From: Camelus dromedarius
Taxonomy: Eukaryota
NCBI RefSeq assembly: GCF_036321535.1
Contig: NC_087447.1
Location: 7,502,001-7,566,000 of the forward strand
Length of the DNA: 64,000 nucleotides
Direction of reading: 5' to 3'
The stretch's first letter is position 1. Every line of letters starts with the position of its first letter. The notes below the pieces were generated by a model. That model was not told the origin of the DNA. It made no database searches and was given only the letters and a program-made list of their open reading frames with translations. Positions 1 to 64,000 of this stretch are shown here, piece after piece. A program made the translations under genes and the position numbers.

Positions 1-3000
1 AACCGCGCCACCTCCAACCTGAGGGCCTCCTGCTCTGGGACAACACTGGCCAGGCTCTCCCCTGGGATCGGCCCCTCCCAGGCCTGGGCCTCATGAGCCC
101 CTTCCAGTTTCTGCTGTGGTTTTTGCTGGACTGGGTCCCCGACCACCCCCTCCAGCTTCTGTTCATGCTCTCTGGCTTCTGTTTGCCCATTGAGTAGGTC
201 CACCTTCTGGCCTGGGGTCTCCTGCTCCTCCAACTGAGCACAGAGGCTGGGCTCCGAGAGTCCAGGCTTGCTCCCGGGGCCCTCCTGTCTCAGCCCTGGG
301 GCCTTGGGCACCGACTCCCCAGTCTCTACTCCCAGCGACAGCTGAGCCTGAATTTTGATCTCTGGACCCTGAGGTAGAGCCACAGAGACAGGGGTCTGGA
401 GACAGGCTCCATGGCCAACCCCCTTCGGGAAGTCCTGTGCCTCTATGGCAGGGTCTGACTTCTGGAGCATCAGGTCTACAGGAACGATGGCAGCCATCTG
501 TGGGGGCCTCTCCACCACCTGTGAGTCTGAATCAGATGCCAGGGGAGCCAGGTCCAAGGTCTGGAGGCCTTCATCCGCTGCCTGACCAACGAAGCCCTGG
601 GGGCCATGGTCTGTGGCCAGGCAAGTCTGAGGAGCTGAATCTGGCTCTGGAACCACGGAGTCGTCGCTCTGCTCCTCCAGCAGGGGGTGCTGAGGGCACG
701 TAAGAGGGACGGTCAATCCCAGAGGAGGACGCTAGGAAGGACCTGCTGATGGCTGGGGGAGGGGACTCACCTGGCCACCTGGCTGCCCCTGCAGCACCTG
801 TAGCAGGCCCCGAAGCTCCTGATTCTCCCGCTCCAGGGTCCGCAGCCGCCCAGCCTCTGCCTCCCTCACTTCATCATGCAGAGAGGGGGCCACTCCTGGC
901 AGGGATGCTGGAGTGTGTGAGATGAAGTCAGGACCCCTCCCCTCCCGTAGCCCTGGCTTGTCACATACACCCCCCACCCCGACACAGCTAGGGGAAGGGC
1001 ATGAAATCAGAAGCCATCCCACGGTAGCTGCAGGAAAACACACCTCCCACCCCAACCCCTCCACAGGGGCTCCACTCACCCTCCCCAGGAGAGCCTGGGG
1101 GTGGCTCCAGGCTCCGCTGAAACTCCAACTCCAGCTCCACATTCTCCTCTGTCAGCTGGTCCACCTGATGCCGCAGAGAGTCCAGCTCCTGCGGGGAGGG
1201 CAAGGTCAGACAAGCCCTCCTCACCATGGCCAGACCAAGTGTGTGGGCTAGAGGGTCACTAGAGGAAACTGTGAGTAGGAGTCACAGGGATCACCAGGGA
1301 ACTCTGGAGGCCACTGCGGTTATGGGGCGGGGGGAGTCACAGTACACTGAGAGACCAGGGTCACTCTGGCAATCTCACCGCTTGGGTCTCACCCAGCCGG
1401 GTCCGCAGCAGCAGGTTCTCCCTCTGGGTCTCATGCAGCCGAGCACAACGCTCTTGAGCAGCCTCCAGCTGCTCCTCCAGCAGTGCTTTAGAGGCTTCCA
1501 GAGTGCCGGAGAGCACCCGCTCCTCCTGGTTGGGGAGCAGAGAGAACCAGCGACGTGATGCTGCTGCCCCCAAGCATTCCAAGGCCACAGACCCTGGCTC
1601 CCCTCCCCACATCCGCCCCTGCACCCCAGACCTCTCCCCTCCATCTGCCCCTCCCTCTCCAGTGTCTCTCCAGGTACCACTTCCCTAGCACCAGGCCTCG
1701 CCCCTTCTTCCCACGAACTGCCTTCCAAGGTGGCATCCTTCTAGACCCTACTTATCTCTTATTGCTCCAGACACTTCCTCCCCTACAGTTGGCCCTACCC
1801 TCCTCTCCAGGACCTACCCTAACCTACAGCCCCACCCACTCCATTTGCCCCATCCTCCAGAGGGCCTATCCCCAGACACCACCTCACCCATTTCTCTTAG
1901 TGGTGACTGTTTCCTCCATAAGGCCAAACCCTCTCGAGCCTAGGCCCAAATTCTCTCCTCTCATAGCCCACCCACTCCCTGGCAGGCCCCGCCCCCTCCC
2001 CACGCCCCGCCCCCGAGGCCCCGCCTCCCGCCTCACCTCCAGCTGGCCCTTGCAGGCCTCGGCCGCCTGCAGCCGCTCCCGGCAGCGTCGCAGCTCCTCC
2101 TGGAGGCGGGGCAGGCGGCCGGCCCGCTCTCGCAATGCCTCTGCCTCCTCCCTGTACAGCTCGGCTCGCTTGGCCTGTCCCGACAGTGCCTGGGCCTGGG
2201 CCAAATGATGCGGAGCTGGGAACGGCCAGCCGCTAGCCAGAGAGATTAGGACGGGAAGGAGCCGGGTCGGGGGAAACCAGAGGAGGGGGAAGTGCGGGGA
2301 GAGGGTTAGGGAAATGCGGCGATGGCGGGGAGCGTCTGAGAGCGCACCTCCTGGCGGAGCCTTCGAATTTCGGCCTCCAAGCCCTGCACCTCCGCCTGGG
2401 AATCTAGCATCAGCTCGGCTTTCTCCTCCCTGGAGGGAAGGGATACAGGAGGGGTCTGAGGACCCCTTCGTAGGCCTGATCCCGACTGGGACCACATCCA
2501 GGCTTAATCTGTTACCCCTCCCCCCAGGTCTCCTTCCCAGCCTGTGGCACTCACAGCTCATGTCGCAGGCGCCGCAGCTGGGCCTTGGCGTTGGCCAGTT
2601 GCAGGGCCAGGTGGTGTGAGGGGCCCTCTGGAGGAGTCCTAGCAGGAGTCTCTGGCAACAGGGGGGCCGTCTTGCGCTCCAGCAGCAGTTCAGCCAGCCG
2701 CTGTGGGAGGTCAAGGGTCAGAGTCAGGAGTACCCCATTCCAAGACCCCCACATCTGCCCCCAGCTACCGAAAGCAAGGTGATCTGGCTGCTGCAGCCTC
2801 CTGGCCCAAGACCTACCACCCCAACCCCATACCTGGGTCCCAGTCCCCATCTACCACACACACCTGATTCCCACGGTTCTCCTGTTCCTCCACCTGCCGC
2901 CCCTTACCTGGACCCCCACATCACGCTCCCTCGCCAGCCTCAACAGCATGCCCATCAGGCTCCGGGACAGCGTCTCCAGCTCCGGAGGTGCCAGCTCCCC

Positions 3001-4365
3001 AGGCTCAGGCCCAGCCAGCGCCAGCACAACGCCTGCCCCAGGCTGGGTCACCTGGAGGCACAGAGGGAGCAGTTTAGCCAAAGAAGTGGGAGGCAGGGTG
3101 TCCCCGAGTGGGGTGCCAGTCCAAAGTTGTACCTCCTGGATGGCAGCAGCCAACTCACTCTGGACCTCCAGGCTGAGGCCCTGGATGTGTCGGATGAACA
3201 GTTCCCGGTGCTCACACTGAAGGGAGACAAGGAGGCAGGGGAAGAGGCTGATGCCAGAGTCTCCCACCTCTGCAGCCAAAGCTGGACCCTCCCCTTTCCT
3301 CCCCTACTCACCTGCACTGATGCCCCCAGCAATAGCCTAAGAATGCCTTCCAGCTCCTCCACCGCCTCCTCTGCAGGGCACAAGCCACAAGGTGTTAACG
3401 GGCAGGGGGAGGGGGTAGAAGCAGGAAGGGGTAGTGGGAGAGAGCACCTGAGAAGGGATCAAACCCCAGGGTCTGGAGGTCTGGTGGTGGTGATAGGATC
3501 AGCAGCTGCAGCTCCTCCTAGGGTGGAGGGGGTGGGAGATATGAGAGGGGCCTTCCCACAGGGGGCTCCAGGCTCAACCTCCCCCTTCCAACCCCTCACC
3601 TGGTAGAAGTCCCTCAGTCGTCCCCACAGGTGGTTCATGTTCCACACCCGCCAGGCTGCAGGACCATCATGGCCCCTAAGCATTCTCAGGCCCCCTCGAG
3701 ACCTGGGGGCACTGGGGCGATAGGCAGGAGGGGTAATTGAGGACCCACCTCCCCTAAGCCAGGCTCTGCCCACCGCCCTCGGGCTCCTCCCACCAGGCTG
3801 CCCAGCCCCCTCCCCTAAACCCCTTGGCAGCCGCCCCTGATCCTCTGATGCCCCTTACATGATGCCCAGCACCCGGAGGAGCAGGGCCCCATCGCTGAGA
3901 CGTAAGAACCTCTTCTCCAGACAAAGCGGCCCCTCTCCTTCCTCCTCCTCTTCCCCCTCGGGCTCCTCCACCTCCCCCACCAGCCCGGCCAGTCCCAGCG
4001 CCTGTGGAACACAAAGGAGTCAGCTGGCCTGGGTGGGAGCTCCCCACCAGCAAAGTGAATCCTGAGCCCGTCTGACCTGCCCCCTGAGCCCATGCAGCCC
4101 CCTCGTCACCAATTCCCTGAATGCCAGTGGCCCAGGGTCTGGCCCCCTTTTCCTGCTACACAGCTGCCTGGACTTCTCCATTCCCCTCTTGAGCCCACCC
4201 CTCCCCTCTGGCCCCAGCTCTGCCCCGCTCTCCCCCAGCCCCAACACCAGCCCCTCCCTGCTGCTCACTTCCCCTCCGCTGCCCGCCCTCCCCCTACCCC
4301 CTCACCCAGGTGGCCAGGCTCCCACTCAGGAAGTCTCTGATCCTGGGCCCCTTGCTCCCATCCAT
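1..4365 (-). CDS. CCDC88B: Coiled-coil domain-containing protein 88B (Gipie/HkRP3), 5' part; gene continues left of the window
   Basis: Coding exons (- strand, all GT-AG, phases consistent): 4306-4365 (MDGSKGPRIRDFLSGSLATW), 3859-4001, 3600-3711, 3448-3517, 3312-3370, 3133-3216, 2908-3051, 2555-2700, 2348-2429, 2037-2195, 1379-1525, 1080-1188, 771-907, and large exon 1-689 (open to the window edge). Translation matches the recalled human hook-domain and coiled-coil sequence (CEHRELFIRHIQGLSLEVQSELAAAIQE; AQALSGQAKRAELYREEAEALRERAGRLPRLQEEL). Confidence 0.96.
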
Positions 4366-4770
4366 GACAGGGTCAGGGTGTTGGTCCCCGCTGTGGTAGC
4401 TACACCTGCCCCGAGAGGAAGAGGAAGTCCCCGGCTGGGGGATCCCAGGCCCAGCCACAGACACCCTGTGCAGCTTCCTCCTTCCGGGTGCTGACAGACT
4501 GTGCACCCCCAGAGTCTTGCCTCAGCCCCCCTCGCCGCTCCGCATCCTCCTAGCATCTCCAGCAGAGCTGGCCCAGAGGTTAGCCAGGGAAGGTGGAGTC
4601 AGGGCCACCCAAGAACAAGGCCCACAGCTTTCCTGGCTCAATGGACCATGGCGGGTGAGTCCTCCACCTCTCCGGGCCTCAATTACCCAACTTGAAACCC
4701 AAGTGGGTAACCTTGGCCTTCCACCTTCCAGGGCCTCTGAAGGGGCTCCAGGACTTCCGTGATGAGTCTT
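4320..4770 (-). promoter_or_regulatory. CCDC88B 5' region with ETS and RUNX motifs
   Basis: GAGGAAGT 4421-4428, CTTCCTCCTTCCGG 4474-4487, ACTTCCGT 4753-4760 (ETS cores) and TGTGGT 4392-4397 (RUNX); fits known leukocyte expression. Motif match only. Confidence 0.45.
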
Positions 4771-5049
4771 GGTGCCTACACTGGCATCTTTTGATTTGCC
4801 CAGCCTCTCTTTCCCATTGATGTTTCTCAGACTTACCCAAACCACTCTCCTGACCCATGAAGCCTGGGAGATGCCGCCTCTCACATCAAGTCTCCTCTGA
4901 ACCCCCACCAGAAGTGAGTACCCCTCCTTGGACCACACTCTCCCCCATATTTTATATACACAGGACTGAGATGGGACATCTGTCCTGTAGGCTGAGGGAA
5001 ACAGACATCACACGTCTGTCAGATTCCAAATGTGCAGGAGTTTTCTGAA

Positions 5050-5272
5050 CACTGTAAATAATTTTTTTTGCTTCTATTTTCCTTTTTCTTTGTGCATCAG
5101 AATTATATATGAAGAGAATCTATGTCTAAGTCAAAAAGAGCTCCTTGGGGAAGGATAAAATAAAAATTCTAGTGATGAAAGCACCCTGGGACGCAGTTAA
5201 CTGGCAGCATTCCTTGTTTCCTTAGTGGCAGCTTTTACAATCAATGACATCTTAAATTTGATGAAACATGGA
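5050..5272 (-). mobile_element. Old Tc2/Kanga-like DNA transposon remnant
   Basis: AT-rich block ending in ttacaatcaatgacatcttaaatttgatgaaacatgg, resembling the reverse complement of the recalled Kanga terminus. Confidence 0.35.
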
Positions 5273-5319
5273 GCAATAGTGCAAACCCAGGCTTACCATG
5301 AGCCGGTCCTGGTTACAGC

Positions 5320-5470
5320 TACTTTACACTTACTAACTTATTTGCATTGGATTGGGTATTAAATGGGGACTAGGGATTATCTCCAATTTACAGAGAGCGA
5401 AATTGAGATTCAGAGAGGTTACTAACTTGACCAAAGTCACACAGCAACAAAGTGGTGGTCTGACCAGGCA
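5320..5470 (-). mobile_element. MIR SINE fragment
   Basis: attatctccaatttacagagagcgaaattgagattcagagaggttactaacttgaccaaagtcacacagc matches the MIR core in antisense. Confidence 0.75.
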
Positions 5471-6203
5471 ATGGGAGGCAGAGCAGGGTTGTTAGCAGAA
5501 GAACCTAGCTAGTTGTTTGAAGCCTCCTGAGACACATCTGAAAATGCAGATAATCCCCTCAGAGAGTTGTTATGAGGATTCCATGAGCTGGTGCCCAACT
5601 TAAGCGGTCATTAAATGGTCCCTGGTGTGGTTATTATCTTTAATTGTAATAATATCAAGGACCCATCCAGATTTGACCCTCTGCGAATCTTATTTGCATC
5701 CCTCAGGGATTCCAGCCCAGGATGTACTCCAGAGCGCCTGCTCTGGGTTAGCCAAGTGTGGTGACGAGGCCTCACCTCCTGGCACCTGAGGGCCCCTGCC
5801 TTGCTCAACTGAGTCATACCCTTCCTCCAGCCTCCTCAGAGGCAGGGGCTGTGTTGCCCCATTGCTCTTGCCGATTGCTGTCACATTGGTCACTCCAGAC
5901 ATGCCAGGCTGCACCTCAGTCTCTCAATCTGGTTCTGCGACTTGGTTCAGCTGAGTCAGGCCCAAGGAGGCTCGAAGGGGAGGGAGGAGGTGGGGGAAGG
6001 GCTCCCTCACCAGCTGACACAGAGCTTCTGGGATTTCTGGATTTCAGGGCTCAGTTAGCTGTTGAGGGATTTTCATCAGAGGCTGGCAGTGGTCCCTCTC
6101 CTTAGGCTAGATTTTTCCTTTAAAACATTTTTCAGATGCATGATTAAAAGAAGTCAAGAGGGGGTAGGGTAAAAACAAAATAAGTAAATAAATAAAATAA
6201 AAT

Positions 6204-6370
6204 AGGGGGTAGGGTACAGCTCAGTGGCAGAGGACCTGCTTAGCATGCATGAGGTCCTGGGTTCAATACCCAGTACCTCCACTAAAAAAAGAGAGAGAGA
6301 AATAAAATTTAAAATTAATAAATAAACCTAATTACCTCCTCCCACCAAAAAAAAAAAAAAAAAAAAAAAA
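6204..6370 (+). mobile_element. Camelid tRNA-Ala-derived SINE (Vic-1-like)
   Basis: gggggtagggtacagctcagtggcagag...cttagcatgcatgaggtcctgggttcaatacccagtacctcca head, then taaataaacctaattacc body and poly-A; aagtcaag at 6151-6158 and 6370-6377 is a candidate TSD. Confidence 0.88.
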
Positions 6371-7732
6371 AGTCAAGGTGCTTAAAAATATAGAGAAAAA
6401 AATCAAGTCTCCCAACCCCAAGTCCCCAGCCCTTCGTTGGCATTTTCTGTGTCCTTCCTGAGCTGCAGCTCCCATGTCCGTCTATAACAGGTAGATGCAA
6501 CCACACCCAAGTACAGTCCACCGTCTGCTTCATTTCTGTTCCGAACCATTGGCCTTGGCCTTTTTAAGGGCTACGTAGCATTCTACTGTGCTGCTCTCCC
6601 ATCATCTATTCAGCTGTCTCTGGGTAACAAAGACTTTAACTATCTGCATCTTTTGCTATTACTCCAGTGCCATAATGACCGCCCTTCTCAGGTATCTTTT
6701 TCTGGAAGTTTTTAAGGAGCGTTGGTGCCCACTGCTGCCAACATGGGGAACACCAGGAGACAGGCAAGGAGCAGAGAAAGACAGACAAACAAATGGACAA
6801 TGTCATCAACTGCCACCGTGTCCCTGCAATCTTCCCGCTCGGGGTTCACCTTCCCCGTCGGCACAGGGTGGGAGTAGCAAAGATTTCATCTCCCAGTTTC
6901 CTTCTGGCTTTGAATTCTCTAGCCCTGGTCCAACCCCTAAAAGGCCAGAGGCAGGAGGGTACTGGGGCTCCAGGAAGTAGAGTCCAGGAAGGCCAGGGCA
7001 GGTGGCAGCTGGGTTCAGCCGGTGCCCAGGACCAACCAGAGCTATGTCAGAGAATGGCTTTTTCTCCCTGCCTGCAGTGGGCCCCGTGCCCTGCCTAGTA
7101 CCCCAGTGGCTTGGCTGGGGCCCAGCTCCCTAACCAGATGGTTCAGGGCCCCAGGCTCAAGAACTAAAATCAAAAAACAGCTCTGGGAACTTCTGGGCGC
7201 CTGACCCTCTGGTGTTGGGTCTGAGGGACTCCTTCTTCCCCACCCAAGTGTCTGAGAAGGGGTGATTTTCCTACCCACCATTTGGGGGTGGAAATAGCCA
7301 GAGTAGGGCAAGAGCGGAAAGGCCCAGCACAGCGGCCCAAACGAGCTGCCCAGGTGGGAGAAGGCAGTGGGAAGCCGGAGCCAGGGAGGGTGGGGCCCAG
7401 GGCCATCTGCCAAGTGCCGGGCCAGCTGCCCGGGGACTCAGGGTGCGGCCTACAAGGCCTGGGACCCAGCACTGAGAGGACACGGCAGAGCCCAGCCCCG
7501 ACTACCTGACACTCGGTCAGCTCTCCCTTCCTACTCTCCTCAGGGTGTCCCCATGCTCCGGAGGGCCCTGCCTGGCCCTAAGCCTCTTGCCAAGACTGGC
7601 ACCCTGGCACCAATCCTTCTCCCAGTGGCCTCCAGGAGTCGTTCAGAAATACTGACTGGCTCGTAACCCTTCCCTGCTTAAAACCCTTCAGTGACTCTTC
7701 CCTGTACTTTGAATCAAGTTGCAGCCTCTCAA

Positions 7733-7885
7733 GGGTAGGGTATAGCTCACTGGTGGAGCGTGTGCTTAGCATGCCAGAGGTCCTGGGTTCAATCCCCAGT
7801 ACCTCCATTAAAAATAAATAAGTAAATAAACCTAATTACCTACCCTCTCTCCCTAAAAATAAACTAAAAATTACAAAATTAAAAT
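7733..7885 (+). mobile_element. Camelid tRNA-Ala-derived SINE (Vic-1-like)
   Basis: gggtagggtatagctcactggtggagcgtgtgcttagcatgccagaggtcctgggttcaatccccagtacctcca plus A-rich tail with aaacctaattacc. Confidence 0.88.
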
Positions 7886-7887
7886 TA

Positions 7888-8040
7888 GGGAAGGGTAGAG
7901 CTCAGTGGCAGAGAGCATGCTTAGCATGCACGAGGTCCTAGTTCAATCCCCAGTACCTCTATTTAAATAAAATAAACACACCACCCCTTCCCCACCCAAA
8001 TGAAAAAAAAATTAAAATAAAAATAGAAGTTTTAAAAAAA
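7888..8040 (+). mobile_element. Camelid tRNA-Ala-derived SINE, in tandem with the previous copy
   Basis: gggaagggtagagctcagtggcagagagcatgcttagcatgcacgaggtcctagttcaatccccagtacctc plus A-rich tail. Confidence 0.85.
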
Positions 8041-8529
8041 GCCTTTCACCCTGACCTCCTCCGAGGCCCAGCAGAGCGACCCCAGCTCACCATGGACTTG
8101 CACTTGCACACCCCCACTTCCTCTGCCGCACACCATCTCCGGACCAGCTTCGTCAGTCTCTCTCCTGCCCTAGGCACCTCTGCACTTGTTGCTCCCCAAC
8201 CAGTAACACCCTCTCTAGCCCACCTCCGCGCACACCCTCGCTCTACCCCCATCCAGCTGCTTCTCTCCCTACTGGTTTGCCTAATGGCCTCTGTCTCAAA
8301 AAAGATTTTCCCTTTCTAAAGGAGACCCCAGTCCTTCTTCCCTTGTAGTCTTATTCTGCTCTGAAGCTTCCCTTGTTCGCTTCATCTGCTCCCCACTAGA
8401 GTGGGAGCTCCATGATGACAGGAATGCTGTGGGGTCATCCAGGGCTGCAGGCCAGGCCCCGGAGACCATGAGAGCGCCAACATATGCTGACCCCTTGCCC
8501 TTGCCGGCTCTGTCCTTCACGTGTATTAA

Positions 8530-8660
8530 TCACTCAATCCCCTCCACAGCCGTAGAATATAGGGGCTGTGATCATCGTCGCCTTTTATGATGAAGAGACT
8601 TAACACAGAGAGGTTAAGTCACTCACTTAAGGCCACACAGCCAGGAAATGGTAGAGCCAC
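8530..8660 (-). mobile_element. MIR SINE fragment
   Basis: ttttatgatgaagagacttaacacagagaggttaagtcactcacttaaggccacacagccaggaaatggtagagcc. Confidence 0.7.
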
Positions 8661-9924
8661 GACACAGAAGGCCGCCGAATTAATGTCTTTGAACAAATGA
8701 ATTCCTATTTCAGAGACGAGGAGAGTGAGGCTCAGAGGGGCATGGGGATAAGGAGGGCAACTGAGAGTAAACGCAAGTCCTCAGGCTCGCTCTGAGAGCT
8801 GCATCTTCCCCCTGGTCCCCACTGCCTTGTCGCAGCGGGAGGGAAGGGCTGGAGCCCAGAGCCCAGTTAGCAAGCACGGGGAGACCAGTGCCAAGCCCCA
8901 AGGTTGCCAGCCTCCCCCATAATTAATGACACACATATCAAAGACAGCTCCGAGGTACCATTAAATATCCATTAAGCGAGCAAAAAAAATAAATCCAGAA
9001 GGTAAAACTGGGGCTGGCACACTGTGGGGAGACGGGCACATGCACACATCCACAAGGGCCCTTAAAACAGCCTCAGAGTTCCTAGACACCAGTAAAACCG
9101 CCGGTGCCCTTTGACCCAGCATTCTTACCATTTGGGAACATGCTCCAAGGAAGAAGCCCAAGAGGAAACAAAAATAGAAATGTATCTGGAGCTGCCCCTA
9201 GCCAAATCCTGGAGACACTCAGTGTCCACCCAGGGAACCCACCTGTGCTGTGCAGCGTGGTCAGAATCCCTGTTCTGCCCTCCCCTGGGCAGCTCAGTCC
9301 TGACCTCTCCTGTCTGCCTCAACTTTAGGCCTTAGCACAGGCTGTTCCCACCACCTGGAACACCCTTTCCACCTCTGCTCACTCGGCTCTCGCCTATTCA
9401 TTTCTCAGCCACAGCCGGAAGTCCTTTTCTCCCTCCCACCACCCCCAACCCCACCACGGTAGGGTAGGGTAGTGGGTAGGGTTCTGTAATACCCTAAACG
9501 ACCAACCTGTGCTTCTTTCTGGTCATCATAGTTTCACCACACTCTTTACAAGGGCTCACCTGGAGTCTGGCGCCCCCACTAAACTGTGAGCACATCGAGG
9601 TGGGAACCAGAGCTACGCAGGCACTGCCCGCTCTGGGAGAACACTACTGAAGTAGTGCCCTGCAGAGGCGCCGCCAGGGCCGGTGCCCCGCACATGCACT
9701 GCTCTGTCGCCGGGGCCCCGCACAGTGCCTGTTGCAGAGATGACTCTCATCAAACAGCTGCTGGATGCAAGATGCTGATGTGACTGTGGGGGTCCTGTGC
9801 AACCCCAGAGAACCTGAACATACTTTCACAGCTACATGAGGACGTGCACACGTGCATCGCAATGCTCAGAAGAGACAAGCAGATTCATCCTGGGAGAAAT
9901 CACTGAGATTAAAAAATCCATCTT

Positions 9925-10107
9925 AGGGGGAGGTTATAGTTCAAGTGGTAGAGTGCATGCTTAGCATGCCTGAGGTCCTGGGTTCAATCTCCAGTACCTC
10001 CTCCAAATGGAAATACATAAATAAACCTAATTACCCTCCCCCAATAAAACAAACAAAAAAAGAAAATTAAATGGCCAATAAATAAAGATATACTAAATAT
10101 CACTTTT
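9925..10107 (+). mobile_element. Camelid tRNA-Ala-derived SINE with TSD
   Basis: ggggaggttatagttcaagtggtagagtgcatgcttagcatgcctgaggtcctgggttcaatc head; flanked by ttaaaaa(a)tccatctt at 9909-9924 and 10108-10122. Confidence 0.9.
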
Positions 10108-10122
10108 TTAAAAATCCATCTT

Positions 10123-10230
10123 TGTAGTGGTGATAGTTGCACAACTTGGTGAATAGACTACAGACCACTGAATTGTTCACTTTTGAAGGGTGAATTATAT
10201 GTCAAAGAAACTCTGTCTTTGATAAAGCTG
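10123..10230 (+). mobile_element. Old L1 (L1M-type) 3' UTR fragment
   Basis: gtggtgatagttgcacaacttggtgaatagactacagaccactgaattgttcactttt is typical of ancient mammalian L1 3' ends. Confidence 0.7.
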
Positions 10231-10619
10231 AGAGTGTAACCCACATAGACTTGTTCAGGGAAGGGACTGGAAATGGGCTGTTGTCCTCAGCAAATGGGAT
10301 TGACCTGGAGCCTCCAAGGTAGAGTCACTTGGGCAGGAATAGGAAAGGGAGGGGCATCCCATTGTGAACATTGTCAGGGAGATGCTGAAGAGGCCAGAGC
10401 TTGGAGAACCCACAAGCTAAGGAATCAGGGTGACGGTGGAGACTAAAGTTGCAGGGACAGAGCTTGAGGATATGAGGCAATCACACAAGGATCTGAGACA
10501 ACTTAGTATGTGCTCCTGCCAAGGCTGATGGGAGTAGCAGGGAAGTGACATTGTCCCTTGGGAGGCCCTGGAGCACCCCCGCAAAGTTTCTTCTGCTCAG
10601 AGGCAATCCCCTCAGGTGG

Positions 10620-11110
10620 CCCACACTGCTTGTTGTCCACCCAATATCCTTTCTCCCTTTCTTGTTTGGTAATAGTACCCCTGACTTTTTAGACACATGG
10701 CACCCTGGAATAAAGTCGATGTTTCCCAGCGTCTCTCGCTGCTACTATGATCATGTGACTAACTTCTGGCCAACAAGATTTAAGCGGAAATGATACAGGG
10801 CAGGTTCCAGAAAACCCTCTTCAGAGACAGCTGGTATGGGCCTTTTATCTCCGATTCCCCATTTCCTCCTTCCTGCTGGCTGGACTTTGGCTGTGACGGC
10901 TGGAATTCAAGCAGCCACATTGGATTGTGAGGTAGAAGTCACATGTTTAAAATGGCAGAGTGGCAAGACAGAAGGAGCAGGGGTCTCTAATAATCATACA
11001 GCTGCCATACTAGCCCTAGATTATCAACCTTCCTACTGCATGTCTGTGAGCTAAGCCTCTGTATTAAGTCCCTGGTATTTACATCCCTCTCAGGCAAATC
11101 TAGTTCTAAT
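10620..11110. mobile_element. ERVL-MaLR solo LTR (MLT1-like)
   Basis: catgtgactaacttctggccaa and ttcctgctggctggactttggctgtgacggctggaattcaagcagccacattggattgtgagg...aagacagaaggagcagggg match recalled MLT1J/K/L internal motifs. Confidence 0.6.
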
Positions 11111-13289
11111 TCAGAACCACTATGGTCAAGTTTATGCTGAAATGATGGGAACCAATATCTGGGAAGCTGGAGAGCTTTCTCTCTCCCTCCCTTCACTTTT
11201 TCACTCCCTCCCAAAACACGTTTGAGTATTTCCTCTGTTCCCCACCTTGAGCAGGGCACCTTACCTGTGTTAAGTATAAAAATATGATCCCCAGCTCAAG
11301 CAGGGAGAGTTGATGCAAATATTAATAGCAAAGCAGATTGATATACGTGTTTATTAATGCTAAGAATCTGTGCATTCACACAGATGTTACCCAAACTTCT
11401 CTAAAAGAGACACACACACACATACTTTCTACGCTGTCACTCCTTGATGCCTGGGTAGCCAAACCCCAACCAGGACCAGCGGGGTGTGTTCTCTTGGGGC
11501 CAGTAGCCTCCAGTGCTCTCAGGCACGGTGCCTGCATGGCTGCAGCCCCATCCTAATGTAGGCCAGAAATGGGGGACCCCTTCCACCCTCTCATTCTCTC
11601 AGAAGCTCAGGTTTGATTCTGCAAGAGATGAGAAAGATTCCCCCTGGAGAGATCTTCCCAGTTCCTTAGGTGTCCCAGTGCAGGGCATGTGTTCAAAGGA
11701 AAGGGGCATTGCTCTTCTCAACACTTCAAAGGAATTCTTGACCCAGAAAAGGCCCAGAAGCGCTGATGCTAAGTCAAATCCTTTGCCTCCTAGGTATAGT
11801 TGCTGCAGCCTTGGGCTGGTCAGGACATTTTATTTGTGGATATGTTAGGTGGATGTTTGGGGGTGGGGAGTTGGTTGATTGGTTTTAATGTTGGCCCTTT
11901 GGCCACCAACAGCCCAGGAATGTCATGTCACCGCTCTGCTAAGTGTAGCCCCAGGCCTCCAGAACTTGCTGGTCCAGGTTGCCATGGCCTGGCCTGCCCT
12001 TATCTATAGGCCTAAAACCTGACCTCTGCCCTGGAGGAGGTGTCACAGGCTAGAACTCTTGCCACATGATGGCCGATCTCGGGCCTTCCAGCACCTGAAG
12101 CAGCTTCACAGGACACCCCCACCCCAGCAAGCTGAGGCTTATGGACAGCAGCCAGGGTCACTGAGGCCAAAGGCCCACCTGCACCTGCACCTAACTCCCA
12201 TCATGCTGTCCAAAAGGACCACCCCAGCCCTGGAAGCCCCCTCATCATGCCCTAAAGGCCCAGCCAGTGGCAACAGGACCCTGGAGGGGACACTTCCTCT
12301 CCGAGGACTCACTGGACCTCAGCTAGCCCAGATGTGAGGCCAGGAGTGGAGGGAACAGGAGCTGAGTAGCAAGGATGGAACCTGGACTTGCGCTGATAGT
12401 GAGGAGCTGCTGGGTGGCACAAGGTCTGCAGGGAAGCAGAAGAAGGGTGCCAGCCCGTGGGGAGCCCATTTGACCCGCCATCTACACTGGCAGACACAAG
12501 GCTCTGAGAACCCAGCTGCGGACTCAGTCACTCCCTCTACCTGGGCTCTCAGGGGGCTCAAGACCACTCACTGGTGTGCACACAGGTGACTATGGGGGAA
12601 ACTCTACATATGCCTCAGTTTCCTCCTTTATATGACCAGAGGATTAAGAGGGATAATGTCTGGGAAAGTAAGGACCTTCCTGCCTTCAAGTCCAGGAGAG
12701 TGCTGGGACCCAGAGGCAGGTTACAAGGGCTTGGGAAACCCCCTTCCCTGCCCCAGCCCATGACCCCTCCAAGGAAGCTGACCCCTCTGCTCAGAGCCCA
12801 ACCACATGGACACCACCCCAACCACCCAGCCCCTTAGCCCTCCAGCCAAGTGGCCCCCTGCACTCACCCTTCCTTCCAGCACCCAACAGTTCCCTCGTCA
12901 CAGCCTCCACCTCCTGGCCATCACTCACCTGGTCATCAGTCCTTTCCTGCGCTGCCCACCTGGCCTCTCCCCTGCCTCCCACCCACCCCACTTCAACTCT
13001 ACCTCTGCACAGGAGCCCAGGTGGGAATCTGACCTGTCACTTCCCTGCAGAAATTCTTTACTGGCCTAAGGCACTGGCAGGGTGAAAGGTAAGCAGCTTA
13101 GGTCTTAAAAGGCCCTTGCCCTCCTGGCAAACTCTCAGCAGCTCTACTTCCTGCAGCAACTTGGGCTGTTCCACCCTCCATATCGTTCCCTCTGCCAGAG
13201 CACCAGTCCCACTATCTCAAGGGCCATGTCCTCCAAGAGGCCCCTCCTTGACTTTCTCTGGAAGCCCTGAATGAGTGCAGCCTGCCCTA

Positions 13290-13331
13290 GCCAGCTCTGA
13301 ACCTGCCCGAGCCAGCTCTGAACCTGCCCGA
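13290..13331 (+). repeat. Perfect 21-bp tandem duplication
   Basis: gccagctctgaacctgcccga twice (13290-13310, 13311-13331). Confidence 0.95.
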
Positions 13332-14344
13332 GCCCCAGCAGATGGCCAGGCAGGGCAGGGAGGGCCCCTCAGGGCCTGGTGCTGACAGAGCACACAGCAG
13401 GCAGCTATGTGTGAGTAAAGCTCCCAGGGGCCAACTGATTGGCTCAAATCCGAACTCTTAAGTGGCTGAATGAGCCAGGCCTACTTACTTACCCTCTCTG
13501 GGGTCTAACAGGGCAGTACAGTTCACACCCCACAGGATGGTGCCAAGGATTTTTACTATACCTCAAGCATCTGCCTCCCTTAGACTGTGAGCGCCTAAAC
13601 ACAGCAGGGGTCTAATAATCACCACCTGCTGCTGCTGAAACACATGGCTTCCCAGGGACAAGAGGCAGAGGGCAAGGGCAGGGCCCGCAGGCAGCAATGA
13701 TCCTCAGCCCAACCCCTGCTGGCCCCCCTGACCCTCCGCACCCCACAGTTCACCGACTGCTGCTCAGGCCTCATGAGCATCATCTCCCCCACAGCTCACC
13801 TAGACTCCTCTCCCGGGGAACCACCTCCCTGGACTGAACCAGCACTGCCTCCACCAATGAAGTCCTTTCTGCCAGTCAGATGGTCCCAAGGCACCAGGGG
13901 CCCTTCTTGGGATGTGGGTGCTCCCAGAAGGGGTTCAGCAGAGTTTTAAAGAATGATGAGGCTTGGGTTTGGTCCATGTTGGGGGCGATGACTGGAGCCC
14001 AAATGCCTACCCTGAGGTCTGTGGTCAAAATGAGATCAGCCATCACTCAGACATCACATGCAAAGGTCATGGGGGTGAACCAAGTTCAGGGCTGCCTAGG
14101 GCCTTTCCAGACATGCTCCCTCTGCACGACTGCTCCTCCCTTACTCTTCAGACCACTGGCCTTTTCTCAGCTTGCAGTCTGATGCTTCATAAGAGGCCTT
14201 CTCTGACTCCTAAGTTAAATCAGGGTCCCCTGTTAGTCTCCCCATCTGCCCCTGCCCACTACCCTCACAGCCTGTCTGTCATGAGAAATGGCCCTGGACA
14301 AAGCAGCAATTCAAAATCAAAGAGACAGACATAAACCAGAAGTG

Positions 14345-14350
14345 TTTATT
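14345..14350 (-). terminator. PRDX5 polyadenylation signal AATAAA
   Basis: tttatt on the + strand about 120 nt past the PRDX5 stop. Confidence 0.8.
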
Positions 14351-14470
14351 GCAGAAATCTGGCCGAGGTTCCAACTGGGTGGCCACAGTTGAGGCTGGGT
14401 TAGGGCCCCCTGCCCAGGGGTGGGTAGGTGAAATAGGGAATGTGGAAGGAGCACTTCTGGGCCTGAGGCC

Positions 14471-17191
14471 TCAGAGCTGTGAGATGATGTTGGGGGCCAG
14501 GCTGCAGGTGAGGCCTGTGCCATCGGGCTCCACATTCAAGGACTTCACTATGCCATCCTCTATCACCATGGAGAACCTGCCAGAAAGAAGGGCCAGGCCA
14601 GTTGCAACAGCCTGGGCCTAGAGGCTGGGAATGGAAACAGGCTGGGTCGGGGGAACCCCACGGGGACTCTCCTACTTTTACCTCTTGAGCCGTCGATTCC
14701 CAAAGAGGGACACCAATGAATCATCTAGTAACAAATCTGTCTCCTGAAAGGAGAGGCAGAGGACAGGGTCAGGAACCCCCAGAATACGCCAAGACCCCTG
14801 GCTGCTGCCCACATTGGCCATGTCCCTCCAAGTCCCTACTTCCAGGGCCCAACACAAGAACCACCCTGCAGGTGGAGGATGGGGGGTGCACTCACCTTCC
14901 CAAAGGCCCCAGTGGGGTCAGCCAGGAGCTGAACCTAAGGAGAAAGTAAAAGTCACATGAAAAATCTCCTGCTTGGCCCCTGATCCCCTGCAGGACCCAC
15001 ACCTCACCTTGCCTTCCGTGTTGTGGGCTCGTCCCCATTCTTTGGTCACGAAAACATCATTAACACTCAAACATGCCACCACCTGGATGCCCTTGGCCTT
15101 CAGAGCTCCGGCCTGCTCCACAAACCCTGGCAGGTGGGTCTGGGGAGGGGGAAATAGGGTCAACAAAGGGATAAATGCCTCTGCTCCTCAGCCTACCCTT
15201 CATCCCCAGGCCCTCCTCACCTCTCTTACTACAACAGTTTTGATCAGACAATAACTGTGTAAGCTACAGTTCCTTTTTGCCTTGGCCACTAGGAAGCTTG
15301 GATCTAAATTTAACTGTTCCTTGGCCAAGACCATGAACTTCCCATGGGGCAGGACTATGTCCCATTTACCCGAGTTCCAAGTCCCTTCCAGTGCCTGTCA
15401 CCCAGCAGGATCAATGAGAGTGATGGATTTCATTGCATCAACCTTTTGTCTTACATACCTGGTACCTGTTCACAGCCTTATTTTTTTTTAAATAGATATG
15501 CTCTTTTAACTGTCACATCATCTACATTGTACCTTGGTATAAGCTGCCCCAGGACAACGTAGAGGGCTAACAAATGACACAAACATGTACACAAAGTCCC
15601 AAATGCTGAGCCCCAGAGGGGCGGGCCTCACCTTGGAACAGCCAGGGGTAAAGGCCCCAGGGACTCCAAACAGCACCCCCTTCTTGCCCTTGAATAGCTC
15701 TGCCAGGTTCACCTTGTTCCCAGGCTCCCCCTCAAACACCACCACCGATGGGATGGCATCTCCCACCTAGAAGGAATGACGCCAAGGTAAGGAGTGGGGC
15801 AGGAGGCCAAGAGAAGAGCAGCATGGGCGGGTGGGCAGGGGGTGGCGATGGTGGAAGCCCAGAGGACCTGGTAGTTCTGCTTGGTCGGGTGGAGCCAAGA
15901 AAGTCCAACCCTGTCAGAGCTTCCAGAGCTCCCTACCCCACAATCACCTGGTTACCCAACATTCTCCAGGTTTGGAGGTGGCCCCATTCCTCTTAAGAGC
16001 CAGTTATTGAAAACAGAAAAAGGGAGAGAAGGCCTCCCCGGGTGTCGCAAGGGGTTGAGTAAACAAGCTGAGTTACAGGAAAGGAGTGGGGAAAATGAAC
16101 AGGAGGAGGCCCTGACAACACCGAGGGAGGGGACCCTGGCCTCAGCTGAGAGTCCCGCCCTCAGGAAGAGAAAAAGGGAGGGTGGCAGAAGGTGGGAAAG
16201 TTGAGGAGGGAGGTGCAGGTTGCTACATCCAGAAGGTAAAGAATAAAAGAAGGAATCTCTTGAAGGGGAAGGGACCAGTCTACCTGGGAGTGCGTGAGGC
16301 TTCATGGGGCCAGAGGAGGTGGACAAGAGAGGAAAGTCAGGGGCGAGGGGAGAGTCTCTGAGAAACCCAGCAGTTGGTTGTAGGATGAAGCAGAAGGAGG
16401 AGAGGGTCTCAGAAGAGTGTGGCACAGCGAGGGAAGGAGCTGGGGATGTTTCCGTAAGATGAGAGGGGTGAAAGACTCAGAAGGGTGGGAATTAGCCATG
16501 GGTGGACTGCAATGGGGGAGACAAAACAGGGCTCTAAGAGACAACAGCTGTTTCAGAATATGGGGTGAGAGTGATGCCCAATAACACGACAAAAGCGAGC
16601 GGGACGGTACGGAGGAGGGCACTATAGGGACTGAAAAGGGCAAAGGAGGTGGTTCCATAAGGCGAAGGAAGCCTTGGTACTCAATCGCCTGAAAATGGTG
16701 GAGACCCATCACACGGTGTCCCAGAGTGGATGCCGTCTACGAGTGGAAGGCCCGAGAGCCTTGCGGGCTGTTCCAGGAGATGCGGCACGGGGCCCCTAAA
16801 ATTGGCGACAACGTTGTAACCACGGGGTCTGGTGGAGGGGATGAAGGAGACAGACGGCGAGGGGAGCCTCTAGGGCGGCGGGGAAGGGTCAGGAGGGCAA
16901 GAAAGAGGATGACTCTCGCCCAGACAAGCGGGATGGAGGACGCTAGGGAAACAGTCCGGAGGAGGTGGGGGGAAGGTGGGAGGTATCAGGCCTGGCCGAG
17001 TCAGCGGTCACCTTGATCGGGGCCATGGCTGCAGCAGCGCTTCTGAAACCGCGGACCCCACGAAACGCCCACTCTAGGCCCCCTTCCAGGCACCTTCTGG
17101 CTCCCGCCGCTGCCGCACACTCAACGGCAGTCGCCCGGGAGACCACCGGACGCGTTCTACTTCCCAGAATGCAAAACCACGCCAGCGACAT
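14471..17191 (-). CDS. PRDX5: Peroxiredoxin-5 (217-aa mitochondrial precursor; second ATG at 17026 gives the cytosolic/peroxisomal form)
   Basis: Exons 17012-17191, 15632-15766, 15008-15139, 14896-14934, 14682-14743, 14471-14576 (654 nt). Peroxidatic motif GAFTPGCSK, catalytic Arg in KRFSM, resolving Cys in LTCSL and C-terminal PTS1 SQL are all intact. Confidence 0.97.
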
Positions 17192-17909
17192 GCCAGACCC
17201 TGAAGCCACAATTGCCCCGCCCCCTCCCGGCCCCGCCCCGCCCCAGCTCTCACTTCCGCCTCCCGGCTGAGGCTGAAGGCGGGGCCTGACGTGAGGCTTT
17301 ATGACCAAACCCTGCAGAAAGCGAAGCCTCGGCCGCCCAGGCCTCCTGCCGTCACTGGGCAGACGTGGGCGGCGCGCGCAGAGGCGGAGCTTCCAACACG
17401 CTCGGCTTATTTGCGTTTGAGGCTGGATCACTGGTGCGCTCGCGAATAGGCGGAGCTTGTTTGCGTGCACCAGTAGGATGCCGCCGTTTTGCTGGGCATA
17501 GTTTATGGGTTGGGGCAGCATTTCTGTTCTTAACCGAAAACGAGGGGCGGGAGACAATGTCAGTCACCTGTGTGGGAGTAAAATATTTATTTTGCATTTA
17601 AGGAAGGTCCCTGCGTTGCAGATGTTTTACATATAATTTTTACTGTACATGATTTGTAGCAGCTGCAGGTTTGTCTCAGCCAAAACCACTGAGCCTGCGT
17701 CCTAGCAATTTCCTGCCAAGATGCTTCCGGGAGCAGCGCGTGATCCTATCAGACCTCTGCTACGGAGAGCACGAGAAGTTCCAGCAAGTTCGCCGTTTCC
17801 GCCCCTCCCAGCTATCCAATAGGATAGAGAGTGGAGCAGCCCCGGAAGTAACTCCAGCGGGGTCCGCCTTCTTTCCGGTTCCGGCTTGGCGAGAGCGCGT
17901 TGTGGCGAC
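17192..17909. promoter_or_regulatory. Bidirectional CpG-island promoter PRDX5/TRMT112
   Basis: Divergent ATGs 719 bp apart; CpG-rich; TGACGT (CRE/ATF core) near 17288, GC boxes, CCGGAAGT at 17842-17849, TTCCGGTTCCGG near 17874. Confidence 0.8.
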
Positions 17910-18595
17910 ATGAAGCTGCTCACCCATAACTTGCTGAGCTCGCATGTGCGGGGGGTGGGGCCCCGTGGCTTCCCCCTGCGCCTCCAGGTACCGGCCGGGG
18001 CGATCTCGCGTCCCTCTCCGTGGCGGGCCGGAGAACTAGGATCCGGTCCCTGCCTAACTCAGTCTCTCCGCCCCGCAGGCCACCGAGGTCCGCATCAACC
18101 CTGTGGAGTTCAACCCCGACTTCGTAGCGCGTATGATACCCAAAGTGGAATGGGCGGCGCTTCTGGAGGCAGCCGACACCGTAAGGACCCTCCCTGCCTC
18201 CTGTGCACACCCTAGCGGGGACCGTGGTCTCACCGCGACCCCTTACACCAGGCCAGGGAGCCTGGCCTTAGGGCGAGGGTCGGGCATGCCCAGAGATGAT
18301 ATAACTTCTTGCCCACAGTTGCATCTGATCGAGGTGCCCAAAGAGCCTATTGAGGGATATGAGCATGACGAGGAATTTCTGAGGAAGATGCACCACGTAC
18401 TGCTGGAGGTAAGAATCCTCTCCACTTGCTTCCCAGCCCTCCACCTGGAAGCTGCCATTGCTCAGCTGTGTTCCCCTTTTCTCGCAGGTGGAGGTATTGG
18501 AGGGCACGCTGCAGTGCCCAGAGTCTGGACGTCTGTTCCCCATCAGCCGGGGGATCCCCAATATGCTGCTGAGTGATGAAGAAACGGAGACTTAA
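17910..18595 (+). CDS. TRMT112: tRNA methyltransferase activator subunit 11-2 (125 aa)
   Basis: Exons 17910-17987 ([26 protein letters not shown]), 18079-18180, 18319-18408, 18488-18595 ([35 protein letters not shown]); all phase 0, GT-AG. Confidence 0.97.
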
Positions 18596-18726
18596 AACCG
18601 TGCCAGGCACCAGTTTTTCCGTTGTGACTGTGTGTATCTTTGTTTACGTATATCCTGTTGGCTAGTTCCGTTCTGTGTATCTCCGATCGTTGGCCCAGTG
18701 ACACACCGAACACATAGTGTTCTTGA

Positions 18727-18933
18727 NNNNNNNNNNNNNNNNNNNNNNNNNNNNNNNNNNNNNNNNNNNNNNNNNNNNNNNNNNNNNNNNNNNNNNNNNN
18801 NNNNNNNNNNNNNNNNNNNNNNNNNNNNNNNNNNNNNNNNNNNNNNNNNNNNNNNNNNNNNNNNNNNNNNNNNNNNNNNNNNNNNNNNNNNNNNNNNNNN
18901 NNNNNNNNNNNNNNNNNNNNNNNNNNNNNNNNN
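18727..18933. other. Assembly gap (207 N) over the TRMT112/ESRRA 3' ends
   Basis: Run of N. Confidence 0.99.
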
Positions 18934-19498
18934 CTGAGGAGGCTGGGTGGGAGCTGATGGGGGAGTCCTGGCCACCCCAGGGGTCCAGGGGCTGGAGCCT
19001 GCTTGGAGTTATTGCTTCAAGGGGGGGGCAGTAATGCCCAATGCAAATGATGAGGAGAGGAGCGAAGGGAGCAGGGGCCTTTGCTCTCCAAATCCCTCTG
19101 TTCTAGAGAGGAAGTCGGATTAAGCAGCAGCAAAAGCATCACCCACTGGGAGACTGGCCTCCACTCCCTTCCCTCCCTGAGATCAGGCTTCTGCCCCCCC
19201 TCCCCCACATCCCCTGCAGCCCCCTATGGCTTCCGCAAGGCCCCCGACATTCTGAGGGCACGTTATGGCTTGCGAGGGGCAGCACTGTGCCCAGAGCCTG
19301 GACACGCACATTCCCAGCTTCTAACACCCCCTAGAATGGGGGAGGGGAGGGCATAGGGCCTGCTCCCAGGGGCTGATGGTGTTGCCCTGGCCCTGCCAGC
19401 AGGCTGTGGCACTGCCCAGACCCCAGCTCTGCCCACTTGGGGCTGACTCCATGCTGGGCGGGTCCTGCCAGCACCCCCACCCGTGCCCACCCCTTGCC

Positions 19499-24814
<5,316 letters not shown>

Positions 24815-26375
24815 GGCGCTGGTCACCTGCGGGAAGAGACCCGTCAGGTCACAGGGAGGCGCTGGGATGGGGGATGGAGACACCCTGTCACCCTGGTTGC
24901 CCAACCCCGGGCCTGGGGCCAGGCTTCCAGGCTCAGTACGGGGGAGGAAGGGGGGACAGAGTCCAAGGAAGGCTGCCCATGAAGAGGGCCCCCCAGCTGT
25001 TGCCATGGGAACAGAGGCTCCTGTGCCTCCAGGGCCAGTAACTGACAGGAATCCCACTCAAGAGGTTGCCAGAGACTTGGAAACCCCCTATACCCACTCA
25101 GGCCAGGGAATAGGGTTAACTTAGCCCCCAAGCACACTTCAACCCGAGCCAGACCCCAGCCAGGAGTGGGATACCGCTCAATTTTCTCCAGATGTCGGGG
25201 ATCTCAGTGATCTCCACACCCAAGTAACCTCAAGATCGCAAACTGAGGTACACAAATCCAAGCACAGTTGATGTGCTCACACATGTTGTGTTTACACACT
25301 CCCACTCACCTGGGTTCCCGACTATCTTCACCTGCACGCACAAGCTCACACACACTCACACATGATCACTCTACTGGGCAGGTTCATGCTGACACATGGC
25401 CTTTCCCAAACCATGAGCTCTCACTCACGCTCCCATGTGCCTTCGCACACTCCTGAAAAGCATGCCGCATTCAAGGCTCATAATCACACTCTCGTTCACA
25501 AACACTCTTACACCCTCACCTTGTCCCCACACTCACACACACAGGCATAGACCCTAGTGGAAACACATTCAGACCTTTTCACACCTGACACATCTCCCCC
25601 TCCAGACCCAGGCAGCGGCGGGAGCGGCTCCACCTCCTTGCAACCGCCTCCCCCCACCCCCCAGCACATTCACTCTTACACTCCAGCTGCCGCAGTCCTC
25701 CACTACGGGGCGCCCCGCCCCCCCAACCTGCGCACACCTACGGGAAGTTGCCTAAAGTTGCTGCGCCGCCCCTCCCCCTCCACCCGCGAGGGCCCTCTAT
25801 CAGGTTATCAGGAAGTAATGGGGGAGCGCCAAGGAGGAAGTTCTCCCCTGCCAGTGCGATGACCTTTGACCCAGAGAGAAGGGTGGCCCAAGGCCCCTTC
25901 GAGCGCCCCCACGTGGTCTTCAAAGCCCCTTTCCAGGGCAGGGAACCCTTCCCATCTTCCACTCCGGCCCGCCCCTGGGACTTAGGCACGCTCCAGGTGC
26001 CCGACTGAACCCTGCCGTGGGACTGGATCCGAGGCCCAAGACCGACCCTGGCCAGGATCTGCAGCCCAAGCCAGAGCCGCCCCCGGTCCCAAACCGGCGC
26101 ATTAAGACCTAGGTCCAGATCCTTCCCGGACCCTGACCCCGTCTGGCTTTCGACTCGGTCCCGACCGTGACCCGGGCCGCTATGGAGAGGAACCTCGCTT
26201 GGAGCCCGCCCCCCGCCCGACTCCCTGCAGCGTTCGCACATGGCCACTGCGCCCCGCCCGCCCACCCCCCAGCGGCGCTCCCCTCCGCCCCCGGACCTGG
26301 GGCTCCGGCAGGGCGGGCGGGCAGGCATGGGGGCCGAGCGGCCAGGAGAGCCGGGGTGAGCTGGGGGCCGCGGGC

Positions 26376-26531
26376 NNNNNNNNNNNNNNNNNNNNNNNNN
26401 NNNNNNNNNNNNNNNNNNNNNNNNNNNNNNNNNNNNNNNNNNNNNNNNNNNNNNNNNNNNNNNNNNNNNNNNNNNNNNNNNNNNNNNNNNNNNNNNNNNN
26501 NNNNNNNNNNNNNNNNNNNNNNNNNNNNNNN
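26376..26531. other. Assembly gap (156 N), probably ESRRA non-coding exon 1
   Basis: Run of N inside a CpG island, directly downstream (sense) of a partial NRF1-like TGCATGCG and GC boxes. Confidence 0.75.
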
Positions 26532-27130
26532 CGCATGCAAAGCAGGAGGCGGGCACAGCGCCCTATGCTAATCAGGCAAGTGGGGCGGGCAGCGCCTGCG
26601 TGCCCGGACGTGTCGGGGCGGAGCCGGTGAAGCCAGTGGGCGGGCCTTCATGAAGGTCCCCGCCCCGCCGCCGCCGAGCCAGAGGCGCACAGGCGTACTC
26701 GGCCGCTGAAGGGGTGTGGCCAGGATAGACGCGGTGAAGCTGTGGGATGGGGGAGTCCAACAGCACTCTTACGTAAAGAAGGCGGGACGCGCTGTGTGCG
26801 AGAGGAACGGGAGAGGTCGCTCAGTGGCCACTGCTGCCGGGTAGGAAGACAGTATACATATGTAAATGAGGGCGGGGCGAGCGCGAAGGCTGGTGTGTCT
26901 GCATATGCATAAGGGGCGGAGTCTAGCACGCCCAAGCTGGAAGGGAGGTGCTGCTCCTCTCTCTTTTCCCCCTTTCCCCAGGATAATACCAGCTGGCACT
27001 TTGGACCGCATACCCAATATCCCCACAAAGCTGCTGAACTCGGGGTGGGAGAAGCAGACCTAAAACATTCAAGAAGTCCTGGATTTCCAGTCCCGGGAAG
27101 GCGGAGCCGATAGGGCCTGGACGGAGAACG

Positions 27131-27165
27131 CTCAAGGTCACTGCGGTGACCGAGTGAAGGTCACA
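27131..27165. promoter_or_regulatory. ESRRA autoregulatory multi-hormone response element (ERRE / ESRRA23-like)
   Basis: TCAAGGTCA (27132-27140) and TGAAGGTCA (27155-27163); the - strand reads GTGACCTTCACTCGGTCACCGCAGTGACCTTGAG, matching the recalled human ESRRA promoter element. Confidence 0.85.
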
Positions 27166-27239
27166 GGGAAGGGCGGGGCCACGTGCGTCCGCCTCACGCG
27201 GGCAGCCACGCATTGACTCACGGACCACGTACAGACTCT

Positions 27240-27245
27240 TTTATT
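27240..27245 (-). terminator. CATSPERZ polyadenylation signal AATAAA
   Basis: tttatt on + about 105 nt past the stop. Confidence 0.8.
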
Positions 27246-27350
27246 CCTCTTGGGCTCAAACTCCACATGGATAGGGTCGGGCTGCGGTCTGGGGAGGGGA
27301 CAGGGACCAGGGCTGGAGTCTGCCGGTCACTTGAGCCCGAGGTGGTGCTC

Positions 27351-30053
27351 TCAGTGCACCGAGACATGCAGCCTCTTGTTCTGGCGCCTCTTGAGCCGCT
27401 CGATGTATCGCTGCAGCTGCTTGGTCAGAAAGTGGTCCCAGCCAATCCCCGATCGGTAGCCTAGGGGGCAGAAATCCACTCAGGGCAGTGTGCAGGGGCA
27501 TGGCCTTCCCAGCAGCTGGCTTATGTTAGTTTGAAAAACTTTGGATCTCCAGGGTCCTGGGACCTACTGGTTTTGTTTGTTTCAAATGATCAAGTCATAG
27601 ACTTGTGCCTCAAAGAGATGAGGGATTCGGAGCAGGATGGAGGTGTTGGGTGGGTGAGGAGGGCAAGTTTAGAGATGTTGCAGGCCTGAACTAGGGCATT
27701 GGTAGCAGGCAGCTTTTTGGACACCTCTTGGACCACCCACCCTAAGCCATTAGCCCTCCCCACCCTACCCCACATTCATAAAGTGTCCACTGTCCAAAGG
27801 CTCCTCATAGCACCCAGGGAGGGGCCAAGGCCACACAAAAGCTGCCATCCCCAATAGACAAATGGAAAAAATGTGCCTTAGAAAAGCCATATTGCGGGAA
27901 GGGTAAAAGCCGAGTGATAGAGTGCTCACCTAGCATGCACGAGGTCCTGGATTCGATCCCCAGTACTTCCATCAAAATAAATAAATGCCTAATTACTCCC
28001 CCCCCCCCAAAAAAAAGGCACATCAGGTAGAGAGGGGCTGCACTAACGCTAGAGCCCAGGCTCCTGTCACCCTATGCTCTTCTCACTGGGTCTCCCTGTG
28101 CCCAGTCTCCCAACTTCTTACTTTTTGTGGGGCTTCTGTAATACTGGGAGGTGGTAAGGGAATCTAAGGCAGACACATCCTGAAATCCCGCTCCCACAGG
28201 CCCAAGCCCTGCATAATCCCCCAAGGCCCCTTGTGGGAGGTGGGAGAGGGGCTCACTCCAGAGGGCTTTGGTGAGGATTTCCAGAGCTTCATTCTCCATG
28301 AGTTCAGTCAAGGGCAGGGGCAGCTGGAGAGACAGCAAGCAAAAGGCTCAGATGTCCAAGGGCCCAGCTCTGCCCACAGCTGAAATGTCCCCGCCTGCTC
28401 CCTCCAGCTCCAAGACCCCCAACCAACCTGCCTGCCCCTCCACCCTTCAAAGCACCCCCACCCTCTCACCCCTGAAACCCCCAATCTGCCCGTCCCCCAC
28501 CCCACTAAACTCCCCAGTCTCCATGGCTGCCTCCAACCCTATTCTGCTGTTCCACCCAGTAGGCTCGATGGGGTGTGTGCTTCAAGATACTGAGCGATGA
28601 CCCTGAGGAAGGCTTTTCTGGGAGAAGAGAAAAAAAAGGAATCAGTCATCTGCAGACTTGCAAACTGCTGGGACTTCCCTCAAGCAGAGGAGATGTATGG
28701 GTGGGCATGTGGGGGGAGCCTTCAGAGACCAGCTCTAGGTGCCACTTTAGTGGGAAACAGTATGGGAGAGGTTTACAAGCCTAGGCTTTGTTGTCCCACC
28801 CTCCAAGGTTCCAGTTCTAACTGTCCCACTGTGTGAGACTTAGGGCCACTGACTGACTTTCTGACCCTCAAGTTCTTTATCTGTACAATGGGATAATAAG
28901 AGTACAATGGGATAATAAAGGGCACCCCCCCTTATGGGAGTTGTAAAGTTTAAAAGTGATCATGCAAGGGAAGCCCAGTGCCTGGCACAACAGCAAGCTC
29001 TCAATAGATGGCAGTTGTTATATTGTTATGAATTCCAATTGCCTGATGAAGGGCTGGAGAGCACAGGTGGTAGGTAGAAGGGGAAGGCATGTCCCAAACA
29101 GCGCATAGCATGAAGTAGGAAGTAAATACTTAAAAATTGTAACTGATGACTTAATGAATGAAAGACAGACACCTCCTCAAGCAGCGCAAATCCACAGAAA
29201 AGGAACTAACTCCTTGCTCTCAGCTATCCTGGTAATTCCATTAAATGCATAGGTCGTACCACACTGCCTTTGCGCATTTTCTCTATGGCCCCAGGACCTT
29301 GTTTTACAGCTGCCCGGTAGGGGGCGTTCCTAAAATATCTCGTTGATTTAAAGCGTCATGTATTAGCGCTGGCGCCCCTTCCAGGGAATCCTAGAAACTT
29401 GGGTCCTACAATCGCCACCACCACCCCCCTTTCACAGCAATAGAAATTGAGGCCCTGGCCAGCTCCCTGCTCTGTGGGCCCCCACAGCCCGGTGAGGCCA
29501 CACTAACCCGCTTTGGTATTGATATCGTCGTCCCCTTCCTCTATATGGCTTCTCAGGGAGCTCCTGCGGTGCACATCCTGCTCTGGCTTGAAGCTGTCTT
29601 TGTCATCCGTTTCTTTCCAGCTACTGTCAGAGTAGTGGCTGGCCTTCTTCTGTTTGTACCACCCGTGAGTCTTGCCGCTTAGGCTGCTGCCCTCCAGTTC
29701 TGAGACCTCGGGGACACTGGGCAGCGGCACGTTCAGCTTCGGCTGCGACAGCGTAGCTGTGGTCCACAGATTCCGTATGTCTGGTTCACTCGACTTGCCT
29801 GAGACATGGCGGCCCAAAGACTTGGCCTGTGGGCCACATAAAAGGAAGGAAGCCAAGGGTCGAGAGGAATTGGGGAGGGGGCGGGGATCCTGAGCCCAGA
29901 CAGGGCGGAGACTCCTTCGAGGTGGGTGGGGATGAAAAGGGAGTGATTGCTGGGAGCTGCCTTGAACCAAGGCTGAAACCTAGGATGAGTCTGGGGGCTG
30001 ACAGGGTGAGGAGGCCCAGGAAGGGTTCTTACTTTCAAAGGCTTTTCCTCCAT
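27351..30053 (-). CDS. CATSPERZ: CatSper channel auxiliary subunit zeta (TEX40), 198 aa
   Basis: Exons 30033-30053 (MEEKPLK), 29508-29826 (RNLWTTATLSQPKLNVPL), 28538-28617 (HTPHRAYWVEQQNR), 28257-28323 (LPLPLTELMENEALEILTKALW), 27351-27460 (DHFLTKQLQRYIERLKRR); 597 nt, phases consistent. Confidence 0.93.
27895..28016 (+). mobile_element. Camelid tRNA-Ala-derived SINE in CATSPERZ intron 4
   Basis: gggaagggtaaaagccgagtgatagagtgctcacctagcatgcacgaggtcctggattcgatccccagtacttcca...cctaattac...poly-A. Confidence 0.82.
28840..29030 (+). mobile_element. MIR SINE containing a 17-bp internal duplication
   Basis: ctcaagttctttatctgtacaatgggataataa; gtacaatgggataataa occurs at 28883-28899 and 28902-28918. 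Confidence 0.75.
29314..29326 (+). promoter_or_regulatory. CTCF core motif in CATSPERZ intron 2
   Basis: CCGGTAGGGGGCG matches CCRSYAGRKGGCR at every position. Confidence 0.6.
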
Positions 30054-30506
30054 GGTTCTGCCCCAACGGGCCCAGTCGCCACAGGCCTCGGGGCAAGGAG
30101 GAGGTGGTCACGCTCCAAGAAGGGGGAGGGGCAGGGTCCCGTTTGGAATGGTGATGGGGGTCTCGCGCGGGGAGAGTTCAACCTACAGCCCTCCACACCA
30201 GATGCCGTTATGTCTTCCCATCCCCCTCACTCCCCCAACCCCCAAGAGGTATGCTGAGGATGAAGGTACAGCCCATCTTGGCAGATTCCCACGCCAGACG
30301 CTATCTGGTAAACCCCAGGCAGAGACACAAGTCCGAGCACAGCAAAGAGCACCGTGCCTTGACCGAAGTGGGTGTAGGTGGGAGGCGAGGCTTGGCCCGG
30401 GGGTCCGGGGAAGCCTGACTTGCCCCGAAGGTGGCCCTATGCAAGCACTCCTACACCCTCTCGCGTCCCCGGAGCGCCACGCCCGCAGTGGTGCAGACTG
30501 TTTTCG

Positions 30507-30512
30507 TTTATT
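30507..30512 (-). terminator. KCNK4 polyadenylation signal AATAAA
   Basis: tttatt on + about 270 nt past the stop and only about 450 bp upstream of the CATSPERZ ATG. Confidence 0.75.
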
Positions 30513-30779
30513 GATGTAGGCTTTGAGGCACAGTCGTGAGATGTTGTGAGGGACCGGCCCAGACAGGACAGTGAGACAGAAAGCCTTGGTGGGGGGGAAT
30601 CTGGTAATGGATGAAGTGAGGAGGGGGCCAGGAGCAGAGGGTGGCAGACAAGCAGCCCTTAGCCTCCTCCCCAGGCTTCAGTCCACTCGAGAGAGGGCTC
30701 TTTGGTCAAACAAGCAGAGCATGCCGGGGAGAAAGCAAGAACGAAGCCCTTTGAGAGGCCCTGGGCCGGGGTCCTGCCC

Positions 30780-36435
<5,656 letters not shown>

Positions 36436-37582
36436 CTACACCCTCCTTCTCCAACCCCTACACACCCAAAAGTGCTTGGAGCCCCCAGCCCTACTACCCA
36501 CGGATATCCTCTCCTCACATCCCTCTGGCCGGATACTTGGTACCAGGACACACCCAGTTCCCCACCACCTCTGTCCTCCCCCTTACCTCCACTGCCCGGC
36601 CCTCAGCCCCTGTCCGGGGACTCCAGAGTGTGAGAAGAGAAGAGGGCACCGAGAAGGGAAAGGATGGAGCGTGGAAGGGGGAAAGAGAGACTGAGCCTAC
36701 GCAGGGAGAGGCGGTGAGCAAGGAAGTGCTGGGGGCCTGGTGGCTGAAGGGGCGCAGAGGCGAGTGAAGGGAAAATCGGAGGAGAGGCCGGACCGCGCAG
36801 GGCGTGGACGGGGATGGCTGGTCCCGGCTCGTCCGCTGAGGCTGCGGCAGCATCTTCGCGGCTTCTCCCTCCCCTCTTGCCTCTCCTTGCTCTGCTGCTA
36901 GACGCGATGGGCCGGGCAGGGAGCCTCCAGGGTCCCCCAGCGCCCCGCCGAGCTTTCGAGGAACCCAGGGGCGGGTCCCAGTCGCTGCGCAGAGGCAGGG
37001 AGGAGGGGACGGGAAGGTGCCGGGTTCCGGGAAGGAGCGGGGTGGGAGCGACCGGGGCGGACCAGTGCAGCATCCCCCGGGACAGCTGTCAGTCCCCGGG
37101 ACAGCGGGCGGCGGCGCCCACGCGCACACACGCGGGCACAAAGACCTGCGCGCCCACGCTCCACCCTGCGGCTCCAGCCGCCTCGCTGCCCAGGCTGCAC
37201 GCACGCACACACTCCACCTGCTCATTCCCCGGACTCACGGGCACACTAGACCCCCAGGGCCGTGCGTGGCGGGTCAAGGCCCCCAGAGGCCCCCACACAC
37301 GTGTGCGCACACTCACGTACACACACACTCAGATCGCGGGGCCATCGTGCGGCGCCCGCCGCCCAGGCACCCCACACCCGCCGCTCGCTTCCACCGCCTC
37401 CCGGCGTCTTCACGCCGACGACTCGGAGCGTGACGGGCGGCGGGACGGGCGGCCGCACGACTCCCGGAGGCGCCCACGCGCGGGAGGTGGGCGCCCCTTG
37501 CCGCCAGTAGCCCCTTGCGCCCCCCGCGATCCCGCACTCCCTCCCCGCACCCGCGCGCCTGCCCTCTCCGCCCTGCACTCAC

Positions 37583-37900
37583 TGTCGGCCCCGCTGCGGC
37601 GGCGGCGGCTGCGGCTGCGGCCCGGGTTCTCGAACGGCCTCGCCGGTGCCGGCTGGGCCGCGGAGGCGGCGGCGGCAGCAGGGGCGGAGCGGGTGGCCGC
37701 CGGGGCTGGGACCCCCCCTCCCGCAGCCAGAAGCCCCCCTCCTCCCGCGTTTAACCCCTCCAGCGCCGTGCTTCCCTCCGTGCCTCACCCTCGCCACCGG
37801 CGCCTCTCCTTACCTGCGGCCGCCCAGCCCCCCAGTCCCGGCCGGTCCCAGGAGATGAATGGCAGAGGAGCCAGAGAGGGGTTGCCGATGGGTCAGGCCT
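37583..37900 (-). promoter_or_regulatory. Two alternative KCNK4 first exons in a CpG island
   Basis: Sense donors GACA|gtgagt (exon end 37583) and GCAG|gtaagg (exon end 37814); GCC/GCA triplet run at 37593-37621 in the proximal exon. Confidence 0.65.
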
Positions 37901-39484
37901 GGAGTCCCAGATCGGAGCCCTCGTGCTGCCCTGCCAGCCAGCCAGCCAGTGTGGCCAGCGGACTGGCCTGGCCTGGACATCAGCCGGCTCACCTCTCCAG
38001 ACGGGAACCACGCTAATCTCCCAGCATCTTCTAGGCCCACTACCAGATCCCAAGGGCTCTCAACACCCTGCCCCTGGGGACAGCTTGGACCTTGGGCTCA
38101 GCACTCATGAGGGAGGACACCCCACGGGAAAAGGGGGTGGGGGAATCCACCAAGGCCGAGGTAGGGTTGGGACCAAGCTCCAGGAAATCAAGCTGGGGCA
38201 CCTCCTGCCCCTACTCCTGTATCCCCATCCCTTGCTCCTCACTTCCATGCCCATCCCAGTCTGGAACTGGTGCCAGCACTCCCTCCCCCACTGCTGGAAC
38301 AGCAGGGCCCTGGCAGTTGCTGGAACTCAGCCCCTCTCTGCTCTTACCCACTTCTTTACAACTTTTATCTTGACAAATACCCTCCTCTGCCTGGGGTCCT
38401 CAGCCTTCACCTGAATGGTTTTAAGCAGGGGCTCTAAGTCTGACCGCCTCCTACCAGAAGAGGGCCTAGACAGGTTACCAAATTCTTTGAGCCTTCCAGT
38501 TGCCACTTACAGAAAAAGGATGATTAATTATCACCTCAGGGTGCTATCCTGAGAATTAAAGAGGTGGGTATTTGTAAATGCTCAAAACAGAGCTTAGCAT
38601 TCACAATTAAGTGCCCTACAAATGTTAGCAATTTTCCTTTCAACAAAAAGTGACTGTCCAGCTTTAAGCTGATTCTCTGAATCTCAGATGCCCTCTCTGG
38701 AGGCCATGGGGGCCTGGCACTCAGGATAGTCCCAGGGGAAGGGTTTTGAGACAGGCTCAGTACTAGGCTCCAGGAATTCCAAGGAGCTGGAATAAATGGC
38801 CAGGTACATGGGCAGGAGACAGACCATCTGATAAAGAACTCCAGCTATGGAGCAGATGACAGATCTGTAAGGGCTGTGACTGCAGAGGGCAGTGACTGCA
38901 CTACTAGGGACAGCAGAGAAGGGGGTCCTCAGGACCACCAGGAAGACTGTGTGAGTGTAGCCCACCCATCTGACCAAATCCACACCTGGTAGGGAGATGG
39001 GGGCTGCTCAGTCACTGGCCAACTCCTCCACAGGCCTTGGATTAACTCCTGGGCCTGAAGGCTAGGTTGGGCATAATAACAGGGGAACAAGGTCTCCAGA
39101 TATCCCGATCCACTGAGGGTAAGAAGCATAGTAGCCATACACAATCACAGTGCCAAGGGACCCAATAGGCGGGGGACACAGTTCTCTGACCGGGAGATGG
39201 AAGGCTTCATAAAAGAGGTGAAATTTGAATCAGATCTTGAGGAAAGAGTAGAAATTGTTCAAGTAGGGAGGGGGTTGGGGTGGAAGCAGGACTCTTCTGG
39301 TCTCTCTTCCCCTCAGACTGCAGGCTGCTCCCTCTCCTTGCCCACCAGCCTTGGGGGAGGTAAAAGGCCCCTGCCCAGCCCAGCAGTCCTCTTCAACGGG
39401 CAGTGCCAGATCTGTCTTAGACTGAACCGGCTACGGTGTGAGGAACACAAGCAAGCAGTGAATGGACTCAGGGCACAGACACTG

Positions 39485-39490
39485 TTTATT
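39485..39490 (-). terminator. GPR137 polyadenylation signal AATAAA
   Basis: tttatt on + about 275 nt past the stop. Confidence 0.8.
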
Positions 39491-39764
39491 GAGTGGCAGG
39501 CGCAGGAGAGGTAGCTGGCTCCCATGTAGAAGCGGAGGTGGCAGGTCATGCCAGGGTGCTGTGGGCATCTGGCAGCCAGGGCCATGCCCCTCATCCTAGG
39601 GGACAGCACAAGCTCACTACGTCAGGAGTAGCAAGGAGCTGGCCTGGGGAAGAGGCAGCTACAGCCCCCGGGATCCTGGGCAAGAAGCGGCGGGTGAACT
39701 TGGCACAGGGGCCTAGGGTGGGAGGGACTGGGGCCTGGATGTTGTGGGGGGAAACGGAGGAGGA

Positions 39765-42404
39765 TCACGTCTGTGGGGTGGAGTAGAGACTGTGGTGGTG
39801 GCTGCCTGGTCCTAGAACCTGGGAGAAGAGCAGAGGAGTGGTCCGCGTCTGGCTGCCTCCGCACCAGCCTGGCTCCCGCCCGATGGTGCCGTACCAGCTA
39901 CCAGAGCTCAGGCTGCCAGACATGCTGCAGGCAGAAAATAGGGTCAGTCCCACAGCAGTGACCAGGACCACAGTCGCAAGAGCTGGCGGAGGGAGAGAAA
40001 CTCAGAACAGAGCCCAGTGACCCAGACCTCTCTGTCTATGGCAAACTGCATTTGGGGGGTAGGATGGGGGCCTGAGCAAAAGGAAACCAGAGGGGACCTC
40101 ACCTTGTAAAGACAGGAAGCAAAGGCCATTGGAGGTGGGTAGTGGGTGGCAAGACCCAGTTCTAGGTCCCCACGGCTCGATGGGGCAATCTGGGAGCCCA
40201 GGGGACCTGAGGTGGGGCCGGGACTCCTACCTGGTGCTCTCGCCCCGGCTGTGCTCCCAAGAGCAGCCCTCGTCCTCGCAGTGGGCCCGGTCAAAGAAGT
40301 AGGAACGGGAGCCAAAGACCTGCCCGTTGAGGATGCGGCTGGTGCTCTGGGGGAGGGAGCCACCGTTGATGCTTTCTCCTGCCCCCCACTGGCCTCCCAC
40401 CACCCCCAGAGCCCAGTCCAGGGATTCCCAGTGCCACCCTTCTCCACTGGCCCTCACCAGGTCCTGTGGGGGCCGATGCACCCGAAAGAAGCCCACCAGC
40501 AGGGTGGTGGGCAGCAGTTCCCACACAAAAAGGATGAGGCCAAACACCAGGTAGCCTTTGTTCCCCAAGTCATTCACCAGGTCCGCCTGTGGGGAGGCAG
40601 GGGCTGTGCCAATCTGCAGTTGTGCCAGTGGGGCCACCCAGACAGGGCCCAGGCCAGCTTGGGGCCAAGAGCCACAGCAGACGAGCTGAATGCCCACCTG
40701 GTCAGAGACGTTGTACCAGTCATAATCGAAGGCATCCAGCCGGCTCTGGGGGGCCAAGGCCAGGGCCGCCAGGTTGTAGCAGGCCCGGCTGGCATAGAGC
40801 AGGACCATGGCGCCACCCATTGCAGCTGCCTGGCACACACTGGTCCCCTGGCACAGATGACAACAGAGGACCCTCAGGGACGGGAGGCTCCAACTTCCTC
40901 TCTACCCTGAAGACTCCAAACACCCCAAAAAGACACTCAAGCATCAGCGCTTGTGGCCCTACCTTGGCCTCCAGGTAGATGCTGGTGGAGGGGGCCCGCC
41001 GGGCGACAAGGCAGAGGCAGGCAGCAAGAGAGAGTGCGCAGATAACAAACAGGGAGTCGCTCACCAGGACGCGCACCAGCAGGAGGGCCCAGGGCTGTGC
41101 CCGGCGCCGGCGGGACAGCACTGCACACAGCACATTCACCAGCAGAAAGAGCAGCGAGGCCCCCACGAAGGCCCCTCGGACAGCCAGCCTGCGGCCCACA
41201 GCACAGTCAGCCCCAGCTGGCCACCTCTGACACTCACCGACCACCAACCACATCCCCCAGGAGACCCCGGTGTCAATCAGAACCTCAGATCATCCAGTCT
41301 GAACCTGTTCCCAGGTTTGCAGATGAGGAAACTGGGGCCCAAAGAAGTCAGAAGGTGATTGACAGCTGCAGTACAGTGGAAACAGCACTAGATTGTGAGT
41401 CAGAAATCTGGGTTTAAGCCCTGACTCTGCCTCCTGCCAGGGGTGTGACCTTGAACATGTTGCTTGACCTTGCTGGGCCTCAGTGTCTTCATCTCTCAAA
41501 TGGGAATAACATCAGCTTCACAAGTAAGATGTAAAAATTAATGATATTTGTGAAAGCTCTTAATAAAACTGTGAGATGTTATACATATGACAGGAGTATC
41601 ATTGCCCAAGGTCACCTAGAAGTGTCCTTGGGTTTGGAGTTTCCAAAGGCTGGAGCCTACAGCTCTTCTTCCATCATGGATGACGCTGGTACCCATGCCC
41701 CTCACCATATCATGATTGTTTCTATTATAGTTGCCCTTCACATGTGCAGCGCATCTGCTAAGCCATCGACACCAAGTGCCTAACTTTTCCAAGCCTTTCA
41801 CAAACATTCCCTGGGTTGTCCTCACCTCAACCTGCCATGGGGGAAGGAATGGCCACTGGGCTTCTCCCTGCCCATGAGCTGGGGGCTGAGCCCACCAGTG
41901 TCCCGAGTACTTACAAGCCTCGGCTCATCTCTGGCCGACGCTTTGCCTTGGCCTTGAACACCACCTGGGAGCAGAGATGCCCATCATTCTTTTGGGCCCT
42001 TGGGGCTGGCCACCCCACTGCCCACCCCCACCCGTCCCCATGGTTACCTGAGCAAAGTAGAGGTTCATAAGCGTCAGTGTGAAGAACTGCAGGCAGACAG
42101 GGCAGCAGTAGAGAAGCCAAAAGGGCAGGGGTCCCAGGCGGTTGGCTCGGGGTGTATCTCGAAAATAGAAGGAGAAGAGGGTGGTACGCAAGGCAGCCCA
42201 GAGCAGACACAGTGCCAGGAACACCGTCTGATAGCTGAGACGCTTGTGCCCATACAGGAGCACCAGCCAGAGCTGGGCATAGACGGAGAAGAAGAGCAGG
42301 GCGTACAGGGTAGTGTAGGCCGCAGTCAGCCCCAGGGTCACGGCAGGCGGCAGCGCAGGCACCAGCCCAGCAGCAGGCACCAGGCCAGACAGGTTACTCT
42401 CCAT
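39765..42404 (-). CDS. GPR137: Integral membrane protein GPR137 (lysosomal, TM7SF1-like), 395 aa
   Basis: Exons 42048-42404 ([30 protein letters not shown]), 41915-41964, 40963-41188, 40698-40847, 40458-40586, 40231-40346, 39765-39924 ([11 protein letters not shown]); 1188 nt. Confidence 0.96.
41300..41590. mobile_element. MIR fragments in GPR137 intron
   Basis: tttgcagatgaggaaactggggccc (antisense) and gtgtgaccttgaacatgttgcttgacc...cctcagtgtcttcatctctcaaatggg (sense). Confidence 0.7.
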
Positions 42405-42899
42405 GTCAGAGAGGGAGGCCTGAATCCGGGAGACAGAGGTGGAGTGGCTGGTAGGGGGCAAGGGAAATAAATACAGAGGGGTGGGAGTTGTAGGGTGCAG
42501 AGGCAGAGATGGGGAGCTTAGGGGTAAAGAAGCTGTGGCTGGCCAGGCCCTCCCCCAACAGAGGGATCCCTCGCCTTTGCTAGGCACAGGCAACCTGGGT
42601 CCCTCACTCAGGGGTATGGAAGGACAGCCTTTCCTGTCCGGGGCAGAGAGTGTCTCCTCCCTGGGCCAGCCTCAGAAGCCAGGGTTGGGGGTGGGGAGGT
42701 GCAGAGGCTGAAGAGGGGTCCCTGGCCTTGGTCGCTGGAGTCGTCCTGGCAGGAGGGGGAGAGCCGGCCAATGCCAGTCGGCTCAGGGCAGCGGCCGCTG
42801 CGGGGCGCGCTTAACGCCTGGCTCTCCCCCTCCCCAAACTGGGGGGCTCTCTCCCCTCAACAATCCGGATGGTAGGGCCTCTGCCTTTCGTCCTCGGGA

Positions 42900-44230
42900 T
42901 TCCGAACGCTGCCCCCACCCCACCCCCACTGCGTCCACTCTCCAGCCGCAGGGGAGGGGAGGAGGTCGACGCCGGGTCCTCAGGCCGCCGCTGGGGGAGC
43001 CGGCTCCGGTCGCTGGGACCCTGGACTCCGGCTCCCCGGCTCCCGCTGCTCCGCCCCCTCCTGCGCCTGCGCGGGCGCCGTTCGCTACGCAAATTGCTCT
43101 CAGTCTAGCCCTTGCTCCGCAGCCCTGCGCCGCGCCCGGGGCGGAGCGGTTCGAGAATTGGCGCGAGCTGCGCAGCCGGCGGGCGCCAGGGGTTACGAGA
43201 GGCGGGAGGCGACCGTGAGGCTCTGGCCGCGCTGTATCCGGCCCGCGCCGGAGTGGGCCGTGCCCGGGGCCAGCGGCCCTTGCTTGTTTGGGGGACCGCC
43301 AGTTACCATGCTTCTCTTCTCCACCCCCAAATCGAGATCGTGCCGCCCGACCCGGGGCGGTAACGACTTCTCTTCACCCGATCTCTGAAGGAAACTTCCG
43401 CCCTCAGCCAAGATGGCCTCCGAGGCCCGCCCCCCCCCCCCCCAATCCCCGGCTTTAACTCCCGGGGTCCCACAGCCCGCCAGCCGACGCCCTGGCCGGC
43501 GGCGGTTCCTGCTCACCTGGCCCGCCGCCTGCCAGGCGTGAGGCCCTGCGAGTCCTATGGTCACCCTGACAGGGGCCTCTGTCCTTTCTGTGTCGGGGCA
43601 GTCATCCTGCCAGGGTGGAGGCTCCCTCGCTTATCTCGAGTGCTCCCGCGTTGGCGCGGGGAGTGGCGCCCCTGATGCGGGCGGTGCGAGGGTTCCACTG
43701 GGGGAGGAGGGAGGGGGACTTCCCGATCTGGTCACCCAGTCCAGACGGAGCAGTGACACCAGCAACAATTGCATCCAACGGCTGAGCTTCAATGACGGTT
43801 TTGCAAAGTGCTTTCACCCACAGTAATCACCACTCAGTTTACAAGGATCACTGGCTCCTGAGGGAGGTGTCATCCTCCCTATTTTACAGGGGCAGGAATT
43901 AAGGCCCAGAGAGGCTGAAGGACTTGTCAGCAGAAGCTGGTCCCCAAATGGGGACTCCAGAGAATCCCTCATCTGCTCACACACAAATGCCCGAGACAGA
44001 AGTAAGTTGGGAACCGAGCATCCGGAGACGAAGAAGGGACCCATGAGGAAGACGGTGGGCTGGGCCCCGGGCCGGTAGTGGCCCCGCCTGCTGGCCTGCT
44101 AGTGACATTTCCAAAGCTGATTGGGCCGGAACGATGACAGTTCCCGTTGCCCAGGCAACTAGGGCCGGGCTCCCTCAGCGCTAGAGAGAGGCGGCGGGCC
44201 CGGGTCAGGGGCCTAGAGATCGGGCTTGGG
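42900..44230. promoter_or_regulatory. Shared head-to-head GPR137/BAD CpG-island promoter region
   Basis: NRF1-like TGCGCCTGCGCG 43062-43073, ETS ACTTCCG 43394-43400, YY1 AAGATGGC 43410-43417, ATTGG (CCAAT) 44120-44124, RFX X-box GTTGCCCAGGCAAC 44146-44159; BAD non-coding exon 1 about 44157-44230 with donor GGG|gtgaga. Confidence 0.75.
43948..44074 (+). pseudogene. Relic of the rodent BAD-L N-terminal coding exon with an in-frame stop
   Basis: ATG 43948 reads MGTPENPSSAHTQMPETEVSWEPSIRRRRRDP*GRRWAGPRA; aligns to recalled mouse [13 protein letters not shown]...[21 protein letters not shown]; TGA at 44044-44046. Confidence 0.65.
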
Positions 44231-44516
44231 GTGAGACCTGTCTGCCGTCACCATCGGCTTGTCTGGCGGAGGCCTGGGTAGGGGCCTGGGGCTGCTCCAC
44301 AGCCCCACGGCTCCGAGAGATTTAGATCCTGGATGGATAGACTGAGCTTCCTGCCAGGCCAGACTCAACGACAGATGGGGGCCTGGGAGGCAGGGTGGAC
44401 TTGGGGCTCTGAGGTGGGATAGGGAGCCAGAGGCACCTGCGCCCCAACCCCTGCTGGCCACCGTTTGCCCCAGCTGTGCCCTAACTACCTGCCATCTTGC
44501 CTCCACAGCCCAGAGC

Positions 44517-47500
44517 ATGTTCCAGATCCCAGAATTTGAGCAGAGTGAGCAGGAAGAATCCAGCCCTGCAGATAGGGGCCTGGGCCCCAACCCCACTGGG
44601 GACAGGGCCCCAGGTCCCGGCAAGCACTGCCGAACAGCCACAGGCCTCCTGGGGGAAGCTGGTCACCAGCAGGGGCAACCGGCCAACAGCAACTACCATG
44701 GAGGTAGGCACCCCCTTTACAACAACCACCTGCCTGTCCACCTTACCTCCAGCTCAGTAACTCCCTGCACCCCAGCTACCTCCACACTCCCTGAGTGGCT
44801 TTGAGTAAGTCCCTAACCTCTCTATATCTCTTCTGTAAAACCGAGCAATTAGTCACCACCATTGTAGTGCTGTTGGGATGATTGGTAGGAATATCTAAGA
44901 AGCACTTAATTATAGAGCTGGTGCTTTCTAAATGCTCAAAGTATGTAGCTGTTAGTGTAGGACCAGGATAGAATCACTGAGAAGCAGCTGGAAAGGGGAA
45001 GTGACTTGCCTAAGGTCACACTTGCTTGGCATTTCCACCAAGCAGAGACTCTGCCCCAGGCTAGTACTTTCCCTGGGATTGGGCCTTACAGCTTCCAGCT
45101 ATGTTCCTTCGCACTCGTTGGCTCACACCCTCATGGGGCTGTCCTTGTCAGTTGCCACGGCCCAGTGACCCCAGGAGACAGACGGCCCTACCAGGCAGCA
45201 GGTCTGTGTGGGGCTGGAGAGGCATCAGCTGTCCTCCACACCTACTGAGGGGGACCCAGCGCTGGGATGGAAGGAGGGGCACTGGAGGGCAGTGACCATT
45301 TCTCAGTAGTCCCCATCCACCCAGTGCCCAGCACAAGCCTTAGCACCTGGAACAGCCACAGAGAGCTTCCGAAAACAAACATCACATTCCTTGCTAGCTG
45401 AAGCTGAAATGACACCTTCCCCATTTTCAGGAGCAGGAAGGCTTAAGGTCTCCTTCCCAGCCCACTCTCTGTTATACTGAACTCCACGGGCTTTCTTTAA
45501 CTTCTTCCAGGTCTTTGCACTTGCTGTTTTTCTGCTTTTTCTTCCTTCCCATTCTCTGTCTCAAGTGCTTAATGTGTGTCACATGCTGTTCCAGCTGCCA
45601 GGGAGTACATCAGGGACCAGAAGAGATAAATCCTTGCCCCTGTGGTGCCTACATTCTGGTAGGTGAGGGGAGACCAGCCATAAACAAACAAACAAGTAAA
45701 TGATATAATGCGTTAGAAGGTGATGGCAGTGTGTGACACACTCTTTACTTTCTTGTTGGAATCTAAAGTACCTAGGGGCGAGAGGAGTGACTTTAACTGA
45801 GGTGGCCTTGTCAGGGCAGGTCTTGCTAAGAAGTGACATTTGAGCAAAGGCTGGAAGTGATGAGTGTGAGCCAGGATGAGCCAGGCAGACATCTGAGGGA
45901 GGACATGCAGGCGGACGGAAGGGCATATGCAAAGGCCCTGAGGGCAGGACACAGTTCAGGCCAGGGAAGGGAGGGGAGTTGGAGACACTTCAAGAATTAA
46001 GGGAGGAGGAGAGGCTGCTGGGCAGGGCCTTGGAGGACTAGGTGAGGTCTCCAGCTTTCACTTTGAGTGCAGACATGGAGGGCTTTGATCTGATGTGGGC
46101 TTCCAGAGAATCACTAGGGCACCTGTGTTTTGGGCGTGTCTGCAGTGGGCAAAAGGAGGGGCGGTGCCACAGGGGAGGATGCTGGCCTGGGCCAGGGTGG
46201 TGGTGGCGAAAGTGGTAAGTAACTGGACTCTGGGCTTATTTGGAAGGTAGGATTTGCTGACGGACAGATGTGGGGTGTGAGACACAGAGAGGATCAAGGA
46301 TGGCTGCAAGGGACCTGGGCTGGGCCTCTACAAGGATGGAGTGTCTCTTAACTGAGATGGAACTGACAGGGTGTGGGGCGAGATCAGGAGCCCTGCTTGG
46401 GCCAGGTCAGGTCAGAGGTGCCTTCTAGGCATCCAGGTGGAGATTTCTAGTAGGGATAGAGCCAAGCGGAATTTGTACACGCGGGAGCTGGCAGTCACTG
46501 ATGGAGTGTTCTGTGAGGCCCCAGGGAGCCAAAGTAGACAGGAGAGGACCTGGGCTGAACCTGGGGTCCAGCCTGCACAGGGCAGCAGCAGAGGAGGAGC
46601 CAGCACTGGAGTCTGAGATGAGCCACCTGGTAAGGAGGGGAGTGCTGAACTGGGTGACGAGGGGAGGGGCAGGAGGAGGGCTGGGAGTGGGGTGCAGGAC
46701 TGGACCACACAGGCACTGCAGTTGGGGTGGAGAGCTGGGAGGGATAATGGGAAGAGCTGGAGGCAGAAAGGAGCATCTACTATTGGCAGCTAAGCTCCTG
46801 TCCAGAAGAACAGAAGAGCAAGTGGCAGCTGAAGGCACCAGGAGAGTCAAGGAAGGCTTGTTTTATTATTTTTTAAGATAAAAAGGGAAAAGAAAATAGC
46901 ATGTTTATAAGCTGATGGGTAAACCAGGAGCGAAGAAAACAGGAGGGTGTAGGAGAGAAGGGAGGCTTGCTGGAGAGGTGTTCTTGGGTAGGAGAGAGTA
47001 GCTGGTGTGCAGGGGAGGGGCAGTCTATCTAAGTGCAGTGGGGAGGGTTGGGGGAGATACCTCGTGGGAACTTGTAGAAGTTTCTCTTGTGGGTCCTCCC
47101 AGGTTCTCAGTGGAAGGAAGCCAAGTCCTGAGCCAGGAATGAGGGTGGGGAGAGGGGTGGAGGCTGATGGGGAGAGAGGCCCTGATCTGAAGGGGTCGTC
47201 CAGCCTGGAGTACTGAGTGTCGGATGTGTGCCTGGCCACATGCAGGACTCCCGCCACTGGGTCCTTTGACTGTGAATCTGAACTGAGTTGGCTCAGCTGC
47301 ACTTTCTTCCAACCACCCTGGCCGCTCGCTGTGAGAACTGGCAGAGAGTTGGTATTAACCAGAGCTGTTTGTCTCAGTCCAGTGGAGAGGCAGTGGGGGG
47401 CTTGGCTCTGGTGGGGTGTAAGCTGGCCAAGTATGAGGAATTCCAACTTCACTAGAGTTGGGGTCCCGAGGCAGGAAGCCGGGAAGGACCACTTCAGTGC

Positions 47501-50500
47501 TGTGAAGGAATGAAGATAGGAGTGACTAAGGGAGAGAGCTGCAGGGAGCTCGAGTGACCCCCTGCACACTAGGGGTGACCTAGAGGTGAGGGGTGCTTGC
47601 GGCCCAGAGGGGGAGGGGTGGTAGAAGCTGAGAGAAACTAGATTTGGGGAGGAGGGGATGAGAATGTTCTGAAGCAGCAATGAAGAGGTAAGGGGACGCC
47701 TACCGCAGCTCCGGCCCCGCCACGAGGGTGGCTGCAGTGGGGGAAACGGTCACCATGTAAGAGGACTGCACTGGATTTCTTAAAAGTTTTTTCTGTGCAT
47801 GCCTGCTGTTTTTGGGTTTTTTTTTAATTGAAGTATAGTTGACTTGCAGTGATGTGTTAGTTTCAGGTGTACAGCAAAGTGATTCAGTTATACATATATA
47901 TATTTTTTCCATTATAGGCTATTACAAGATACTGAATATAGTTCCCTGTGCTATACAGCAGGTCCTTGTTGTTTATCTATTTTATATACAGTTATTTGTA
48001 TCTGCAAATTCCAAACTCCCAATTTATCCCTCCCCCTACCCTTTCCCTTTTGGTAACTGTAGGTTTGTTTTCAATGTCTGAGTCTGTTTGTTGTGTAAAT
48101 AAGTTCAACTGCATCTTTTTTTTTTTTTTTTTTTTTTAGATTCCACATATAAGTGATATCCTATGATATTTGTCTTTCTCTGCCTTGCTTCACTTAGTAT
48201 GATCATCTCTAGGTCCATCTATGTTTCTGCAAATGGCATTATTTCATTCCTTTTTATGGCTGGGTAGTATTTCATTGTATATATATACCACAACTTCTTT
48301 ATCCATTCATCTGTCAATGGGCATTTAGATAGCTTCTATGTCTTGGCTAGTATAAATAGTGCTGCTGTGAACATTGGGTGCCTCAGTTTTCCTATCTGTA
48401 AAATGTGAATAGAACTAGTCACACCTCATAGGGTTGTCATGAGGAACTGATGCGTTAATATAGGAAAAGTGCTTAGAAACAGTGCCTGGAACAAAGGAGG
48501 ATTTGCTGTTCAAAGGATTTGCTGTTAATATAGGAAAAGTGCTTAGAAACAGTGCTGAACAAAGGAGGATATTACTGCAGCTGTTATTATTGTTACAATG
48601 AGTTGGCCCAGGCTCTGAGCAGATCTAGGGACTGCCATTTATTCAGCAGGGATACAGGCATGCATAACCAATGCACCCCTGATGATGGACAAGTGAAGTG
48701 TAGGTTAGACCCTGTATGTAAGGGCCTTGAAGGCCATGCCTAGGAGTTTGGAGTTTATCTCATGGGCAACGGGGAGCCATTGAAGGTTTTAGGCAGAGGA
48801 CAGAAATAGTTGGTGTTTTTTTGTTTGTTTTGTGTTTTTTTGGGGGGGTAATTAGGTCTATTTATTTTCAGAGGAGGTAGTGGGGGTTGAACCCAGGACC
48901 TCATGCATGCTAAGTGTGCACTCTATCACTTGACCTATACCCTCCCCCCTCAGACATAGTTGGGTTTAGAGCAGGGGTTGGCAAACCACAGCCAGCCACA
49001 GGCTAAATCTCTCCTTTTTTGTACAGTCCATGAGCTAAGAATGATTTTGACATTTTTAACTAGTTGACAAAAATCCAAAGAAGAAAAGTATTTTCTTTCA
49101 GTGTCCCTAAATAAAATGTTAATGGAACACAGCCATGCACAGTCATTTATATATTGTTTATGGCTTCTCTCAACCTATGACACAAAGTTGGGTAGTTGTA
49201 ACAGAGACTGTGTGGCCTGTCATGCCCAAAATATTTACTCTCTGGCCTTTTACAAAAAATATTTGCCAGCCTCTGCTTTAGAGTGTTTTCTGATTTCCTC
49301 AGCTCTGAGCAAGGTGGGGGTATGTTCTTAACAGGCCAGTAAGGGGCAGGTGTACCCAAATGGCTTTGGGGTACACAAGGAGTCTGGGCCGAGGCCTGCG
49401 GTGCTGGAAGCTGCCTGGCAACCGTGCCTGCTCAGGGTGGGGCGCCATGCCTTTCTGCCCGCTGGGGGCAAGCAGTGTGTGACTATGTGGTAGAGCAGGA
49501 TCCAAACCCAGCCCTGCCTGAAGGCAGAGCTTCACTGCCTCGAATTGCCTGGAACACCACTGTTTTAATTAAGTCTTGGAGGATGCTCACTGAAGCTTGA
49601 CCTTGGATGTGTCCAGCCCCACCCACTTACCCAGAAGCCCAGTGGGTGAAGGACTTAAAGCTTTGTGAGGGCTTGGGGCACCTCCTGCCACAGGCCCCTC
49701 CCTCTTCCCTACCCCAGCCCCAGGCAGGCTCTTGAGGAAGAAGGCTTGAGTGGGCAGGCCTGGGCACCCACCCACGCTCACACCAAGCTAGGAGCCACGC
49801 CCCCTCCCTATCCCTTACTTGCTGCAGAGGCCACTTCTGCCCTGCCCAGGGGCATGTAGGCATGAGAGCTAATTGAGAGTTTAATAGTTGAAGTGGGGGG
49901 CATATCCGCTTCCTCCAGGGAGTTCACAAAAAATCCCTCAGGTTTTTTCTAGTAAATAGAAGGACACTTAAAAGTTCTGGAGGGAGCCTGGAGCATGAGA
50001 GTTAAACACACAGACCCAGGGGCCAGACTGGCTGGGTGGGAAATCCCAGCTCTGCCACCTACCAGCTGCATGATCTTGGGCAGGTTACTTACCCTCTCTG
50101 TGCCTTGGTTTCCTCCTAACCTCCCCCATAGGGCGTGCGGAGGACAGACACGAGCAGTACTTCCAACCTGACACCGGGAGGACTCTTCTACTTGTTCTCA
50201 TTCCCAGGCGAGGGGCTGGTGCCCAGACCAAGTGCCCACCTGCAAGCCACTTGCCTTCTGACCCTTGGCCCTTGCATCCATCAAGTGCGGAGTTTATGTG
50301 GGTTCTTAGAGCCAGTAAAAGAGAAGAGCTGGTGGTTTCTGAGCACTTAAGTGACCAGGCAGGGTGGGCCAGCTGTGTGACCCCTGGCAAGTTCCTAACC
50401 TCTCTGTGCTTCATTTCCTAATCTATAAAATAGGGAGAACTTGGTGTCCGCCTCACTGGGAAACTAGGTTTCAGGACATGAAAGAGGGAGAATGGGGTGC

Positions 50501-53175
50501 TTTCATTGTGTCATTTGTTCTTCTGGTGGTCCTGGGAGACTAGGGCTACTTTCATTTCACAGAGGACACTGAGGCCCCAAGGGGTTGAAGGGCCCAAGGT
50601 CACAAAACAGGAACGTGGTTGAAGTGGGGCCCACCAGGCTAGTGACCCCTGCCCTGCTGCCCATACCCCCACGGAACCAGAAAGCACTCTGCAGACGGGT
50701 CTGTTCTCATCAGGGGTATTGCTGTTCTTGGCTCCTCCAGTCCCATTCCGAATCCCCACTGCTGATTTTGCTGCCCATTCCCCACTGCCAGCTTGTTCCT
50801 CGAAGACCTTACCTACCTGACCCCAGGCCTGGGGTTCTGGGGGAGCCCACGTGCTCCGACCTTGCTCTTAGCCGAGGCCTTTCTGGATCCAGCCCTCTTG
50901 TCCCTTCTTGGCTTTCTCAGCCACCTATCTGGAGCTGGGACCCTTGGAGGCCCTGCAGCCCTGGAGGTGACCCACAGGCTTTGGGGGAAGGATGAGACAT
51001 TGTTATCCCCTGGCTTAGACCTGATCTAGATCTTACTGCCTCCGAAGTGCTTCTCTGACAGATATGCCTTGCTGTGCATGCTGAGCACATTCCCCTGCAC
51101 TTGCTCCATGCCTGTCTTTCATTCTATACTTTGTTGGTCTGGGTATGGGGCTGGGCTTGGCAGGAGGGCAGGGGATGGCCTACAGTACACAGGTCAGACA
51201 AACTTTCGACATCGTAGCGGTGCCTCACTGAATAACGCCCCATCACGCACTTTCAGCTTACAGAGCACTCTCACGCTGTTTATTTTATGAGAGCCTTATG
51301 TGGTCACTGGTAATAAGAGCTAGGTTTATCCCCACAGAGAGGTGAGGACATAGGCTTAGGGAGTTGAACGGTAGTTGGACAAGGGAAAAACGTGGAGCTC
51401 AAAGGATAATCACTGGTTTCTGGATTCCAACCTCTGGGGGACTTCTAGCCTCAGAGCTTCACAGCTATGTGACCCTGGGCAAGTCTTAGCCTCTCTAAGC
51501 TTCTGTCTTCTCTATTCTCTCTAAGCCTCTGTCTTCTCATCTGCAGAATGGAAGCAGTGTTAGTACTTACTTCCCAGGATGGTTAGGAGGATAATTAGGT
51601 TATGCCCAGGGCCTAACACTCAGTTAAGTGCTCCATAAATTTACCTTAAAAGTCAACAGAACTTTCTGGACATTTTCTCCCAAGTGGGTGCTGTGGGAGG
51701 TACAGACTTGCTGCTGACATTTTTTTGTTCTCCAGGGGCCCAAGGTCTCCTATAGGCCACAATAGAGGAACAGACAAGCCCCAGCAGGTCGCCTGCAGAG
51801 CTGGAGTTCAGCCCTACCTGGCTGGAGCAGGACACTTTTTCATCCAGGGGACTGGTTTCCTCTGCAAGAGAATGGAGCTGATGAAAGAGCTAACAGCCCA
51901 GGGGTTGCTGGGAATCCCAGCGTCTTGTACTCATAACTATAACAACCATCTCTAATGCCCTTATTTTGCGCCAGGCACAGAGGAAAGTCATTTTATACAC
52001 AAAGGGCCTGGCCCATTATTGGGGCTCAATTAAGATTTGTGGGATTAATGAGAGGTTATTTCAAATCTTCACAAAAGCCTCATGAGCTTCCCTTAGGAAG
52101 GAACTGGAGCTCTGAGAGGTAGAGTGATATGCACGCAAAGATATCAACCGGCAGGTGGAGCTGATATTGAGGGCTTCTGGACGGCTGGGAGCGAAGAGGA
52201 GTTGAGATTCACATCATCCCCCACCACCCGACCCTCTCTGCAGGCGCTGGGGCTGTGGAAACCAGGAGTCGCCACAGCTCCCACCCAACGGGGACCGAGG
52301 ACGAAGAAGGGACGGAGGAGGAGGAGCCCAGCCCCTTCCGGGGCCGCTCGCGCTCAGCGCCCCCCAACCTCTGGGCTGCACAGCGCTATGGCCGCGAGCT
52401 CCGGAGGATGAGCGACGAGTTCCACGGCTCCTTCAAGGTGAGCGCACGGATGGGCGCACGGGTCCCCGTAGTCCTGGAGCATGCTGGGGACTGTACTCCC
52501 AGGTCTCCTCCTACTGGACTGTCCTGTTAGGGTTCCGGTGCATGTCGGGATTTGCAGTCTCGTGACTCCTCCCCTCCCACCGGCCTGCAAGGCATTTTGG
52601 GATCTGTAGTCCAGACCCCGCTCCAGAAGGCCAAGCCTCCTGGGTTCCCTAAATATTTGGAGCGCTAGGCATGCTGGCATCTGTGCTCCCAGCCAATCCC
52701 GTTCGGATATCCGGGTTCTCTGGCCTCAATTTCGGAACCACCTCTTTAATTCTCGAATTCTGGTCGCGTCTTACAGGTGCTTCCGGATCTCCGGCTCTGG
52801 CCCTAATAGGGTCTTCCTAGGCCTCCTCTCCCCGTCCCCGCTATGGAGGGTCCAGAATCTAACCAGTTCCATTCCTAAGAGGCCAAGCGATCGTTCATGC
52901 CTAGTAAAGTAGTCAGGAGACCCCTCGGTACAGGATCTTTATCTCCCCCGGAATTTCACTTAGCGGTGGGATTCCAGAAGTGGAGGGGCCTGACTTGGGC
53001 TGCCAGGATAAGCTAATTCACTTAACCCTTTCCTCCTCCCACTTCAAAGGGACTCCCTCGCCCGAAGAGCGCTGGCACCGCGACACAGATGCGGCAAAGT
53101 CCCAGCTGGACGCGCTTCATCCAGTCCTGGTGGGGCCGGAACTTGGGGAGAGGCGGCTCCGCCCCCTCCCAGTGA
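44517..53175 (+). CDS. BAD: BCL2-associated agonist of cell death (168 aa)
   Basis: Exons 44517-44703 ([14 protein letters not shown]), 52244-52437 ([30 protein letters not shown]3), 53050-53175 ([17 protein letters not shown]...SAPSQ*); 507 nt. Confidence 0.97.
45570..47680 (-). mobile_element. L2 LINE fragments in BAD intron 2
   Basis: ccttgcccctgtggtgcctacattctgg, gtgacatttgagcaaaggctggaag, gcaaaggccctgaggg, gtcttaactgagatgg, gcatccaggtggagatttctagtagg are typical antisense L2 segments. Confidence 0.75.
47815..48380 (-). mobile_element. 5'-truncated L1 3' end (cetartiodactyl-type)
   Basis: ttttttaattgaagtatagttg...tacagcaaagtgattcagttatacatata...tagattccacatataagtgatatc...gctgctgtgaacattgggtg. 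Confidence 0.9.
48381..48572 (+). mobile_element. MIR with a local ~48-bp tandem duplication
   Basis: cctcagttttcctatctgtaaaatg...; gttaatataggaaaagtgcttagaaacagtgc..gaacaaaggaggat occurs at about 48454 and 48523. Confidence 0.8.
48816..48950 (-). mobile_element. Camelid tRNA-Ala-derived SINE with TSD
   Basis: Reverse-complement head ggggagggtataggtcaagtgatagagtgcacacttagcatgcatgaggtcctgggttcaacc; flanks cagaaatagttgg (48801) and cagacatagttgg (48951). Confidence 0.9.
48972..49275. mobile_element. MER58B-like hAT-Charlie DNA transposon
   Basis: TIRs caggggttggcaaac / atttgccagcctctg; 8-bp TSD gtttagag / ctttagag; internal ggaacacagccatgcac, aaaatatttactctctggccttttaca. Confidence 0.85.
51290..51650. 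mobile_element. MIR fragments, one with a 22-bp internal duplication
   Basis: cagctatgtgaccctgggcaagtc...; ctctctaagcYtctgtcttctc at about 51491 and 51517. Confidence 0.7.
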
Positions 53176-53420
53176 ACTTCCGTCCCATAATCCAAAGTGC
53201 CGCACCGCCGTTGGTGGCCATCTTGGGAGTGGGCGGAAGTCTTTTCTGCAGGCCTTATGCAAAAATAGGATCCATTTCGTCCCTTTCGGAAGGAAGCGGT
53301 CTGACCCAGAGCCCGATTCCCTTCCGGGGTATGCGGACCACGGAGGCGCTCGGTCCCCATCGGAAGTTTTGAAATTCTTCCGCCCTTAGTTGCCGGAAGT
53401 GGCTCCGTGACCCCGCCCCG
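53176..53420. promoter_or_regulatory. Promoter-like YY1/ETS/Sp1 cluster inside the BAD 3'UTR
   Basis: GCCATCTT 53217-53224; seven CGGAAG/CTTCCG cores (53176, 53234, 53287, 53321, 53361, 53377, 53394); GGGCGG 53231; CCCCGCCCC 53411-53419; CpG-rich. Confidence 0.7.
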
Positions 53421-53536
53421 GCGCTGGTCGGCCCCAGGTGCCTGCGTCAGTTGCCAGCCGGGATTAACCCTAACTTCGCCAGAACCCTTTCCTCCACGGT
53501 AACGCTGAGGGCTGACAGCTCGCTACGAAATGTGCT

Positions 53537-53542
53537 AATAAA
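53537..53542 (+). terminator. BAD polyadenylation signal AATAAA
   Basis: gctAATAAAgcccgcgtctgtgcc, about 360 nt past the stop. Confidence 0.85.
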
Positions 53543-54139
53543 GCCCGCGTCTGTGCCAGCGAGTCTCCTCCGTCCGTCGTTTGGGTCTTTGCGGGCAGGG
53601 GGAGAGCTGGTACTGATAATGTCAAAAGATGTCCCCGTTTTACAGGTAAGGGAAACGGGCTCTTTTTGAGTGACATTCTGGGACCGAGACCAGGAAGGGG
53701 TTGAGGCGGCGAGCAGAGCCACGCTGCTTAGCCTCCGGGAAGCGGAGCGTGACGAGGCCTCAGGGACCTCCAAGTCCTTATCTCTAATATGGTAATTGGA
53801 AGCCGCAAGCCGGCTGGCAGCCGGAATGCCGCGTACTGCAAACCGTGCCGCCGTCCCCCAGGAAGGGTCATTTGTTCCTATTTGGGTCAGTCCTTTTGAG
53901 CAGCCACTGTGTGGCCGGCCTGGGGCCAGCGATCCTCAGGGAACTGGCAGGACACGCAGGGCGGGGGGACGAGGGCGGGGGTAAGGCTCCGCTCAGGGCT
54001 TGTGAGTAGAGTGATCACTAGGGAACTGGAGAAGCTTCACCAGGACCTGGGAGCAGAGCTCAATTCCAGAAAGATTTATTGGCGCCCTCTATAGACTAGC
54101 CAGCGCTTTGTATAGGTTTACAGAGATGAATTAAACGCC

Positions 54140-54440
54140 ACAACTCCTGCTATCTCAAGCTTCCTGGCAAGGGGAGAGCTAGCCTTTGAACAGTGGAGTT
54201 ATCGCCAGCCGAGTCCTATAACAGGGGCTTGGAACCGGGCTAGGGGCGGCTCACTCCAGCAAGGGAAAGTCAGGGAGGGCTTCAAGGAGGAGGTGAGCTA
54301 GACTCGAAGAGATGGGGGAGAGGGCTGTCATTCCTAGTAGAGGAAGGAGCAGACCCATGGACGGATAAGGGGAGCAGCAGAGGTCAGGCATCTCAAGGAT
54401 GGGAATGTAGTACCCAGGAGTTTGGAGTTTAGCCTGGTCT
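54140..54440 (-). mobile_element. L2 fragment
   Basis: agggagggcttcaaggaggaggtgagctagactcgaag...ggagtttggagtttagcc. Confidence 0.55.
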
Positions 54441-55683
54441 TTGAGGACCTGTGGACTGGTATCTAGTGTTTCCGTGTGGAGTCAGGAAGATAGGAGCTGG
54501 CTGCTGAGAGGCCTGAACGGGGCAGATTTGGGGCTAGGACAAAGCCTGACTGCAGAAGCAGGGAAGGCCTGGGCAATGGTACTGATCCTAAGGAAGCAGG
54601 GCCTTAGGCAGAGGTCCCCAGCCTGACACATCCCTACTCTGGAAGTCCTGTTTCTCTGACGTCCCCACCACATTTGTTTGCCTGAGGTTGCAGCAAAAAC
54701 AAAGAAAGAATACACTCAATTGGCAGGAGATAAGCCCAGATAAGAGGCTGCCTTCCTCTGGAGGAGGGAGGCAGTCAGCCCGGGAAGCGCCAGGAAGCTG
54801 GGAGAGGCCTTGAAGAAGTGCCAGCCTGACCCTGCTGCAGAACCCGGCCGCACCCTCGCTGCGGGGTCTCTGCCACTCTGCCGTCCCAGGGCCGGAGGGG
54901 GAGGCGTGGAGCAGGTCCTCCAGGCTGGCATAGAGGGTCCAGGCCCACCCTGCCTCCAGGTCAGGATGTCTTGACTTAGTTGTGGCCTCAGTTTCCTCAT
55001 CTGCAAAACAGGGATAACATCTCCCTCACAGGGATGAGAGGGATGCTGGGTCTCCTAGCCCCTGCGAGTGCCTGTGACTGTCAGCTTCCCTTCTCCCAAG
55101 AGTCACTTCTAGGCCCATCCACTTCCCACCCAAAGCTGAGAACCCAGGTCCCCTGATGTTGGGCAGGTTCTGGGCTGCCCAGCTCCACCCCTAGCAGGTC
55201 GATCCCCAGAGAGTCAACTGCCTGTGTGGCTGGAGCTGCCTCAGCGGAGGATGCTGGGTGTTTGGGTCATATCAGGCAACAGGAAGGGGGGGCAGAGGAG
55301 GCTTCCTGAAGCAAAGGCCTGAGCCTCTGTGAAGGGAGGACAAGAAAAGCCCAGGAGGGAGAAAAGTAATGGGGGCGTGGGGCGGGAGTGATAGCCCAGG
55401 GCAGGGGCATAGAGGCGGGGAAGCCTCGGGGAGACCAAAGGGGCTCTGGTGTCAGGTCACTGGGAAGATCTGCAGGTAGTTCCTGGGCAAGGAGGTCTCA
55501 GGTTTGAAACCCAGCAACCCTCTGGACAGGGGCCTGACCTCAACCCCACGATGCCCACAAGCCCATTTTATAGATGAGAAAACTGAGGCTCCAGAAGTGG
55601 CAGAGCCAGGTCTAGGGCCCGGAGTCCTCTCCAGCACTACCCTACCCCAAACCACGCTGCACACAGGGTCCCTGAAATCCACT

Positions 55684-55689
55684 TTTATT
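55684..55689 (-). terminator. PLCB3 polyadenylation signal AATAAA
   Basis: tttatt on + about 390 nt past the stop. Confidence 0.7.
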
Positions 55690-56078
55690 CATGTAAAAAA
55701 AAATCCCAAAAGGATAGAGAAAGAATGTGACCCCTACTTCCCGGAGCTCGCAGTCTCTACCCAGTGCTCCCTGGGGAAGTGAAGGAGATGACGCCCACTC
55801 TGGGGTATGGGTGTCATGGGGGCGAGGCTCTTCTGGCCCAGAGTGACCCACTCAGCACCTTCTCTAGAACTGAGGACAGGAAAGAGGGGCGGAGGACTAA
55901 GAGGGCCCTAGGAAGGTGAAGGGAGGGAGTTAGTGTGGGGTGCTCACCCCAGTTTAAAAAAATAAAATTTCTAAAGATAAAAAGTTAAAAAAAAAAAAAA
56001 AAAAGCATTAGTGTCTTGGCCTCCTGTCCTCCTCCCAGCACCCACCCTGGCCCTTTGGCCACCTCTTGCTCAGCCAGT

Positions 56079-64000
<7,922 letters not shown>

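Follow-up and report, generated by a model that had tools for sequence, protein, structure and literature searches.

A probable decayed alternative first exon of BAD beside an ancient MIR element in the GPR137/BAD promoter of the dromedary

The segment at 43948-44074 of the window (the whole 64,000-nt stretch of Camelus dromedarius DNA analysed here) is probably a decayed alternative first exon of BAD, referred to as exon 1a, which lies on the plus strand beside an ancient MIR element and inside the conserved bidirectional CpG-island promoter of GPR137 and BAD. The segment is the dromedary ortholog of an exon situated upstream of the main human-type exon 1b. In muroid rodents, the BAD-L extension takes its start codon and 39 of its codons from exon 1a. 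The camel exon would no longer be able to encode an N-terminal extension. It carries a 2-nt insertion that shifts the common frame, a G>T substitution that made a TGA stop and a deletion shared with cattle that removed the old donor position, and the two-humped camel lineage has additionally lost the ATG. The canonical 168-residue BAD would be produced from exon 1b transcripts. A dromedary plus-strand transcript starting upstream of 43948 would carry only a short uORF or, if spliced at a GTAAGT at 44002, an out-of-frame overlapping ORF. We infer that the segment does not function as coding sequence in the camel; today it is most likely promoter DNA, and its conservation at the DNA level appears to be best explained by promoter function. 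It is possible that it acts as a dispensable short uORF in rare upstream-initiated dromedary transcripts.

BAD of C. dromedarius (P0002, P0134) matches the window at 100%, and the corresponding locus of assembly GCA_036321535.1 (L001) is identical to the window across 16.8 kb. This match places exon 2 at 44509..44703 on the plus strand, with its acceptor cacag/CCCAGAGCATG at 44509 and the canonical start ATG at 44517; exon 3 is found at 52244-52437 on the same strand. GPR137 is encoded on the minus strand, head-to-head with BAD, with a start codon near 42405, and a GC-rich island spans 42800-44500. The NCBI models of Camelus BAD consist only of the 168-residue protein and a 179-residue protein starting at 44334, and none of them begins at 43948. 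The 179-residue isoform of Camelus and Vicugna (P0135, P0139) opens with the ATG at 44334 and requires splicing directly after CTGCCAG, which is followed by GC and not GT (44334-44358). This junction shares CCAG microhomology with the exon 2 acceptor, and the isoform has the look of a doubtful model or of an artefact of template switching. The assemblies also differ in the poly-C tract at 43430-43436, where the window and L001 have 7 nt more than the other two Camelus assemblies.

The BAD loci of three Camelus assemblies, Mus pahari, Ictidomys, Ochotona, Pongo, Meles, Manis, Bos javanicus and Elephas were compared by a MAFFT alignment of approximately 800 nt upstream of the MFQ codon (820-nt alignment), anchored by the flanking genes. 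Xenarthra (Dasypus) and camelids outside Camelus are not part of this alignment, and the pig is represented by UniRef proteins only. The gene order GPR137(-)/BAD(+)/PLCB3(-) is present in all fetched loci and the upstream alignment is collinear from end to end. Within it, the camel ORF aligns with the exon coding for the 42-residue BAD-L extension in Mus, and camel and Mus share 63% nucleotide identity over 43948-44074. The placement of single gaps is uncertain in the GC-rich part of the alignment at 44050-44080. A reading made earlier from the letters of this DNA alone (the sequence-only reading) had proposed that the segment is orthologous to the mouse upstream coding exon, and the synteny-anchored alignment bears this out: the likeness between the camel segment and the rodent exon is orthology and not chance. 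Rat NP_073189.1 (P0158) and Mus pahari X1 (P0162) both contain the 42-residue rodent extension that this reading had named, which confirms it. The 204-residue mouse Bad and the BADL and BADS isoforms are documented in the literature (PMC2192908, PMC2776992, PMC3916415).

The ATG orthologous to the rodent BAD-L start codon is located at 43948..43950 on the plus strand, with C at -3 and G at +4. It opens a 32-codon frame that ends with a stop (43948..44046) and, judged by translation and orthology, is predicted to be the decayed coding part of exon 1a. The ATG, the 32 codons and the closing TGA at 44044-46 are all present as first described. The ATG is invariant in nine lineages (camel, represented by the dromedary, cattle, badger, pangolin, orangutan, pika, squirrel, mouse and elephant) and belongs to the only 4.8% of triplets in the region that are fully invariant. 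This distribution puts the origin of the start codon before the placental radiation. The invariance hints at selection on the ATG itself, though it could equally reflect the core of a YY1-like AAATGG motif. Within Camelus, the loci L002 and L003, which we take to be those of the wild and domestic two-humped camels, contain ACG in place of the ATG (43949 T>C), and they share all 14 of their differences from the window within 43300-44720.

The sequence-only reading had described the camel copy as damaged by one nonsense codon, and this count proved too low. The TGA at 44044..44046 is present in all three Camelus assemblies and faces a GGA codon in both mouse and cattle, so the placement of the stop opposite a glycine is correct. 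In addition to this stop, the camel copy carries a 2-nt insertion and has lost the old donor position to a deletion, and the ATG is missing from the two other Camelus assemblies. The camel-specific insertion is assigned by alignment to 43985..43986, its exact placement within CAAAT being ambiguous, and it shifts the frame that is common to badger, orangutan, pika, squirrel and mouse. This is seen in the distance from the ATG to a conserved AAGT anchor, which is 51 nt in these five lineages, 53 nt in camel, 50 nt in cattle and pangolin and 52 nt in elephant. The match of the camel and mouse frames at the GRRW residues arises by independent indels (+2 in camel, -1 in mouse). At this second anchor the phase is 0 in camel, cattle, pangolin and mouse, 1 in badger and squirrel, and 2 in orangutan, pika and elephant. 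The cattle frame is broken independently by a stop at codon 17, and the elephant frame contains a +1 insertion and a stop at codon 23. An uninterrupted frame from ATG to donor is thus absent in the camel, given the TGA at 44044-46 and the +2 shift against the common frame. It is very unlikely that the dromedary produces an intact long BAD and that the TGA reflects faulty sequencing or assembly, or a rare allele, because all sampled 31-mers of 43930-44110 (100%) were found in six DNA runs and the three independent Camelus assemblies agree on the stop. No point in support of such an error was found, and the old donor would be missing even without the stop.

The rodent exon ends with the donor CAG/GTCGGC, located at +118 from the ATG in mouse and +112 in squirrel. 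Counterparts of its GT are found at +118 in orangutan and elephant, +119 in pangolin, +120 in badger and +132 in pika. From these alignments the rodent-type donor GT looks old and its position is probably ancient. Four of the seven lineages have their donor in phase 1, which is not significant by a binomial test (our own estimate, ~0.17). In the camel, a deletion of approximately 20 nt that is shared with cattle removed the rodent-type donor position, and its junction is located at 44061..44062. The claim that the camel had kept the splice phase is not supported: the in-phase GT at 44075 is a different, non-orthologous site. This candidate donor, GTAGTG (44075..44080, plus strand), is in phase 1 and aligns approximately 25 nt past the real mouse donor, opposite a mouse GGGGTG that is not a donor there. 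The sequence-only reading was right that an exon ending at 44074 (GCCG/GTAGTG) would join exon 2 in frame as ...PRA-AQS-MFQ, broken only by the TGA, and the candidate junction 44074>44509 is possible on paper. A second candidate donor, GTAAGT at 44002..44007, aligns with the donor of pika X1. In pika this donor has phase 1 and joins BAD in phase, whereas the camel site is in phase 0 and out of phase with BAD because of the camel-specific +2 insertion. A transcript of 43948-44001, 44509-44703 and 52244-52411 spliced at this candidate would encode 138 residues in a frame that overlaps BAD exons 2-3 but differs from the frame of BAD. Donor strength was estimated as a crude U1 duplex energy, which is -5.6 and -5.7 for the upstream camel candidates (-5.7 for the GT at 44075) against -9.3 to -9.6 for the constitutive BAD donors. 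The donors of the X1 models of other species are all weak by the same estimate (-4.2 to -6.9), and the camel candidates resemble them.

Two further splice sites had been proposed upstream of the ATG, and neither stood up as a conserved feature. The acceptor at 43927-43933 is skipped by the rodent models, in which exon 1 extends upstream past 43933; the frame of rat model X2 (P0167) runs straight through it. The GT of the upstream donor at 43537 (GT 43538) is conserved only in camel and orangutan and cannot be regarded as a conserved feature.

Proteins that start with MGTPENPS-like residues at the same ATG and continue in frame to MFQ were identified in Meles, Manis, primates, Ochotona, Ictidomys and Sus scrofa. 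The Meles X1 protein (P0027) contains a 34-residue extension, and a 202-residue product is encoded by a 1.2-kb Logan contig (P0193). Extended models are present in two species of Manis (X1, P0035), in four genera of platyrrhines (X1, P0040 cluster), in two species of Ochotona (X1, P0096), in two Ictidomys records (P0028, P0039) and in three UniRef entries of Sus scrofa (P0033). The UniRef entry of Pongo X1 (P0152) spans eight hominid records, and the primate Logan product P0054 derives from five contigs. The non-rodent extended isoforms are mostly automatic models, some of which are backed by Logan transcript contigs (P0193, P0054, P0096). The statement that human BAD lacks the extension accordingly stands for the canonical protein; it does not extend to the hominid and monkey models that begin at the same ATG (P0152, P0054, P0040). 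Queried with the N-terminal 40 residues of the badger isoform, a word-index search of limited reach returned only the query, and literature searches gave nothing specific on a uORF of BAD, on an extended form of human BAD or on exonisation of the MIR at this gene.

These records raise the possibility that the MIR-adjacent ATG already extended BAD in the placental ancestor and that the longer protein is still made at a low level in many non-rodents, primates included, having been lost independently in camels, cattle and elephant. We put this forward tentatively, because the pattern of an ATG followed at 118 nt by a phase-1 GT persists in mouse, orangutan and elephant. If true, the textbook rodent-specific extension would be an annotation artefact. 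The earlier proposal that the long isoform is ancestral and was inactivated in the camel is consistent with the orthology and the old ATG; it is weakened by the lack of coding constraint outside muroids and by lesions more numerous than it had counted.

Mean pairwise identity is 0.49-0.79 over 43948-44074, 0.70-0.78 in the upstream MIR flank and 0.80-0.91 in the core promoter. Counted as minimum substitutions over codons 1-10, the three codon positions score 8/5/11; the total is close to that of neighbouring non-coding blocks, and no clear codon-position bias was found over these ten codons. Badger, orangutan, pika, squirrel and mouse, as well as pig judged by its proteins, keep the first ~17 codons in one frame, with a recurring RKSG-like motif. 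Beyond the ancient ATG and this common frame of ~17 codons in six lineages, no coding constraint could be demonstrated outside muroid rodents. These data bear on a different account of the segment, in which no functional long isoform ever existed outside rodents. Conserved promoter and MIR-derived DNA would have been recruited as coding sequence in muroids and separately in a few other lineages, and the camel copy would be unrecruited DNA with a chance ORF. It would fit the substitution counts by codon position, a conservation of the segment that equals that of its flanks and the occurrence of all three phases at the GRRW anchor. The donors of the X1 models, besides being weak, are lineage-specific (+46, +52, +64, +94 and +112/118), and a stop-free run of ~40 codons is expected about 1 time in 3 at this GC content by our own estimate. 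The invariant CCA.ATG could also be a YY1-like core similar to the invariant AAGATGGCC located 550 nt upstream. We nevertheless consider recruitment doubtful. The one frame kept by the first ~17 codons in six lineages, with its recurring motif, argues against it, as does the identical ATG-to-donor arrangement (118 nt, phase 1) of mouse, orangutan and elephant. Logan contigs of mRNA size from a mustelid (P0193) and from primates (P0054) also code for the extended form. A decayed exon 1a remains our preferred reading of the camel segment.

The core of the MIR-type SINE is located at 43859..43928 on the plus strand and is found at the same position in each of the nine placental lineages that were sampled. 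Dozens of dispersed copies on both strands are matched by a profile of this region, and a copy at 33586-33629 also gave a match in a pairwise comparison. With the profile rebuilt from 38 dispersed copies, 43859-43928 of the window is matched with an E-value of 4.8e-10, and the orthologous site is matched in all other species. The ATG sits 20 nt 3' of the MIR core, detectable homology ending at 43928 with a local profile that is weak in the 3' half of the element.

Downstream of the 32-codon frame is a highly conserved core-promoter block (44117..44159, plus strand; mean pairwise identity 0.80-0.84). It contains what we take to be an inverted CCAAT box (44117-44124) and a palindromic X-box-like GTTGCC..GGCAAC (44146-44159). 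This block is followed by the human-type non-coding exon 1b (44160..44230, plus strand, the start being approximate), which ends at the donor GGG/GTGAGA at 44231. The exon 1b donor is the best-conserved block of the region (identity 0.91), with a U1 duplex energy of -9.3. Products that read through from exon 1b to AQS-MFQ in primate and goat records (P0157, P0034) confirm the junction there. Since the best-conserved promoter elements and exon 1b all lie 3' of the ORF, most BAD mRNAs should not contain it.

Two other conserved sites were observed upstream. At 43380-43420, a block with an ETS-like ACTTCCG and a YY1-like CCAAGATGGCC is nearly invariant from elephant to mouse, and the CCA.ATGG around the BAD-L start, itself invariant, looks like a further YY1-type core, though a weaker one. 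Judged by motif likeness, such a core could explain the conservation of the ATG without a coding role. At 43511-43520, GCTCACCTGG is invariant in most lineages and its minus strand reads CCAG/GTGAGC, a near-consensus 5' splice site that probably ends a non-coding first exon of GPR137. With an exon end at this position, the GPR137 TSS would lie between ~43520 and 43750, a few hundred bases from the upstream ATG of BAD.

Presence of the region in RNA was assessed by sampled words. RNA-seq contigs of one study contain 64-79% of the sampled words of 43300-44720 (X1, X2, X8) and 46-64% of those of 43930-44110 (X1, X2, X29). Such word presence gives neither strand nor splicing and could be explained by pre-mRNA, GPR137-side transcription or DNA carry-over. 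These contigs are compatible with a functional role of the 32-codon frame, which, as a dromedary BAD uORF or through an overlapping out-of-frame ORF, might damp BAD translation from upstream-initiated transcripts. The dromedary does keep the ATG with G at +4, and splicing at GTAAGT 44002 would yield the 138-residue overlapping ORF. A uORF role in the camel is doubtful because the sister species lack the ATG: with ACG in the two other Camelus assemblies, the start codon is unconstrained within the genus. Exon 1b and the best-conserved promoter elements also lie downstream of the frame. Taken together, we regard a functional uORF as improbable.

The decayed exon 1a is of value chiefly for BAD annotation and comparative work, as mouse (BAD-L) and human are not alike in phosphosite numbering or in N-terminal biology. 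At the DNA level the BAD-L start codon is not a rodent novelty, and automatic models in several orders, hominids included, begin at it. In the camel genome, the ORF should not be annotated as coding. The segment exemplifies how a weak alternative first exon that lies in a bidirectional promoter decays in a lineage-specific way, and is otherwise an ordinary evolutionary relic.

The closest known system is rodent BAD-L (204 aa in mouse, 205 aa in rat), in which exon 1 encodes the 42-residue extension ending in AQS. The camel copy has a common genomic position with this exon and an identical ATG in the same CCAAATGG context, and it would use the same acceptor with a phase-1 entry to exon 2 (G/CC CAG AGC ATG). 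Unlike rodent BAD-L, the camel copy carries a TGA and a +2 insertion, is missing the orthologous donor and has no annotated transcript, and its ATG is not fixed within Camelus. The extended isoforms of non-rodents likewise share the conserved ATG and the MGTPENPS-like residues with the camel frame, but they are in frame to exon 2 through lineage-specific donors and contain extensions of 18-68 residues. Another extension that begins with MGTP was observed in Scotinomys-like records (P0012/P0124, L004); its 51 residues are encoded far upstream, in sequence that aligns to ~43140-43200 of the window on the side of the GPR137 promoter. The common MGTP is a coincidence that could mislead a comparison at the protein level.

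The camel frame also resembles the uORFs of mammalian 5' leaders in being a short ATG frame upstream of the main start, which leaky scanning would bypass given the C at -3. It differs from them in that its place in a camel mRNA is putative and that the sister species lack its start codon. A final comparison is with the exaptation of MIR elements into promoters and first exons. At BAD, a placental-wide MIR core adjoins the exon and the frame of rat X2 (P0167) runs back through MIR-derived sequence; the difference is that detectable homology to the MIR ends 20 nt short of the ATG and does not reach the start codon.
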